From the sequence record MN850578.1: DNA of 64,000 nucleotides; one strand, written 5' to 3'. The translations under genes and the position numbers were made by a program. The notes beneath the pieces were generated by a model. It saw nothing but the letters and a program-made list of their open reading frames with translations. It ran no database searches and was not told the DNA's origin. This DNA is from Escherichia phage nomo. Below, piece after piece: positions 1 through 64,000 of this stretch (position 1 is its first letter; the number at the start of each line of letters is the position of its first letter).

Positions 1-2061
1 GAGAAGCCGAAAGGGTTCAAGAAAATCACCTGGAAGAACGCATTACGCCGAGGCATGCTGCAGCACTTCCTGATGGAGCTGCAGGCCCGTCAGGGTGTGT
101 ATTTCGACATAGATGGGGCTATTGCTTTACGTGACCGTTGCGATGCGTGGATGAAAGAGATCGCTGATCGTGTTGAACCTCAACTTCCTTTAAAAGAGTT
201 GTCAATGTCTCAGCGGCCCAAGTTCCCTGAAAAGCCGTTTAACCAAGATGGGACAATCTCCAATAATGGTTGGAAATGGTTAAAAGATAAGCTTGGCTAT
301 CCTGTAGACATGAGCGCTTTAGAATTCAAAGCCCCGCCTAAGCGAGCATTTACCTCCACAGGAGATGTCAGCAAGATGGGGATAAAATGGTGCGAAGAGA
401 TGGGCTGCAAAGACCCCGACAAGATGGCTGATTTCTTGAGAGGTTATATTAAGGGCACCTCCACACCACAACCTTTACCTAAAGAGCTGATGGATCAGGC
501 AATAAGTGATCTGCAGCAGAAGCGAATGCCTGACTGCAAGATACCTATGAAAATCAGCAATCAGGACGACATTAAGCGATACCTGATCAGTGCTGGTTGG
601 CTTCCGACAATGTGGAGAACTAAGGATGTAACTAAGGACAGCAAGAAGAAAGCTCTACCTGATGCAGATGTTGATGCACGAGTATATGCATACATGGACG
701 AGCTTTTAGAGTCAGAGTATTGTGACCTAATTATCAACTTCTGGAACAAAACTGATGCTAAGTTTCAGACAACAGTGCACAAGTTCCGAAGCTTTCCTAA
801 CTCCGAAAGGATTAAAAAGGAAGTGTTCGGGAAAATACGCAGAAAAGCCAGGGCACTTATTACTTCTCCGCAACTGAAAGATACGTTTGGACACCTATGT
901 CCGAATCTTGAAAAATTGAACGGAGAGATGGCTAAAGATATCGTCTTGTGGTTATCATTGCGAAACCGCAGATCGGTCCTTGATCCAATCAAGGAGGATA
1001 AGGTTGATACTGGTCTTCTTAATCACCCACGTTTGAAGATTGACCATAAGCTTCCTGCTAAAAGCTCTGGATTAACAAACACTTCCCGACAGAAACACAG
1101 TATTTGTGCAAACATGCCTAAACCATCTCCTAAAGTGGTTATGGGTAAAGAGATGCGTAGCTTGTGGGGTGTTCCTCCTGGATACTTTGAGATCGGTATT
1201 GACGGGTCCAACTTAGAGCAGCTTATCGGGGCTTGGGGTGCCTTTGAGTTCGACAACGGCTTGTACTATGATGTTGTAAGTAACGGGGACGCACACCAAA
1301 ACAATGCTGAGGCATATACAAAAGTAGCAGGCAGAGAGGTGTCTCGTAACGACGGTAAACCTATCACGTATGGGGTTATGTACGGGGCACAAAAAGATAA
1401 AGTTGCAGATATGCTGGATATCTCCCCAGAGTTAGGGCAAAGAGTGATCGATGCACTTTGGGATGCCAACCCCGGTCTTAAGGGGCGCAAAGAGGATCTG
1501 GAGAAATTCTGGGAAGCAACAGGTAAGAAGTTTATCTACTCTTTTGATGGTCATGCTATCTGGACCCGATCTAAACACTCTTTACTTAATGCATACCAAC
1601 AAAATGGTGGTGCATCGCTGTGTGACTTAGTTGGGATACTCATGCACCACCAAATGGTGAAGCGTGGGTGGTACGATGAAGGTGTCCGTCGTATTATCTA
1701 TTACCATGACGAATATCAGCTTCAAGTGCCTGACACACCGAAGTATAAGACTGTGTACACCTTCGACACAATTGAAGAACTGGAAGCATTTAAGGCAGAG
1801 CAGGAAGCCAAACTTCATGTGTTCGACGGTCATAAGTACAAAAAGGCACGCAAGGATGAGGACGGAAACGAAGTGGTTGACAGAGACGGAAACACGGTGT
1901 ACGATCCTATCCTGAACGATGACGGAAAGCTTGAACTTATCTGGAGCCCTGTGGGTGAAATGGTGGTGCATTGCTTCTGGCAAGCTTCTAAAATGATGGG
2001 AGTCCCGTTCCAGATCACAGGTGAATACTTGTGTGGTCGTAACTGGGGTGATTGTCACTAA
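1..2061 (+). CDS. DNA polymerase, family A (PolA-like), C-terminal portion; 5' end lies outside the window
   Basis: Reading frame open from position 1; translation has motif B-like RNDGKPITYGVMYGAQ and motif C-like YYHDEYQ typical of family A polymerases. Confidence 0.85.
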   Translation, partial: EKPKGFKKITWKNALRRGMLQHFLMELQARQGVYFDIDGAIALRDRCDAWMKEIADRVEPQLPLKELSMSQRPKFPEKPFNQDGTISNNGWKWLKDKLGYPVDMSALEFKAPPKRAFTSTGDVSKMGIKWCEEMGCKDPDKMADFLRGYIKGTSTPQPLPKELMDQAISDLQQKRMPDCKIPMKISNQDDIKRYLISAGWLPTMWRTKDVTKDSKKKALPDADVDARVYAYMDELLESEYCDLIINFWNKTDAKFQTTVHKFRSFPNSERIKKEVFGKIRRKARALITSPQLKDTFGHLCPNLEKLNGEMAKDIVLWLSLRNRRSVLDPIKEDKVDTGLLNHPRLKIDHKLPAKSSGLTNTSRQKHSICANMPKPSPKVVMGKEMRSLWGVPPGYFEIGIDGSNLEQLIGAWGAFEFDNGLYYDVVSNGDAHQNNAEAYTKVAGREVSRNDGKPITYGVMYGAQKDKVADMLDISPELGQRVIDALWDANPGLKGRKEDLEKFWEATGKKFIYSFDGHAIWTRSKHSLLNAYQQNGGASLCDLVGILMHHQMVKRGWYDEGVRRIIYYHDEYQLQVPDTPKYKTVYTFDTIEELEAFKAEQEAKLHVFDGHKYKKARKDEDGNEVVDRDGNTVYDPILNDDGKLELIWSPVGEMVVHCFWQASKMMGVPFQITGEYLCGRNWGDCH

Positions 2062-2110
2062 TGTAAACTATCAGCACAGGGAGGTGCTGTTGAGCAAAGA
2101 GGAGACTTTT

Positions 2111-2395
2111 ATGGTAGTAGAGCCAACAAAAACATTTACATCCATGACCATTCCTGTTATTATGCAGGTGGAGTGTGTTCAGGTATCTCAAGTGTGGCCT
2201 GGCACCAAAATCCCAACAGGGCCTGATTTCTTTCAGGTTGGGAAAGTGTACAATGTCTGGAAGGCACCAGATTGTTACCCTTTCATTAAAGATGACCGTG
2301 GGATGCTGTGGTATCTTGGAAATGACTTGACACTGCACCTTGGGAATGCTATTATTGCAGTATTCAGACTTAACAAGAAGGAGACCGATCAATGA
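2111..2395 (+). CDS. hypothetical protein (94 aa)
   Basis: ORF with RBS agaggag 7 nt upstream of ATG; co-oriented tightly packed array. Confidence 0.4.
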   Translation: MVVEPTKTFTSMTIPVIMQVECVQVSQVWPGTKIPTGPDFFQVGKVYNVWKAPDCYPFIKDDRGMLWYLGNDLTLHLGNAIIAVFRLNKKETDQ

Positions 2396-2619
2396 CGACT
2401 TTGGTTAAAGCTACTTTTGTAGAAGAAAAGATGACAGACCTGTCATTCTTTAAAGAAGGAAAGACCTACGAGGTTTATTACGATAAAGCTCGTGCAAACA
2501 AAATGATTAAAGATGAGGAAGGGGTTGCCTGGTATATCTCTCACCTGGCAAACGGTGAGTATCATATCTACGGAACCACTTTGCTTGCCAAGTTTGTAGT
2601 TGTTGAAGAGGACCTATGA
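2392..2619 (+). CDS. hypothetical protein (75 aa)
   Basis: ATGA start/stop overlap with upstream ORF; RBS aaggag. Confidence 0.45.
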   Translation: MTTLVKATFVEEKMTDLSFFKEGKTYEVYYDKARANKMIKDEEGVAWYISHLANGEYHIYGTTLLAKFVVVEEDL

Positions 2620-2810
2620 AAGTAAAGTATCTTGCTGAAGGTATGAATAGGTATTTTACCCTTGGGGAAGAATATTGGCCCTTTACAAACAACGGTGATG
2701 TCTACGTGAAAGATAATTTCGGCACGCCGTGGTTTCTGCACTCTAATGGGCTGGGATACTCCATTTACTGCGGTGCAGTGAACAACACAACTCTTGCAGA
2801 GTTCGTTTAG
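2616..2810 (+). CDS. hypothetical protein (64 aa)
   Basis: ATGA overlap with upstream ORF (translational coupling). Confidence 0.4.
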   Translation: MKVKYLAEGMNRYFTLGEEYWPFTNNGDVYVKDNFGTPWFLHSNGLGYSIYCGAVNNTTLAEFV

Positions 2811-2820
2811 AGGAGGTAGG

Positions 2821-3192
2821 ATGTTAGTAAAAGGTACCCACACAGTCAAACAACGTATTGAAGTTGAGATTGATGATTGTGAGCTGAAGCATATTTTACG
2901 GTCATGCTCCAACGTTTTGCTCCTTAGTATTCTTCAGGAGCGAGCGGAGAACGAGTTCTTAAATGCATTGGCAGGCCGTCCCGGTGACTTCTGTGTGCGT
3001 AAGCGTGGTGACAACAAGTCATGGTTGTGGGAAATCGATGCCGACTGGGATTACCACAAAAATGAGGGTATAGATGAGCCTATTCGTGAACTGACTGACA
3101 AAGAGATTCAGATGTACAATGAAGTTTGTCATTGGGCAACACGCCAACAAATTTACCTAGACCCTGTGTGGCTGATTGAAAATAGCCATTGA
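2821..3192 (+). CDS. hypothetical protein (123 aa)
   Basis: ORF with strong RBS agaggagg directly upstream of ATG at 2821. Confidence 0.45.
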   Translation: MLVKGTHTVKQRIEVEIDDCELKHILRSCSNVLLLSILQERAENEFLNALAGRPGDFCVRKRGDNKSWLWEIDADWDYHKNEGIDEPIRELTDKEIQMYNEVCHWATRQQIYLDPVWLIENSH

Positions 3193-3268
3193 CAAGAAGT
3201 AAGATTAGATATAAGATGCTTCGCACAAACAGAGTGTTGATTTTTAAATAACTAAGGAGACTGCTAAG

Positions 3269-3523
3269 ATGAAAATTACTTTGAAGTCAGAATGCGTTGC
3301 AAATGACCGAGCTTTTAAAGATTGCACAGTCGGTGCAATTTATGAAGCAGAGTTTTGTGAGAACCCTCTGGTAAAAGCCCTCCTGGAAGAAGGGGCCCCT
3401 TTATCACAAGAAGAGATCGATGAGCTGGAAAACTCAGCACAGTGCCTTACCTTTAAAGATGATGAAGGAGACTCTGTATGGTGCACTGTTAATGAAGTAG
3501 TTTTTGTAAAACCTGAACATTAA
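3269..3523 (+). CDS. hypothetical small Cys-containing protein (84 aa), paralog of 3587-3847
   Basis: RBS taaggag; shares F(K/R)DCT...DDxGDxV(W/F)CT pattern with the next ORF. Confidence 0.5.
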   Translation: MKITLKSECVANDRAFKDCTVGAIYEAEFCENPLVKALLEEGAPLSQEEIDELENSAQCLTFKDDEGDSVWCTVNEVVFVKPEH

Positions 3524-3526
3524 TAC

Positions 3527-3555
3527 TTGACAACAGTGATGGGGCCTAATATAAT
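3527..3555 (+). promoter_or_regulatory. sigma70-type promoter (TTGACA-17-TATAAT)
   Basis: Perfect -35 ttgaca 3527-3532, 17-nt spacer, perfect -10 tataat 3550-3555, upstream of ORF 3587. Confidence 0.6.
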
Positions 3556-3586
3556 GGCCCTATCAAAACGAAAGGGGACCACAGCA

Positions 3587-3847
3587 ATGACCAAACAATA
3601 CCAACGAATTAAAGCCAAGGTTAAGCCAGACTATCTGGAGAAAGACTCTGCTTTTCGGGACTGCACAGCCGACAAAGTTTACACAGGGGCTGTCCTGTTG
3701 AACGATAAACTTGAAGTAGATGTGCTGGGTAAAGAGGCCGTTATCGAGGATGACAACGGTGACTGTGTTTTCTGCACCACACGGGAGCTAGAAGTCTTAG
3801 AATACTTCGGTGAAATCTTCAACTCTTTAGACGACGAGGAAGCGTGA
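3587..3847 (+). CDS. hypothetical small Cys-containing protein (86 aa), paralog of 3269-3523
   Basis: ATG downstream of consensus promoter; RBS aaagggga; sequence similarity to preceding ORF. Confidence 0.5.
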   Translation: MTKQYQRIKAKVKPDYLEKDSAFRDCTADKVYTGAVLLNDKLEVDVLGKEAVIEDDNGDCVFCTTRELEVLEYFGEIFNSLDDEEA

Positions 3848-4236
3848 TGAAAAATATTTGGGATATTGATATCTTTGAAGCCTCTAAGCTTGACGGTGCT
3901 GATGGAGTTATTATGGTGTCTGATGGCAAGGCAACACTAACTTCCGGAGATATCATCTATGCCTTGGACGAGCTGGCGCTTCTGAAATCTACCGGTAACA
4001 CTTTAGAGGAGCGTCTTCAAGGCTTCGCCTTCAAAGAAGGCACAAATACCGCCATGATGTGCACCACACGGACAGTTCAGGTTGGTAACGGTGTCTATAT
4101 GATCATTGCGGTGTGTCCTAAATTCAGCAACGTCAATAAAGATGATGCTGACGCTGTCAACGATGTGGTTGTTCTCTTCGTAGGTGACGCTATGGCAGAC
4201 CTGATGAATGCAGGAGAAGCGGCAAATGAAGACTGA
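3844..4236 (+). CDS. hypothetical protein (130 aa)
   Basis: ORF overlapping stop of upstream gene (GTGATGA). Confidence 0.45.
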   Translation: MMKNIWDIDIFEASKLDGADGVIMVSDGKATLTSGDIIYALDELALLKSTGNTLEERLQGFAFKEGTNTAMMCTTRTVQVGNGVYMIIAVCPKFSNVNKDDADAVNDVVVLFVGDAMADLMNAGEAANED

Positions 4237-4528
4237 AAACATTACCCCAGCAGGGTTCTTAAAAGTATACCGTGAACTGCTATATACTACAGAGGACAGT
4301 GTTCTAGAGTATCCAGAATATCTTTTGCTGTATAAGTATCTGCAGGAGGCTGGTGAAAATCTGCCAGTTAGTGCAGAAGGTGGTCCGAACTGGATATACA
4401 GCGCATGGAGAAAGGTTGACATTCTCCCAGATCCAGGTAAAGATATGGTAGTTTGGCAGCTTATCAACAACATTGGGATTCCAATCTTTGATGAAGCTGT
4501 TAAAATCTATTTTGAACTTGACGATTAA
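4226..4528 (+). CDS. hypothetical protein (100 aa)
   Basis: ORF with RBS aggag upstream of ATG 4226. Confidence 0.4.
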   Translation: MKTENITPAGFLKVYRELLYTTEDSVLEYPEYLLLYKYLQEAGENLPVSAEGGPNWIYSAWRKVDILPDPGKDMVVWQLINNIGIPIFDEAVKIYFELDD

Positions 4529-4545
4529 TATCAGGAGACCTTAAG

Positions 4546-4791
4546 ATGACTGAAGTAGTTGCTCGCGCAGGACAGAAAGTACGTTGTGTTGAAGTAGGTT
4601 TTGGTGGCAAAGGGTGTCAAAACTTGACTCAAGGTAAGGAATATGCTGTTATTTCTGGTGGTGGCGACGAAAGTATTGTGTTCGAGGGCCACATCCTGGA
4701 TGCTGAAAACTTTGAAATCTTTGACGACGATGGGGATCCAATCACCTGCCTGCTGGACGGGAATTGGGGAACTTTCGAAGTGATTGGCTAA
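4546..4791 (+). CDS. hypothetical protein (81 aa)
   Basis: ORF with RBS caggag upstream. Confidence 0.45.
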   Translation: MTEVVARAGQKVRCVEVGFGGKGCQNLTQGKEYAVISGGGDESIVFEGHILDAENFEIFDDDGDPITCLLDGNWGTFEVIG

Positions 4792-4874
4792 CAAATACCT
4801 ATTGTAATTTGCAGAAGGGGATGCTAAAATAGTGTCTCCTTCTATGTTGTTCAAATAAAATCGGAGATTCCATA

Positions 4875-5240
4875 ATGGAACAAATGAACGATCAAGCGTC
4901 GGTTGCGATGAACGAGCAAGAACAACCTCAAGAATTTTTCTTAGGGTTAAGTAAAGATCAAGTGTCTCTTCTGCTAGTGCTTTCTTCTTTCATGGGAAGA
5001 CTTCAGGAGCTCACACAACAACCAGAGGCTGAACAATTATTTCAAGCTCTGCGTGAAGAAGAAAAATATCGTCGTTTGGACTATGCCTTAGGTTGGGTAG
5101 CTCAACAACGAGATATGCTGATGGCCCTCTCTGGGACCACAAGTTTTGCAATGGGGCTGTTGGCTCAAGTTCAGGACAAATTAATTCAAGCAGGGTTTGC
5201 ACACACGGCAAACACTAACGAAGAACAAGGAGACAAATAA
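4875..5240 (+). CDS. hypothetical protein (121 aa)
   Basis: ORF with RBS ggag upstream; stop overlaps start of next gene (TAATG). Confidence 0.45.
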   Translation: MEQMNDQASVAMNEQEQPQEFFLGLSKDQVSLLLVLSSFMGRLQELTQQPEAEQLFQALREEEKYRRLDYALGWVAQQRDMLMALSGTTSFAMGLLAQVQDKLIQAGFAHTANTNEEQGDK

Positions 5241-6466
5241 TGAGCGTTATTCAACAATTCGCTAACCCGATGAATCCGCGTGAAACTGTTTTACTGGCTC
5301 ACGGCATGATTAAACGTGTCAGCATCAAGCCTATCAAAGGTGCTGATCCTACAACAGGTATTAAAACCACTGTGTGGCAAGGTAAGAAAATTGAATCCAG
5401 CCACACCATCTCTTTACTGATTTCTGAACTGGATTCCTCTGATAACCTGCTTCAAGGTGGTGAAGAAGTTTGGATCAGCATGGGTGATAAGCTGCTTAAA
5501 CCTGGTCATCAAGACTCTGTCTCTGTTAAAATTGATGACAAGTGGGAAACCGTAACGCCGGGATGGATCGTAAATATTCCTTTGAAGGCAAACGAGCATA
5601 ACGGTAAGACCTATTACAAAGGCTCACTGGCTAAGATGGTCAAGCTGGGTGCAGGAGAGGCTCCAGCAGCGACTCAGCAGCAAAAACAGCAACAAGGTGC
5701 ACAATCACAAGGCCAGAAGCAGAAACCTCAGCAGAATGCCAATCAGGACGTTTTACGCATCTATGGCGATGTGACTCAGATTGTTGGCAACGTGGTTACT
5801 GTTAATGACCACAAGATTGGCGAAGGTGCTATGGTTGTAACTGATGAGCAGCTTAAAGACCTGGTGGTAGGTGGTCGTGTTGCAGCCATTGTTGACAAAG
5901 ACACCGGAAACATTATCAGTGGTTTCAAAGCCTATCCCCCTAAGGCAGAGAACGGCACTCAAGGCTCCGGTGGCAAGCGTAAATCCTCTTACGACCCTAT
6001 CGGTGTGGAAACGGGGCATAGCATCAATGCGTTGCAGATCATCCTGGATCGCGGGTTTAAGGTAGACGACCCACTGGGCGTGGCTAAAACACTGCACGTA
6101 GTCACCATTGAGCTTAAGAAAGAGTATGCTCAAGCCACCAACCGAACTGAAGATGAAGTAGGTGCCAGTGTCGGTAATGCGGTGTTGAACGCTTGTCGCC
6201 GTATTGACAAGAAAACGAAAGTTGATGATTTTGCAGCGGCAATTACTGCAGAAGCAAAAGATGTCTTGACTAATCTGGCTGAACCGTTGTACGATTGGAT
6301 CAAGAACGGTGCTGGGTCAACTGACTATCAAGAACCCCAGGCTGCCAAACAGGAAGCAGCTCCACAGCAAAACACTGTAGACGCTCCTCCTGTAAATGAT
6401 GAGGAAGATGACCCAATGGATCAGAATCCAGCACAGTATACCTTTGATGATGACATCCCTTTTTAA
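5240..6466 (+). CDS. putative single-stranded DNA-binding protein with Gln-rich linker and acidic C-terminal tip DDDIPF
   Basis: Translation ends ...YTFDDDIPF, identical to the conserved C-terminal tip of bacterial SSB; central QQQKQQQGAQSQGQKQKPQQ low-complexity linker. Confidence 0.55.
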   Translation: MSVIQQFANPMNPRETVLLAHGMIKRVSIKPIKGADPTTGIKTTVWQGKKIESSHTISLLISELDSSDNLLQGGEEVWISMGDKLLKPGHQDSVSVKIDDKWETVTPGWIVNIPLKANEHNGKTYYKGSLAKMVKLGAGEAPAATQQQKQQQGAQSQGQKQKPQQNANQDVLRIYGDVTQIVGNVVTVNDHKIGEGAMVVTDEQLKDLVVGGRVAAIVDKDTGNIISGFKAYPPKAENGTQGSGGKRKSSYDPIGVETGHSINALQIILDRGFKVDDPLGVAKTLHVVTIELKKEYAQATNRTEDEVGASVGNAVLNACRRIDKKTKVDDFAAAITAEAKDVLTNLAEPLYDWIKNGAGSTDYQEPQAAKQEAAPQQNTVDAPPVNDEEDDPMDQNPAQYTFDDDIPF

Positions 6467-6481
6467 CATCTAGTTAACATA

Positions 6482-6509
6482 GCCCTGCCCGAAAGGGTGG
6501 GGCATTTTT
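6482..6509 (+). terminator. rho-independent terminator candidate
   Basis: GC stem with GAAA loop (gccctgcccgaaagggtggggc) followed by atttttg, just after SSB-like gene stop. Confidence 0.5.
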
Positions 6510-6528
6510 GTATAAGGAGATCTGAAAA

Positions 6529-6945
6529 ATGACATTAGAAGATATCATTGTTAAGCCTGAGAACTATGACCAATACAACCTGTCAACTCAATCTGTAGAC
6601 CTTGGATGCGCCACGGTCAGTGCGTGGCTGGTTAACGGAAAAGAGCTGGATAAATGCTTAGAAGCTCACATGTCTATTAACAAGTTTCTGGATGAAAATA
6701 CTCACTGGCTTGAGGGTGCAGGCGTATATGCTTCATGGTTGGATAGTATGGGATTCGACTACCAATCTGAAGAGGGGTGGTGGAGCTATTTAGCTATCTG
6801 TCCAGAGACGCTACAATGCTTCATGAAATATTCTGAAGATTTGGAGTACCGGGCGGTGGTTGATAGTGCTATTGCCCGTTATAGCCGTAAACCTTTTTCC
6901 CACGACATTAAAACTGTGGAAGAATTTGTTGAAGTTTTCTGTTGA
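6529..6945 (+). CDS. hypothetical protein (138 aa)
   Basis: ORF with RBS taaggag upstream. Confidence 0.5.
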   Translation: MTLEDIIVKPENYDQYNLSTQSVDLGCATVSAWLVNGKELDKCLEAHMSINKFLDENTHWLEGAGVYASWLDSMGFDYQSEEGWWSYLAICPETLQCFMKYSEDLEYRAVVDSAIARYSRKPFSHDIKTVEEFVEVFC

Positions 6946-7041
6946 CACAGATTGAAAGGTGTGCAATTATAACTTCATAGAACGGGAGGACGTGATGAAC
7001 GAAGAAAACTGGGATGTATAACTAACAGGAGGCCACTGCCC

Positions 7042-7239
7042 ATGATTTATCGAATCCGTGTAAGAGAAGATGCACCAGGCTGTTACTTTGACTGGCGTGG
7101 GTGGTGGTTTATCCACCCAATGGATGGACTCACAGATAGAATGCTGGATGCTGCCCTTTACACAGATACCGACATAGAATATAATCTCTATCTGAAGGAC
7201 GGTATAGATAACGGCCTGTTTGAAGCAATTCCTGTGTAA
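7042..7239 (+). CDS. hypothetical protein (65 aa)
   Basis: ORF with RBS caggagg upstream. Confidence 0.4.
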   Translation: MIYRIRVREDAPGCYFDWRGWWFIHPMDGLTDRMLDAALYTDTDIEYNLYLKDGIDNGLFEAIPV

Positions 7240-7307
7240 GAGACTGTGATAGCTATGTTTTATGATCTTCCTGTAGCGCCACCACCTGTTGAACCAGGAG
7301 AACTAAG

Positions 7308-7733
7308 ATGATCTATGAAATGCCAAAACTGATTCGTGACGATGCCCAAAACGCTCACACCATTATTATGGGCAAACGCATGGATATTATTTGTCATAAA
7401 GATTTCTGGGAAGGAAGTTACTTCACAGAGTATTTTGGTAAACTGGACAATGGTCTGCTGATCCAGTTCTACACCGATGCGGAAAACAACATTCCCTGGG
7501 AGTTCGAAACTGAAGATGTCCATAAACTTTTCACCTTCCTCGGTATTAAGGTTAAGGCCAAGTTTGAAGAAGGTGAGTGCGACGATTGTGGATTTTATGA
7601 GGTAACAGATTTCTACCTTCCTAGCGGTAAGAACCTTTACTATGAAAGCCACTTCGGTAACTCCAATATGCCACAGTGCTGGACTGAGTTTTTTGAAATT
7701 GCGGAAGAGGAGCTGGCTTACCGTGATTATTGA
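7308..7733 (+). CDS. hypothetical protein (141 aa)
   Basis: ORF with RBS caggag upstream. Confidence 0.5.
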   Translation: MIYEMPKLIRDDAQNAHTIIMGKRMDIICHKDFWEGSYFTEYFGKLDNGLLIQFYTDAENNIPWEFETEDVHKLFTFLGIKVKAKFEEGECDDCGFYEVTDFYLPSGKNLYYESHFGNSNMPQCWTEFFEIAEEELAYRDY

Positions 7734-8181
7734 TACTGTAGAGGGGGATTTAATCTCCCTTTTTAAGAGCGGTGCTGGTCACCTGATCCACGGTTGTAAC
7801 TGCTTCCACACAATGGGCAAGGGTATAGCAAAACAGATTGCCCGTGAGTTTCCTCAAGCACTGTCAGCCGACAAAGAGACTAGATACGGTTGCCTAAGTA
7901 AACTGGGTGCGTTCTCCCGATGGGAGCACTTATCTCCGATAGGTATTGTCTACGGAATCAATCTATATACCCAGTTCTACCCAGGACCTAATGCTGAGTA
8001 TTTCTCAATCCTGAAAGGCTTTGAGCTAGTCAATGAAGTATTCAGCGGATCGACTTTACCATTCTACATCCCTAAGATCGGGTGCGGCATAGGCGGTTTG
8101 AAGTGGGAACACGTAGAGGACGTTATTAACCTTGCCACTTTCGACATAGATATTGTCGTGGTGGAGTACAAAAAGTGTTGA
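7723..8181 (+). CDS. macro-domain protein (ADP-ribose binding / processing); start codon uncertain (GTG 7723, or ATG 7642 with 92-nt overlap)
   Basis: Translation contains GHLIHGCNCFHTMGKGIAKQI, matching the conserved macro-domain core; RBS gaagaggag precedes GTG. Confidence 0.6.
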   Translation: MIIDTVEGDLISLFKSGAGHLIHGCNCFHTMGKGIAKQIAREFPQALSADKETRYGCLSKLGAFSRWEHLSPIGIVYGINLYTQFYPGPNAEYFSILKGFELVNEVFSGSTLPFYIPKIGCGIGGLKWEHVEDVINLATFDIDIVVVEYKKC

Positions 8182-8432
8182 CGACCATCTTCTGAGGTGA
8201 TATAGTTTCCACGACAACTAAGAGAGGAGAGCACTGTGGAGACTAAAATCTTAATTCTTGCTGTGGTAGATACAACCGAAGGAGCTATATTCGAATCTGC
8301 AGGAGGGTATTTCTACCTACCATACGGAAAAAGAACTTCCGAGCCAAGTAAAGATTCAATCATCAAAGTGTTCCCGTGTGCTTTCTGGCTGGAGATTTTG
8401 GTATAAGATTGCAGAGGATTTGGGAGAGAATT

Positions 8433-8627
8433 ATGAGAAACAAGAAAGAACTTTACTCCGGTGAGTGGATCAACGATCAACAGGTGGGAGAGGTAACCTG
8501 CTTCCGATGTTTTACCAGGTACAATCTTAAAACTGCACCAAAAAGTGTTCCAAAGACTGACGGTTACTACATAAAAGAACCTCATTGCCCAAAATGTAAA
8601 TGCCGATTGTACTGGAGCAATCTGTAA
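8433..8627 (+). CDS. small zinc-ribbon protein (64 aa)
   Basis: ORF with CxxC...CxxC pattern (CFRC ... CPKCKC). Confidence 0.4.
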   Translation: MRNKKELYSGEWINDQQVGEVTCFRCFTRYNLKTAPKSVPKTDGYYIKEPHCPKCKCRLYWSNL

Positions 8628-8631
8628 GAGG

Positions 8632-8659
8632 TTGACATCTGAAAACTGCAGTGTATAAT
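8632..8659 (+). promoter_or_regulatory. sigma70-type promoter (TTGACA-16-TATAAT)
   Basis: ttgaca 8632-8637 and tataat 8654-8659, upstream of ORF 8691. Confidence 0.6.
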
Positions 8660-8690
8660 ATACGCATAAACTAACAGAGGGTGATGTATT

Positions 8691-8882
8691 ATGGTAATTT
8701 TTAACCGGGATGGTATCATAGTTAGACAGCACCCGTTCCTTGAATACTATCAAATTGAGCAATGGTGCTACGGGGATTGCAGTCACTCCTATGGGCAAAG
8801 TTGGGGATATCGTACAGTTTTTGAATCCACAGACCTTGACAAAGTAAAACAGAAAGTTTTAGAACTTCTTAACAACAAGTGA
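8691..8882 (+). CDS. hypothetical protein (63 aa)
   Basis: ORF downstream of consensus promoter; RBS agagggtg. Confidence 0.45.
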   Translation: MVIFNRDGIIVRQHPFLEYYQIEQWCYGDCSHSYGQSWGYRTVFESTDLDKVKQKVLELLNNK

Positions 8883-8892
8883 GTATCGTGCC

Positions 8893-9225
8893 ATGGTAAC
8901 ATTGGAAAGACGTAAAGCTATTGCCGCCACACTGGCAGACATCTTTTGGGATTGTAATTTAAAATCTACCCGAAATTGTGGTGCATCTGTAGATGTATTA
9001 TTCCCACGGCCTACTATTGTTGCAATGGGCAACCTGCTCGATGTGGTATATGGAGCATGGGACAAGGAAGGTGGATTCTATATCTGGCAACCTGACTACG
9101 GGACTTGGAAAGAGGTTAGTGGTTCTTCGGACTTCACTCCTGCAGTGGCTAAAATGGATGGCTGGAAAATCTATGTCGGTAACGACATGGAACTGAAAGG
9201 CGAAATTGTTTACTGGTTACCTTAA
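8893..9225 (+). CDS. hypothetical protein (110 aa)
   Basis: ORF in co-oriented array. Confidence 0.45.
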   Translation: MVTLERRKAIAATLADIFWDCNLKSTRNCGASVDVLFPRPTIVAMGNLLDVVYGAWDKEGGFYIWQPDYGTWKEVSGSSDFTPAVAKMDGWKIYVGNDMELKGEIVYWLP

Positions 9226-9246
9226 GAAAGTCCAGGAGATAAAGTT

Positions 9247-9492
9247 ATGAACAAAGGGTGGACATTTGTAGACGGCGTTAAAAACATGCCTCTAGGAAAG
9301 TATATTGTAGCCATGGCAGATGAGAATGGCAAGGTTGATTTCGGAGTTTGCGAGGTTGTTCTTGCAGGATCTGGTGACTATGCTCACAAAACTGGGATAA
9401 TTAACGGTCATTTCTACTTTGATTACAACCCTGTTGTGGCGTATATGGCTATGCCAGAGTTCGAGCTCCCAAAGGAAGGTGCAGATGTTTAA
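9247..9492 (+). CDS. hypothetical protein (81 aa)
   Basis: ORF with RBS caggag upstream. Confidence 0.45.
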   Translation: MNKGWTFVDGVKNMPLGKYIVAMADENGKVDFGVCEVVLAGSGDYAHKTGIINGHFYFDYNPVVAYMAMPEFELPKEGADV

Positions 9493-9682
9493 GCTTAAAT
9501 CTGCATGGAACATCGCTGTGGGGGACGAGATCCGTATCCCAGGTGGAAAGACCATTATGAAAATATCTCGTATCGAGTACGAAGGTGATCGTGTATTTCA
9601 TATCTTTGCAGAAGATGGTCGAGAAATTTATATACAGGCAGGCTCTCACATCTATATTCGTAAGAAAGGGGAGGACAAATGA
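9485..9682 (+). CDS. hypothetical protein (65 aa)
   Basis: ATG 9485 with RBS ggaaggtg; overlaps neighbours by a few nt. Confidence 0.4.
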   Translation: MFKLKSAWNIAVGDEIRIPGGKTIMKISRIEYEGDRVFHIFAEDGREIYIQAGSHIYIRKKGEDK

Positions 9683-10008
9683 CAGAGATCATCATTTCAA
9701 CTGCAGGGTATGTATTCCTGACAATCATTGCGCTGGCTATTCTGGTGGCGGTGTATGGATTTGTTATCCTTCCTATCCTTGAGACATTTAGTTTGTGTCG
9801 GTGTTGGAGAAAAGCTTACGGTCCACAACCATGGAAGGACTGGCCCCACCTGGTGCGCTTAGCGTTCTCTTATGCTTACGATCACTCCAGTAGTGCATGC
9901 ATAACCGGATACCACGCCAACAACTGGAGCTGGGAAGGGTTGAGGAAATGGAATGTTACAAAGACCATACCTCTGCGCATGTACAAACCTAAAAACAAAG
10001 ACAACTGA
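9679..10008 (+). CDS. hypothetical membrane protein (109 aa, N-terminal TM helix)
   Basis: RBS aaaggggagg; hydrophobic segment VFLTIIALAILVAVYGFVILPIL. Confidence 0.45.
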   Translation: MTEIIISTAGYVFLTIIALAILVAVYGFVILPILETFSLCRCWRKAYGPQPWKDWPHLVRLAFSYAYDHSSSACITGYHANNWSWEGLRKWNVTKTIPLRMYKPKNKDN

Positions 10009-10039
10009 TACTTGAAAATTCCTGGCATATCAAGTATAA

Positions 10040-10500
10040 GGGGGATTTCTAAAATGGATTTCCTCCTTTTGATATTTCACCGGGCTGGATATTTTAAAAT
10101 TCTTAGAAAATCAGAAAATGGATCGAAAACTAAAATGGATTTTTCAGAGTAGGCGCGACAAGCTGAATAACTCATCCTATCGTTTGCACCATATTCCAGG
10201 CCACCATTATAGATTTCCCACACATGCTAACCTCCCTCTACTAGAACTTCCTCCACTTACCCTTGACCTTCTATGGTAACAATCTAACCGCTATCTTGAA
10301 GTTGCGGTGCAGCTTTCCAGGTACTCGATCTACTTTTCATTTCAGGGCTTGGATTTTCTGAAAATTTTTCTCGATAAATTTCTCAGTACTCGATCTGTTT
10401 TTCGTCTTCTGAATCGGATTTTCTGGAAATCGTTCCGGCTCTCAACCTGAAATTTTTGGGGACGAAATCGATTTTTCGTTTTCAGAAATGGATTTTTAAA
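10040..10500. repeat. iteron-like direct repeat region (AAATGGATTT x4; ~50-bp units GTACTCGATCT...GGATTTTCTGRAAAT x2-3)
   Basis: Direct repeats read at 10051, 10117, 10133, 10487 and tandem units 10317-10367 / 10382-10432; no ORF. Confidence 0.6.
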
Positions 10501-10610
10501 ATTTCTATATGGGAATATTTTAGTGGATACTATTTTATAGTAAATTGTTACGGAGGGTAATTAGCGTGCTAATTAAATTTATTAAATGCGAGGAGTTCTC
10601 ATTTAGAATC

Positions 10611-10629
10611 TTGAATGATAATCATTCTC
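10611..10629 (+). promoter_or_regulatory. Fur-box-like operator 1
   Basis: ttgaatgataatcattctc: 15 of 16 core positions match Fur consensus AATGATAATCATTATC. Confidence 0.55.
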
Positions 10630-10642
10630 GTTTGCAGAATAA

Positions 10643-10682
10643 CGGGCAGGCCCGGTGATTGTCTCCCGGCCCCTGTTGCCCC
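10643..10682 (+). repeat. conserved GC-rich element copy 1 (GGCAGGCCYGGTGATTGTCTCCC...CCTGTTGCCC)
   Basis: Near-identical copy in reverse orientation at 20262-20300 and diverged copy at 10787-10810. Confidence 0.5.
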
Positions 10683-10746
10683 GGCTTGTTATTATAGTAT
10701 CACACAGGACAAAGAAAGCAAGGATTTTTTTTTGCATAAATTTTTA

Positions 10747-10765
10747 AATGATAATGATAACCGTT
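10747..10765 (+). promoter_or_regulatory. Fur-box-like operator 2
   Basis: aatgataatgataaccgtt: 11 of 12 match to GATAATGATAAT half of Fur consensus. Confidence 0.5.
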
Positions 10766-11024
10766 CTCATTTTATGCAGCGCTCATCCCTGGTGGTTGTC
10801 TCCCCCGTCACCGGTGCCTGCCGTCCTTTCGATAGGTATATTGTGCCACCTGTCGGGGCCGCTGTCAACACTTTTCAAAAAATTTTTCTAACCTGATGCG
10901 CTAACCGCTGCAACCTGGCGGGGCCAGCCTGGCAGGACCTAACTGACCAGGTGGGAGAGGGTGAAATCTTGCAAACCTGGTAGGCCCATGCTGTAGGGTA
11001 AACAATTGAAGAGGAGGTACAAAA

Positions 11025-11150
11025 ATGAAAGGTAATGCTACTCACCTGGGAAATGTAGTGATTAATGATACAGAAGCGCGGGAACATAAAGAAGAGTACG
11101 AAAAAATGGTGGTTAACCTGGCGGGGGGCGGCAGGTGGATTCTATCATAA
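11025..11150 (+). CDS. hypothetical micro-protein (41 aa)
   Basis: Strong RBS gaggagg 6 nt upstream of ATG; below ORF-track size cutoff. Confidence 0.3.
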   Translation: MKGNATHLGNVVINDTEAREHKEEYEKMVVNLAGGGRWILS

Positions 11151-11247
11151 AAATAATTTAAAATAATCGTTGACAACAAGGTTAATCATGGTATTATTAC
11201 CCTACAAGGTGAACAACACCGCACTAACCAGTAAAGAGGATAAATTT

Positions 11248-11445
11248 ATGAACGCATACGGGATCAAAGTACGTCGCAACACTCGCCAGGTGGTCACCGA
11301 TCAAATGGTTTGCCAGGTGGACGTAACCATCAACAACGGGCAAGGCCTTTATAAATTCCGTCGCGGTCAGAGCTATACCCGGCAACAGCTTAATCGTTGC
11401 GCCCTGACAAAAGGACAGATCAACCACTGGTTTAATAAAAAATAA
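11248..11445 (+). CDS. hypothetical protein (65 aa)
   Basis: Promoter ttgaca at 11171; RBS aagagga upstream of ATG 11248. Confidence 0.45.
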   Translation: MNAYGIKVRRNTRQVVTDQMVCQVDVTINNGQGLYKFRRGQSYTRQQLNRCALTKGQINHWFNKK

Positions 11446-11509
11446 GTATTGACATATAGTCCGACACCAAATACACTAAAAGCACAAAAGACACTAAGAG
11501 GATAAAATC

Positions 11510-11908
11510 ATGAAAACCACTACCTTTAATTTTGATAATGCGGACTTTTCTTTTTCTGATGTCAAGAACTACCGCCGTGATCGTGGATTTTACAAGGCTT
11601 ATAATCTGGTGGGCCTGGACGATGACAATAATTTGCACGAAGTAGCTGAGATCCGGTATTATGCCGCCGCCAGCGGGAACACTCACTACTGCGTGTTTTG
11701 GATTCACGACAACAAGAACAATAAGTACGGTTATACTGGCGGCAAGGCGAGCGGTCACGGTTACGATAAAGCTAACGCAGCACTTGAGAGCGCATTAAAT
11801 GCTATGGGGATCACTGCCGACGGCTGGATCTACGAAGAAGAGTTTTTGTCGGCACTTGCTGACCACCTGGGCTATAAAAAACACATTGTAACATGCGCCC
11901 ACGAATAA
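11510..11908 (+). CDS. hypothetical protein (132 aa)
   Basis: Promoter ttgaca at 11450; RBS taagagga. Confidence 0.5.
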   Translation: MKTTTFNFDNADFSFSDVKNYRRDRGFYKAYNLVGLDDDNNLHEVAEIRYYAAASGNTHYCVFWIHDNKNNKYGYTGGKASGHGYDKANAALESALNAMGITADGWIYEEEFLSALADHLGYKKHIVTCAHE

Positions 11909-11990
11909 AAATCATTGACACGCTGCAAAATTTAAGTAAACTAGACACAAAAGGCGGGAATGTTTCCCGCCAGCACAAAGGAAAAAGATC

Positions 11991-12386
11991 ATGAATAAGA
12001 ACGTACGCCGCATCATGAACGAACTGGCAAACGATGAAAAAATTATTGATATGCATTTGGTCAACATTTGCCGCCGTTGTGTAACATATAACAACCGCGC
12101 CGCAAAAGCGTGTGAGATGAACGCAAAAGGCACCTTAAAGCCCTTTCAGGTGGTTGTAAAATCTATAACTAGCGCAGCAGGCCAGGCGCAGGACCACAAC
12201 AACGAGAGCGCTAATATTGATCCGTCTTACGTAATGAAACGGATCCGGACTTGCAAGAATAAAGAGCAGGTATATAACGTCATAGATTGGCTGGACTCCC
12301 TGGGCGATGTGGTTTACAATAGGTTTTCTGCAGCTATCGAGATCCAGCTTGACAGATTGGACGGGAAAGTACTAAAAACTTATTGA
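11991..12386 (+). CDS. hypothetical protein (131 aa)
   Basis: Promoter ttgaca 11915; 5' stem-loop ggcgggaatgtttcccgcc; RBS aaaggaaaaag. Confidence 0.5.
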   Translation: MNKNVRRIMNELANDEKIIDMHLVNICRRCVTYNNRAAKACEMNAKGTLKPFQVVVKSITSAAGQAQDHNNESANIDPSYVMKRIRTCKNKEQVYNVIDWLDSLGDVVYNRFSAAIEIQLDRLDGKVLKTY

Positions 12387-12387
12387 G

Positions 12388-12434
12388 TTTATTTTTAGAT
12401 GGCCTTGACACCAGGGCCATCAATAAAGTAAACT
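12388..12434 (+). promoter_or_regulatory. repeated ~47-bp promoter/palindrome element, copy 1
   Basis: tttatttttagatggccTTGACAccagggccatcaataaagtaaac; inverted repeat gatggcc/ggccatc flanks -35. Confidence 0.5.
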
Positions 12435-12466
12435 AACCACAGTTGAGCGGAAAAGGAGGCTTAAAG

Positions 12467-12586
12467 ATGAGCACTACACGCCAGCACACAAAGGTAACCA
12501 TCATCGTTTGCATCATTGGGTACATCCTGGCGCAAATGTTGATGGGTAGCGCCAACGGTGTCGCAAAATTTTTCTTAAACTTTTAA
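12467..12586 (+). CDS. small hydrophobic peptide (39 aa, one predicted TM helix)
   Basis: RBS aaaaggagg; translation MSTTRQHTKVTIIVCIIGYILAQMLMGSANGVAKFFLNF. Confidence 0.3.
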   Translation: MSTTRQHTKVTIIVCIIGYILAQMLMGSANGVAKFFLNF

Positions 12587-12665
12587 TTGACAAGCTAACT
12601 TAAATCGATATAATAAGCACATAAACGGGAAAACTTCCCAGAACACACAAAAGGAGAAAAACACC

Positions 12666-13007
12666 ATGACTACTATGACCGCCTCAGAAAAAGCTATGCA
12701 GATCGCTGAACTGAAAAAACAGATCGCAGACCTTGAGAATAAGATCGATAACTTTGAAATCGACGAGGACAAGTACGACGAAAACTATGATGAATGGTTA
12801 GACGAGATCTACGGAGAAATTATGATCGGAAACATTTCTTTTCTTCCGTCGCGTATCCTCAAGGAGCTAGATCCTATCGCTTACCGCTGCGGATTTAGCG
12901 ACTACATCGACAGCCTGGATATTGAGGACGATGAAGAATACCAGGAATTACAGACAGAGTTAGAAGAAGCAAAAGAAGAGCTTGCGGAGCTGGAAGAAAA
13001 CGAGTAA
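12666..13007 (+). CDS. hypothetical acidic protein (113 aa)
   Basis: Promoter ttgaca 12587 with tataat; RBS aaaggag; highly acidic, coiled-coil-like. Confidence 0.5.
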   Translation: MTTMTASEKAMQIAELKKQIADLENKIDNFEIDEDKYDENYDEWLDEIYGEIMIGNISFLPSRILKELDPIAYRCGFSDYIDSLDIEDDEEYQELQTELEEAKEELAELEENE

Positions 13008-13009
13008 GC

Positions 13010-13054
13010 TTATTTTTAGATGGCCTTGACACCAGGGCCATCAATAAAGTAAAC
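13010..13054 (+). promoter_or_regulatory. repeated ~47-bp promoter/palindrome element, copy 2
   Basis: Identical to 12388-12434 over about 45 nt. Confidence 0.5.
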
Positions 13055-13096
13055 TTTATACTGTTAACACTGAACTAATGCATAGGAGTTAAAACC

Positions 13097-13342
13097 ATGG
13101 CAGCACTAATCACCAAATATTATGCCCCTACCAACACCAAAAGCGCCCGTATCATGGTAAAAGGCTTCGGACGTAAAAAGGTGTACACCTGGGATTATGC
13201 CTTAGACACGGAAGACAACTACACCAACGCAATGACCGATTTTATTAATGAACTAAATAAGCAGATCTTGACAAGTTATAAAGTGACTGATATTGCTTAT
13301 ATAGGTGAAGGCGGGATCTGTTTTGTAGGCATTGTGAAATAG
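13097..13342 (+). CDS. hypothetical protein (81 aa)
   Basis: ORF downstream of repeated promoter element; RBS ataggag. Confidence 0.5.
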   Translation: MAALITKYYAPTNTKSARIMVKGFGRKKVYTWDYALDTEDNYTNAMTDFINELNKQILTSYKVTDIAYIGEGGICFVGIVK

Positions 13343-13416
13343 TTATTTTTTCGGTGGTCCTGGCTGCAGGGCCATCTATAAAGATAATTTATCAACACCA
13401 TGAAAGGAGAAAGTAC

Positions 13417-13770
13417 ATGATCAGCGGGGCTAGTTTTATTATTGGCGCTATTGCTACGGCTTTAATTGTAAACAAGATCCAATCTAAAAACGAAAAAGAT
13501 AGCAACGCGCTCACAGAATACCCATTTTGGGTATTCAACGACAACGAAGACTACATAATCAAGTACAAAGATGAGAGAGGCGACCAGGTAACACCGCGAC
13601 CGATCCCAGCTTACAAGATGCAGGAAACACTATACCGCCTAAAGGCCGGAGGCGCAAAGATCGTAGACTTTTGGGGATATGATTGCAAGGATCAGGAGGT
13701 CATAAAACGTCGTATCCGGGCGATTCAGGCAAATATTGAAATTAGTAAAGGGGAAATTTATGAAAATTAA
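13417..13770 (+). CDS. hypothetical membrane-anchored protein (117 aa)
   Basis: RBS aaaggag upstream of ATG 13417; N-terminal hydrophobic helix. Confidence 0.45.
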   Translation: MISGASFIIGAIATALIVNKIQSKNEKDSNALTEYPFWVFNDNEDYIIKYKDERGDQVTPRPIPAYKMQETLYRLKAGGAKIVDFWGYDCKDQEVIKRRIRAIQANIEISKGEIYEN

Positions 13771-13957
13771 TTTCGAAAAAATTGTAAAGCGCCCCCACGA
13801 TTCCGAAGAGCTGCCGGAACGCCGCCAGCGTAACAATAAACTGAATAAACCGAAAAGGTTCGGGAAGATCTGGAGGAATCACTATGATCGCAAATTACCG
13901 GGCCTGCTTTTGGAACGTGAACGACAGGCGGAACGATACCGCCACAAAGGCAAATAA
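13760..13957 (+). CDS. hypothetical basic protein (65 aa)
   Basis: RBS aaagggga; Arg/Lys-rich translation. Confidence 0.35.
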   Translation: MKINFEKIVKRPHDSEELPERRQRNNKLNKPKRFGKIWRNHYDRKLPGLLLERERQAERYRHKGK

Positions 13958-13963
13958 CAACCA

Positions 13964-13994
13964 ACGCCCCGCCATTGTGCGGGGCTTTTTATTT
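13964..13994 (+). terminator. rho-independent terminator
   Basis: Hairpin gccccgccattgtgcggggc followed by tttttattt. Confidence 0.6.
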
Positions 13995-14127
13995 CTATCC
14001 TACGAATAGCGCCCCTGGTTGGCACCACAAACGCCACAAAAGCCCCTACCTATGCAATCCCCTTTCTTAGCCTGAAAACATCACCCAGGACCGTTTTATG
14101 GTGTTAAAAATATCTTTTATTTAAAGC

Positions 14128-14156
14128 TTGACACCTTGGAATCGCCTGGATATACT
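14128..14156 (+). promoter_or_regulatory. sigma70-type promoter (TTGACA-17-TATACT)
   Basis: ttgaca 14128-14133, tatact 14151-14156, upstream of ORF 14192. Confidence 0.55.
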
Positions 14157-14191
14157 AACCACATCAAAGCAAGAAGAAAGGAGTAAACGCC

Positions 14192-14452
14192 ATGCGTAAA
14201 TTAAAAAATTTTGATAAAGTCGATGTTGTCCTGAATAATTTTTACTACTGCAATAATAAGGCCGTTTGGTGGCGTGATAGTTCCACCGATAAAGTTAAAG
14301 CGCGCTTTCTCCAGGGGCACTGGCAAGGCCGCCCAGTGATTAAGATCCGGGGGCAATTGGTAGCGTTTAAAAATTGCCGCCGTGTTGATGACGTTGAAGA
14401 GATTCTAAACATTTTACGCCACAATAATTTAAAAAATAGTGTTGACAAGTAA
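14192..14452 (+). CDS. hypothetical protein (86 aa)
   Basis: RBS aaaggag upstream. Confidence 0.5.
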   Translation: MRKLKNFDKVDVVLNNFYYCNNKAVWWRDSSTDKVKARFLQGHWQGRPVIKIRGQLVAFKNCRRVDDVEEILNILRHNNLKNSVDK

Positions 14453-14526
14453 GCCTCAATAAGTATACTTAAACACACAGGCGGGAAAACTTCCCGCCAC
14501 TAACAAAGAAAATAGGAGAAAATATC

Positions 14527-15150
14527 ATGACCACCGTTAACATTACCGCAGGTTACAATTTATCTTTCGACGTGCTGACCGACGAACAAAAAGAAAAAGC
14601 CGTTGAAATGGTCCGCGAAAGAGAAGAACACAGCGGGGATAACTTTTTTGCAGAAAGTGTAATTGAATACTATAAAGAATATGTTTTTCCAGAGTATGGC
14701 CTTGAAGATACCGAAGTACATTGGTCAGGCTTTTGGTGCCAGGGTGACGGCGCGTCAATCAGTGCTGAAAACGTGGATTTAGAAAAATTTTTGCGTAAAG
14801 TAAAGGCCCTGACCAAGTTCCGATCAATTCGTCACTTGTTCGGCACAATGCACGATGGCGAGTTATCAGCCAGTGTTGAGCGTGATCCATATAGCCGCTA
14901 TAGTCACGAAAACACTGTAAGCGGATACATTGATACCACCTGGCTAGATCTGACCGCCAAACAAGAAAACAAAGTGGAAGACTTGGAAGAGCTGATCACC
15001 GAGACGGTACGGGAGCTATCCCGCAAGGTTTACGTAGACCTGGAGGAGGCCTATCTTGAACAGTTTACTACCGAAAACCTGATCGGCCTTATTGAGGCCA
15101 ATGATTGGCGGTTTGATGTGGATGAATATGGCGAGATGACTTTTTCATAA
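14527..15150 (+). CDS. hypothetical protein (207 aa)
   Basis: Promoter ttgaca 14442; 5' stem-loop ggcgggaaaacttcccgcc; RBS aataggag. Confidence 0.5.
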   Translation: MTTVNITAGYNLSFDVLTDEQKEKAVEMVREREEHSGDNFFAESVIEYYKEYVFPEYGLEDTEVHWSGFWCQGDGASISAENVDLEKFLRKVKALTKFRSIRHLFGTMHDGELSASVERDPYSRYSHENTVSGYIDTTWLDLTAKQENKVEDLEELITETVRELSRKVYVDLEEAYLEQFTTENLIGLIEANDWRFDVDEYGEMTFS

Positions 15151-15239
15151 ATAAAGTGTTGCAATAACCTAAAAACCTGCTATATTAAAACTCAAGGGGG
15201 CAAGACGTTTGCCCCACACAAAACAAAGAGGAAAACATT

Positions 15240-15620
15240 ATGAAAAACACTACCAAGGCTATTGACACCGTTATGTTTAACCTGGTTACATTCCGTGAAG
15301 ATATGAAAGATCTTCCACGTGAAACAGTGTGCGATCACATTGAAAACTATCGCAAACTAATCAAAGAGTTGCCCCTAAAACGTGACCAGTATGCGGCTAA
15401 CGCTATGCTCAACGCCATGATCAAAAAGATGATCCAGTGTGATTTAACCCTGGCCTATGACTATGCGGGTGGTCGTTTTGCAGTATACAATCAGCCCGTG
15501 CCCGGTATGGGCACCACCGAAGAATTGCACGCGCTCAATCTAAAACAAGACGTATGGGATAACATGCCCCGCGTGGTGGTGTGGGCAGAAAGCGGAAAGA
15601 TTTACGGCGATAATTTTTAA
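15240..15620 (+). CDS. hypothetical protein (126 aa)
   Basis: 5' stem-loop ggggcaagacgtttgcccc; RBS aaagagga. Confidence 0.5.
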   Translation: MKNTTKAIDTVMFNLVTFREDMKDLPRETVCDHIENYRKLIKELPLKRDQYAANAMLNAMIKKMIQCDLTLAYDYAGGRFAVYNQPVPGMGTTEELHALNLKQDVWDNMPRVVVWAESGKIYGDNF

Positions 15621-15684
15621 TCAGGTAACAGGCGGCATATTTGCCGCCTTATTGTTAAACAGAACTGCAAAAGAGGTACATAGA

Positions 15685-16056
15685 ATGGAATTTATTATTT
15701 TGGCTGTAGTAGTTGCCTTGTTCAACGCCTGGATCGCTGGCAAGATGGGTAGATCCGCCTTTTTATGGTTTATTATATCTATTTTCCTGGGGGTGGTTGC
15801 AACTATTGTACTTGTTATCCTTGCAATTGTTGACAAGGGGAATAATAGAAAGGGTAAAGTATTTTCAGACCTGTACGACGCTCAAACGTTTGTCAACGCC
15901 TATTATAGTGATCTTCCAGTCTCCCTACGCTGCAGCCTGGCACAACAAGTTTTCGATGAGGCTAAAACCAGAGATCAAGCCCATGAGATATGTTTAACTG
16001 AGGCGGATCGCCTATTTGAGAGGAATAGAAAATATGTGGGCCAACCGTTTAAATAA
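15685..16056 (+). CDS. hypothetical membrane protein (123 aa, two predicted TM helices)
   Basis: RBS aaagagg upstream of ATG 15685; hydrophobic helices. Confidence 0.45.
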   Translation: MEFIILAVVVALFNAWIAGKMGRSAFLWFIISIFLGVVATIVLVILAIVDKGNNRKGKVFSDLYDAQTFVNAYYSDLPVSLRCSLAQQVFDEAKTRDQAHEICLTEADRLFERNRKYVGQPFK

Positions 16057-16541
16057 TGCCACGTTAATTAATCCCTTTAGTGAAGATTTGAAGCCAGCCG
16101 CCTGGCGTGATGGATTCAATAACGAACGCTTTATTTTCAAGCCTGATCTTGAGGAATTTTATAACAATGGATCGAACAACGACAGAGATAATTTTTCTTG
16201 TGGTGTGCGTAGTGATGGTACTCCTGGGGGCCATTGTAAACCACGTCGCTACTAACAGGGGGAAAGGGGGAGACGATGACACCCAAGGATAAGCCCCGCA
16301 CCGATAAGGCGCGCCGTGTTATGGTATGGCTTGAGATCATCGCCCTTGAAATATTGTTAGGGGTAGGGATGTACTTTATCGCTGTAAGTAACTAAGAACG
16401 GCCCCCCGATCATGGGGGCCTATCTTTAAAAAAAAAAAAAATTCTTCCGGGGTGTTGCAATCCGGTCCGGAATGTGGATAATAACAATCAACGGGGAGAC
16501 ACTCCCCACCGCATAGACAAAGTTCCAAAAGGAGAAACAAA

Positions 16542-16742
16542 ATGAGCAACAATATCCGCGTTATTAACTTCAAAAAAGAAGAAAAAATTGCCGTGCTGAT
16601 TGACGGTCAAGAAATCTTTAAAGGTGATTATGAAGATCATCAAACGGCGATTAGTATCACTCGCGTGATTGGTTACCATAATTTTTACCCTCAAGGCGCT
16701 GAGGCAGCAGTAAAACGAATTAAAGAGATTGTAGGCCTGTAA
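16542..16742 (+). CDS. hypothetical protein (66 aa)
   Basis: Promoter ttgcaa-17-taataa; RBS aaaaggag. Confidence 0.5.
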   Translation: MSNNIRVINFKKEEKIAVLIDGQEIFKGDYEDHQTAISITRVIGYHNFYPQGAEAAVKRIKEIVGL

Positions 16743-16743
16743 A

Positions 16744-16790
16744 ATTTATTTTTAGATGGCCTTGACTCCAGGGCCATCAATAAAGTAAAT
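16744..16790 (+). promoter_or_regulatory. repeated ~47-bp promoter/palindrome element, copy 3
   Basis: tttatttttagatggccttgactccagggccatcaataaagtaaat; one mismatch in -35. Confidence 0.5.
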
Positions 16791-16833
16791 TTAAACCCTG
16801 TTAAAATAATCAGTGCAAAAAGGAGTAATGATC

Positions 16834-17133
16834 ATGTTTATCCAGGCTAATAATCTTTATTTCTTTGATGGTCAGATCGTAGACGGCGTGGAGGTGGAAA
16901 TCACCGGGTGCCCTGGCGGTCAGGTTATGACTTTTCGGAATAATGCCTTTGATGATTCTCATATCGTTATGAGAATGGAAGTTAGTAAGCTGGATGACAA
17001 GAAAACACTTATCGACTATTCCGTCAAAGATCATCCAGACTACCACATGATCTATGGTGATTTGTGCATTGTTGACCGTGACAAGGTGGGCGGCATTGTG
17101 ATCGCTATTGTGAACGATGTTTTCTCAAACTAA
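16834..17133 (+). CDS. hypothetical protein (99 aa)
   Basis: RBS aaaaaggag about 8 nt upstream of ATG 16834. Confidence 0.45.
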   Translation: MFIQANNLYFFDGQIVDGVEVEITGCPGGQVMTFRNNAFDDSHIVMRMEVSKLDDKKTLIDYSVKDHPDYHMIYGDLCIVDRDKVGGIVIAIVNDVFSN

Positions 17134-17150
17134 TTTCAGCAGGTGATTTT

Positions 17151-17501
17151 ATGAAAGTAAAACTATATTACCTTAATGAGCTTAACCCCCTTGCCCAGGT
17201 CCGCGCCCTGGCTAATACCTTGATTTGTGAGAAATCTGTATATTGTGTTGAGCTTAACGCCATGCGTGAACGTCTCAAAGGTGGTTACTTTGACATCCAT
17301 GCTGCAATCAACGGCCTGAATATAGAATTTATCCGCTTACGTAACAGCCGCCAGAATCTGGCAAGAATGGAACAAGATCCGGCCCACCTTCGTAAGCTGG
17401 TTATTGAAAATCATCTGATGTTTAATGCCGATGGTGATTATTACCATTTTCACCGTAAACGCTGGTACCGTGGCGGCAATACAGGCAAGAATGCAAAATA
17501 A
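17151..17501 (+). CDS. hypothetical protein (116 aa)
   Basis: ORF with RBS caggtg upstream; hairpins follow the stop. Confidence 0.5.
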   Translation: MKVKLYYLNELNPLAQVRALANTLICEKSVYCVELNAMRERLKGGYFDIHAAINGLNIEFIRLRNSRQNLARMEQDPAHLRKLVIENHLMFNADGDYYHFHRKRWYRGGNTGKNAK

Positions 17502-17702
17502 GGCCCCAGGCAGGGCCTGCAGCGATATAATCACATAAAGGCTATGCGGTTGCATGGCCTTTATTATTTTAGCGTTACAGCGGCCCCAAGGCGCTTAAAA
17601 AATTTTTAAAGAAGTACTTGCATCAAGTCCTACAATATGGATAATAGGACGTGTCAGGGGGGCGGCCCCCAATCATTAACCGGATAGATAGGAGTTAAAA
17701 TC

Positions 17703-17987
17703 ATGGCTATTGTCACCGTTGGCGATGTAGTGGAAATGGAAGCAAAATACTTAAAAGCGGGTATGCATATCCTACGGAATGATCAAGAATTGTTATTAAC
17801 GATGGTAGACTATAATCCCGGCCAGGATTATCCAAGCATCGACTACTTTTTTGAGTATGTTGATGAAGAATTGAAAGAGGATGAGGCTTATCAGGGTGAA
17901 TTCTGCAATTTCTTTTGCCCTGATGAGGTTGTAAAAGTTATCTATCAACCTGGAGTACCTTTCCCGCTGCACGCTATCAATAAATAA
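17703..17987 (+). CDS. hypothetical protein (94 aa)
   Basis: Promoter ttgcat 17615; 5' hairpin gggggcggccccc; RBS taggagt. Confidence 0.5.
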   Translation: MAIVTVGDVVEMEAKYLKAGMHILRNDQELLLTMVDYNPGQDYPSIDYFFEYVDEELKEDEAYQGEFCNFFCPDEVVKVIYQPGVPFPLHAINK

Positions 17988-18041
17988 ACCTGGCGGGGCC
18001 GAAAAGGCCCCAATTATGAAAATAAAGAGAGGTAAATCATC

Positions 18042-18275
18042 ATGATGGAACAAATTAAACGCGCTGAGGCTATTAATGGCAATGTGATCTATTTTGTCAG
18101 CAAAAACGAAAAAGGCGTACCATATGCGGCGGTAATAGTACAACCTGACGGCGATTATTGGTTTACTGTATACGGATCTTATTCTTTCGGGCGTCCGGTT
18201 CATGATAGAATTTTGAAAGTAGCAAATCCGACCGGGAAAAATATCACAGCAGAAAAATTTTTTGAAAATAGTTGA
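18042..18275 (+). CDS. hypothetical protein (77 aa)
   Basis: 5' hairpin ggggccgaaaaggcccc; RBS agagagg. Confidence 0.5.
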   Translation: MMEQIKRAEAINGNVIYFVSKNEKGVPYAAVIVQPDGDYWFTVYGSYSFGRPVHDRILKVANPTGKNITAEKFFENS

Positions 18276-18351
18276 CATGACCATATAAGACTGTAATATA
18301 TAAATCAAAGGGGGGCAACAAGCCCCACCAACCACAAAGAGGATAAAAATC

Positions 18352-18531
18352 ATGGCTATTATTGCAAAGACTGAGATCGTAGGCTTAGATTCTATTCTCC
18401 TCGCATATGAGGAAGCTATAGAAATGTATGTGGTTTCCTATGGTGAATATATCCGTGAATATAAATCTATTGATCTAGCTTTTGAATGTTATATTCGCCA
18501 GGTCAATAAAGCATATGATGATTATCGTTAA
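18352..18531 (+). CDS. hypothetical protein (59 aa)
   Basis: Promoter ttgaca 18272; 5' hairpin; RBS aaagagga; below ORF-track cutoff. Confidence 0.4.
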   Translation: MAIIAKTEIVGLDSILLAYEEAIEMYVVSYGEYIREYKSIDLAFECYIRQVNKAYDDYR

Positions 18532-18613
18532 AATAGTTTGACAACAGTCAACAATCTGGTAAAGTGTACTACATAGCGCGGGAATACTTCCCGCCATTAA
18601 TGAGGGTAATTTA

Positions 18614-18751
18614 ATGAAAACTTTCAACGCAACAGCCTCGACAATTGGTTATATTATTACAGTACAAGCCGTGGATCTGGTAGCAGCAGCAAACAAGATT
18701 AAAAAGATGATTCCGCCAGGTAGTGAATTTTCCGTTTGGGAAGTAAAATAA
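18614..18751 (+). CDS. hypothetical micro-protein (45 aa)
   Basis: Promoter ttgaca 18538; 5' hairpin gcgggaatacttcccgc; RBS tgagggt. Confidence 0.3.
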   Translation: MKTFNATASTIGYIITVQAVDLVAAANKIKKMIPPGSEFSVWEVK

Positions 18752-18940
18752 ATCTTGACAATAATTTATTACTTGATAGACTGTATTTCGTAGTGCGGGG
18801 CAATAAGGCAACGCCCATTAATGAGGGTAGAATCATGTTAGAGAAAATTTTCACGGTTGTAGTAGTTGGCCTGGCATTATCGGTTGGATGGGTTGCAACT
18901 ATGGCTAACATGATCCTATCTTCCCACGGTATCGGTTAAA

Positions 18941-19165
18941 GTGAATCAAATGATCACGAATAAAACAGGTAAAACGGAATTCTTGCGCGGCTTGCAGGTC
19001 GGCAAGCCTGAGATCTGGCATTGCACTAAAACACCACGTGACGAAATGAAAGACTTCACCGCCACGCTGCAACGGGTAAAGATATCCATCACGCAGAAAA
19101 AGGCCTTGATAGTGGTGGAAGGTGAGATCCCTCAAACCGTTGTTATAGTTGAGCGTACAGCATAG
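18941..19165 (+). CDS. hypothetical protein (74 aa); start may be ATG 18950
   Basis: ORF in array; start codon ambiguous. Confidence 0.4.
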   Translation: MNQMITNKTGKTEFLRGLQVGKPEIWHCTKTPRDEMKDFTATLQRVKISITQKKALIVVEGEIPQTVVIVERTA

Positions 19166-19256
19166 TTTAATTTATACCGATACCCGAAAATTAACCAACA
19201 AAGCATAAACAGGCGGTTACCGCCGCCTTAAACGTAGCAGAAAGAGGATAGACACA

Positions 19257-19541
19257 ATGAAAAAGATGATCGCAGTGGTTGCCCTGGTTGTTGGACTTAA
19301 TGCGCCTGTAATGGCTAAAGAGCTGGCAAAAGAGGTTAATCTAACGGATATCCATGCCGTCAATCAAATCGGGGTTACTTATCGCTTATGCCTTGCCGCT
19401 AAAACTTTTAATGACGGTACAACAGAGTACTACGGATTCGAGGGTATCCGGTGCGGTGAGCTTGCTCGCGACCTTAAGGAAGATCCAGACCTGGAGGATC
19501 TACCCATAACCGTGAACGGTAAAGCTTACTTTAACCGTTAA
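19257..19541 (+). CDS. hypothetical secreted/periplasmic protein (94 aa) with N-terminal signal peptide
   Basis: RBS aagagga; translation starts MKKMIAVVALVVGLNAPVMA (signal-peptide-like, AxA cleavage motif). Confidence 0.5.
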   Translation: MKKMIAVVALVVGLNAPVMAKELAKEVNLTDIHAVNQIGVTYRLCLAAKTFNDGTTEYYGFEGIRCGELARDLKEDPDLEDLPITVNGKAYFNR

Positions 19542-19690
19542 CCGTGAAAAAGATAATCATTACCTTGGGGATTGTGGCGGGATCGCTGGCGCTCTTTCCC
19601 CTTATGGTTAGATATGTGCTGATCAGTATTGTCCTGGTGGTCAGTGATCTACTAGAAACGGTTGGCACCTTGTTTTAAAGAGCGATAAAA

Positions 19691-19882
19691 ATGAATGTTG
19701 AACAAGTTAGAAAGGTATTGGCGGTACTGCGTTATCATAATCATTGCAAGGTGAAGAATGATCCTGATTATCTTGATTCATCCCTTGAAGAGGATACACT
19801 ACAAGCCATAAGCAACATGCAAGAATTGCTTAAGCGTATGACAGAGAAAAACCGACCGGACTACATAGGGGGTAAAATATGA
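19691..19882 (+). CDS. hypothetical protein (63 aa)
   Basis: ORF in array. Confidence 0.4.
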   Translation: MNVEQVRKVLAVLRYHNHCKVKNDPDYLDSSLEEDTLQAISNMQELLKRMTEKNRPDYIGGKI

Positions 19883-20190
19883 TCGCTATTACGCCAACCG
19901 TTTTAGATTGGTATCGGCAACGCATAGCGCCTCCGCTGGCTATCTTCAAAGATGCGGAAGCAAAACAACGCCGGATCTCAATACATGAGATCATCAACCT
20001 TAACGCTGGAGGCACACCATACCGCCCAGGACCTGGCCGTGAGATGGACAATACGTTAGCGATCCTGAAGATACGCCGTAAACGGTCCTCCCTTACGCTG
20101 GACTCATTACACACAATGCAGCCTCCGTTCCAGGTGACCGGGAAACGGATCGCCAGGTCCTGGACAAAGGCCAATGATCGGACCGTATAA
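19879..20190 (+). CDS. hypothetical protein (103 aa)
   Basis: ATGA overlap with upstream ORF. Confidence 0.4.
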   Translation: MIAITPTVLDWYRQRIAPPLAIFKDAEAKQRRISIHEIINLNAGGTPYRPGPGREMDNTLAILKIRRKRSSLTLDSLHTMQPPFQVTGKRIARSWTKANDRTV

Positions 20191-20261
20191 ATAAAAGTGT
20201 TTTGGTACTGATTTTGGGGTTGACTTGTTCGGCCCCTTTTGCTATTCTTATTAAACGGGCG

Positions 20262-20300
20262 GCACTTGGGAACAGGGGGAGACAATCACCAGGCCTGCCT
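20262..20300 (-). repeat. conserved GC-rich element copy (reverse orientation) matching 10643-10682
   Basis: Reverse complement reads ggcaggcctggtgattgtctccccctgttccc. Confidence 0.5.
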
Positions 20301-20407
20301 GTCATATAAGAACTATAAAAACCGTTGACATCTGCCATGGGGTGAGGTAACATTTATCTTGAAGGGGCAAAAGTGCCCACACAACAACCAGAAGAGAGGA
20401 AAACATT

Positions 20408-20680
20408 ATGTCAAGCTGGATTAATCAAGAAGTCGAATCACGTTTTAATGCTATTTGGGATCTCATCGAAAAAGAGGACGGAACATCAAGCCCTTATCTC
20501 AATAATCTTGAATTCCATTTCGTGGAAGCGATGAACGCAGAACATGATCACGAAGGTGGTGCGGATGAGTTCGCTAAAGGGTATGGCTTCAACAATGCCA
20601 ACGAAATGATCGAGGCGGTTGTACTCCAGGCTGAGGAAGATTATCAATTAAAAACGCTTGAATTCTGCCGCCGTAAGTAA
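20408..20680 (+). CDS. hypothetical acidic protein (90 aa)
   Basis: Promoter ttgaca 20325 - 17 - taacat; 5' hairpin gggcaaaagtgccc; RBS agagagga. Confidence 0.5.
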   Translation: MSSWINQEVESRFNAIWDLIEKEDGTSSPYLNNLEFHFVEAMNAEHDHEGGADEFAKGYGFNNANEMIEAVVLQAEEDYQLKTLEFCRRK

Positions 20681-20742
20681 TAAGATAATGACACGGGCCA
20701 AAAGGCCCACTAAACAAAAACCACATAAAGAGGAAAAACATC

Positions 20743-21006
20743 ATGAAACGTCTTGACCAGCTCAAACTAGTTCAATATATGGCTTATCGTGTTCTGGAAG
20801 TCCAGAAAGGTAGCAAAAAAGAGGTTTGCGAGAAAGCTTATAAGATCTTTACCCGCAAAAAAGATGACTGGATGCTACGCCAGACCAAAAAGGCTGACAT
20901 CTTGGGGTACCTGGAAGAAGAGATCCGACTTGAAGAACAAGAAGAGATCCGCCGTAGTGAGGCAGATTATCAGGCAGCTTGGGAAAACTGGATGAGCAAC
21001 AAATAA
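20743..21006 (+). CDS. hypothetical protein (87 aa)
   Basis: 5' hairpin gggccaaaaggccc; RBS aaagagga. Confidence 0.5.
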   Translation: MKRLDQLKLVQYMAYRVLEVQKGSKKEVCEKAYKIFTRKKDDWMLRQTKKADILGYLEEEIRLEEQEEIRRSEADYQAAWENWMSNK

Positions 21007-21025
21007 TACAACAAGATGAACGGTC

Positions 21026-21050
21026 AGGGGCTTAAAGCCCCTTTCTTTTT
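21026..21050 (+). terminator. rho-independent terminator ending the + strand gene block
   Basis: Hairpin aggggcttaaagcccct followed by ttcttttt. Confidence 0.65.
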
Positions 21051-21059
21051 GTCTTCTCT

Positions 21060-23500
21060 TTTCCTACCATAAACGGCCCTACCTGGCAAGTGGAATAATT
21101 GACGAGCCATCAATCCCACACACTGTACAAATATACATGGAAAATAACTATTGCATAATTTTTCATTGTGTGGTAGCAAGGCCATTTTTACACGTTTTTC
21201 CTTCCAAAATTGCACGTAATGCAGCATTTGCACAAAATTTAACCTGATGCATATCTTCAATAGCTTGTCAACAACTAAAAATCTTTATAAGTCATACACT
21301 TACATAACTACAAAAACGTTTTCTACGTGAAAAATCGAGTATAACTATAGCCGCCAGATCTCAGAATTTACGTACGCTCGCCATTCTATAGCCTGCTAAG
21401 CATTTATTCCAACCATAGAATAACTGAATAGTCAATACCTGCATAAAATAATTATTCGTGTAAACTGCATAACATAAATCGGCCCAGGTGTCAACATTTT
21501 TCGTAAACAGTCTGGAATTGTCACGTTAGGTTACCATAAGTAGAGAAATCTTTAGTCGTCTAATGTTTACTGTACGTTACTATATTAACTGAAATCATTA
21601 GATGACTAATAGAAAGATAAGAAATAATTAACAATACAATTATTTTATCTGTAACAATAAGGCAACTATGCAAACGAATGGCATGGCGCGACGGAGTCGC
21701 GACATAATATAAAAGCAGTAACCATCACCCCCGTGATAGTTTGTCTGCAAACTATTAATCAGATCATAGTTGCCTTGTATTTAGTTAATCATGACATAAC
21801 AAGCAAGGCAACTATAGATCTGCTAATAGTTGCCCTGCTTTTATATTATGTCATGCTAATTATAATCAGTGCGATTATTGTCATGTATAATTATTGTCAT
21901 GCAAACGAATGGCATGGCTGATTATCGGTGTGTAAACAGTCAATCATGTAAATGGTTAGCATGTGAACAATCAGGAATGTAAACAATCCAGTGTGTAAAC
22001 TAATAGGTGTGTAAAAGTGTCATGTTGTGTCAGTTAGGTCACATTATGTCAGACAAGTTTTTCTCCTCTTTGTCAAGTGCTGCATGAAAAATTTACAAGC
22101 TTGTATGGTAGCATTTTTGCGGCCCTGTTTACATTCAGGAGTGTATGTATAATCCTTGTTGTGTGGGCGTTTAGACGTCTGGACGGTCAGAAGTCTGCAG
22201 GTCAATATCTAATCTATTGGCTGCTAACTATATCCCCCACAAATAATAAGAAATATAATTGTTATGTGCGTAAACAGTAACCCATGTTATCAATCCCTGT
22301 ATGTATCGCCAGTTGTGCGCATAATGGGTATTATGTTAAATTGCCCGTAATGATAACTATTCTCACAATGATAGGTATTCTCATTCACCCCCACAAGATA
22401 GGTTGCAAATGTTGTGCCACTGTGTGAACGGCCTCACCTATTAATTTGCCTCACTGCCTCGATATTTGAGAATTGTTATAAGAATGAGAAGTATTCCCAT
22501 TCCGTCCGCCTGGCAGCACTCCAGTCGCTACGGCTCCTGACAGGGCAGCACTCCTGTAGGTCAGGTCAAAATCGTGGTAGAACTGGACCTGTTCGGATAT
22601 TTCTGGCTGACTCTTCAGGTCTGTGTGGGAAAAGCCAACCCCTCCGGCGGGGCAGGGGATATCTGCAGGAAAATTGCAGGTCAATTAAAAATTTACGTGG
22701 TGTATGAAGCGCTCTTCAGGCAAGGCATGTATTAGAGGATGAAACCCTCTTCAGGCAATGATATTTGTGGGTGGGATATTTGCTGGAAAGCCAGATATGA
22801 CGGGACTCCCGGCGGGGCAGGGGTAGTACAGACAGGGAAAATATGAGGATGTAATTGGGGAAATTGATCAGACAGGTAGAGTATGGAATATGTTACAGGT
22901 ATGTTAAATATGGAGGTTGAATATCTGTAGGATTTGTGTGTAAAATCAAAGACTTAAGGGGTGTTGTGGTATTTTCTATAAATAATTCAAGTTTAATAGG
23001 CAATATTTGTCTCTATCCGCTTTGTGTGGTAAACAGATTCAGATGAAATTGGTTTACAAGTGTATACATAATATACAAATTAAAGATACAAGAAACCCCC
23101 CTCCCCCCTCGGCTACCATTCACCTTTTCCTCTGACTGGTACTTAAACACTTATTCAGACTCTTCAGGTTATCACCCATATATCATATGGCAGTGACTGG
23201 TGTCCTCCGGCCCCTCTTTCGTCACCCGTCCGCTTCGCCATGCTAATGCCATAGCCAATGGTTCGGTTGTTCACCCTGTTCACTCAGGTGTATCTCCATA
23301 CCCCTTCAAACCGAAGAGAACAGAAAACCCGAATTACTCGGTAAAAGAAAAGAGAAGAACTTAATTTTATCAGGATAGGCAAGAATGTCAAGGCATGACT
23401 GCTCACTAAACAAGCAAACAGTCATGTGTGGAAGGTAAGTGATTGTGGTGGTGGGAAATTTAGTTGAAAGATGTGTTATAGGTGCGCTTCCAGCACTTTA
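21060..23500. other. 2.5-kb non-coding convergence region with several repeat families
   Basis: No convincing ORF; repeats gcaaacgaatggcatggc (x2), tgtgtaaac-like array 21928-22016, ctcttcagg...ccggcggggcagggg units 22606-22840. Confidence 0.55.
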
Positions 23501-23520
23501 GCCTGGCAGCTAATTGTGTG

Positions 23521-23736
23521 TCAGTCCAGCGGTTCATCCTCTACTTCACTGAAATCAATGTTCATGGTCTCTTCCCAACCATCGATCTCAGCACAAGAGT
23601 GGAGTTCTTTAGGGTTTACTCCCAAAGCCTCAGCAACAGAGTCTATATTTAACACCTCTGGTAGGTATGATTCATCGAATTCAAGGTAAATCAGGCCACG
23701 AGTGTTGTCAGCCCCACCAAATATTTCTATCTTCAT
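23521..23736 (-). CDS. hypothetical small acidic protein (71 aa), MKIEI-type N-terminus
   Basis: ORF with RBS; first gene of leftward block. Confidence 0.4.
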   Translation of the reverse strand: MKIEIFGGADNTRGLIYLEFDESYLPEVLNIDSVAEALGVNPKELHSCAEIDGWEETMNIDFSEVEDEPLD

Positions 23737-23857
23737 GAAATCTCCTCTGGAAATGAGAGTGTGAACAGGGTTTTATACGTTCCAATGCACAAGAATTATA
23801 CACGTTTGCCTCTTCAGGCCATGCTTTAGCATGAGGAACCTGTGTGGGCTCGGTGCT

Positions 23858-24073
23858 TCATAGTCTACCACCTCTGAACTCTTCGTGCTCAGGCATAATA
23901 GAGAACCAGATATCTACGATGTCTCCCCACGTCAGGTCATCAGCCTCAGGATCTATCTGGGACGAAGATGAAGAGTCATCAGAATCTAAGTTTTCCTCTT
24001 TCACTGGCTCAGCCAATGGACAACATATGGTCACTCCTTCAGATGTCTCTTCAGATGCATGCGTGTTGATCAT
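23858..24073 (-). CDS. hypothetical acidic protein (71 aa); start uncertain
   Basis: ORF downstream of - strand consensus promoter (ttgaca...tagtat near 24215-24245). Confidence 0.3.
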   Translation of the reverse strand: MINTHASEETSEGVTICCPLAEPVKEENLDSDDSSSSSQIDPEADDLTWGDIVDIWFSIMPEHEEFRGGRL

Positions 24074-24433
24074 GTTCCACCCGTGAGTATTCCGGCAACA
24101 GCCGCTATGGACGTAATGATCATCAGGATCACCACTAAAACTTCGGACAATGTTCTCATTGTGTATCCCATATTCTCCAAACGATGTGTGGATACTATCA
24201 CTGGAACGGTAATGTGTCAACAGAAACGCCGCGAGGGTTTGGTTAAAATCCGAGCGTATGGTGATTTGGGTCAAAACGGACGTGCGTTCTCGCTACGCTC
24301 GAAAGAGAGATTTGTTTGTAGGAAGCTCTTAAACGCTCTGTAATGAGATTATCTGTCCAAGGTATGCAATCGTGCACCAGATAAAGAAAAGGACGCCACA
24401 GAGCGTCCTAGGTGTCTTAAATTTGATATTTTG

Positions 24434-24745
24434 TTATACCCATGAGGGTTTATCAAGGTTGGAGTAGCTGAAAGGTGTCAAAAGGTGATTGTCAAAATCT
24501 CTCAAACTATCCAGATCTTTCTCCTCGTCCTGACACCATCTGTGCCTACATTTATTGTTGTAGTGCATAGAATGCATAGCGTTCTGCAACTTAACAGGTA
24601 CAAGTGATTCAGGAGTAGATAGTATTGTTGGGTATGCCAGAACCACCTCAAACAGTGGAAACACATCGAAACTAAAGTCTACCTCTGCAGAGGTTGATGG
24701 CATATAGGAGTATTTAGCCGCCTTTGTAGACATAATCCACCTCAC
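24434..24745 (-). CDS. hypothetical protein (103 aa)
   Basis: ORF in co-oriented array; ATGA overlap with upstream gene. Confidence 0.4.
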   Translation of the reverse strand: MRWIMSTKAAKYSYMPSTSAEVDFSFDVFPLFEVVLAYPTILSTPESLVPVKLQNAMHSMHYNNKCRHRWCQDEEKDLDSLRDFDNHLLTPFSYSNLDKPSWV

Positions 24746-25074
24746 ACAGGTTTGATAATACCTTCACCGAATAGCTCTTCGTATCTAATCTTGTCCGGAT
24801 CCCACTCCTGGATAATTTCGAAGACAATATCCAACCCAGGAACAATCACTTCTCCAGTGTCAAGCTTAGCAAGAACAAAACCTGAAGGTTGAATGGTTTC
24901 CCAGTTACGGCGATCAGAATAAAATACTTCGAAAATATCACCAACCTCAATCCGTTTCTGTTGCTCAAGATGCTCAAGGTTCTCTTTCATACGGATGCAG
25001 CGTATTTTTCGTGCAGGCCATAGACCACCTGCATCACGTTCATTCAATTCTTTTACAGTGATCGGTATACCCAT
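24742..25074 (-). CDS. hypothetical protein (110 aa)
   Basis: ORF in co-oriented array. Confidence 0.45.
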   Translation of the reverse strand: MGIPITVKELNERDAGGLWPARKIRCIRMKENLEHLEQQKRIEVGDIFEVFYSDRRNWETIQPSGFVLAKLDTGEVIVPGLDIVFEIIQEWDPDKIRYEELFGEGIIKPV

Positions 25075-25129
25075 CTCAAATCTCCTTCATAGATAGTAAA
25101 AAGAGGGGCCCAAGCCCCTCTCTTTGTCA

Positions 25130-25435
25130 TTATTCTACAGAGCGTTTGAACAGAATGTCTGCCTCGGACATGTGCTCAACCTCTTCTTCGATTTTAGCTC
25201 GACGTTTTTCAGCCTCATAGCGAATATCGAACTCGGTAGCCACCAGAGATTTGATGAATTTAGGAGAATACAGGTGATCCTGCTTCTCAACGAGAATGAT
25301 ATCCTTAATGGCATCTTTCAGATCTTTAATCTGAAGTTGGAGTTCCACCAGTTCTTCGATTGTCTTGCGAAGGCGATCACGCTCTGCAGTGTCAGAAGGA
25401 AGAGAGGTGAACAGTTCAACTTTAGATTTAGCCAT
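25130..25435 (-). CDS. hypothetical protein (101 aa)
   Basis: ORF with RBS; charged, helical-looking translation. Confidence 0.45.
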   Translation of the reverse strand: MAKSKVELFTSLPSDTAERDRLRKTIEELVELQLQIKDLKDAIKDIILVEKQDHLYSPKFIKSLVATEFDIRYEAEKRRAKIEEEVEHMSEADILFKRSVE

Positions 25436-25463
25436 AGTAAGAGTCTCCTTATGTTGTTTTAAA

Positions 25464-25715
25464 TTAACGTTCTACAAAAATACCGTTCAGTTCAATAACC
25501 AGGAATTTCTGGTCTTCACTGTCGTCTCGTGCCAGCACCTCACAGACGTATCGGTCATCTCCATCATCATCGCAGTCAAATACAAGACTGAGGACTTTAT
25601 CATGATAAACCTTCGCCACTACCGCCTCGTAAGTATTGCCGATTGTGAATCCAAGATAATCTCCGATGCATTTGACAACAACATGGTCGCCAGCATTCAA
25701 GTCAATCTTCGTCAT
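25464..25715 (-). CDS. hypothetical protein (83 aa)
   Basis: RBS aaggag upstream of ATG at 25715. Confidence 0.45.
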   Translation of the reverse strand: MTKIDLNAGDHVVVKCIGDYLGFTIGNTYEAVVAKVYHDKVLSLVFDCDDDGDDRYVCEVLARDDSEDQKFLVIELNGIFVER

Positions 25716-25870
25716 TACTGCGCTCCTTGGGTAATAATACTGTATGTAAAACTTTAACCAGAGATGTGAATAACGCCCCAAAACACACCGATAGCGCTAA
25801 AACAGACAAGGCCATCATCAAAGCTTCAGTAAAATCAGTCATTCCTCACCTCTTGTTAGTCACTATACTA

Positions 25871-26134
25871 TCATTTATCCTTGCCGTCAAGAACTTTTTT
25901 AAATCTTTCAGGGATATCCCCCGTTCTTAGATAGTTCATGACCTCACAAGGTTCCCACTTGAATTTCTTACAGAGCAGGGCGGCTGAGATTGTTTCATTG
26001 CGAAAAGAAAGGATATTAATATCCCACTCTGAGAACCCCAACTTCCGAAGGGTAGCTACAGAAATCCTCACCGCAACCCAGCAGCAAAAACATGCAACAA
26101 ACGCCACTGCTACAACCCACATCAGGATGTTCAT
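25871..26134 (-). CDS. hypothetical membrane protein (87 aa)
   Basis: N-terminal hydrophobic helix MNILMWVVAVAFVACFCCWVAV. Confidence 0.4.
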   Translation of the reverse strand: MNILMWVVAVAFVACFCCWVAVRISVATLRKLGFSEWDINILSFRNETISAALLCKKFKWEPCEVMNYLRTGDIPERFKKVLDGKDK

Positions 26135-26223
26135 ATAAGCACCTTACTGAAATACAAGACACAGTGTTAAGGTTACTGACCAGCAAATAATTAACAGTGC
26201 CGTTGCAACCTTGGCAAGATTTA

Positions 26224-26511
26224 TCATAGTGCCTCTAAGATTTCATACCCTTCGGGTCGGAATACAAGCCACTCCGTGGCTCCGTTTGGTCGATACGCTT
26301 TATACAGAACAACCTGGTCTCGGCACATGCACATGGCTACATAGTTTTCATCCACACCTGCAGCCTGCATTGCATCTTCTTCTCCGGCAACTGCTTTGCT
26401 TACAACTTCCTTGGTAGGCAGGTGTGCGATCAGCTCGTCACCATCATTAATTCCAAAATGGCTGAGTTCGCCGTTGGTATCTTTAATCTTAATCTTAACC
26501 AGATCTTTCAT
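26224..26511 (-). CDS. hypothetical small acidic protein (95 aa)
   Basis: Translationally coupled array (TAATG/ATGA overlaps). Confidence 0.45.
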   Translation of the reverse strand: MKDLVKIKIKDTNGELSHFGINDGDELIAHLPTKEVVSKAVAGEEDAMQAAGVDENYVAMCMCRDQVVLYKAYRPNGATEWLVFRPEGYEILEAL

Positions 26512-26840
26512 TAGTCTTCCCCCAGGTTCAAAGGTCCTAAGATTTCATATGCCAGATTAGAAGTTACCAGAGGGTCTTCTGCATCTTTAGTATTGTACCA
26601 CCCGTGAATAACCAGAGTCCCACTTTGTTTCATATCCAACTGGAACTGTTCTGCAGTTTCCTCATCCATCTCTAAGATCTCCATGAGGTATTTGATGTTA
26701 GGAAGGTATGCAGCTGTTACAGTTCCCTCCACCAAACCTTCGGGCCAACCTACATCCGGATGACAAGTAGGAACCAGATTAGTCAGCTTAATAGTGTACG
26801 CTTTTTCTGCACGAGCCTTCAGTAACGGGTCAATCTTCAT
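26511..26840 (-). CDS. hypothetical protein (109 aa)
   Basis: TAATG overlap with neighbours. Confidence 0.45.
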   Translation of the reverse strand: MKIDPLLKARAEKAYTIKLTNLVPTCHPDVGWPEGLVEGTVTAAYLPNIKYLMEILEMDEETAEQFQLDMKQSGTLVIHGWYNTKDAEDPLVTSNLAYEILGPLNLGED

Positions 26841-27190
26841 TATTCGTCCTCCTCTTCGGTGCCTGCTTCCAGTAATAAGTTAAGAATATCTTCTGCACAA
26901 GGTTCATAGAACTCTTGGCCTTCATTATCGATGATTTTGTAGTCATCTCCACGAATAATCAGGGGATCACTCTCAAAATTATCGAGACCTTTAACAACTA
27001 CAACACGATCGATTGCCATCATCGTAAGAACTTTATCGACATCTTCCTCTGCTACACCATACTGCAGCAGAATGTCTTTGGTAGGAGGAACAGCATCCAC
27101 CACAACGCCGTTACCAAAACCTTCTGGAAGTTTAGCTAAAATATCTTCCGGAACCACATTCACATCAAAACCGGTAATTTCTACTTTCAT
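26840..27190 (-). CDS. hypothetical small acidic protein (116 aa), MKVEI-type
   Basis: Tightly packed array; N-terminal MKVEITG shared with other members. Confidence 0.45.
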   Translation of the reverse strand: MKVEITGFDVNVVPEDILAKLPEGFGNGVVVDAVPPTKDILLQYGVAEEDVDKVLTMMAIDRVVVVKGLDNFESDPLIIRGDDYKIIDNEGQEFYEPCAEDILNLLLEAGTEEEDE

Positions 27191-27451
27191 TTACAGCACC
27201 TCTTCGTCAACTACTTCATAAAAATGGCCTGGGATTGCAATAGCGTTCTCACCTTCACCTACAAACACAGTTCCGTCAAGAATCAACATCATAAGAATTT
27301 CTGTAATATCCTCTTCCGGAACGTTGCCAAAACCTTTAATCAGCTCGTAGGTTGGAATATTTACCTCTAAGATGTCACCATCTTTAGAACGGAAATCAAC
27401 ACCGTCCTGAATCTCTGCCTTTTCAAGGTTTTTCAATTTAATCTTCATCAA
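27191..27451 (-). CDS. small acidic protein, paralog family A (86 aa)
   Basis: N-terminal MMKIKL and C-terminal FYEVVDEE pattern shared with 28615, 30135, 30379, 34029. Confidence 0.45.
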   Translation of the reverse strand: MMKIKLKNLEKAEIQDGVDFRSKDGDILEVNIPTYELIKGFGNVPEEDITEILMMLILDGTVFVGEGENAIAIPGHFYEVVDEEVL

Positions 27452-27527
27452 TCGGTCTCCTGTCTTGTTAAGATGAAGGTATTATTTCACACAGGGTTGG
27501 CGTTGTCAACACCTGTGTGCAAGAAAA

Positions 27528-27923
27528 TTACTGAAACAGTGCGGATAAATTACCTTCTGGTGGGAACTTATCTGCCAAAAACGGTGTTAGCACAGTAGCC
27601 TTCTGAAGATCTGGGGTCCACTCGTTGTTCAGAACATCCCAGTAGTACGCAATGTTGCTGTGTGGGTGCCGCATTACGAACTTTTTCCCTTCGTAGTCAT
27701 CTGAAACCTCTACAGAAGAAATAACAACAGAATCTTCAAGGGTTTCTTCATAGAAAGATCCGCCTTCAAATTTCCAACGAGATGCAAGAGCCCCTGCCTT
27801 GAACGCTGCAGATAACGGACTGTCGGCAAGAACATACATTTCTTGCACTCTGTCGCTGCGATCTTTGCTTCTTACGTTGTATACAGTATCTGAGCTATAC
27901 TCAACACGGTATAGGCTTACCAT
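27528..27923 (-). CDS. hypothetical protein, paralog family B (131 aa)
   Basis: Shares HPxS...YW...WTP...AT.L motif with 29735-30133. Confidence 0.45.
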   Translation of the reverse strand: MVSLYRVEYSSDTVYNVRSKDRSDRVQEMYVLADSPLSAAFKAGALASRWKFEGGSFYEETLEDSVVISSVEVSDDYEGKKFVMRHPHSNIAYYWDVLNNEWTPDLQKATVLTPFLADKFPPEGNLSALFQ

Positions 27924-28255
27924 TACCGCACCTCCTCAATAACTTCCACATCTGAACCTACCACAAATGCAAAAGGACAGGTTTCATGAAAGACATCCGG
28001 ATCGCCGCCAAGCTTGCTAACAATCTCTCCACCACTAATAAACACAAGCTCACCGATATTCATCAGATTGCTGAAATAGTACCCATAATGATTAAAGAAT
28101 GCAGCAGGGTCAGGTAGATTAGTAGCCTCAAGCACTACATCGGTTGAGGTTACTTTCTTATCATAACCTCTCGCCTTTTGAGATGCAAGATCTGCAGAAT
28201 CCTCAGGCGACCGGAGATGCACAGGAATTGTTTCACCAATAAAGCGTACTTTCAT
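27923..28255 (-). CDS. small acidic protein, paralog family A (110 aa)
   Basis: Starts MKVRFIG, ends SDVEVIEEVR. Confidence 0.45.
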   Translation of the reverse strand: MKVRFIGETIPVHLRSPEDSADLASQKARGYDKKVTSTDVVLEATNLPDPAAFFNHYGYYFSNLMNIGELVFISGGEIVSKLGGDPDVFHETCPFAFVVGSDVEVIEEVR

Positions 28256-28259
28256 ATTA

Positions 28260-28523
28260 TCACCCAACAACCATAGCTTCAAAAGGAGTCATGAACGAAT
28301 AAACGGCATCATCATCTGCTTCAGGGAATGCTCCCAAAGACTTCATATCTGAGCCCTTGACAAATACAAGGTTTTGATCAAAGGCTTCTTGGGGGTCAAT
28401 CCGATACATATTTCGTAAAATATCGCTTACCTCCTCATCAAGAGGTGAGTATGCTGTGCACGTTTTTCCGATCAAGCTTTGAGAATCAGGGTATCCACCT
28501 GAAGTTTTAAAATAAACAATCAT
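28260..28523 (-). CDS. hypothetical protein (87 aa)
   Basis: ORF in array. Confidence 0.4.
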   Translation of the reverse strand: MIVYFKTSGGYPDSQSLIGKTCTAYSPLDEEVSDILRNMYRIDPQEAFDQNLVFVKGSDMKSLGAFPEADDDAVYSFMTPFEAMVVG

Positions 28524-28614
28524 ATAGTATCACCTCTGGTAAGAGATTGGGACTCCTTTCCCACAAATAATTACAAATCTTCCTTAGCGAGGAAGTATGC
28601 TAATCCAAGCAGGA

Positions 28615-28884
28615 TTATTCCTCTACAATCTCATACACATCAGGAGTTACAATCAACTCTTCTCCGTTACCCGGTGCAACAAACACCACCAAACCTTCAG
28701 GTGTGTGCTTTTTAGCCATCTCGATAACATCTTCTCGCAGAGCTGGCTCCATCAGATCAAAACCTTCACCTAGGGCATCACGAACCACCTTCATATAGTC
28801 CACTGGTTGTGCTTCAACAATCATGCCTTCAACCAGTCCACAGTTTTTGTCTGCCAGCTCAGTTTTGAATAATTTAATTTTCAT
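28615..28884 (-). CDS. small acidic protein, paralog family A (89 aa)
   Basis: Starts MKIKLFK, ends PDVYEIVEE. Confidence 0.45.
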   Translation of the reverse strand: MKIKLFKTELADKNCGLVEGMIVEAQPVDYMKVVRDALGEGFDLMEPALREDVIEMAKKHTPEGLVVFVAPGNGEELIVTPDVYEIVEE

Positions 28885-29021
28885 TTAGAGGTCTCCTCAA
28901 TTATTTGATATTAATAGCCGTAACCTAACACATTAACTACAACTGCGATTGCAAACATAATTTCAAAGCATGCAATCTCTACATTTGGGACTAATTTCTT
29001 AATCACACCCATTGTAGCACC

Positions 29022-29342
29022 TCATTCTCCAAAGTCAATCTTTACTTTGCCTTTCCCCTTACCTTTCTTTCCACCGCATTTAGCCAGCTGACGTGCTGCG
29101 ACATCTACCATACGGTCAGTTGCCTCGTAAGCATCACTGACTTTAGCCTTGGCAATAACTTCTTTTCCAGAATTGTCAAAAATGAACGCCATAACTTCCT
29201 GGTGATCATTTTCAACTTTTACACTCACACGTGCATAGTTAACAGAGGGATGTAAACGCTCCAGCTTGGACATTTTGCGGGAAATAAAAGATACCATACC
29301 TTCTGTGATTTCTACATTGTTGCCAGTGATTTCAATTTGCAT
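29022..29342 (-). CDS. ribosome hibernation factor homolog (RaiA/YfiA/HPF family)
   Basis: Translation begins MQIEITGNNVEITEG, nearly identical to the conserved N-terminus of bacterial RaiA/HPF (MQLNITGNNVEITEA), with further conserved positions. Confidence 0.75.
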   Translation of the reverse strand: MQIEITGNNVEITEGMVSFISRKMSKLERLHPSVNYARVSVKVENDHQEVMAFIFDNSGKEVIAKAKVSDAYEATDRMVDVAARQLAKCGGKKGKGKGKVKIDFGE

Positions 29343-29426
29343 AACGTGTTCCTTTTAAGGAAGAGGGAATAACTATCTCTCTTTGAAAACAATGATACTA
29401 AATCTGAAGCGTTGTGTCAACAGTTT

Positions 29427-29717
29427 TTACAGCTTGTTGTCGATAGTTTTTAAAATATCCACAGCAAGATCTGCCATTTTTCGAACATACTCTGCAAACT
29501 CAACAGGATCCTTGATCAAAGAATTCACAGGGTCGTACCCTAGAGCGTTTAAAATGGCTGCAGCATCTACAACCTTCTCATCATTTGCGAAGATCTCTCC
29601 GTCAAACTTGTAGGTCCATTTTGAGTCAACCTTAGCAGAGCAGGGTTTGTCCATGCTTGTTACACCATCGTCTTTAAACTCTCCTGCGTTATCAATATTT
29701 AGAATTAAATCCATCAT
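29427..29717 (-). CDS. hypothetical protein (96 aa)
   Basis: ORF in array. Confidence 0.45.
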   Translation of the reverse strand: MMDLILNIDNAGEFKDDGVTSMDKPCSAKVDSKWTYKFDGEIFANDEKVVDAAAILNALGYDPVNSLIKDPVEFAEYVRKMADLAVDILKTIDNKL

Positions 29718-29734
29718 GGTGACACCTCACTGTT

Positions 29735-30133
29735 TCAGTCTAGCTTTTCTTCAACAACCCCATAACTTGGGGCAGAGTCAAGAGCTTTCTGGTTTAAAAG
29801 TGGCGTAGCAGAATCTGCAAACGGTGTCCAAGTTTTTGTTCTGGCATTCCAGTAATGCTTCACTCTGGAATCTGGATGCACTATAACAAAAACTTTTTCA
29901 CTTGTCAACACATTAATTTCTTCTACACCCTTGCTGATAATTTCTCCGTCGTAGCCCCCAGTCTGGTATCCTTCGTACCAGGTTCTTGCATAGGCATAGC
30001 CAGCCTGCCAGCATGCAGCCTCCTCCGAGGTGGAGACTACGTAGAAGTCTTTCTCAAATTCCGGAATACGCCCTTGCTTTACGCTCCAAGCTCCGCGAAT
30101 TTTCATTGTTACTTTGAAAAGCTTGTTCTTCAT
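29735..30133 (-). CDS. hypothetical protein, paralog family B (132 aa)
   Basis: HPDSRVKHYWNARTKTWTP matches HPHSNIAYYWDVLNNEWTP of 27528-27923. Confidence 0.45.
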   Translation of the reverse strand: MKNKLFKVTMKIRGAWSVKQGRIPEFEKDFYVVSTSEEAACWQAGYAYARTWYEGYQTGGYDGEIISKGVEEINVLTSEKVFVIVHPDSRVKHYWNARTKTWTPFADSATPLLNQKALDSAPSYGVVEEKLD

Positions 30134-30134
30134 A

Positions 30135-30389
30135 CTACCGCTCTACAATCTCTACGTCTGTTCCTACACCGAAGGCATAGTAATGTTCTTCCCCAAAGTA
30201 ATACTTGGGGACACCCGCTTTGATCAGATCTAACCCGCGAATAAATACCACACCGTGTGATACAGTGGAATGCTTCTGACGCACAGGATCGTTGTCAGGC
30301 AACCATTCAAAGTACACCGCAGGTACAACCTTTCCCTTCAGGAAGGATTGTCCCAAGTAGACGTTAGAATCAAGAATTTTAACCTTCAT
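30135..30389 (-). CDS. small acidic protein, paralog family A (84 aa)
   Basis: Starts MKVKILDSNVYLGQ, ends TDVEIVER. Confidence 0.5.
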   Translation of the reverse strand: MKVKILDSNVYLGQSFLKGKVVPAVYFEWLPDNDPVRQKHSTVSHGVVFIRGLDLIKAGVPKYYFGEEHYYAFGVGTDVEIVER

Positions 30390-30606
30390 TCTCGTCCTCC
30401 ACTATCTCTACATCCTCACCAAGGGCAAAGTTGTAGGTCCACTGGCTGTCAAAGCAGTCCTGAGATGCACCAGCGGCAATAAGATCTGCACCTTTTATTT
30501 TTAAAAGGTCAGGATAATCTTCGTTAGGGATAGCGGTAAACACTTTCCCCACTAAGGGCTCCTGACCAATATAGAAGCTTGAATCTAAAACTTTAACTTT
30601 CATCAA
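30379..30606 (-). CDS. small acidic protein, paralog family A (75 aa)
   Basis: Starts MMKVKVLDSSFYIGQ, ends EDVEIVEDENEG. Confidence 0.5.
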   Translation of the reverse strand: MMKVKVLDSSFYIGQEPLVGKVFTAIPNEDYPDLLKIKGADLIAAGASQDCFDSQWTYNFALGEDVEIVEDENEG

Positions 30607-30890
30607 CGGTCTCCCTCAGGCGGTTGTGGGACGTAAACACTGTTACGAATATCGTCAGCAGTGTAGTAATAAGTGGTTCCAACCCTATCTCGGGCTGCAA
30701 TGTACTCTGCTATACCAACAAGTGCCATTGATTTGGTGGCGTATCTTCCCCACTCGTTAGCTCCCCAGTAGAATTTAGACCAGTAGGGAATAAGACCGAA
30801 CAAATATACCTTTTGACGAACTTCCCAGTAAGTGCCTTTTCCGACAAGTTTAAACTCTACTTCACTACTGTTAATCTTTTTCATTATCAA
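30603..30890 (-). CDS. hypothetical protein (95 aa)
   Basis: ATGA overlap with neighbours. Confidence 0.45.
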   Translation of the reverse strand: MIMKKINSSEVEFKLVGKGTYWEVRQKVYLFGLIPYWSKFYWGANEWGRYATKSMALVGIAEYIAARDRVGTTYYYTADDIRNSVYVPQPPEGDR

Positions 30891-31183
30891 TCTCCCTCTA
30901 CCGTGGTCGGATTGTCAGTAAGAAATTGAGCATTGGCTGGAGGCACGCCTGACATTTTCCACACAACCATAAGTTTATAACCAGGCACTCTATTAAGTGC
31001 AGATCGAGTAGAGTTTGTGCACGTATACTTTCGCTTTCCAAACCCGTTCTCCATCATAATCCAGTACCCAGTATCTTTGTCACCAGGTATCGGTAGACCA
31101 CCTTCATCAACCCACTGAATTGACCACGGCACGATGGCTACAGCTTTATATTTAAACTTTTTAAACCACTCAAAAAGTTTCAT
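30887..31183 (-). CDS. hypothetical protein (98 aa)
   Basis: ORF in array. Confidence 0.45.
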   Translation of the reverse strand: MKLFEWFKKFKYKAVAIVPWSIQWVDEGGLPIPGDKDTGYWIMMENGFGKRKYTCTNSTRSALNRVPGYKLMVVWKMSGVPPANAQFLTDNPTTVEGD

Positions 31184-31278
31184 AATTCAGCCCCGCATAG
31201 ACATAATCACTATAAACAGGCAAACAATGAATCCGAATGCCACGCCACCCATAAACGTTAATATTGATGCAATCATAG

Positions 31279-31464
31279 TCAATCAGCCTCGCCTGGCAAC
31301 TCTTCTACCTTAACATGCCGAAAAGTGTTACCGTAATGGTTGATCCATGACATCAGCTCACTTTCTTGCTCTTCCTCTGGGATGAACTCTCGAATACTGA
31401 CAAGTTTTAAGAAAACCCAATCACAATCTGCACCCATTCTACCAGACAGACAATAGTGCTTCAT
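31279..31464 (-). CDS. hypothetical protein (61 aa)
   Basis: Strong RBS gggaggg upstream of ATG at 31464. Confidence 0.4.
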   Translation of the reverse strand: MKHYCLSGRMGADCDWVFLKLVSIREFIPEEEQESELMSWINHYGNTFRHVKVEELPGEAD

Positions 31465-31483
31465 AAAAACCCTCCCGCCCGGT

Positions 31484-31678
31484 TTAGAATATTGCTTCTT
31501 CCATTGCGCCTGAGAGCAACAAAGAGGTGATCTGGCTAACATTCATCTCAGACTCTACTTCCTCCCCTTTGAAAGGTTCGCGGCAGAATAGGACTGTTTC
31601 AGGACTTTTACTTCGAACAATATAATACAAATCATTCAATGTGTTGTAGTAATAAGTGTTAAAACGTAAGTTTTTCAT
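31484..31678 (-). CDS. hypothetical protein (64 aa)
   Basis: ORF in array. Confidence 0.4.
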   Translation of the reverse strand: MKNLRFNTYYYNTLNDLYYIVRSKSPETVLFCREPFKGEEVESEMNVSQITSLLLSGAMEEAIF

Positions 31679-31962
31679 TTTCTAGTCCTCTTCTTAGATT
31701 TTTGGGGAGAAACGCTTTCTGCAATACGAGACAGACGTTCTTCTGAAGCCTTACCTACTCCAGGTTTTTTGAGTGGATTATCTTTATGACCACAATCCAA
31801 CTGGATATTGGATACCTCTCCAACTTTGTAAGTCAATTCTAGCAAAAGGTTGTCGTCCTTGTCAAATGTTTTTACGATAAATTTTTTATCGTTCTCCTGA
31901 ACTTCATATCTGGTACCTGCAGTATACAGCATGGTGCCATCAGCATAGGATATCCAGATCAT
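31675..31962 (-). CDS. hypothetical protein (95 aa)
   Basis: ATGA overlap with neighbours. Confidence 0.45.
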   Translation of the reverse strand: MIWISYADGTMLYTAGTRYEVQENDKKFIVKTFDKDDNLLLELTYKVGEVSNIQLDCGHKDNPLKKPGVGKASEERLSRIAESVSPQKSKKRTRK

Positions 31963-32306
31963 TGAGCCTCCTTTTGCTGCAACAGCATTAACTCTTTGTT
32001 AGAGATCTTTACTGCTGTTTTTATTGTTCCATCTTCACGAAACCACGACCAGAACTCTACAGTGTCACCACTATCAAGTAAAGCATGCCCATGGTAAAAA
32101 TCTTTGTCCTTAGACAGTTTCTCATCTATATCTGCATCAACACATTCGTGATCCAGAGCATTTTGCCTGAACGCATCGGTTATGCCAATGCACGCCTTGC
32201 TCTCAAGACTGGTATATCCGATATCTTTTAATTCAGTTTCCCAAGTCCAGTACCCTATAAAAGCTAAAACAGCTACCCACAGTAATAACGTTTTAATCTT
32301 TGGCAT
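31959..32306 (-). CDS. hypothetical exported or membrane protein (115 aa)
   Basis: N-terminal hydrophobic segment MPKIKTLLLWVAVLAFIGYWTW. Confidence 0.45.
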   Translation of the reverse strand: MPKIKTLLLWVAVLAFIGYWTWETELKDIGYTSLESKACIGITDAFRQNALDHECVDADIDEKLSKDKDFYHGHALLDSGDTVEFWSWFREDGTIKTAVKISNKELMLLQQKEAQ

Positions 32307-32368
32307 TCTCTCTACCTCTTTCTTAGTTTATTTCACTATGGCATATCCTTTGTGCCATATCTCAACTA

Positions 32369-32839
32369 CTACTTAAATAGTAGTTCAAAATAGTGCAAAA
32401 TTAACAGAAGTTGAACTACACCTAGTGCAACGGCGAGTATGTTAATCTTAGAATCGAAAAACTTCTTAACTTTTACTCTAAAAGGTTCCTTAATGTCCTT
32501 TACGATCCTATCTATAGATGACCTCATATCTCTGATTACCATCCTGAACATTAAAGACGGATGCTCCCCCATCTCTGTAACGGAATCGAAAACATACTCT
32601 CTTCGGTCATAAGGGCCGCCAGCTCTGCGTATTAACCTCTCCACAGAGACCTCGAACGTCACACCTGTAACGTAATCATCTATAACAAGTCGTGACGGGT
32701 CTTTACCTTTACTATCAAGAGGTATCAAAGTTATCTTTCCAGATTTTGTTAAAATTTCCCCTTTTTCAAGCAAGGTGTACCAATGCTCTCTGCCAAGACT
32801 GTTGAGGCACGTTTTTACATATTTAACAAACATCGTCAC
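32369..32839 (-). CDS. hypothetical protein with C-terminal TM helix (156 aa)
   Basis: C-terminal INILAVALGVVQLLLILHYF hydrophobic segment. Confidence 0.45.
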   Translation of the reverse strand: MTMFVKYVKTCLNSLGREHWYTLLEKGEILTKSGKITLIPLDSKGKDPSRLVIDDYVTGVTFEVSVERLIRRAGGPYDRREYVFDSVTEMGEHPSLMFRMVIRDMRSSIDRIVKDIKEPFRVKVKKFFDSKINILAVALGVVQLLLILHYFELLFK

Positions 32840-33039
32840 CCCTCATCGCACGTCTGATATAACCACTCTATAAAATCTTGATACCATTCGCCCTCTGAGC
32901 GCTCCGTAGGCCAATAATCTTCACCCTCTCGTGCATTAAAATCTGAGTATTCAACTTTCCACTCCTTTACCAGCTCGTGGAGAAGGTTTTCAGCCTGCTC
33001 TAAAGATTTATTTTTTACCATTACTGTCTCCTTTTTCAA
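32836..33039 (-). CDS. hypothetical protein (67 aa)
   Basis: ATGA overlap with downstream gene. Confidence 0.4.
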   Translation of the reverse strand: MKKETVMVKNKSLEQAENLLHELVKEWKVEYSDFNAREGEDYWPTERSEGEWYQDFIEWLYQTCDEG

Positions 33040-33240
33040 GATAGTTATACATCAGAACTGCACCACCTAAGATGGCTACCAGTAACAATATCCCAGATAG
33101 CATCTCAATAAACATGGCTTGAAACACTGGAAGGTCTCCCTAAATTAACGCACCATTTTAAATACATGCTCTTTTCCCATAAAGGTGCCTGGCTAAGATC
33201 TGCGTAGAACGCAATCTCTTTAAGAACAGTATAGATAGTT

Positions 33241-33468
33241 TTAGGTGCGGTCTCCATCCCTACTCTCCTTCCTGATATTCTTGTAGTAATCAACTAGGCA
33301 CATTATTACGATGAAGATAACAACAGGCCAAAAAGGTGCAGCAGTGATGATGGTGATAAAATCATCAAACTTCACCCTTCGTCTGGACACGATGCATACA
33401 CCTGTCAAGAATACCGCTGTTATAACGGACATTACCAGGTAACCTATTAGCACAACATTTATACTCAT
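33241..33468 (-). CDS. hypothetical membrane protein (75 aa, two TM helices)
   Basis: Two hydrophobic helices in translation. Confidence 0.45.
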   Translation of the reverse strand: MSINVVLIGYLVMSVITAVFLTGVCIVSRRRVKFDDFITIITAAPFWPVVIFIVIMCLVDYYKNIRKESRDGDRT

Positions 33469-33498
33469 TGGTCCTCCCTTTGTAGGTTAAATTGTATA

Positions 33499-34032
33499 CT
33501 ACAAATGGTCGCTGAGGGTGTCAAGAAAATTATCCCGTTCTTTCTCAGAGTTTTCATGTGTGTAGCTGAAAAACATATCGAGAATAACCTTATTGATATA
33601 TTCCAGCTCCTCTGTGTTCAGATGCTTAGCAGGATCTACAATGACATCCCAAATATCATACAGACCACACTCATGATACCCATAACGCCACTCAATTGTC
33701 AAGCTGAGCGGCAAATCTTTACCTTCACAAACAACCTTCCATCTACATATGTTGGTATCTGGTCGTACCTGTGCACGGTACACCTGCACAAAATCCAATT
33801 TGAATTTGAGGTACTCGTCATACAATTTAAGCACAAAGCTCTCGATTTGTGGAGACACTTTTGCAGCAAACTGTGCGTATTTGTACTTGCACTGGATGAT
33901 CTTTCTGCGTTTTGCAGTTAAATTTTTTGCCGCCAGTTGTTCTTCAGTGTATCTCCACCTACGATCAACAAACGCAACAGGGTCTTTGTCCCCATATAGG
34001 TCTTCCCAGTTAATCAGAAGCATACCTGTCAC
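33499..34032 (-). CDS. hypothetical protein (177 aa)
   Basis: ORF in array. Confidence 0.5.
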   Translation of the reverse strand: MTGMLLINWEDLYGDKDPVAFVDRRWRYTEEQLAAKNLTAKRRKIIQCKYKYAQFAAKVSPQIESFVLKLYDEYLKFKLDFVQVYRAQVRPDTNICRWKVVCEGKDLPLSLTIEWRYGYHECGLYDIWDVIVDPAKHLNTEELEYINKVILDMFFSYTHENSEKERDNFLDTLSDHL

Positions 34033-34262
34033 TCCTCCACAACTTCAAGGCCTTTACCGCCTCGCTCTGGCAGATTACTTAAAGATAGGTAATACATATA
34101 ATCAGGAGAGATCCTGCCAGACTCTGCACCTGCAGCTAGTAAATCCTTCCCTTTAACCAGGACAACATTCTCGTTTGCAGATAGCCGTTTTGCTTCCACA
34201 ATTTTACCAACACAGTCAACCAAGGAAGGGTACCCTAAATCTGTAAGAAATTTAACTTTCAT
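34029..34262 (-). CDS. small acidic protein, paralog family A (77 aa)
   Basis: Starts MKVKFLTDLGY, ends GLEVVEE. Confidence 0.45.
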   Translation of the reverse strand: MKVKFLTDLGYPSLVDCVGKIVEAKRLSANENVVLVKGKDLLAAGAESGRISPDYMYYLSLSNLPERGGKGLEVVEE

Positions 34263-34299
34263 GCTACCTCCTACCTACCGTCCCTGGTGAGATAAATTA

Positions 34300-34698
34300 T
34301 TACTGAACAGAGCGCGGTGCTGGGAAGGATAACTCTTCTAAAGAGAAGATTTCATTTCCTACCACCCAAGTTGCTGGGTCATCTGGATCAACAGGTTGGA
34401 TAATCATTACCTCATCCGCCTCGCACACACGTTTCCCACCCATAGTAGCGTCAGCCACTAACATACGCGGCTCTTCAGAAATGCACAGGTAGCCACCTCG
34501 GCCCACTGTTCCTTCCACGGGATCCTGCCCTTTGACCACAATGAATACCTTCTCTCCTGTGGCGATATTACTTTTCACACTAACAGTTTGACCAACTTTA
34601 GATGTACCGATCTTGGTGGCTTCAAACATTAAATCCCGAATTACTGTTGCATAGTTGCCGGACACTTTCTTACCTTCTTTAGTAATCTCAATCTTCAT
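34300..34698 (-). CDS. hypothetical protein (132 aa)
   Basis: ORF with RBS; MKIEIT N-terminus. Confidence 0.45.
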   Translation of the reverse strand: MKIEITKEGKKVSGNYATVIRDLMFEATKIGTSKVGQTVSVKSNIATGEKVFIVVKGQDPVEGTVGRGGYLCISEEPRMLVADATMGGKRVCEADEVMIIQPVDPDDPATWVVGNEIFSLEELSFPAPRSVQ

Positions 34699-34970
34699 AA
34701 TCTAGGCTCCTTAAATGAATCTATGTAATCAATTAAATCCCAAGCATCGCGATGGGCTGTCAGAGGGTATACTTCTCCGAGAGGGATCATAGCAATAAGT
34801 CTATCAAAAACCCAGTCTGGACGCAACATTTTATGGTGATATTCCCACTCACCTTCCACAGATTTTTTCTCAGTGATCAGGATCTCTGTGTAGTGTTTCG
34901 CCTGTCTTGAGTAGATTGAAAATGACTTGTACATAAATGACCCCCTCTTGTTGAAAACAACAATACACAA
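34695..34970 (-). CDS. hypothetical protein (91 aa)
   Basis: ATGA overlap. Confidence 0.45.
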   Translation of the reverse strand: MCIVVFNKRGSFMYKSFSIYSRQAKHYTEILITEKKSVEGEWEYHHKMLRPDWVFDRLIAMIPLGEVYPLTAHRDAWDLIDYIDSFKEPRL

Positions 34971-35285
34971 CTACCAGGTTACTGTCAAGTAGGCAACCGT
35001 ATTATTTTTCTCTGGGGAGATGCCAACAACATCTACCTGCAGACCTCCTGCCCTTAAATCTCCAACAATGTGCGGGAAGTAATCTGAGAGATGCGAGGGT
35101 AGATTTATCGAAAATCCGCACCCCAGAAAGCCTGCTAACGCTTTATTTTGTATCTCCCCTACAATCGCATCATAAATGGAGTTAAGCTCGTCAGGGAGCG
35201 TTACAGGACGTTTTAGCGCTAACTGGTGTAATTTGTCCTTAGCACTCATTTTCATTTCAGGTCTACCTCTGGTGGTGCCAACCAC
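34971..35285 (-). CDS. hypothetical protein (104 aa)
   Basis: ORF in array. Confidence 0.45.
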   Translation of the reverse strand: MVGTTRGRPEMKMSAKDKLHQLALKRPVTLPDELNSIYDAIVGEIQNKALAGFLGCGFSINLPSHLSDYFPHIVGDLRAGGLQVDVVGISPEKNNTVAYLTVTW

Positions 35286-35785
35286 ATAAATGGCGGCAAG
35301 CCTAAACGGTTTTTCTTATCCCACACAAAATATGCATATGCTTGCCCGTCAGTTCTGCCATTTGATTGAAAAGATGGACGCTTAGATATTGTGATCACAG
35401 TGGTAGGTGCATTATCAAGCCACCATTCAAATCTGGCTTTGCTTTCCAGAAAATTAAGACGCAAAAGCATAATAACTACGTCAGCATCTTTCAACGCCTT
35501 GTCTACAAACTCACGAGCCAAACTGTATGGTGGGTTGGTGATAATACAGTCAACATGGTTGTATTCTGTATTCAGATAGTCAACACCTTCTTGGATTTCT
35601 CCCCATGCAGATCCTAACGGCATACGGGAGTAGAACACACCTGAGGCACTATTCCTGCAAGGCTCTAAGTAGGTCCAGTCTTCTGGGAACGGAATAAGGT
35701 CATACAGCCCTTCTGCACACCACTCCGGTGTCACATACTCATCGTAGGCGTTACGTTGTTCATCAGGTTTTCGAGCACAAGTCAT
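35252..35785 (-). CDS. DNA N6-adenine methyltransferase, small phage Dam-like
   Basis: Translation contains IITNPPY (motif IV NPPY of amino-methyltransferases) in a ~177-aa protein. Confidence 0.6.
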   Translation of the reverse strand: MTCARKPDEQRNAYDEYVTPEWCAEGLYDLIPFPEDWTYLEPCRNSASGVFYSRMPLGSAWGEIQEGVDYLNTEYNHVDCIITNPPYSLAREFVDKALKDADVVIMLLRLNFLESKARFEWWLDNAPTTVITISKRPSFQSNGRTDGQAYAYFVWDKKNRLGLPPFMWLAPPEVDLK

Positions 35786-35836
35786 GCAAATCTCCAGATC
35801 ATAAAAGCCCTCCGAAGAGGGCTTTAGAATTAATGT

Positions 35837-36886
35837 TTAAGCTTCTTCGACAATCCCTGCACCCAGGATTTTTTCATTGAGCTCTTTTGCTGTTTTAATA
35901 ATATTGTCCACCAGACGCTTGCGAGTCTTATCTTTTACCTTAACCTCTTCACCGCCGTTCAGGGTTGTCTTCAATTGGGACAGAATGTCTTGAAGTTCAA
36001 CGACAGAGAATCGCTGCAGATCTTCTGAGGTAATCTCGCCTAAGGCAATCTTAACGGTCTCACCACTTTCCATCTGCAGGTTCAGGAACACAGTGTGAAC
36101 ATCACCTTTCGAACCACCCGCTTTTGCAGATTCAACAGCATGAACTAGCTCATCTAAAGAGGTGCACTGGTGAATCTCCGGAAGACCTGCTTCACCTAGC
36201 ACACCTTCTTCATCACCTTTTGCCAAAAGCTTTTTAGGTTTTTGTCCGTTCTGGATGCGTTGTATGTTGCCTTCATCCAGAATGATAGCTCCAGTTCGAG
36301 CTGCCAGCTCCTCTCCGTCCAACCACACTTCGCCACCAGCTGTGATGGATGCGATCTCATCTTCTGTCAGCACCCAACCGTAGTATTTTTCGATCAGGCG
36401 TTCGAAACGTTTTTTCCAGTAGCTGACCTGAGTATTCATGTTCACACCATTGCCATAAGTGCCGCCTTGATAGTAGTGGAACATAAACTCTGTGTCCGGA
36501 GCCACAGTGCGTTCTTTGCAACCCAGCCATAGGATTGTTCCAGCAGAGCAGCACATCCCTTCAGCATGTGCAACAACGCTTGCCTGAGACTCGCGGAATG
36601 CCTGTAGATAAGCCATTGCAATGTGCACGCAACCCCCAGGGCTATTGATGATCACACGAATGCTTTCTTCCGGCTGAGCCATACGGATCGTCTGCAGACG
36701 AGACATATGATCCTGCAGGTCCTCCAAATCGTCGATATAAAGAACGTGGTCAACAACAGGTGTTGGGTAGCTGTATGTTTCCATAATACCACCCGGCATA
36801 CCAAACATTTTATTACTCATAGGTTCGAAACCGTTCTGTTTTTCTTTCATGCCGTGTACCATGGTGCTGCGAGGTGTTAAATTCAT
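35837..36886 (-). CDS. ClpP-like serine peptidase (S14/S49 fold) with C-terminal extension
   Basis: INSPGG motif identical to the ClpP oxyanion-hole region; downstream GMCCSAGT resembles the catalytic Ser segment. Confidence 0.5.
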   Translation of the reverse strand: MNLTPRSTMVHGMKEKQNGFEPMSNKMFGMPGGIMETYSYPTPVVDHVLYIDDLEDLQDHMSRLQTIRMAQPEESIRVIINSPGGCVHIAMAYLQAFRESQASVVAHAEGMCCSAGTILWLGCKERTVAPDTEFMFHYYQGGTYGNGVNMNTQVSYWKKRFERLIEKYYGWVLTEDEIASITAGGEVWLDGEELAARTGAIILDEGNIQRIQNGQKPKKLLAKGDEEGVLGEAGLPEIHQCTSLDELVHAVESAKAGGSKGDVHTVFLNLQMESGETVKIALGEITSEDLQRFSVVELQDILSQLKTTLNGGEEVKVKDKTRKRLVDNIIKTAKELNEKILGAGIVEEA

Positions 36887-36946
36887 GAGAAATCCTTAAT
36901 ATTGGAAGTTGAAAGCTATTTATTTAAACCTGATTCACATTTACCT

Positions 36947-37258
36947 TTATTTAGCAATCACTATGGAATACTTACGATTGTCAGAAGCATCACAACTCAA
37001 TGATTGCCAGTCTACCACATACCACGTATCATTGTCAACAATTACTTTATCGCCTGTTCTGTAGCAGATGCTGCTTTCAATAATTCGAGACTCGATAAAG
37101 AATCTGTGTCGGCGCTCACGTAGCAACGCTAAGTTGATTATGTTACCACCGCTGTCCTTGATCCACACATTCTTGGATCCTTTATTTGCCAAAATTGTCT
37201 CGCCGTTATAGACAAACAGGCAGTATATTTTATTCAGTTTCTCTTGTATTGTAGCCAT
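36947..37258 (-). CDS. hypothetical protein (103 aa)
   Basis: ORF in array. Confidence 0.4.
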   Translation of the reverse strand: MATIQEKLNKIYCLFVYNGETILANKGSKNVWIKDSGGNIINLALLRERRHRFFIESRIIESSICYRTGDKVIVDNDTWYVVDWQSLSCDASDNRKYSIVIAK

Positions 37259-37359
37259 ACTGTCCTTCTCTCTGTTTTGTCCGATAATAATATCTAAAGT
37301 TTACCTATTTGTCAACAACTGTTTTAGATATTTAAGGGTGGAATAACCACCCTTCTGTA

Positions 37360-38148
37360 TTACTCGGAAACAGGGGTCCAAATATGATTTGCACGATCCT
37401 CAATAAGATTGAGTGCGATCTGACGACCCAACCCAGAACGAACGACATCGTCTGGACTATCAAAGCTGATCATTCCAACCTCAGGATCTGGATGACGAGT
37501 AAAGAAATCCGTCACCCATGCAAGGCCAGATTTACCAGGGATGTCACGTTGGCTATTATCACCCATAATTACAAGGGTGGCTTGATCAGAGATCCTTGTG
37601 ATAATTGACAACATTTCTTCAGGGTTAGTTTGCTGTGCCTCGTCAATCAGGACAAAGCATCGCTCATCGAAACTACGACCACGAATGCTTTCAACTTCAC
37701 AAATCTCGATACGGCTGTTCTGACCGTCTCCCAGCATTGCGGCAAAAGCACCTTTGCCAACACGACGACAAATCGTGTCCATCATGCTTCGAAGATAGGG
37801 CCACAGTTTCTGCATTGCATTTCCAGGTTTAAATCCTGAAGTCTTTCCTGTCTGAACGTAAGGACGTGCAACAATAATCTTATCAATCTCGTTCTTACGC
37901 AGAAGATCACCTGCATATGCAGATGCCATGAATGTCTTACCGGATCCAAACACACCGTTTACAATAATAATCTTACGTGACCCTAGATAATCAAGATACT
38001 TTTGCTGCTTCTTATTCATTGGTCGGAGAGCTGGAGCGGTGTGCTCTCTTTCGTCAGCAAATTTCTCAGCAGCCTTACGCAGGCGATCAGATTTGCGAGC
38101 CTCTCTAGCTTCATCACGCATGCGTTTTGTTTCTTTAGCTCGACCCAT
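37360..38148 (-). CDS. phoH: PhoH-like ATPase
   Basis: Walker A GVFGSGKT, DEAQ and GD..Q.D motifs in arrangement typical of PhoH family. Confidence 0.75.
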   Translation of the reverse strand: MGRAKETKRMRDEAREARKSDRLRKAAEKFADEREHTAPALRPMNKKQQKYLDYLGSRKIIIVNGVFGSGKTFMASAYAGDLLRKNEIDKIIVARPYVQTGKTSGFKPGNAMQKLWPYLRSMMDTICRRVGKGAFAAMLGDGQNSRIEICEVESIRGRSFDERCFVLIDEAQQTNPEEMLSIITRISDQATLVIMGDNSQRDIPGKSGLAWVTDFFTRHPDPEVGMISFDSPDDVVRSGLGRQIALNLIEDRANHIWTPVSE

Positions 38149-38186
38149 GTTGGGACTCCTTTCAGATTGAGATGTGCCAAGTACTT

Positions 38187-38537
38187 TTACTGCAACAGTT
38201 TTTCAATAGCCGCTTCCATGCTGCTTGCAACAGCCTGAACTCGGATATTCATCTCTTCTTGGTGGATCAGCTCCTTAAGCTCTTTAATGGTAAATTCTTT
38301 AGAGAAACCTTCCACCATAATCTTGTGCAAGGCTTCTTGCGTGTCTACTTGCAAGAACTTTTCCAGTTTGTTGGCAGAGGCTTCTAAATCAGCCCGAATA
38401 CGAGGGTCATCTGTGCGATTCAGCATTAGGCGTAAGCCATCAAGATTAGTAGAAATAGCATCTGCATGTTGAGTAACTAACCGTGGCAAAATGAGGTCTA
38501 CAAACTTATTAGCCAAATCGATACGTTCTTGTGTCAC
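38187..38537 (-). CDS. hypothetical protein (116 aa)
   Basis: ORF in array. Confidence 0.45.
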   Translation of the reverse strand: MTQERIDLANKFVDLILPRLVTQHADAISTNLDGLRLMLNRTDDPRIRADLEASANKLEKFLQVDTQEALHKIMVEGFSKEFTIKELKELIHQEEMNIRVQAVASSMEAAIEKLLQ

Positions 38538-38709
38538 TGTTGCACCCCCTCTTCATCTTCATGATGTTTCTTTTCACGCTTGTGTTTTTTCTTAAGCTCA
38601 AGCGCAATCTCTTTCTTGTACGCCTTCTTCAAGGCTTTTTTAGCCATTTGGCACCTCCTCTGCTTTCATTACGGCAATTATAACCAACTCAACAAAGCTT
38701 TGTCAACAA

Positions 38710-39183
38710 CTAGTCTACCTGAACCCAACCGCCTGATACTTTTTTAAACATTCTTTGGTTATCACTGCCTCGGAACGGTTTCTTGGTTGGTAAATCTTTT
38801 ACATACTTACCGTCAATGATGATATCAGCCAGTTTAAGAACATCACTAGAGATATGGTCAAATGTGAACCCAGTATATACAAGAATAGTTTTCTTGTCAC
38901 CAAATTTTTCCTTAATTTTCTCCATCAGGCTAATAATATCTGGCTCATTATAGTATGCTAAGGGTTCTCCACCCAGTAGAGAGATACCGCACACAGACGG
39001 GTTATCTAAATCTGACAAGATTTTTTGCAAGTCTTCTTCAGTGAACTTCCTCCCCTTATCTTTTGACCAAAATGCCTGATTAAAGCAACCAGGGCAAGCG
39101 TGTGGGCACCCAGATACCCACAAGGCAGTTCTAATACCTGGTCCTTCGGTGTAAGATATTTCTGTGTATCCAGCAATGTTCAT
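38710..39183 (-). CDS. nrdG: anaerobic ribonucleotide reductase activating protein (radical SAM)
   Basis: N-terminal GPGIRTALWVSGCPHACPGCFN cysteine cluster; adjacent to nrdD. Confidence 0.7.
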   Translation of the reverse strand: MNIAGYTEISYTEGPGIRTALWVSGCPHACPGCFNQAFWSKDKGRKFTEEDLQKILSDLDNPSVCGISLLGGEPLAYYNEPDIISLMEKIKEKFGDKKTILVYTGFTFDHISSDVLKLADIIIDGKYVKDLPTKKPFRGSDNQRMFKKVSGGWVQVD

Positions 39184-39296
39184 AGATACTCCGCATCACA
39201 TTTAGGGCAATGCCAAATAAAATCGTCTAGTGCCTTGCACCAACGAAGATTACAACTACAGCCGCACTTGCAAATTTTATAAATACCTGATGACAT
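39180..39296 (-). CDS. zinc-ribbon micro-protein (38 aa) between nrdD and nrdG
   Basis: Strong RBS aggagg; translation MSSGIYKICKCGCSCNLRWCKALDDFIWHCPKCDAEYL; stop overlaps nrdG start (ATGA). Confidence 0.4.
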   Translation of the reverse strand: MSSGIYKICKCGCSCNLRWCKALDDFIWHCPKCDAEYL

Positions 39297-39359
39297 ACTG
39301 CACCTCCTAGCTCACTGTGTGTCAATAATATGCCACATCCTTGTGGCTTTTGTCAAGAA

Positions 39360-40568
39360 TCAGCAACCACAACTTCCGTAGTGCTTAACTCGCTCGATAA
39401 CTTCCGCTTGCTTACCTTTATTGTAAGGACGGGAGTTAGGACTGGAAAGGTATCCAGACACACGTCGAATTACACTGATCGTTCCCTCTTCATGGTTTCC
39501 ACACTCTGGGCATACAAAGCCTTTAGCTGTTGCACTGAACTCACCAGAGAAACCACACTTGAGACATTTATCCACAGGTTGGTTAATACCAAAATACATA
39601 ATGTGTTTATACCCGAAGTCAACAAGAGCCTCTAAAGCATCCAGGTTGTTTTTCAGGTTAGGTGTTTCTACGTATCCGATGTTGCCACCAGAGGAGATCA
39701 TAGCAAAACCTTCCTCATACTCCCACTTATCAAAAGGAGAGCTATTTATCCATACTGGCTGATGGAAACTGTTGGTGAGATATTCATGCTCGTGCTTCAA
39801 CACTTCAGGATATTCACGATCCAGACAGGTTGCAGCTTTATAGCATAGACTCTCAGAAGGAGTGCCGTACAAGCTAAATGCTAGTCTACTTTCCTTCTTG
39901 TACCGCTCACAAGCATCTCTCATGTGCTGAAGGATTCCAAGAGCTAAAGCCTTGTCACCTTCTCTGCCCAAAATCTGACAGGTTTCATACACACCAATAT
40001 ACCCAATGCTGATGGAAGCGTACCCATCATAGAAGAGTTTATCAATACTTTCTTCAGGATCCAGGCGAGCAAGAGCGCCTTCACACCACATGATGGGGTT
40101 CTGCCCTGCCTTTGTTCCTTTTAGACGGTTAACCCTTACAAGGTGAGCCTCGTATGCAAGATCCAAGTATTCGTCAAGAACTGCAAAGAAATCAACACCT
40201 TCCGTCTTAGCTTTTGCCGCAATCATTGGCAGGTTAAGGCTAACAACGCCTAAGTTAAATCTGCCAAGGTATTTCTCCTCGCCTGTTTCCAAGTCATTGT
40301 ATTTGCTAAGAAAACTCCGGCAACCCATGCTCGTTACTTTGCCATCTGTCGAGCCTGTCACTTTCCTATTTAGTGGTACAGATACGAAGTCAGGATAGAT
40401 ACGTTCTGCACAGCATTCCAGAGCTAATCGTTTCAAATCATAGTTAGGATCTCCAGGGTTCATGTTGACACCCTCTTCTAGGAAGAACAGCACTTTAGGG
40501 AACACAGGTGTGATCCGTTCTTCACCAAGACCCATTTTGTGGACTTTCAAGTAATTTTTGGTAATCAT
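39360..40568 (-). CDS. nrdD: anaerobic ribonucleoside-triphosphate reductase, C-terminal part (glycyl-radical domain); true 5' boundary may lie upstream of the first ATG
   Basis: C-terminal RRVSGYL glycyl-radical motif and CxxC...C cluster; frame stays open upstream of annotated ATG. Confidence 0.7.
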   Translation of the reverse strand: MITKNYLKVHKMGLGEERITPVFPKVLFFLEEGVNMNPGDPNYDLKRLALECCAERIYPDFVSVPLNRKVTGSTDGKVTSMGCRSFLSKYNDLETGEEKYLGRFNLGVVSLNLPMIAAKAKTEGVDFFAVLDEYLDLAYEAHLVRVNRLKGTKAGQNPIMWCEGALARLDPEESIDKLFYDGYASISIGYIGVYETCQILGREGDKALALGILQHMRDACERYKKESRLAFSLYGTPSESLCYKAATCLDREYPEVLKHEHEYLTNSFHQPVWINSSPFDKWEYEEGFAMISSGGNIGYVETPNLKNNLDALEALVDFGYKHIMYFGINQPVDKCLKCGFSGEFSATAKGFVCPECGNHEEGTISVIRRVSGYLSSPNSRPYNKGKQAEVIERVKHYGSCGC

Positions 40569-41416
40569 TCTACCAAAGACCGAGGTATCCAGTCCTAAAC
40601 TTAATGTGATGAATGGAGTCTGCTGTCTCCTCCCTGTGTTTCCACAGGGCCAGACTATCTCTTACTCTACTTCAATAAGATAATAACCCTTTATTGTGAG
40701 ATGCTTACCTTCGGCATTTCCTTCAATAGCCCTATGAACGTTACCTACGTTCAAATTTAAGGCTTTTGCACAGGCATAGAGTGAAGGATATTCACCCACC
40801 AAGGTTTTCCCTTTGTATGCCTGCACTTTCCTATAGCACTTACCTGGACAAAGTCCTGTTCGGAAAGCATGTCTCTTATTATCTTCCGGCAAAACCCACT
40901 CTAGGTTAGACGGATGATCATTCAATGTATTGCCATCTTTATGATTCACTTCCCAGTTTTCAGGGTCTTCTGGGACATCCGGCAAACAATACAAGGCAAC
41001 AATCCTTGAGGTTTGGATTCGAATCTTTTTACCTTTGTGGTTGAAAGAGTACATATAACGGCGTTTAACATGCTTGTTACCTTTTCCATAACCTCCCCAC
41101 AATATTGGGTGTAGCATTCCACGTTTTCCGTATACGTTTCCAACCTCATCAATCACATAGTTTGATTCTTCACCATTAAGAATGATCTTTTTCATAGAGC
41201 CTCTCCATTTCGAAGTTAGTATTTCAACTAACCCCTACACTACTTGGTTCAGAAATGTTTGTCAAGCATTTCTGCCTTTCGTTAGTCGTTACAACCGTTC
41301 CAACTCCTGTAAGAACTAGTCACGGGATTGGCATAGCTTTCGCCTTAGCGTTCCCCGTTAGCCGGATTTACCGACCCCTCTTATGAGGTTAGGAGAGTTT
41401 TACAACGGCCAGTTTG
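40569..41416 (-). mobile_element. ~850-bp insertion splitting nrdD, carrying an HNH homing endonuclease gene; candidate group I intron
   Basis: Separates the N- and C-terminal nrdD reading frames; contains free-standing HNH ORF; flanking segments non-coding. Confidence 0.5.
40662..41195 (-). CDS. HNH homing endonuclease
   Basis: Translation contains EVNHKDGNTLNDHPSNLEWV (HNH motif); located inside nrdD. Confidence 0.65.
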   Translation of the reverse strand: MKKIILNGEESNYVIDEVGNVYGKRGMLHPILWGGYGKGNKHVKRRYMYSFNHKGKKIRIQTSRIVALYCLPDVPEDPENWEVNHKDGNTLNDHPSNLEWVLPEDNKRHAFRTGLCPGKCYRKVQAYKGKTLVGEYPSLYACAKALNLNVGNVHRAIEGNAEGKHLTIKGYYLIEVE

Positions 41417-42280
41417 TTAACCGTTGACAGAAGTTAATGTATTGATTTGATAGAGCAAAGTCTGCATGCTGTCAAATACGTCTTTATCTGTCATTTGCAT
41501 TGCAACAGTTTCAGCATCCGGCAACCAATGTTCCTGGCAAAATTTAAGGTTCTTCTCATAGGTTGCTTCAGCATACTGTGCCAGATAATGATCAATATGG
41601 CTCATAGTCTGACCACCATATTGAGCACTAGCTACCGCACTAGAGATTTGGCTAAGGATTGTTGTTGCAACCCCTATTGACTTCGGCTTACTGACATGGG
41701 CGTTACCAATGTTGAATCCGTTTTCCAACATATCTGGATAATTTACCAAACAACAGTTTGTTAACGGACTGATCAAGTAGTCAAGATCATGCACATGGAT
41801 GAATCCTTTATTGTGCTCTTCGGAGACACGGTCTGGCAGGATCTGTGTTGATGCAAGGTGTTTGCTAAGAATACCTGCAAGCAGGTCGCGATGAGTGTGT
41901 ACATGATTAGTAGGCTTATTTGCGTTTTCTTTTGTAAATTCATCACAAGTTCGATCCAAGAAGCCACTAATATCTGCAAGCAGTTTTCCACCTGCCTCTC
42001 TGTTATTATCTCTTGTCTGTCTATACTGGATGTATTCTCTGGCTGCACATTTTAAACCCATATCCATAAGAGCATCTTCAACAAGGATATGGATATTTTT
42101 TACAGAGATCGTGCACTGGTCGGTTGGTAGATTGTTAGCAACAACTTCATTAACCGCGCAGGCGATCCGGTAAGCTTCTTCTTCAGTATGTCCAGACTCA
42201 AGTAAGGCGGACTCTGCCGCCTTGATCACCTTAATTCCGTTATAGAACTCTTCTCTACCGTCCCGTTTTACAACTTTCAC
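41417..42280 (-). CDS. nrdD: anaerobic ribonucleoside-triphosphate reductase, N-terminal part (ATP-cone)
   Basis: Starts MKVVKRDGREEFYNGIKVIKA (ATP-cone-like); frame terminates at the insertion. Confidence 0.7.
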   Translation of the reverse strand: MKVVKRDGREEFYNGIKVIKAAESALLESGHTEEEAYRIACAVNEVVANNLPTDQCTISVKNIHILVEDALMDMGLKCAAREYIQYRQTRDNNREAGGKLLADISGFLDRTCDEFTKENANKPTNHVHTHRDLLAGILSKHLASTQILPDRVSEEHNKGFIHVHDLDYLISPLTNCCLVNYPDMLENGFNIGNAHVSKPKSIGVATTILSQISSAVASAQYGGQTMSHIDHYLAQYAEATYEKNLKFCQEHWLPDAETVAMQMTDKDVFDSMQTLLYQINTLTSVNG

Positions 42281-42555
42281 TTTTTCTCTCCAAAACCATT
42301 CTTAACAAAAGAGATGAAATCGTCGGCACCGCCTATATGGACACTGTCAAGATCGCTTTCTAAGAAGATCTGCGGCAACGTTCTGGGGACAATTGGACTG
42401 CACTTCTTAATAAGCTCTTCTTTTGTGTAGCCCTCGCCAAGTGTCTTATATACAAAAGGCAGACCTTTGCTGATTGCAAATTCTTTTGCTCTGACACAAT
42501 GTGGGCAGTTATCCTTACCGTAAATGATGATGAAAAAAGATTTTTCGCAGCTCAT
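42277..42555 (-). CDS. glutaredoxin/thioredoxin-like protein
   Basis: IIIYGKDNCPHCVRAK active-site CxxC in thioredoxin-fold context; adjacent to nrdB. Confidence 0.6.
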   Translation of the reverse strand: MSCEKSFFIIIYGKDNCPHCVRAKEFAISKGLPFVYKTLGEGYTKEELIKKCSPIVPRTLPQIFLESDLDSVHIGGADDFISFVKNGFGEKK

Positions 42556-42558
42556 ATA

Positions 42559-43647
42559 TTAAAACTCCCAAATTTCTTCTTCAGCGTCGTTAACAGTTGT
42601 GTTGACGCGGTAGTCAGTGTTCGACATTTCTTGGTTCGCCGTCTGTTGTAATGAAGGTTTCATCCACACCTGCATAAACGGTAGCGGGTCCTTTGTTGGC
42701 GGCACAAAGTCTTTGTCGATGTCGTAGTAATCATAAATCGGTGAGCAGTTATAGTCAACCCACTCTTTAAGCAACGGTGAGTTAAGACCTATAATCGCTC
42801 TTCCTTCGCTGAAAATATAGTCACTCCAACCGTACTCTTTGGTTCGTACTTCATCAAGAATCTCTTTTAACTCCCCTTTTATCTCCAGGAAGCTTTTCTC
42901 CCATGCGGGATCGTTAAGCAAGATATCAATGATGGCAAAATCACCTTTCGAATGTAGCATTTCGTCAAGCATGATTTTTTGAACAAGCTGCGCCACCTGA
43001 ACAAAAATACCCTGTTCAGCTACTGCGAAAGTGCATGCAAAACTTGCAATAAACTCAATACTTTCCAGGGCTAAAAGTGCAAAAAGCGCTCTAAGAATGC
43101 ATTTCCGCACAATATCTTCTTCAACACTAGAAGGATCCAGTCGGTATTTTGCACCAATAACCTCAAGCTCTTGCATGTATTTGACAATAACGCCAGATCT
43201 GCTCAGAACGTTTTGGTTTTCCTGAATCTCTTCTATAATCTCACGGGCATTGGGGAGGCATTGTCTAACAATCTCTGAGTAAGTTAGTGCGTGAAGAACT
43301 TCAATCTCTGACTGTTTCATCAATAGAGTGAAAAGCTCACTATTAGTGATGAATGGTGAAAAGAGGCAGATGATCGATCTTGCCGCAACGCTATCAGCCT
43401 CCCATTGCCACATCAAGGTCTGCACCATCACGTCATAAGTTGACTTTGAGCATGTTACAAAATCTGAAATAGATTGCGACAAATCCACTTCATCCTCTGC
43501 CCAATCTTGCTCTTTTTGTTTTTTGTATAGTTCAAACAGTTGTGGATATTTTTTGTTGATAGAGTCGTACATACCCATTTGCTGTCCCAGAAACAGCGGA
43601 TAGTCACCAGTTTTATGAGCGGTGTTCTCAGCATTAAATACAGCCAT
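42559..43647 (-). CDS. nrdB: ribonucleotide reductase class I small subunit
   Basis: Ferritin-like ExxH motif (EVLHALTYSEIV); RBS agagg upstream of ATG at 43647; downstream of nrdA. Confidence 0.75.
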   Translation of the reverse strand: MAVFNAENTAHKTGDYPLFLGQQMGMYDSINKKYPQLFELYKKQKEQDWAEDEVDLSQSISDFVTCSKSTYDVMVQTLMWQWEADSVAARSIICLFSPFITNSELFTLLMKQSEIEVLHALTYSEIVRQCLPNAREIIEEIQENQNVLSRSGVIVKYMQELEVIGAKYRLDPSSVEEDIVRKCILRALFALLALESIEFIASFACTFAVAEQGIFVQVAQLVQKIMLDEMLHSKGDFAIIDILLNDPAWEKSFLEIKGELKEILDEVRTKEYGWSDYIFSEGRAIIGLNSPLLKEWVDYNCSPIYDYYDIDKDFVPPTKDPLPFMQVWMKPSLQQTANQEMSNTDYRVNTTVNDAEEEIWEF

Positions 43648-43685
43648 TATTCTACCTCTAAAATGGGGCCGAAGCCCCTTTAAAA

Positions 43686-46001
43686 TTATAGTGCACAGCT
43701 TTCGCAATACGGATCTTCAACTGAACTATCTGCAATCAAAGGATAGTTCTTTCTGGTTTCATCTTCAGCCTGTTTCTTGGCATGGAGTTCCTCTGCCAAG
43801 GAGTCACCAGCACCAACCCTAGAGTTTAAATAATACCATGTCTTCATCCCGAATTTAGTGGCACGGATAAGGTACCCTAGCTGCTCCTTCATTGAAATTT
43901 TACCATCTTTCAACTTGGTGTAGTCTATGTATAAATCCGCGCTGATTGCCTGACCTGTGAATTTTTGAATCACAGCATACATATCGATCATGTCGTTAGT
44001 ATCAACGTCCCAAGCCGAAGTGTAATACTCTTTCAACTCATCGTATTCAGGAACGATAAACAGCACCTGCCCTTGTGGCGACTTTTTAAAGATAATGTGC
44101 TCACGGACAGGATAAACCCCGTTAGTGGTGTTTGTTGCCAGAGAAGAGCTTTCATTAGGCATATATGCTTCAAGAACGCTATTACGTAGCCCACCATTTT
44201 CAATGATTTCTTTACGTAACCCTTCCCAATCCTGTTTAAGAGAAGGATCTTTCACCACACTATCGACCTCTTTGTTATAAGTGTCGATTGGTAACCAACC
44301 TTCTGGATATTTTGTTTTATACATCCACTCGCAGACACCACGCTCTTTTGCCAACCGTAAACTTGCCTTATGCAAGCTGTAGCTGTGAAGTTCTGCAAGA
44401 TCGTGAACAAGCTGTTTACTTTCAGGAGATCCGTAAGTAACCTTGTGGCTGGCAATAAAATGTGCAACATTGGTAAGGCCAACCCCGATGGATCTGCGTT
44501 TTTTAACAGTACTCTCCATGTTTTCATACGGATATGTCATGATTTCCATAACATTGTCAATCATAAGCACCGTGTAGTATGCAACATCCTCATACTCCTC
44601 TGGGGTAACCCTTCCAGCTACAAGAGATGACAGGAAGCACAATGCAACCTCACCATCATCAACATCGTACTTGAAGATATTACGCATATCTGAATAGCCT
44701 TTTGTCGGGAGGGCTATTTCTGCACACAGGTTGCTTGAATAGATCACATCTTTAAAAGGTGTATGTCTATTCATCTCATCTGTCCAGTATACGTACAGCC
44801 TTCCCACCTCAGTACGCTGCGTGATCAGCTCAACAGCAAGATCTCTAGCCCGGATCCATGTCTTAGGAATACTGTCATCTTTAGCAATACGCTCAACCTC
44901 TGCATCGAACTCCTCCATAGACATGGTGAAGATACCCTCATGCAGTTGAGGAGCGTGCTTATAAGAAACAAGCATCCAATCTAAATTCTTAGCCACACGG
45001 TTGATAAACGACCTATTAATACCGATGGAGTAGTCCATGGTGTTGATTCTTTTTGAAGCAACAGTCATAGGGTTTCTCAAACGGATTAGCTCATCAATCT
45101 GCGGGTCCAGTGCAAGGAATGATACTGTTGCAGAACCGCCACGTGATTGTTGTCTGTTCTCCTTAACACCAGCATCAATACCTCGATAATATGGAATCTT
45201 ACCCATGTGTTTAATAGTGTTACCGCGAACACCATCACCTGCAGATCTTGATGATAAATAGTAGCCGATACCTGCTTGGTTAACCGTCATTGTGTACGCA
45301 ACTTCACGTGCCACACCAATAGATTTTGCTGTATCGTCAGCTTTTATTACACAACAAGATGCATACCCTGTCTTACCTGTGCGCAGCCCGTTTAAGTACG
45401 GTGTCGGGGCATTGATCTTTAAGTCGGACAGATAAGTGTATAATTTTACAACATCGTTGATACGACGTTCTTTCGGCATATTCTTCATGACAGCCATTGC
45501 TATCCCCATAAACATCATCTGGGGAGATTCAAACAAGGTGTCTTTAAGAGTATCCTTGATCCCGTATTTGTCGCGAAACTGTTTAAGGACTGCATAGCCA
45601 TAACCGAGATCTTTACTGTGGTCAATAACAGCGTCTAAAGTGTTTAGCTCGGTAAAGCTATATCCCATATCCTCCCAATACCCTTTCTCAACCATGTCGT
45701 TGTAAAATGATGGTAAGGAAGGGATCTTTGTAAACCCTCCAAAAGCCTCTTTATAAATCTGACCAATAAGAACACGACCAGCCATACGGGAATGTGCTTC
45801 GTCTTTACGGCTAACACAGGAGTCTATGATAGCTTGGTTAACTTCTTTGGTTGTACATCCATCATACAGTCGTTTGTATGCATCCAGTGCAATATGTGAC
45901 CAATTGCCGTTACCGTCGTCACCGAAAATAGCTGCCTTATTTAAACGTTCTGGATCGAATGCCACTTCACATCCGTTGCTTTTAATTACCTTGGTGATCA
46001 A
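43686..46001 (-). CDS. nrdA: ribonucleotide reductase class I large subunit
   Basis: 771-aa ORF with ATP-cone N-terminus and NLCAEIALP active-site segment. Confidence 0.85.
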   Translation of the reverse strand: MITKVIKSNGCEVAFDPERLNKAAIFGDDGNGNWSHIALDAYKRLYDGCTTKEVNQAIIDSCVSRKDEAHSRMAGRVLIGQIYKEAFGGFTKIPSLPSFYNDMVEKGYWEDMGYSFTELNTLDAVIDHSKDLGYGYAVLKQFRDKYGIKDTLKDTLFESPQMMFMGIAMAVMKNMPKERRINDVVKLYTYLSDLKINAPTPYLNGLRTGKTGYASCCVIKADDTAKSIGVAREVAYTMTVNQAGIGYYLSSRSAGDGVRGNTIKHMGKIPYYRGIDAGVKENRQQSRGGSATVSFLALDPQIDELIRLRNPMTVASKRINTMDYSIGINRSFINRVAKNLDWMLVSYKHAPQLHEGIFTMSMEEFDAEVERIAKDDSIPKTWIRARDLAVELITQRTEVGRLYVYWTDEMNRHTPFKDVIYSSNLCAEIALPTKGYSDMRNIFKYDVDDGEVALCFLSSLVAGRVTPEEYEDVAYYTVLMIDNVMEIMTYPYENMESTVKKRRSIGVGLTNVAHFIASHKVTYGSPESKQLVHDLAELHSYSLHKASLRLAKERGVCEWMYKTKYPEGWLPIDTYNKEVDSVVKDPSLKQDWEGLRKEIIENGGLRNSVLEAYMPNESSSLATNTTNGVYPVREHIIFKKSPQGQVLFIVPEYDELKEYYTSAWDVDTNDMIDMYAVIQKFTGQAISADLYIDYTKLKDGKISMKEQLGYLIRATKFGMKTWYYLNSRVGAGDSLAEELHAKKQAEDETRKNYPLIADSSVEDPYCESCAL

Positions 46002-46228
46002 TTTGCTTCCTCCACTTCATCAACGTATTTATCAAGGCAGGTATCAGTATCTTGCTGGATAAAGGTATCCTCTTCTACAGAGATATTTATAATTTTGCCT
46101 GTATACTCGTCATAATAAACATCATCATACATTTTAATATCGTTTGTCAGGCCGTTGAACCAAAGCCAACCAACATACTCTGACCGACTTGCAAAACCAA
46201 GATCCTTCCACTTGGAGTTATGACTCAT
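45998..46228 (-). CDS. hypothetical protein (76 aa)
   Basis: RBS aaggtgg upstream of ATG at 46228; ATGA overlap with nrdA. Confidence 0.4.
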   Translation of the reverse strand: MSHNSKWKDLGFASRSEYVGWLWFNGLTNDIKMYDDVYYDEYTGKIINISVEEDTFIQQDTDTCLDKYVDEVEEAN

Positions 46229-46238
46229 CTTCACCACC

Positions 46239-46739
46239 TTAGCTTTCAATACCGAATAATTTTTCCAGGCGATGCAGATCTTCAAAATTGAAAGGTTCAT
46301 CAACAATATGAATATCTTCAGCCTTTTCAGATTGTTTTGTATACTTTCTTACATTAACACGATCCTCTACAGGAATATCATACGGAAGATCTTGAACAAG
46401 CATTGCCTCACCAGGTGCTTTATCCACATCTAAAATATCTACACCGTTATACATTTGCGGGTATCTAAAGTCTGCACGCATGACACCAGCAAATACATCT
46501 GCCTTTCGATAATGTGTTGGCTTATTTTTGCATCGAACGTTTTTTCCACGAAGAACATCAATACTTTTTAAATCAAACCCTACGGCAAAGAGTGCAGCTC
46601 GGAGACCGTTTCGTGTGCGAACGTTAAACCCGGGAACGGTAGATAGGAAATCCAAAGTAACTGAAATAAATGTCTTTTTAGGAATCATAACATTACTCAT
46701 ATCTGTCTCCATTTCTGGCTCACCAACAAAGTGAGCCAT
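46239..46739 (-). CDS. hypothetical protein (166 aa)
   Basis: ORF in nucleotide-metabolism cluster. Confidence 0.45.
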   Translation of the reverse strand: MAHFVGEPEMETDMSNVMIPKKTFISVTLDFLSTVPGFNVRTRNGLRAALFAVGFDLKSIDVLRGKNVRCKNKPTHYRKADVFAGVMRADFRYPQMYNGVDILDVDKAPGEAMLVQDLPYDIPVEDRVNVRKYTKQSEKAEDIHIVDEPFNFEDLHRLEKLFGIES

Positions 46740-46798
46740 TATTATAGATTATCTAATACTATTAGTCAACACAAAAGTTACCTATCGCTGTGATAGGA

Positions 46799-47782
46799 TT
46801 AACCTTTCACGAAGTGGTTATTAAGCAGTTGTCTGTGCTGAACCCACCCACAAAAGTTGGCAGACCAGAATTTACCATCACGGTCTTGATGGGTTACACC
46901 TTCCTGCCAAGTACTGATGTCTTGTGTGATTTCACATGAAGACAGGTAGTAGTTTAAACGTTCCATTGCGTTATCGTGATCCATAGGTGTTGCCTGGTGC
47001 TCGTAAGGGCTTGCATGAATACGATCCCCACCAATCAATTTTTTAGCCACACTGTCTGCCTTTTCAAACGTGCTGTCAATATTTCGATAAGATACTTGTG
47101 CACAGCAACTAGCACTGATAGACAGAGCTTCTTTAGTATCGAGAATGCAGAGCTTTCCTTCTGTGTCACGTACAGCGTAGTTAAACTCCCCGTCCAAATA
47201 AACGTGCTCTACATATGGAGTGTGCCATTGACCCGGTTTAAGGATTTCAGGAGTGCTATTCACAAGAGCCTCCCACATACAATTAGCTAACATCTGAATC
47301 GTAGGATCCGCATCGTGCCAGCAACGGAGGTGGAAAAAATTATTCCACTCGGTGCTTGTTACAACTGTTTTCATGCGCTGAAAAGGCTCCACTAAGCGGT
47401 TACATACTTGCTTATGGTAACCAGCAAGGGCAAACTTCTCTGCATGCCAAGCGGCGTTTTTTGCAGCTTCTTTCCAAAACTCTTCCGGAGTTAGCTCCAT
47501 ATCAGTGTACTCTACACGGATCTTTTGATCGTGTTCCCCACCATCTTCCATTCCTCGCTTATTTACACCGAAGCGAACTGGCATTGCCGGATTCTCCACA
47601 ATCTGTTGCAGCATCTTTCCGACAGGCACTGCACGGGAAGACATGGCGTTTCGGCTGAACACTCGGTGCGTCATAAGCTCTGAGTGAATAATTCGAGGAT
47701 ACTCTAGCTCAAAAGTGGTGATGCGCTTACCTTTCTCGGAAATGCTGTCAGCAATGATCTTTGCAGTGCACAGTTTTAGCAT
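46799..47782 (-). CDS. thyX: flavin-dependent thymidylate synthase
   Basis: ThyX signature (R/T)HRx7S present as ELMTHRVFSRNAMSSRA. Confidence 0.7.
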   Translation of the reverse strand: MLKLCTAKIIADSISEKGKRITTFELEYPRIIHSELMTHRVFSRNAMSSRAVPVGKMLQQIVENPAMPVRFGVNKRGMEDGGEHDQKIRVEYTDMELTPEEFWKEAAKNAAWHAEKFALAGYHKQVCNRLVEPFQRMKTVVTSTEWNNFFHLRCWHDADPTIQMLANCMWEALVNSTPEILKPGQWHTPYVEHVYLDGEFNYAVRDTEGKLCILDTKEALSISASCCAQVSYRNIDSTFEKADSVAKKLIGGDRIHASPYEHQATPMDHDNAMERLNYYLSSCEITQDISTWQEGVTHQDRDGKFWSANFCGWVQHRQLLNNHFVKG

Positions 47783-47982
47783 TATTTAGCTCTCCTTGTT
47801 TTAATTTTGGAAATTTCGTCTGGGTTTATGTTGGCCTTAAATGCAAGGTATCTGTTGAACATATCGGAGCACATGTCTTGGGTGATCCTGGAGGCATACA
47901 CCAGCTTACCTCCCAGATCATACACCTCTAGCCAGTCACCGTATCTGACTACAGGATCGCCACCTTTAGAACATCTGCCCAT
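47782..47982 (-). CDS. hypothetical protein (66 aa)
   Basis: ORF abutting thyX. Confidence 0.4.
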   Translation of the reverse strand: MGRCSKGGDPVVRYGDWLEVYDLGGKLVYASRITQDMCSDMFNRYLAFKANINPDEISKIKTRRAK

Positions 47983-47983
47983 T

Positions 47984-48577
47984 TCAAATACCTTCTAAAA
48001 ACTTTCCTATTTTATACCAGCTATTAGCGGTATAGTCAACACTGACCTTTAACTCCTCAAATTGCTCATAAGGCGTATCTTTTAGGATTTTAATAACTTC
48101 AGGGCGTGAAGCGAATTGGTTCAGGTATTCATGCCTGTCGTCAATTATAACATCTACAGCCACATTTCCCTTGAAATGCGTGGCGTAGAAGCCGTGACCC
48201 TGGGTGTGATCGTCCAGATCCATAAAATCACTAGTCCAACGCTTTAAGAACCTTGATTTAGATGCAAGGTGACCTTTCTTGCATACCGAGATAAATGCAA
48301 GCTTGTGACCACGAGCCACCAAATCTTTCATAACCTCAATAGCCCCCTCTTCAGGCTTAAGAAAGTCGTAGAGGAACGGGTCACTCCAGAAATCAAAAGG
48401 TCCTATGATGTTTTCTTTGGGGCGATCAGGCCAATACTTTGACAGATCGTAATACATTAACCCATTAGAAGGTTTAGTGACTGTCTTACTGGCTGGACCA
48501 TATAAACGCTCCAACCACTCCCACCATGCTGTTCCTGAATCTACCAGTGTCAAATCTACATCAATACCGATTAACAT
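47984..48577 (-). CDS. HAD-superfamily hydrolase (putative nucleotidase/phosphatase)
   Basis: N-terminal IGIDVDLTLVD resembles HAD motif I (DxDxT). Confidence 0.45.
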   Translation of the reverse strand: MLIGIDVDLTLVDSGTAWWEWLERLYGPASKTVTKPSNGLMYYDLSKYWPDRPKENIIGPFDFWSDPFLYDFLKPEEGAIEVMKDLVARGHKLAFISVCKKGHLASKSRFLKRWTSDFMDLDDHTQGHGFYATHFKGNVAVDVIIDDRHEYLNQFASRPEVIKILKDTPYEQFEELKVSVDYTANSWYKIGKFLEGI

Positions 48578-49188
48578 TCTTCTTGGGCCTCTTTAGCATC
48601 AATATACTTGCACACAATCTCCGATGCACATTCCCAAGGTGCACCTTCAGGGTTTACAACATCTAACTCAATTCCTTTTATTCCGTTCTTTTCCAGACTT
48701 AGATAGGTTCTGGAATCATTTCCCCAGTCATATCCGACACGGTGAATACGGAACAACAACAGATCTCCACCTGTGCTGTACGCGTACTCGCTAAGGCATG
48801 CCAGCTCCTCTTTGAATCCACCATCGGAGTAAACAACAACCCCTTTACCTTTAGGGAAATCTTTCTTCAAAGATGCGACTGCGGCTTTACCGAAAGCATC
48901 TTCACCAAAGATAGGTTTAATCAGATTTTCACTACAATGGATCATCCATTCTCGCGGAGAAACATGCTTGCCGTCTATCATTAAGAAAGGGCAAGGCTCT
49001 TCTTTGTAGTGGCGGTCATAAAGTGCATTCCAGAGTTGAGGAGTTACACCAGCTGCCTTAATTGCCACACTGAAGAGCATCTCCTTAACCTCACGGTGGT
49101 GTGAGTTAGGAATAGCTTCCAACAAGAGATCTGCAATGTGATCCTTACCACTGCTGGGTGGGGCGTTAAGAACAATAATATCCATCAA
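48571..49188 (-). CDS. P-loop kinase, putative deoxynucleoside monophosphate kinase
   Basis: N-terminal IIVLNAPPSSGKDHIAD resembles the P-loop of phage dNMP kinases. Confidence 0.4.
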   Translation of the reverse strand: MMDIIVLNAPPSSGKDHIADLLLEAIPNSHHREVKEMLFSVAIKAAGVTPQLWNALYDRHYKEEPCPFLMIDGKHVSPREWMIHCSENLIKPIFGEDAFGKAAVASLKKDFPKGKGVVVYSDGGFKEELACLSEYAYSTGGDLLLFRIHRVGYDWGNDSRTYLSLEKNGIKGIELDVVNPEGAPWECASEIVCKYIDAKEAQEEC

Positions 49189-49388
49189 AAACCTCCGTGG
49201 TATTCTTCAACTGCATCAATAATACTTTTACACTTATCTACCAGCTCGTTAGCCACTACAGCATCGTCTTCCCAAACAGCTTCCTCGATCTGATCAAGCA
49301 ATGATCGCATCTTACCCATCATTTCTGGGATAAAGTCTTCTGAAAAGCTGTCTGGAATTGTTAACTTTAGTGTCATTGCGTTCTCCAA
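49185..49388 (-). CDS. hypothetical protein (67 aa)
   Basis: ATGA overlap with downstream gene. Confidence 0.4.
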   Translation of the reverse strand: MENAMTLKLTIPDSFSEDFIPEMMGKMRSLLDQIEEAVWEDDAVVANELVDKCKSIIDAVEEYHGGF

Positions 49389-49403
49389 TCATACTATGCG
49401 TTA

Positions 49404-49862
49404 TTAGAAGTTTGTTTTTACACGTCCCTTTTCATCAACCTCGTTGTTGGCTAGAAGCGTTACAAAGTCTGTGAAACGGACATGAAGAACTCTTTTCTTA
49501 TCAAGGTATCCTAAAGCCACCCCTGAGAAATTTAGCATCAAAGGGGCTAAAGAAGCTCTGGCACTGAAATGCTGTTGTTCTACCCTTCCAACACCCTTAG
49601 TGTAGGATGGGTTAAGATTGTAAGTTCTGAATCCCAGTTTTGTTGGAGCTTTAGAATTAAAAACAACTTTATAGCGTTTCTTACTCAACTTATGCTCCAG
49701 GATAAGCATTCCCTTATCACCCTTGATAAGTTGAAAATCTGTAAAGTGCTCTTTTAATACGAAAGGTAGTGCCAGTCCCATCGCCTGCCCCCTTTGTACC
49801 GCTGTCTCACCAAAAGCTTTTGCATCAGTAAGTTCTTTGGTCAAGTCTATGCTTTTGATCAT
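49404..49862 (-). CDS. hypothetical protein (152 aa)
   Basis: ORF in array. Confidence 0.45.
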   Translation of the reverse strand: MIKSIDLTKELTDAKAFGETAVQRGQAMGLALPFVLKEHFTDFQLIKGDKGMLILEHKLSKKRYKVVFNSKAPTKLGFRTYNLNPSYTKGVGRVEQQHFSARASLAPLMLNFSGVALGYLDKKRVLHVRFTDFVTLLANNEVDEKGRVKTNF

Positions 49863-50673
49863 ACCTAGTCTCCAAAATGTATTGTAGTTCTTTCTTACCT
49901 ATACTCTTCATTCCGGCAGTCTTACCTGCTTCTTCTTGAAAAGAAGAATAGCATTCAGCAAACACTCTGTCAACACCGTCAACTAAAGATTTTATGAAAT
50001 ATGTTGATTCTTCAGATTTTGGGTCATCCTCCCCCAATACTTTTCCAGCATTATACCCAACACGTCTTACACAGAAGTCGTAGTCATCTGGAGTGCTAAA
50101 AGAAAATAACTTATTCTCCCCAATCTCTACAGGATCCCTGTTGCACGCCTTTTTCTCCCAAATTTGGAAAACACACGGCACGTCATAAGGTTTGCCATTA
50201 AGTAGAAACGAGTTCTTAGGGCACCTTTCACTGTAGACAAGGTGCATCGACATGTCCAGTTTGTTTGCAAAAAATATTTTTTCAAATGTCCGTGGCAAGA
50301 TGAAGGCTATAGCCCCTCCAAGCTCTAGCAATGATGCACAATGGTTAAAGAATTTGCAAGCTAAAGATGAATTCTTGCCAAATGGTGGGTTACCTATGAA
50401 GACATCTGCCTTGGGATGCACCTCCAAGAAGTTTGCCTGAATGCACGGTGTTGGTCCTTCAAATTCAGGATCTGGTACTAGATCGTAAGACAGTATCTCT
50501 GAAAATAGTTTTGAAAAAGAACCCCTTCCAGCAGAAGGCTCAACGTATGCACAATTTCCATACTTATCTTTTACTTTACCAACAAGATATTCTGCATACT
50601 CAGGGTTTGTGTAATATTTGTCGTTGGACTCTTTCTTGCTCAAAGTGCCTCCAAAAGGAAAAGGGAGGCGCAA
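49825..50673 (-). CDS. DNA adenine methyltransferase (NPPF-type)
   Basis: VFIGNPPFG motif IV and N-terminal YYTNP segment. Confidence 0.55.
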   Translation of the reverse strand: MRLPFPFGGTLSKKESNDKYYTNPEYAEYLVGKVKDKYGNCAYVEPSAGRGSFSKLFSEILSYDLVPDPEFEGPTPCIQANFLEVHPKADVFIGNPPFGKNSSLACKFFNHCASLLELGGAIAFILPRTFEKIFFANKLDMSMHLVYSERCPKNSFLLNGKPYDVPCVFQIWEKKACNRDPVEIGENKLFSFSTPDDYDFCVRRVGYNAGKVLGEDDPKSEESTYFIKSLVDGVDRVFAECYSSFQEEAGKTAGMKSIGKKELQYILETRYDQKHRLDQRTY

Positions 50674-50689
50674 GCCTCCCTATACTTGA

Positions 50690-51679
50690 TTAGATTATCT
50701 GAATCAGGGTGTTTTTCATTTCTTCTCTGGTACGGATGTTGTTACGGTCACGAACAACAGATCCACAACCTTCGCAGCGATATGTTTTAAATGCACTCAG
50801 TTGAGTATACGCCAAAGCTTCTTCCTCGTGAAGGTGTTCTCCACCGCAGCGTGGGCAACGAACTTTTGGCTCCTCATCATGGTAGTACAATGACATGTTG
50901 GGGTGCTGCTTAGCAAACGGGCGTGCCAGCAAATACAGGCCTTCCAGAGATAGGATATCACCAACATTGTACTCCCGCATCTGTTTAAACGCCTCAAGAT
51001 CACCATGAACACACTTGATCCACATTTCAAATGTGTGGTCAATCAGTTTCTGTCGGGCAAGTTGGAAGTATTTGCATGCATACTCCAAAGTGTTTGCATT
51101 CAAACGGAATGCCTTCTTGATCATTTTAAGGGTGTCAACCTCTTTGTATGGGCTTGTTGGAGGCAACCCGTGAAATGCAAATCGTTGGTTTGCCCACCCA
51201 CAGTCAAAACCTGAATTGTGGGCTACTGCGACATCACATTTATCCAGATAATACCACAAGTCCTGAATCAATTCGAGGTCATTGTGAATATCCTCATCCC
51301 ACATTTTGTAATCGGGAAGAGCGCAGTCAACCACACTAGGACTGTCTAACCACTTACCTGCGAAAGTTAGCATATAGGGCATAATTTCAATACCGCAGGT
51401 TTGAATGTTGGTCTTATAGTGCCCAAAGAACCAGCCGTTTGTTGGTGATGTTTCTGTATCATACACCCAAACTTTAGCTCCTTTGTGTTCTTCAAGGAAG
51501 CGCTCCGTTGCTTCTCCTACAATCTCTGACATATTCTCTTGTGCACGTTTAAGCTGTAGTCGGATCCAACTCTCACGTGACTCACGGCCTAAAAATTCAC
51601 GAGCAATTTGTCTATTAGTGTATCCCTGCTGCTTTAGTGTTAAAATTTGCTCAAGAGTTAACTTTGTCATCATCGTCAA
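50690..51679 (-). CDS. DEDD-family 3'-5' exonuclease with N-terminal HTH and C-terminal zinc ribbon
   Basis: VWVYDTETS (Exo I), AHNSGFD (Exo II), C-terminal CPRCGG...CEGCG. Confidence 0.5.
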   Translation of the reverse strand: MTMMTKLTLEQILTLKQQGYTNRQIAREFLGRESRESWIRLQLKRAQENMSEIVGEATERFLEEHKGAKVWVYDTETSPTNGWFFGHYKTNIQTCGIEIMPYMLTFAGKWLDSPSVVDCALPDYKMWDEDIHNDLELIQDLWYYLDKCDVAVAHNSGFDCGWANQRFAFHGLPPTSPYKEVDTLKMIKKAFRLNANTLEYACKYFQLARQKLIDHTFEMWIKCVHGDLEAFKQMREYNVGDILSLEGLYLLARPFAKQHPNMSLYYHDEEPKVRCPRCGGEHLHEEEALAYTQLSAFKTYRCEGCGSVVRDRNNIRTREEMKNTLIQII

Positions 51680-51685
51680 AATTCC

Positions 51686-51907
51686 TTAGTAAAACTGAAG
51701 AATGTCTTTTAAAGCGAAGTCACGATATTCGCCCTTGTCTACATCAAAGGCATGCATCAACCACTGCTCTTCTTTATGATACTCTGTAGAGCCAAACCAT
51801 AAATTAGGCTCAGTAACGCAGCGATCTGCAACAACACCTTTCCAGTTACGGTATTTCATCCTGATCAGGACTGAGTCGCAAGGATTGAATACCTTTTTCA
51901 TCCCCAT
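51686..51907 (-). CDS. hypothetical protein (73 aa)
   Basis: ORF overlapping 3' end of upstream gene. Confidence 0.35.
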   Translation of the reverse strand: MGMKKVFNPCDSVLIRMKYRNWKGVVADRCVTEPNLWFGSTEYHKEEQWLMHAFDVDKGEYRDFALKDILQFY

Positions 51908-52451
51908 AGAAATCTCTCTCCTCAGTTTTCTTTATAAACTCCTGCATGTAGGACTCAATAGCCTCATGCTTGGTGCACTCTGGATTAATGACAAGATTGA
52001 GATCTGATTCTGCTCGTGCAATAATCGTAGCTTTAGAGCATCTCCTCAAGAACTTTGTCATATCATCTCTGTAGTTTTTGTGGAGCGGGAAGTCGCTGTA
52101 GTCTTTCTCCAGATAGTCAGCCATCCGGCGCAACGCCTCTGATAAACTGCAATCTGTATACTCGTTACAGTATTTCATCCAGTATTTAAGCACATACCCC
52201 TCAAAGGTATTAGTGCACTGAGACAAAACACCCCTGCAACGACCAGTCAGATGATCATGATCTAAACAAGGCTTACGGAGTGGCTCGCACAAGATCGGAT
52301 CAAGACCATCCTGCTCCTCTGACAATTCTTTTCGAAAGTTGGCTATGTCCTTAGAATCTTTTAGCCACCCGCTATGAACGGGGGCTTTGACAGCTTTCTT
52401 TCTTATTTTACGCTTTGCGATAACCCCTCCAGATGCGCCCTGCCTATCCAA
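51846..52451 (-). CDS. endonuclease VII-like (His-Me finger) junction-resolving nuclease
   Basis: CEPLRKPCLDHDHLTGRCRGVLSQCTN resembles T4 endonuclease VII Zn/HDH core. Confidence 0.55.
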   Translation of the reverse strand: MDRQGASGGVIAKRKIRKKAVKAPVHSGWLKDSKDIANFRKELSEEQDGLDPILCEPLRKPCLDHDHLTGRCRGVLSQCTNTFEGYVLKYWMKYCNEYTDCSLSEALRRMADYLEKDYSDFPLHKNYRDDMTKFLRRCSKATIIARAESDLNLVINPECTKHEAIESYMQEFIKKTEERDFYGDEKGIQSLRLSPDQDEIP

Positions 52452-53032
52452 TAAGCATCTGCGAGATCGGCCTTACCTTGTACCAAATTGATCCCATCTA
52501 GGAACCCTGGTTCAGATACTTCGCAGGCCTTAACCATCAACTTTTTATCCATCGTAACAGGTTTCTTCACAGTATGCTCTTTACCTGTCTTTTTGTCAAG
52601 CTTTTTCTTCTCCTCAAAAGCAAGTTCTTCAGGAAGATGACTACGAGCAAACTTTTTGGCAGTTGTTGGTGTCACTGTGTGAACCTTAAACAGGCCGTCA
52701 TTTTCACAATCAGCTAAAGCATCCCAAAGCATAACTTCGAGACCGTAAAACAACCCAGCCAGTTCACGTGTGGCATCCCCGCGAGATCCGAAGGAAAGTC
52801 CTTCCATAACCACGGTGTCAACTCCGTGCGTGTGGATATAATATCTGACCTGTTTGCAGATCCAGTCAATACGCTCAGCAGCTGTTGCAAAAGAAACCGT
52901 CCCTGGTTTCTTCTCTTTTGCAGATGAGCTTTGAGTTCGTAACACAACCTTATGAACAGGCTTTCCATCGTCCCATACAACGCAAGCTGTGTGTGTCAAC
53001 GACTGGTCTATGGATAATAGACGCTCTCTCAT
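52403..53032 (-). CDS. RuvC-like Holliday junction resolvase
   Basis: N-terminal LLSIDQSLTHTACVV, VVMEGLSF and DLADAYWIGR segments match RuvC catalytic D/E/D positions. Confidence 0.55.
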   Translation of the reverse strand: MRERLLSIDQSLTHTACVVWDDGKPVHKVVLRTQSSSAKEKKPGTVSFATAAERIDWICKQVRYYIHTHGVDTVVMEGLSFGSRGDATRELAGLFYGLEVMLWDALADCENDGLFKVHTVTPTTAKKFARSHLPEELAFEEKKKLDKKTGKEHTVKKPVTMDKKLMVKACEVSEPGFLDGINLVQGKADLADAYWIGRAHLEGLSQSVK

Positions 53033-53364
53033 ACTTCCTCATCCTCCTCTCCTTCATCAGGAGCATAAGCCTTATCTTTGAACAAGACGAGAGAGCAAAG
53101 CTTAACATCTGTTTCCACACTGGTGAACATGCATAACCGCTCGCCCTCAATCAGTTCACAATCCTCTTTTAAAACAGCAGACCATACACGGTCATCTGCG
53201 TAATCATCAGTGTACAGGATGTATGAAATGGTGTCATCTTCATACAACCGCCACATACCTGTGGCAACAACGAATGTATTTTTTGTTTTAAGTGTCCCTG
53301 TTGTATGATCATCCTCAAAAACAGCTTCCATAATTGCACTATCTACAGAATTTTTAGTCATCAA
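53029..53364 (-). CDS. hypothetical acidic protein (111 aa)
   Basis: ATGA overlaps on both sides. Confidence 0.45.
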   Translation of the reverse strand: MMTKNSVDSAIMEAVFEDDHTTGTLKTKNTFVVATGMWRLYEDDTISYILYTDDYADDRVWSAVLKEDCELIEGERLCMFTSVETDVKLCSLVLFKDKAYAPDEGEEDEEV

Positions 53365-54500
53365 ATTGCTCCAACATTTCTAAGAACGTTAACAAGTTTT
53401 GTTTGATCATTGAATGTTCGCTTCATATACAAACAGTCAAAAATTATACTCATCCACTGACCTACGGAAATTCTACGATCAACACCATTGAAGTCAGTAT
53501 ACTTAACAACACCTTTCGGGAACCACTTCTTGTACTGATCAATAATAGCCACCCACATCTCCTTTGGAGTGCTGCACTGAGACAGTAGGTAGAATGCTGA
53601 GGCATCCCCGAACTTACCCTTACCGATAAGTCCTTGATACGGCTTGATATTGTCGGCAGAGTCACCACACAGCATTTGGTATCCGAAGAACAGCATTCCG
53701 TAACCACCAACCTCTCCATTAGGCTTCATGAAGATGTTCCCCATACCGTTATCGATCAGCATAGGGGTTTCCCTTACAAAATCTCCCTTATCGTTTCGCA
53801 TGGGATCGAACACAAGCCCCGGCAGTGTTCTTTGGTCCTTATCAATAGAGATAATAAACTTGTTGAACTTACCTGTTTTTTGGTAGTGGTTCCAACCTTC
53901 AAATTGCTGGATAGCTAACCAGTCGTCAGCCTCGATACCGTTGATCACTTGAGCATTATACTGCTTTTGGAGATACTGTCTTGCATCTCCAAGCAGCAGT
54001 GGTCGAAGAGTATTGTTACGGTTGGCTTTATATCTTTCCGGCATGGGAAGATCTAGTCTGAAATTACCTGTGCCTCCAAGTACCCCCACGCACCGATCTT
54101 CCGGAATACCGAGATAATTAAGGACTGCATTCGCTTTACACTTAATTGTGTGCAAGCAGTTCTCTACAGGATCAGGGGTTTGGATATCCAAGACATCGAA
54201 ATCTTCTCGTGTCCACGGAATAAACTCCTTGCCAGCCTTTTTACATGCAGCTTCACGGTTGGTATTCTCAGCTTTTAACCAACCACCAACTGTGTTCTTC
54301 TGCCGCCCCCAGAACTCTGTTCGTGTTTTAAACATCTTCTTACGTCCGGAGGCTTTGTGTGTTACCTCAATTGTCCTTTTTTCACAACTTGCTGCAGCTT
54401 GATATGCAACCTGATCGAAGTCATAATAAACTATAGCGTCAGGTTCAAGAAGATCAGCCAGACAATCTATGGACTCAATAAGTGGATATTCTCTACTCAA
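53361..54500 (-). CDS. RNase H / flap endonuclease (5'-3' exonuclease family, T4 rnh-like)
   Basis: GIEADDWLA and MLCGDSADNIKPY resemble FEN-family acidic-cluster and H3TH motifs. Confidence 0.55.
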   Translation of the reverse strand: MSREYPLIESIDCLADLLEPDAIVYYDFDQVAYQAAASCEKRTIEVTHKASGRKKMFKTRTEFWGRQKNTVGGWLKAENTNREAACKKAGKEFIPWTREDFDVLDIQTPDPVENCLHTIKCKANAVLNYLGIPEDRCVGVLGGTGNFRLDLPMPERYKANRNNTLRPLLLGDARQYLQKQYNAQVINGIEADDWLAIQQFEGWNHYQKTGKFNKFIISIDKDQRTLPGLVFDPMRNDKGDFVRETPMLIDNGMGNIFMKPNGEVGGYGMLFFGYQMLCGDSADNIKPYQGLIGKGKFGDASAFYLLSQCSTPKEMWVAIIDQYKKWFPKGVVKYTDFNGVDRRISVGQWMSIIFDCLYMKRTFNDQTKLVNVLRNVGAI

Positions 54501-54801
54501 AGACCCTCCTGTTAGTTATTCTGCAAGATGGTTGGATGCTGTAATGGAATGCATCATCACTCTCTGCAATAAGTGACTCAACATCCCAATACTTTTCAAA
54601 AAGGAACGGATTAGACCCCCAGTGGTGGGTTATTTTCATCAAGGAGTCTGGTATCATATAACCACAGATCTTAATTACATCGCCAGGTTGAATTGTGTTT
54701 TCATGAAGGTTGCTTGCCTTCTTCAGAATCATACCTTTATGATTCTCGTTTGCATACAACTGGACAATATCTTTATCTTCAACAATAAAAATTTTAAGCA
54801 T
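54493..54801 (-). CDS. hypothetical protein (102 aa)
   Basis: ORF in array. Confidence 0.45.
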   Translation of the reverse strand: MLKIFIVEDKDIVQLYANENHKGMILKKASNLHENTIQPGDVIKICGYMIPDSLMKITHHWGSNPFLFEKYWDVESLIAESDDAFHYSIQPSCRITNRRVFE

Positions 54802-54860
54802 ATCTAGTTCTCCTAGTTTATAGATATCTGACCGATAATATCAGATTAATAACACTTTTG

Positions 54861-55154
54861 TCAAGACTTTTTAGTCTTTCTTGGAGAGCTTTTTGTTGAT
54901 CTTTTCCTTTTGTGGTAGATTCCAAGTGCAGCGTTTTCTTGGGCGCACGTTTTAACAGTTCTCAGAGAAGAACTTTCAGCTTTAGGCAGGTTTAACTCCC
55001 ACCAACCGAGCCAGTAAAGTTCTGATTCCGACAGCTGCTCAGATTCAGCCTTCCGATACAATGATTGCATACCTCTAATGATGTCGTCCAGAGGTGTATC
55101 GAATACAAAAGCTGTCTTATCGAATTTCTCTTTTACAGGTCTCTTAGCCATCAA
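54861..55154 (-). CDS. hypothetical basic protein (97 aa)
   Basis: ORF; Lys/Arg-rich C-terminus. Confidence 0.4.
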   Translation of the reverse strand: MMAKRPVKEKFDKTAFVFDTPLDDIIRGMQSLYRKAESEQLSESELYWLGWWELNLPKAESSSLRTVKTCAQENAALGIYHKRKRSTKSSPRKTKKS

Positions 55155-55590
55155 GGTAACCCTCTATCCACGAAAAGTCAGTCTTCCATTCTGGAACTTT
55201 ACTAAGCTCACGCCACTCTGCAAAGCAGTCTCGGTAATACGCCTCTGCCATACTCTTGGTGATCTTATTCACCTTAGCCAACTGATTAACTGCCTGAGCA
55301 TACTTTCCACGGATATTTGCTAACCCAGGATGCACCGATGTGTGACAATCCGGGCACAGTGCTATCAGTCCGACAAGCCGGATCACTCCCTCTTCGAAAG
55401 TGTAAAGTTCATGACACTCCACTGGGTGTTTGCTGCCTTTACCGCCGCACACCTCACAAGTGTAGTTGGCTTCTCTATAGCACTTCTTACGTATCTTATC
55501 CCACTCACTCTTCTTCACAGCGTTTCGGAGGTTATTATACCAAGCTGTTTCTGGGATCAGTTGCACAATAAGCCTGCGTTCAGACTTCAT
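55144..55590 (-). CDS. zinc-finger protein, possible HNH-type nuclease; start uncertain (55590 or 55659)
   Basis: CEVCGG...H...CPDCH pattern. Confidence 0.3.
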   Translation of the reverse strand: MKSERRLIVQLIPETAWYNNLRNAVKKSEWDKIRKKCYREANYTCEVCGGKGSKHPVECHELYTFEEGVIRLVGLIALCPDCHTSVHPGLANIRGKYAQAVNQLAKVNKITKSMAEAYYRDCFAEWRELSKVPEWKTDFSWIEGYLDG

Positions 55591-55618
55591 TAAACGTCCG
55601 TCTTCCACGTGTTCTCTC

Positions 55619-55825
55619 TCATTCAAAGAAATGGGTGCGAGGGCAGGAACCTGCCTCACCTTGTTTCACAAGCTCGTAGAGCTCACCTTGACTTGTCTCA
55701 TAAAGGCAAATACGTTTACCATTGTCCCGATATACATCGACAAGATACGCTGTTTCACCTGCAAACACGACACCACAGGACAGACATGCTACCATGAACA
55801 AAATTGCCAACAGAAAATCTTTCAT
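55619..55825 (-). CDS. small secreted protein or lipoprotein (68 aa) downstream of endolysin
   Basis: Signal peptide MKDFLLAILFMVACLSCGVVFAG with possible lipobox. Confidence 0.4.
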   Translation of the reverse strand: MKDFLLAILFMVACLSCGVVFAGETAYLVDVYRDNGKRICLYETSQGELYELVKQGEAGSCPRTHFFE

Positions 55826-55888
55826 GGTTAAGCCCTCCTAAACATTTTATGAGGTAACAATACCACGTCCGTGTGGTTATGTCAATGA

Positions 55889-56359
55889 TCAATCAAGGAC
55901 AACACCGCCTGCCTTTTTAAACACCTCGATCAACTTCTCGATCTTCTGTTCATGCTGACCATATCCAGCACCAGGTAACGAAGCCCAGCGGGAACGGCAT
56001 TTATGGATAGCCTCGTGGATACGCCCTTCGTCAATGTCGGCGAGAGCCTTGCACTCACGGATCAGTTGCAACGCAATCTTGTCCTGACTGGCGGGGCCAA
56101 AATCTGGCAATCCTAACTGTTCCATGTAGTGTTTAGCAAACTTCTCCAAAACCTGGTAACGACCAGCAGCGGAGGAGGTAAGTTTAGCATTTAGCTTAAC
56201 GTACACACCTGGATGCTTGCTGTAATCGCTAAACAGCTTGCCACCAACTATGACATCGTATCCCCGATCCTTAGTGGGTTGCCTACCATTATCTGTGCCT
56301 TCCGAATATGCGATCATGTCCAAGAAAGCTTTTCGTTGAACATTTTTATCAAGTTTCAT
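55889..56359 (-). CDS. endolysin, lambda R-type lytic transglycosylase
   Basis: QRKAFLDMIAYSEGTDNGRQ...GYDVIVGG...RWASLPGAGYGQ closely matches lambda R lysozyme. Confidence 0.9.
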   Translation of the reverse strand: MKLDKNVQRKAFLDMIAYSEGTDNGRQPTKDRGYDVIVGGKLFSDYSKHPGVYVKLNAKLTSSAAGRYQVLEKFAKHYMEQLGLPDFGPASQDKIALQLIRECKALADIDEGRIHEAIHKCRSRWASLPGAGYGQHEQKIEKLIEVFKKAGGVVLD

Positions 56360-56482
56360 TTTTCATACTCTCCAGTTTACTCATAACTAACACGATCAAC
56401 AACACTACACAGTGTGGTTATGTAGGTGCCGATTGAAAACCATCATTCAATTGGCTACCGTTACCTACTGAACCTTCCTACA

Positions 56483-57766
56483 TCATTCAAGCACCTCCCA
56501 AGTGTCTGGGTTAACATTTCGGACGCAGATACCGACAGGGAATTGGTAGTTGTTGTCTTCTGTCCTTGCTTGGTATTTGAAGGTGACAAACTTGCCGATC
56601 ATTTCCTGCATCCTGTCATAGCTACGCTCCTCGTGCGTGCCTTTCATCTTCATTTTAACAACAACACCTTCCTTGTCAACACAGATAAGAACACCTTCAT
56701 CATTCTTATCTTTCTCAACGTCAATAACTTTCACCTCTGCGTCGTTGAACTTTTTCCATTTCAATGCTTCAGATGTTCGCTGACCATACTCATATTTACC
56801 GCAGAAATTACGCATGATAGTACCTTCATATCCTTCGGACATGAATATACCAACAGATTCTTCGCAATGATCAACTGTGTACGCAAGCTCTGCGTCAACA
56901 ACCTTGATATGATCAAGCATCAGAGTGGTAACGGTATCCTCTGCATCCATAAGATCCTTGCAGCGTCCAGACTCTGTTTCTGGATCCCACCACACCTTGT
57001 CGCTAGGAATATCAAAAATGTGATACTCCAGATCGTAGCTACAGTATCCACCGTAACGCAAATCATCACGAACAGGCTCAACATCGACAGGAATATCTAC
57101 CTTGTTGAAGTTTTTGTATGTTGATAAGCCTGCCTTAATTGCTGCATGACGGCGTTTTTTATCTGCCTCATAGTCTTTATCGATCTCGGCCTGAATCTCT
57201 TCCTGTGTGCGCCACCGTTTAGCAAGAGACACTATTTTCTGCAAAGGAAGACCATGAATGTATAGTTCCCCATCAAGTTGTTTAATCCCAGTGGTAGAAT
57301 GGAAAGAACGAAGTTGCTCTAAAAGCTTTCCTTGAATAGGGTAGGACTTATTACCACGGGAAATAAATTTAGGCTCACCATTTTGGAAAACAACAAGCAG
57401 ACGAAGGCCATCTAACTTACGCAAGATCCAGCAAGGTAATTTAAGTGCCTTGCCACGCTTCAGGTAGTCATGCACCAGCATAGGTAAAAGATCAACACCC
57501 TGCTCGCAATCTTCCATGTTTTCAACATACCCCAGACGGACTTGTTTTTCCCACTTGCTGATAGCCTCAAGCTCGGCCTGTTGCTCAGCTGTAGTCTCGT
57601 TGGCACGACCTACGTTTTTAGGTGTACATACCGTCTCTTTGTACTGCAATTTACCGTCAAGCTTGCCAAACTCTACGATAACCTTTTCGCCATCAGTGAA
57701 TACTTTCCACTGTTGGTAGCTGCCATCTTTGTTCAGTGCGTACAGTGTTGTTTTGATTTGATGCAT
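56483..57766 (-). CDS. ATP-dependent DNA ligase
   Basis: Nucleotidyltransferase motif I KLDGLR, motif III DGELYIHG, motif IV EGTIMR, motif V LKWKK. Confidence 0.7.
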   Translation of the reverse strand: MHQIKTTLYALNKDGSYQQWKVFTDGEKVIVEFGKLDGKLQYKETVCTPKNVGRANETTAEQQAELEAISKWEKQVRLGYVENMEDCEQGVDLLPMLVHDYLKRGKALKLPCWILRKLDGLRLLVVFQNGEPKFISRGNKSYPIQGKLLEQLRSFHSTTGIKQLDGELYIHGLPLQKIVSLAKRWRTQEEIQAEIDKDYEADKKRRHAAIKAGLSTYKNFNKVDIPVDVEPVRDDLRYGGYCSYDLEYHIFDIPSDKVWWDPETESGRCKDLMDAEDTVTTLMLDHIKVVDAELAYTVDHCEESVGIFMSEGYEGTIMRNFCGKYEYGQRTSEALKWKKFNDAEVKVIDVEKDKNDEGVLICVDKEGVVVKMKMKGTHEERSYDRMQEMIGKFVTFKYQARTEDNNYQFPVGICVRNVNPDTWEVLE

Positions 57767-58035
57767 TACTCGGCCTCTTCCTTAAAAATTTTAAACATCT
57801 CTTCTTTACTCATTACCAACCAGTCTCCCATAAAGTCAACTAACCAATCTCCCTGGTACAAAACCAAGTTGCCAAACGGCTCAACAAGCTCACACATGCG
57901 ACGAATATCTCTGGTCCGAACAGGTGACGATGTAAACACACCTGTATCAATCCACCGTTGCAGATCAGATACTGATGAAGAGCTTCCATCAAACTGGTGT
58001 GCTTCTACAGGTTTAGCAAGATTAAATAACGGCAT
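57766..58035 (-). CDS. hypothetical protein (89 aa)
   Basis: ORF abutting ligase gene. Confidence 0.4.
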   Translation of the reverse strand: MPLFNLAKPVEAHQFDGSSSSVSDLQRWIDTGVFTSSPVRTRDIRRMCELVEPFGNLVLYQGDWLVDFMGDWLVMSKEEMFKIFKEEAE

Positions 58036-58330
58036 TGCAGTCCTCCTTCTGTAGTAGGTCTTTTATAGGATAAACAAGTAAGTGTGGATCGGAATAACGT
58101 ATAGTCCTATTCTGCCACACTATGAACTTTATTACAACCAAATTTACAATATCTTTATCACCATGTAGCCCAACACACACATTTGTCCATATTTTGTGGT
58201 TGAAGATCTTGCTATCGATGTAGATTTTAGTGTCAAACTTATCTTCCATTCTACCTATAAGTTTGATCAGCTCCTTCATCTGGTCGCCAAACACAGCATC
58301 TTTTTCAAGATCTCTGGAATGCTTGTACAT
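58022..58330 (-). CDS. hypothetical protein (102 aa)
   Basis: ORF in array. Confidence 0.4.
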   Translation of the reverse strand: MYKHSRDLEKDAVFGDQMKELIKLIGRMEDKFDTKIYIDSKIFNHKIWTNVCVGLHGDKDIVNLVVIKFIVWQNRTIRYSDPHLLVYPIKDLLQKEDCNAVI

Positions 58331-58392
58331 AACTAACTACCTCACTGCATACTTTCCATAATAAGTAAAGCCGGGTAATCCCGGCTATGTTG

Positions 58393-59106
58393 TTAAATAT
58401 ACTCTGTTACATCCTTGAAGCTCGAAGGCTTCATAATCTTACCTTTACTGTCAAGGAATATAATAACTTTATTACCGTTGTAGAACTCCTCTTTAGCAAC
58501 GAAACCTTCGTAGCGACCACCAAAACGACGCTCAAGATCTTCAATCTCTAACTCTATGAGCAATTCAGTAGACATATCTGCACTGGCACCGTGAGAATAT
58601 CGTAGATGGTTGATCCGTGCAAACTTGCTGTCATTAGATTTGAGAACCTTCCGCATCATCCCACACACATCGCCGCGAAGCTGGAACAGCAAAGCTGTTG
58701 ACAACTCCGCTAAGCGGTAAGCTGACGCTCTTTGCTTGGATGTGTTTTTCGCAGCGATCAGTGTATCATAGAACTCACCGATCTTGAACTTAAGACCTCG
58801 TGGATTATCAAACAGGTTTGACCACTTTTCGTGATTATCATTAACAAGATAAGCGGCATAACTTGTGACAACGTGAAGATCGCAGGCCTCTTTTAGCAGG
58901 TGATCTCCACCATCACCTTTCTCCAGCTCTTCCAAAACCTCATTGAACTCTTCCTCAATGAAGCTAAGCTGTAATTCGAATGGTGTGTATGATTTTTTCA
59001 CTTTAGCTGCCACACGGTTCCAGTTTTCCACCCAGTTGGCAGACCAAAGGTAGTTTTCAGGCTGAGACAGTTTTTCCAGGTTGTCGATCAGTTTAGTATT
59101 CAGCAT
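58393..59106 (-). CDS. MazG-like nucleotide pyrophosphohydrolase (putative)
   Basis: EEEFNEVLEELEKGD...EACDLHVV resembles MazG EExxE...D motif region. Confidence 0.4.
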   Translation of the reverse strand: MLNTKLIDNLEKLSQPENYLWSANWVENWNRVAAKVKKSYTPFELQLSFIEEEFNEVLEELEKGDGGDHLLKEACDLHVVTSYAAYLVNDNHEKWSNLFDNPRGLKFKIGEFYDTLIAAKNTSKQRASAYRLAELSTALLFQLRGDVCGMMRKVLKSNDSKFARINHLRYSHGASADMSTELLIELEIEDLERRFGGRYEGFVAKEEFYNGNKVIIFLDSKGKIMKPSSFKDVTEYI

Positions 59107-59119
59107 TAAAGGTCTCCTT

Positions 59120-59881
59120 TTAAAGTTCCATAAAGTTTTCTACGGTCTCAATGAATGTTTTATCAGAGAAAGCGTCAACCGCCCCGTTAAACCAAACCGG
59201 GATGCCGCGATCCTCGTACTGGTAAATATCACTACGTGAAATGCCATTCTCCTCTAGATGCTGTGAGTCGTATTTGTTAACGATCAGCAGTTTGGTGCCC
59301 TTATTGCAGGCAGGGAATAGCTCCCAGTTAAAATTGATAACTGTGTTGGAACACCCTACAAGGATAACCATATCATTGCTTGTAAGAGAAGTCAACAGGT
59401 CATACATGTCTGTATACTTCGGAGCTACTTCTCCGAAGAACACCACATTAGGTTTAACCCAGGTATACTTTCCTGCATCTACCTCAGAGTATCCAATGTC
59501 CTTAATGACGTCACTTCCTTCATCGTCCTCATAGACTATTTCTGGCAAATACCCGTGAACATGTAAAATATCTTCATGTTTTACACCAGCACGCTCCAGC
59601 AAATCATCTACATTGGTGGTAAGGTTGATCACACGACCAGACCAGCGGGAATACCACTCAGCGATCCGAAGATGTGCAAGGTTAGGCTCAACACCGCCTA
59701 GAGCTACACGACGTGCATTGTAAAAGTCATGCACCTTGTAGTAGTTCTTGGCAAAGGTGTGGATGTTGCACACCTCATCGATGCTGAAATTCTCCCACAT
59801 TGCAGTGCTACCAGATCGGAAAGTGGGAATACCAGATTCAGCGCTCAAACCAGCACCGGAGATAATAATCAGTCGTCGCAT
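59120..59881 (-). CDS. Sir2-like (sirtuin-fold) NAD-binding protein lacking the canonical zinc ribbon
   Basis: GAGLSAESGIPTFR matches sirtuin NAD-binding signature; no CxxC...CxxC module seen. Confidence 0.65.
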   Translation of the reverse strand: MRRLIIISGAGLSAESGIPTFRSGSTAMWENFSIDEVCNIHTFAKNYYKVHDFYNARRVALGGVEPNLAHLRIAEWYSRWSGRVINLTTNVDDLLERAGVKHEDILHVHGYLPEIVYEDDEGSDVIKDIGYSEVDAGKYTWVKPNVVFFGEVAPKYTDMYDLLTSLTSNDMVILVGCSNTVINFNWELFPACNKGTKLLIVNKYDSQHLEENGISRSDIYQYEDRGIPVWFNGAVDAFSDKTFIETVENFMEL

Positions 59882-59889
59882 AAGTGTCC

Positions 59890-60240
59890 TCAGTAGATGT
59901 TTTGTTTAATCTCTATTCCAAACTTTTTAAACGAGTCAGCTGCAAGCATGAATTTACGAGCCGCTGATGGGTTAGAAGTATGCACGAAAATCTTCACGTT
60001 GTCAACTACAGGGGGCTTACCAAATACAAATTTTTCCTCCAACATAGATAGGCAATCGTACCCTTCGAACAACTCTCCAAGGTCGTTGTCCATGTGCCAC
60101 TCAGAAACGCGTCTGTAGAGCTTTCCCCTATCGTTAATAAAATCTATAAACTCGGAGGAATTCTTTAGCCAAATAGCGTCGGGGAGCCCATAATTTGACG
60201 GATCTCTCAAGTCATCCAGCCACACAATCAACTTCTTCAT
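59890..60240 (-). CDS. hypothetical protein (116 aa)
   Basis: ORF between Sir2-like and ligase-like genes; ATGA overlap. Confidence 0.4.
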   Translation of the reverse strand: MKKLIVWLDDLRDPSNYGLPDAIWLKNSSEFIDFINDRGKLYRRVSEWHMDNDLGELFEGYDCLSMLEEKFVFGKPPVVDNVKIFVHTSNPSAARKFMLAADSFKKFGIEIKQNIY

Positions 60241-61172
60241 TGCATATAGTTCTCGTTGTGGAAATAGTAATCAAGTATCTCACGGCGTTCCTGCTCCAGG
60301 AGGCAGTTCCACACATCTTCTGTGTAATTGTTACGAATGAAGTTTACCATGCCGTAAAACTCTTCGTCAACACGTTTAAAGATATCATCATCCCAAATCT
60401 TCCAAGCTTTACCCCTCATTACGGCCTTCCGTGCCAGGTAGTATGGAGACTTGATCTTCAGCTGCAGGTCATAAGGGTAGTAAGGCTTACGGATCATATA
60501 CCCTTCGCCCCTTGTTTCTGCGGCTAATTCTTTTGCATAGCTGAACGGGATTTCACGCACAGTGTGAGGACGTTTTGCACCAAGGTATTTGGCAATCCCA
60601 TCTAAAGCTGCTTCTGGTAGCATTATTCCAGAATCATTATATCTGCAACCTATCAAATATGCGCCATGGTCTTCTTGAACAATATGCGGATCTGAAGGGT
60701 GACAAATTTCAAACATGAATGTCATGTTTTCATTGCCCATAACCTTCTTGATAAGATCTAAATTACCACATTGCTCTTGGATGGTTTCCTTTGCAAGGTT
60801 ACAATATGGAGAATCAAGAGACCCGGTTGTTGAGAACAATAGGTCACCTTTATGAGATGATACCACACCAAGGAATCCGTTCTTTTTCTCTACCGCAGTC
60901 ACAAGCTTATTGTCAGGCAGGTTGGTGGAGTTTTCTCCCAAGTTAAACACTTTTGTGAAGGGCCATGCCACAACATTTCCTTCATTACCTACAACAATGC
61001 CTCGGCACTCCAGTAAACGAGGGGACAAATGCCATAAATTGTTGTAAAATACTTTTCTAGCATATTTATAGATCTTTAACCCGAGATCTGGGTAATACCT
61101 ACTGGTTACAAGACCTTTGTCAACCAGGTCGTCTGCATTAAAATACTTCATTATACGTTCCTCATTTGTCAT
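60237..61172 (-). CDS. RNA-ligase-like nucleotidyltransferase (putative RNA repair ligase)
   Basis: Motif I-like EKKNG, motif IV-like EGYMIR, motif V-like LKIK; distinct from the DNA ligase at 56483. Confidence 0.5.
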   Translation of the reverse strand: MTNEERIMKYFNADDLVDKGLVTSRYYPDLGLKIYKYARKVFYNNLWHLSPRLLECRGIVVGNEGNVVAWPFTKVFNLGENSTNLPDNKLVTAVEKKNGFLGVVSSHKGDLLFSTTGSLDSPYCNLAKETIQEQCGNLDLIKKVMGNENMTFMFEICHPSDPHIVQEDHGAYLIGCRYNDSGIMLPEAALDGIAKYLGAKRPHTVREIPFSYAKELAAETRGEGYMIRKPYYPYDLQLKIKSPYYLARKAVMRGKAWKIWDDDIFKRVDEEFYGMVNFIRNNYTEDVWNCLLEQERREILDYYFHNENYMQ

Positions 61173-61272
61173 TTTGTCAGTCTATCCTGCCACACAAATA
61201 ACCTAGTGTCAACACTTGAAATTAACAAAACAGTTAGGTATACTACCGTTGAAATTAAAACGGAGGGTCACT

Positions 61273-61683
61273 ATGTCTAAAATGCTATATATCGTGCGTG
61301 GTCTACCAGGGTCTGGCAAATCAACACTGGCGAATGCGCTATCTTTAGAGGGTCTGTATCCACATTTTGAGAACGACATGTTCTGGTATGACGATGACGG
61401 CAATTACAACTGGGATGCAAGTAAAGTAACACTCGCAGCAAAATGGTGCAAAGATAACGTAGAAGATATGATGCGTATGGGATACGACCGTATCGTGGTA
61501 AGTAATACGTTTACAAAAGAAAAACATGTGCAGGAATATGTTGACATGGCAATCAGTCATGGGTATAGTTATACCGTGATCGTGGTTGAAAACCGCCACG
61601 GTAATAAAAGCATTCATGATGTTCCAGACAAGGTTGTGGATCGTATGGAACGCCAGCTTAAAAACTGCATTAAACTTAAATGA
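61273..61683 (+). CDS. P-loop kinase (polynucleotide kinase-like)
   Basis: Walker A GLPGSGKST near N-terminus; RBS ggaggg upstream of ATG 61273; small kinase-only protein. Confidence 0.55.
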   Translation: MSKMLYIVRGLPGSGKSTLANALSLEGLYPHFENDMFWYDDDGNYNWDASKVTLAAKWCKDNVEDMMRMGYDRIVVSNTFTKEKHVQEYVDMAISHGYSYTVIVVENRHGNKSIHDVPDKVVDRMERQLKNCIKLK

Positions 61684-61690
61684 GGAATGT

Positions 61691-62245
61691 ATGAAATACT
61701 TTGTAACAAGCGACACACACTTTCTCCACCAGCGGGTCATGGAGTTTGATTCATGTCAAAAACACAGATCTCAGTATGATCACAATCTTGACAGTATGAA
61801 TGCTGGAATCATCGCCGAGTGGAACTCTGTTGTGTCACCTGCAGACACTGTGTTCCACTTGGGAGATATTGCGTGCACTAATGATAAGAATATCAACAAC
61901 TTACTTCCAGATATTCTAAATATGTTGAACGGACATATTATTCTTGTTCGTGGCAACCATGACACAAGGACGACTGTCAGAATTATGAAAGAGTTCGGTC
62001 ATGAGGTTGTAGATTATTACGAGCTTCGCCACAACAAGAATTTGATCTGTATGAGCCATTACCAGTTTGCAAAGTGGAACAGAAAGCCTCACGGATCAGT
62101 CCAACTGTTCGGTCATGCTCACGGAACCACACAACAGTTGTTTGGCAGGCAGCTTGATGTCGGTTGGGATGTGTGGGGGAGACTCTTACCATTAGAAGAG
62201 GCATACCGTATTGCAATGAGTTTTGATATTGACAGCAGGGAGTAA
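61691..62245 (+). CDS. calcineurin-like metallophosphoesterase
   Basis: SDTHF, HLGDIA, RGNHD motifs of metallophosphoesterases; RBS gagga upstream of ATG 61691. Confidence 0.6.
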   Translation: MKYFVTSDTHFLHQRVMEFDSCQKHRSQYDHNLDSMNAGIIAEWNSVVSPADTVFHLGDIACTNDKNINNLLPDILNMLNGHIILVRGNHDTRTTVRIMKEFGHEVVDYYELRHNKNLICMSHYQFAKWNRKPHGSVQLFGHAHGTTQQLFGRQLDVGWDVWGRLLPLEEAYRIAMSFDIDSRE

Positions 62246-62292
62246 TCCCTGCTATTTTAAAGAAAATTGCCACACAAGGAGAATCAGGAGAT

Positions 62293-62643
62293 ATGAAAGA
62301 TGGGGATAAGCTGCTATATCTTAAAGTCCCCCTTGAAATACTATCTATGTCAAAAGTTTTGAATGACACAACTGGGGAGGTTGTTGTTCTTGACTTGTAT
62401 GACAAGATCGTATACTGCTACCTGCACAACTGGTATAAGCTTGGAGGAAATTCACGCTTCACACCAAGCACAAGGAAAATTGCAGCAGATGTTGGGATAA
62501 AGAAAACAAAAGCAGCAGCGTGCGTTAAAACTTTAGAATGTGCAGGAGTGGTTGAAACATCCACACAAGGGAGAGGTAAAAGATGCACATTTTCCAAAGT
62601 TTTGCCACCAGAAGAAGTTATTCGGATGTCAACAACTGGTTAG
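62293..62643 (+). CDS. putative winged-helix DNA-binding protein (116 aa)
   Basis: RBS aaggag; segment STRKIAADVGIKKTKAAACVKTLECAGVV resembles an HTH. Confidence 0.4.
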   Translation: MKDGDKLLYLKVPLEILSMSKVLNDTTGEVVVLDLYDKIVYCYLHNWYKLGGNSRFTPSTRKIAADVGIKKTKAAACVKTLECAGVVETSTQGRGKRCTFSKVLPPEEVIRMSTTG

Positions 62644-62699
62644 ACCAGTAAAAACTTAAATATCTGTACTATAAGGATTCGTATGTTTTATGTTCGCCA

Positions 62700-62890
62700 T
62701 GGAACGGATACTATTAACTGTCCGTCACGCGGACACATCTGCCCGTAATACGGACACTAACTGTCCGTGATACGGACACATAAAGAATATAACTAAAATA
62801 ACTAAATAATAAAAAATAAAAGATCTAGTACTTATGGTACTAAGTACATATACTTAACTTATGTAGAATATACTAGATCCTAAGTACCAT
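62700..62890. repeat. palindrome cluster: GTCCGT/ACGGAC dyads (e.g. tgtccgtgatacggaca), AT-rich spacer, and long dyad around agatctagtact...agtactagatc
   Basis: Inverted repeats read directly; intergenic. Confidence 0.55.
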
Positions 62891-63282
62891 GTTTTAAATT
62901 TATTACTTACTATGGGCAGTGTCGGCCCTTCATTGGCACTCGCCTACGAGGGGCGAGATGCCGGGCCTCCTTGGTGCACACAATAACAGAAGTTCATACA
63001 TGCAGGTCTGTTAACATGTGTGGGAGCGAAGCGATAGCGCAGGCCAAAGGCCGAGCACTGATGTGGACCACCGACGAAAGCTTGCCAGCGCCGTAAGGAG
63101 TCGGTTGAGAGTCTCCCGCGCGAGCTTGGATGAAGTTTATGTGTGGAAACTGACAAGAAGGCCCCTAAATCGCTCCACAGCTATATAAACTATACCAGGT
63201 AATGCAATCGCACCAGTTTGATAGAAAAGCTCGTTACAAAGCGATACAGTGAGTTTTTCTATAACTTGAAGAGGAGGCAGCT

Positions 63283-63861
63283 ATGGGTTCACGCAAAGAT
63301 GACCGTGAAAAGATTGCAAAACGTTATCAGAATGAAGAACAGATGGAGAAAACTTTCAAGTGGAAGCCCGGTTTCCAGCGTAATCATTCTAACGCTCGTG
63401 ATCGTAAGCATCCGGATAAGTGGCTAACACCGCCAAATGATGGCATGCAGGTTGGGGATGAGAAGGAGATGTCGCCTGGAAAAGATGGCAACTACATTCG
63501 CACTAAGGACGCTGGTCCAAAGGATGACAGCTATCTTGTAGATAAGGTTCTTGATGGTATCAATGTAGATGTTGACACTGCACGAAACCTTTTTCTTGGG
63601 TGGTATCGCACAGGTTTTTTCGACATCAAGGCTATTCGTCGTGTTTGTGATATTAAAAAGTCTGTATATGATGACGACTCGTTACATCGCACCCTGAGAC
63701 AATATTCAGAAAGATATGGTCATCCGGTTATCACTCTTGACGATGTTAACGAAGTGATGTATCATGCAGAGGTTGTTGCAGGAAGATTTGGTGATGCATA
63801 TCTTGATATCCTTTCTGCAAAGGATGAGGTAATGTTAAATAAGATTTACTATGAACGCTGA
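63283..63861 (+). CDS. hypothetical protein (192 aa)
   Basis: Strong RBS agaggagg upstream of ATG. Confidence 0.5.
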   Translation: MGSRKDDREKIAKRYQNEEQMEKTFKWKPGFQRNHSNARDRKHPDKWLTPPNDGMQVGDEKEMSPGKDGNYIRTKDAGPKDDSYLVDKVLDGINVDVDTARNLFLGWYRTGFFDIKAIRRVCDIKKSVYDDDSLHRTLRQYSERYGHPVITLDDVNEVMYHAEVVAGRFGDAYLDILSAKDEVMLNKIYYER

Positions 63862-63871
63862 GGAGCGCTTA

Positions 63872-64000
63872 ATGAACAACCCGGTAGCAAAGAACTGTAA
63901 TAAGTTCAACAAGTCTGCAATTCACACTGACAGGAAAAAGAGCTGGTCTCCTGACATTGACGAGGAGCTTGAGAGTTACTTTGAAGACCTGGTCACTAAT
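63872..64000 (+). CDS. hypothetical protein, 5' portion (continues beyond window)
   Basis: RBS gaggag upstream of ATG 63872; frame open to window end. Confidence 0.35.
   Translation, partial: MNNPVAKNCNKFNKSAIHTDRKKSWSPDIDEELESYFEDLVTN

Follow-up and report, generated by a model that had tools for sequence, protein, structure and literature searches.

A conserved non-coding element of about 300 nt lies beside an origin-like module in the Escherichia phage nomo (MN850578.1), where it occupies positions 62,917–63,209 on the plus strand of the window (the whole stretch of 64,000 nucleotides that was analysed). The element is a previously undescribed structured element without a known family. 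We are highly confident that it is functional and non-coding, it very likely acts as a base-paired single strand, and that strand is probably RNA and not single-stranded DNA. It is carried by rV5-like phages and by a family of ~13-kb Escherichia coli plasmids that appear to be satellites of the phages. As to its function, we tentatively propose—with a probability of roughly 35%—an origin-proximal cis-acting RNA that is used by the phage replication machinery and has been copied by the satellites. Below we set out the architecture, conservation and distribution of the element and weigh this proposal against the other functions that it might have.

The genome is that of an rV5-like Vequintavirus. 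The region matches Escherichia phages nimi and CarlMeissner with 100% identity and ~118 Vequintavirus (rV5-like) records with 88–100%, and the window corresponds to MZ501054.1 70428–134427. The element sits in a 640-nt gap that separates the gene of a 116-aa protein (62293–62643) from that of a 192-aa protein (63283–63861); the genes around the gap all run rightward, with a tRNA cluster further downstream. The initial annotation had drawn attention to the segment as being richer in GC than its surroundings, and so it is, with 54–58% against a window mean of 43%. Counted over 200 nt, the GC fraction is 0.555 at 62900–63099 and 0.535 at 63000–63199 compared with 0.33–0.39 just upstream, and counted over 150 nt it peaks at 0.58 (window mean 0.4285, sd 0.044), making the segment the longest of about nine GC islands of at least 0.56 in the 64 kb. 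The annotated bounds of 62900–63180 hold for the GC-rich stretch and fall short of the conserved element, which continues to ~63209: homology with the divergent phages L004 and L019 and with plasmid L026 begins at 62917–62921 and similarity to the plasmids reaches ~63209. Each replicon has one copy, always on the strand of the downstream genes, and the rest of the phage genome contains no further copies. The features of the locus are as follows.

62293–62643, plus strand: gene of a 116-aa winged-helix DNA-binding protein, initiator-like (phrog_12838, E 5e-80)
62715–62781, no strand: three iterons at 21–22 bp spacing with the dyad TGTCCG-N5-CGGACA (repeat family D1, inverted repeats I2/I3)
62782–62913, no strand: AT-rich spacer, GC ~0.3, with nested inverted repeats (I1, I7, I8, I10)
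62917–63209, plus strand: whole conserved non-coding element, made up of hairpin A, variable segment V1, junction core and 3' tail
62924–62967, plus strand: hairpin A (16 bp), in which A62958 is bulged, the internal loop has 6 nt and the apical loop reads ACGAG
62971–63016, plus strand: variable segment V1, with inverted repeat I4 and an imperfect hairpin at 62977–63020
63018–63026, plus strand: 5' strand of P1, the candidate core-closing helix, GUGUGGGAG
63027–63058, plus strand: V2 branch with GCG/CGC and GGCC-AAA-GGCC hairpins; other hairpins stand here in the plasmids
63059–63069, plus strand: junction J1 with the conserved motif AUGUGGA, kept in the phages and in both plasmid core types
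63070–63105, plus strand: helix Pc (ACCGAC / GUCGGU), capped by the 24-nt loop GAAAGCUUGCCAGCGCCGUAAGGA (63076–63099)
63113–63121, plus strand: 3' strand of P1, CUCCCGCGC
63122–63209, plus strand: 3' tail, less conserved, with AUGUGUGG (63138–63145) and CCCCUAAAU (63162–63170) common to the plasmids
63221–63262, plus strand: conserved 5' UTR hairpin of the next gene (ATAGAAAAGCTC / GAGTTTTTCTAT), inverted repeat I5
63283–63861, plus strand: gene of a 192-aa protein, phrog_12226 (unknown function), conserved together with the element in the two lineages of the phage

Eighteen relatives were compared, with L004 (from IMG/VR) and L019 (from Logan) representing the divergent lineage. The element is kept in all ~118 Vequintavirus records and is at least as conserved as the neighbouring genes: relative to the divergent lineage, block A (62921–62970) is 96% identical and the core (63017–63125) 90–91%, compared with 83% for the gene at 63283 and 88–92% for the upstream enzymes. 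The segments 62971–63016 and 63126–63199 and everything left of 62917 are unalignable to that lineage. The absence of a credible open reading frame was also seen correctly from the sequence, the overlapping frames (31–70 aa) being only mechanical. Both the 31-aa ORF at 62919–63014 and the 56-aa ORF at 63018–63188 are annotated as hypothetical proteins in the BASEL records (MZ501054 and related), and their three indels, of 18, 3 and 3 nt, are by coincidence all divisible by three, but they are almost certainly not genes because codon-position bias is missing (22/34/30 substitutions by codon position in the 56-aa ORF, with 13 synonymous and 52 non-synonymous, as opposed to 61/32/126, with 94 synonymous and 89 non-synonymous, in the control gene at 63283), and in addition the frame ends elsewhere in L004/L019, L008 lacks 1 nt of the upstream ORF, neither ORF matches a family and the plasmid copies do not preserve the frame. 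Small ORFs of this kind are annotated in about a dozen deposited genomes.

The long imperfect hairpin with an outer ggccc/gggcc stem that was described initially is present exactly as claimed and constitutes hairpin A. In it GGCA-CTCGCCT (62935–62945) pairs with GGGCGAG-A-TGCC (62951–62962), and the outer closure joins GGCCC (62924–62928) to GGGCC (62963–62967). Hairpin A has a folding energy of −28.1 kcal/mol (z = −3.1), equalled by none of 200 shuffles, and its MFE and centroid structures agree. The further ggccaaaggcc stem is likewise there, as GGCCAAAGGCC at 63042–63052. The folding energy of the whole 281 nt is not significantly below that of shuffles (z = −1.8 on the plus and −1.2 on the minus strand), nor is that of the core taken alone (z = −0.95); the structure therefore rests on sequence comparison and not on thermodynamics.

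That comparison, a check for compensatory changes which the initial annotation had named, identifies five compensated base pairs in two helices between the phage and plasmid copies. In helix Pc, 96 of 96 cells are paired, while controls in which the strands were slid reach 0–52%. ACCGAC/GUCGGU becomes GCUGCC/GGCAGC in the type-1 plasmids, with three of the six pairs altered on both sides, and phages L004, L010 and L019 carry G.U intermediates. The 24-nt loop that caps Pc is the same in the phages and the type-1 plasmids save for one T/G position (63094). In the type-2 plasmids (L030, L039–41 and L043–45) the position of Pc is taken by an unrelated third stem, GUCCGGAU/AUCCGGAC, with a different 18-nt loop; on its flanks GUGUGGG, AAUGUGGA and (C/U)CCGCGC are for the most part still present, with some variation in the 3' strand. 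In hairpin A the pairs G36-C61 and G42-C54 are both U-A in plasmid L026, where the bulged A and a G.U pair are kept (99% of cells paired); among the divergent phages this hairpin is 96–98% identical, and all phage substitutions in it fall in loops except one in L012. The intervening segment V1 behaves differently: it has lost 18 nt (62980–62997) in the Murica-type phages L005–L008, cannot be aligned to L004/L019 and is replaced by different hairpin modules in the plasmids.

The third helix, P1, likely closes the ~105-nt junction core. It appears in both the MFE and centroid structures of the phage core and was predicted independently for the type-2 plasmid L030; the pairing table allows 7–10 bp in every variant, and in L004 the substitution C63115T in the 3' strand is accompanied by a pairing-restoring GAA insertion in the 5' strand. 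We keep P1 as a candidate helix because its motif is invariant, which precludes a covariation test, and because J1 can pair with the same 3' strand, an alternative seen in RNAalifold across the phage and plasmid sequences. RNAalifold on the phage-only alignment gave no usable covariation, as the sequences are too similar, and on MAFFT alignments of the phages with both plasmid types it gave no common structure, as MAFFT cannot align the non-homologous stems. The covariation comes from no more than two or three independent contrasts, between the phages, the type-1 plasmids and the type-2 plasmids, and on these contrasts the element shows the general mark of a conserved structured RNA, namely helices that are kept by compensation in independent lineages. 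Together with the non-coding character of the segment and its purifying selection, the two helices that stay paired through compensatory changes lend support to the structured non-coding RNA that had been suggested for this place. The most important context, namely the neighbouring iterons with their AT-rich region and the homologues on satellite-like plasmids, lay beyond the reach of that annotation.

The pattern of variation also indicates what kind of molecule is folded. The stems vary while the Pc loop is conserved, as expected of a folded single strand; a palindrome that binds protein as a duplex shows the reverse. Three observations favour RNA of the plus strand. First, P1 contains two G.U pairs, and hairpin A and Pc also contain G.U pairs, the equivalents of which on the minus strand are A.C mismatches. 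Second, the plus strand of the core has the better energy by 5–7 kcal/mol in each of three versions (−40.5/−33.3, −46.0/−39.9 and −50.6/−45.1 kcal/mol for the plus/minus strands). Third, the extra modules of the plasmids are hairpins, each preceded by a (U)GUGUGGG motif, and some of them carry CUUCGG (a loop of the UUCG-tetraloop type) on the strand of the element.

Known families do not account for the element. Covariance-model searches, the other check that had been envisaged, were run with the 4227 models of Rfam 15 over the whole window and returned no match at the gathering threshold; in a permissive search the best overlap was rli43 with 21.9 bits against a threshold of 100, mostly in the AT-rich part. 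ARAGORN finds no tRNA or tmRNA gene in the window. The notion of a complex terminator or attenuator ahead of the ORF at 63283 finds no support: no stem followed by a U-tract (intrinsic terminator) is found on either strand of 62200–64000 and no T runs follow hairpin A or Pc, the core ends ~160 nt before the ORF with a poorly conserved stretch between, and the same element precedes unrelated genes in the plasmids. Upstream of the element, neither the phage nor a plasmid has a predicted sigma-70-like promoter; the promoter scan of a plasmid gives good promoters only downstream of the element, before the operon. The search for antisense targets of the invariant loop in the window and the plasmids yields only chance 9–11-mers. 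Two further candidates were rejected. The first is a hammerhead-like CUGAUG...GAAA motif, which is missing from the plasmids and has A where the essential G should be in most phages; Rfam gives no match either. The second is a mimic of the type I-E CRISPR repeat or an RNA anti-CRISPR, for which 63109–63137 is the best match in the window (20 of 29 positions of what we take to be the I-E repeat sequence); the repeat stem CCCCGC/GCGGGG is absent there, so that the hairpin is lost, and the plasmid copies differ at this place. A literature search found no Vequintavirus transcriptome study.

Immediately upstream of the element lies a module with the layout of an iteron-type origin: repeats at helical spacing, an AT-rich region and an initiator gene. 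The 116-aa protein is labelled "transcriptional regulator" or "replication initiation protein" in the records; its PHROG bears the latter name, as do three others that it matches more weakly; its Pfam matches to HTH_36 (E 2e-5), a domain that occurs also in plasmid Rep proteins, and to DUF6945 (E 4e-6) both lie just under the curated cut-offs. Most relatives carry four iterons (one extra copy in the alignment), and the AT-rich spacer is nearly invariant in the main clade and unalignable in L004/L019. The module resembles the lambda-type iteron origin in its three to four dyad repeats at two-turn spacing, its AT-rich stretch and its initiator-like winged-helix gene, and differs from it in that the protein has only 116 aa (the DNA-binding domain alone), the iterons lie outside the gene and a folded element follows the AT-rich part. 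The iteron-type repeats could instead be operators. According to the rV5 genome paper, the origin of that phage could not be defined from skew, the skew switches following changes in transcription direction. Other genera of the Vequintavirinae were compared at the syntenic place, and the whole arrangement is absent from Salmonella phage PVP-SE1 and from a Klebsiella Mydovirus.

In L004/L019 an unrelated 143-aa winged-helix protein and TGCATCAGAT-type repeats stand in place of the 116-aa protein and its iterons, and the GC-rich element, the 5' UTR and the 192-aa gene are retained. Since the protein and its own sites are swapped together and the element stays, the element is independent of which module is present. 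The same layout, with different repeats, is found in L004/L019 and in the plasmids, and in every replicon the element lies between the iteron array and the first co-directional gene.

On the downstream side, the block 63200–63282 is 89–94% identical in the divergent relatives, and the 192-aa protein is 81–82% identical in L004/L019. This protein has no Pfam match and no sequence match in the PDB; its AF2 model is poor (pLDDT 54) and gives no fold match reaching E < 0.9. From the order of its predicted secondary-structure elements, the C-terminal domain may have a winged-helix-like topology. A homologue with 50% identity occurs in another context that lacks the element.

Across 50,697 phage records, 72,556 plasmids and 5,426 E. 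coli genomes the element occurs only in Vequintavirus and in one family of plasmids. In blastn searches of PLSDB and the 5,426 complete E. coli genomes it is found only on circular, non-mobilizable plasmids of 13.2–13.7 kb, one further record of 39.6 kb being three tandem units of such a plasmid; seven of the complete E. coli genomes have an element-bearing plasmid, and in none is the element chromosomal. In IMG/VR, JGI metagenomes and GTDB genomes, scans gave nothing beyond close Vequintavirus relatives and chance matches within coding sequences, and because these large collections were searched by exact DNA patterns, more distant members of the family may exist. The capsid protein of the plasmids has hundreds of near-identical copies on ~13–14-kb contigs in public assemblies.

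The plasmids encode a major capsid protein, Dit-like, tail-completion and tape-measure proteins, an HTH_36/O-like Rep and small HTH proteins; no terminase or portal gene was called. The Dit-like protein is 50% identical to the CarlMeissner "tail tube initiator" (E 1.6e-61), the tail-completion protein 45% identical to CarlMeissner bas48_0011 (E 6e-34) and the tape measure 25% identical to that of CarlMeissner (E 1e-14). These plasmids thus have the gene content of a phage satellite—some helper-related virion genes, an incomplete set of them, and replication of their own—and because they encode a capsid protein, three homologues of rV5-type tail proteins and their own Rep, they look like satellites of rV5-like phages. 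A literature search found no report of such plasmids or of their mobilisation by a helper. The non-coding DNA that they have in common with CarlMeissner consists of the element, a 24-nt motif and matches of 35 and 29 nt, and a 60-nt match of 77% lies inside the plasmid Rep gene and is therefore coding. The plasmid copy of the element stands in a gene-free region of 2.2–2.9 kb, between CGGTAAATATTTCCG-type iterons and the promoters of the rep operon. Just upstream of the plasmid copies the minus strand has two terminator-like hairpins, and these would permit the element to be transcribed in antisense.

The position of the element beside the iterons suggests a role coupled to the origin, and no other E. 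coli element has the sequence, so that the partner that reads it is probably supplied by the phage and not by the host. We therefore favour a cis-acting origin RNA, which might work as follows. Transcription leaving the iterons and the AT-rich region would yield the folded plus-strand RNA, and this RNA would work in cis on the origin next to it, whether as a primer precursor, as a former of R-loops or as a loading platform. The Pc loop, J1 and the P1 strands would be recognised by replication proteins of the phage and not by the iteron-binding initiator, and the plasmid copy would let the satellites use the replisome of an infecting rV5-like helper. Recognition by replication proteins would explain why three unrelated sets of initiator and iterons are coupled to one element and why the satellites keep a copy beside their own iterons. 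Comparable RNAs are ColE1 RNA II, the T4 oriF and oriG transcripts and the T7 origin transcripts, all of them structured, G-rich cis transcripts at the side of an origin that are independent of an initiator. The phage element differs from these RNA-primed origins in standing beside an iteron-type module and in having no identified antisense partner, RNase H site or promoter, and it has no similarity to them in sequence or in Rfam. Counted against the origin RNA are the missing promoter, the z-score of the core (−0.95), the small number of contrasts, the invariance of P1 and the possible antisense transcription.

The strongest competitor, itself unlikely, is a regulatory RNA of the helper and its satellite that acts in trans or as a decoy and binds a phage protein, for instance the 192-aa protein, which the satellite would titrate or sense, either to set the timing of its induction or to hinder the helper. 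The element does form one conserved block with the 192-aa gene beside an exchangeable upstream module, the element is confined to this helper-satellite pair, and the 24-nt loop is invariant in the phages and type-1 plasmids and different in type 2, as specificity variants would be. Such an RNA would leave the constant place of the element beside iterons unexplained, however, and the complementarity of the loop to targets in the window and plasmids is no better than chance, nor does the 192-aa protein have a recognisable RNA-binding domain. The HK022 put RNA and the phi29 pRNA are comparable as phage RNAs of ~70–170 nt that consist of stem-loops, act in cis or in trans, and contact a protein machine (polymerase or the packaging motor) through conserved parts. 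They have no match to the element in sequence or architecture; put lies directly after a promoter, and pRNA is found in protein-primed phages, which package their DNA by another system.

We consider it improbable that the element is a packaging signal, that is, a pac or terminase-recognition region, possibly read by the 192-aa protein as a small terminase, which the plasmids have copied. Such a function counts against the origin RNA because a satellite without a terminase must copy the packaging signal of its helper, and plasmids with capsid and tail proteins but neither terminase nor portal would need one of the helper type. Apart from the three short matches given above, the element is the sole non-coding sequence that they share with the phage. 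The annotation of the phage shows no small terminase next to the large one, the 192-aa gene is always linked to the element, and the GTGTGG-type motif recurs in the manner of the repeated boxes of some pac sites. Against this, known pac and cos sites are read as duplex, whereas here the stems co-vary, the loop is invariant and G.U pairs are needed; tRNA and lysis genes separate the element from the large terminase gene, which lies several kb downstream of it, and the poor model of the 192-aa protein matches no terminase fold. The cos site that P4 has from P2 and the pac sites of the PICI type are alike in being short non-coding segments common to a phage and an element that lacks packaging genes and has helper-related structural genes. 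Those sites are duplex DNA, whereas the present element evolves as a folded strand, its helper is virulent and the satellite-like replicon exists as a free plasmid.

It is more doubtful that the folded strand acts as DNA, the displaced plus strand serving by the origin as a site of primosome assembly or priming of the ssi type. The arguments from context are those for the origin RNA, and compensatory changes fit hairpins of single-stranded DNA equally well. The ssi signals, which are portable between replicons with different initiators, are strand-specific, hairpin-rich segments of 100–200 nt (G4-type and phiX-type) near origins with various initiators, and portability of this kind is what the element shows. 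However, ssi signals act as DNA, and P1 relies on two G.T wobbles that are weak in DNA, while UUCG-type loops are a signature of RNA; the element also has no similarity to other plasmids of PLSDB, including the classical ssi-bearing replicons.

Among these non-coding functions, we give the least credence to a leader RNA of the rightward operon, a cis-acting 5' element that would work with host RNA polymerase or RNases in processive antitermination, as HK022 put does, or in transcript processing and stability. The element is always upstream of, and on the same strand as, a long series of co-directional genes, and in some plasmids boxes (CGCTCTTT) that are presumably boxA-like precede the core. 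A host partner nevertheless predicts a wider spread than one phage genus and one plasmid family, the good promoters of the plasmids lie downstream of the element, and no terminator was detected downstream of it in the phage.

We hold only loosely a more general reading in which the element represents a new class of structured RNA and is the handle of undescribed plasmid satellites on virulent rV5-like coliphages. The helper would need the RNA at its origin or packaging module, and the satellites would carry mimics of two specificity types with which to seize the helper protein that recognises the RNA.

Overall, the element provides a concrete, mutable target of 300 nt beside an origin-like module in the rV5-like phages, which are widely used against pathogenic E. 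coli, and it is the one substantial non-coding feature common to these phages and a family of ~13-kb plasmids. The known helper-satellite systems work through duplex cos or pac sites or through protein cross-talk. If the link between phage and plasmid is functional, it would be an interface at the level of RNA, or at least of a single strand, between a virulent helper and satellites that are free plasmids.

Murica-type relatives of the phage (L005-L008) have lost 18 nt, corresponding to window 62980-62997, and with them one arm of the variable hairpin of the conserved structured element; this hairpin is therefore dispensable. Further along the element, GAGTCTCCCGCGCGAGCTTGGATGAAGTT (window 63109-63137) agrees at 20 of 29 positions with the type I-E CRISPR repeat of E. 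coli and has the highest ungapped score against that repeat on either strand of the 64 kb; the hairpin of the type I-E repeat is not kept at 63109-63137. Just downstream, the block at 63200-63282 retains 89–94% identity, the divergent Vequintavirus lineage included, and contains the last of the following features.

Window 60237-62245: cluster of RNA ligase 1, polynucleotide kinase and phosphoesterase genes, directly upstream of the module formed by a winged-helix protein gene and its iterons
Past window 64000 (5510-6321 in the related phage sequence L001): six or seven clustered tRNA genes, ~1.6 kb further downstream than the gene for a 192-aa protein
Window 63221-63262: conserved hairpin ATAGAAAAGCTC / GAGTTTTTCTAT, within the 5' UTR that precedes the gene for the 192-aa protein

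The first two clusters constitute an RNA-repair and tRNA neighbourhood. The module differs in the divergent lineage: comparison of L004 1819-2400 and L019 2807-3450 with window 62293-62781 shows a 143-aa winged-helix protein instead of the 116-aa winged-helix protein of the window, and TGCATCAGAT-type repeats instead of TGTCCG-N5-CGGACA repeats. The protein and its sites have been exchanged jointly, in a clean swap. Among closer relatives, 18 GenBank records named “Campylobacter phage” (MG0656xx) are rV5-like coliphage genomes with 96–99% identity to the window, and the one record opened, MG065655.1, is marked UNVERIFIED; their Campylobacter host label is probably wrong.

Elsewhere in the window, ~2.5 kb at 21370-23853 (MZ501054.1 91797-94280) lack any annotated gene and are flanked by convergent gene blocks. 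Repeats are abundant here (CCGGCGGGGCAGGGG, two copies; AATGATA..TATTCTCA, three; ATGAA.C.CTCTTCAGGCAA, two), and the stretch also holds a GC island (22493-22681) as well as TCTGTGTGGG (22619). This stretch may represent a second non-coding RNA locus or else the true origin. The window has a single copy of the 24-nt motif GATATTTGAGAATTGTTATAAGAA, at 22461-22484; the motif is matched at 23 of 24 positions in the gene-free region of all 13-kb plasmids examined, where it is oriented opposite to the conserved element; it may be a promoter or regulatory site common to phage and plasmids.

At the far end of the plasmid gene-free region lies a second repeat array of TAAATACCC / TAAATAGGGG-type units (1065-1190 in plasmid L026, and equivalent positions in the others), which may be a partition site or a second iteron site. 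These E. coli plasmids (L026-L031 and L039-L049; 13.2–14.3 kb; e.g., NZ_CP020521.1, NZ_CP035869.1 and CP134895.1) carry the shared element as two types and code for capsid, Dit-like, tail-completion and tape-measure proteins together with Rep; neither a terminase nor a portal gene was called in them. Three of the plasmid proteins share 25–50% identity with rV5-type tail proteins, and the plasmids have the appearance of Vequintavirus satellites, plasmid-borne and so far undescribed.
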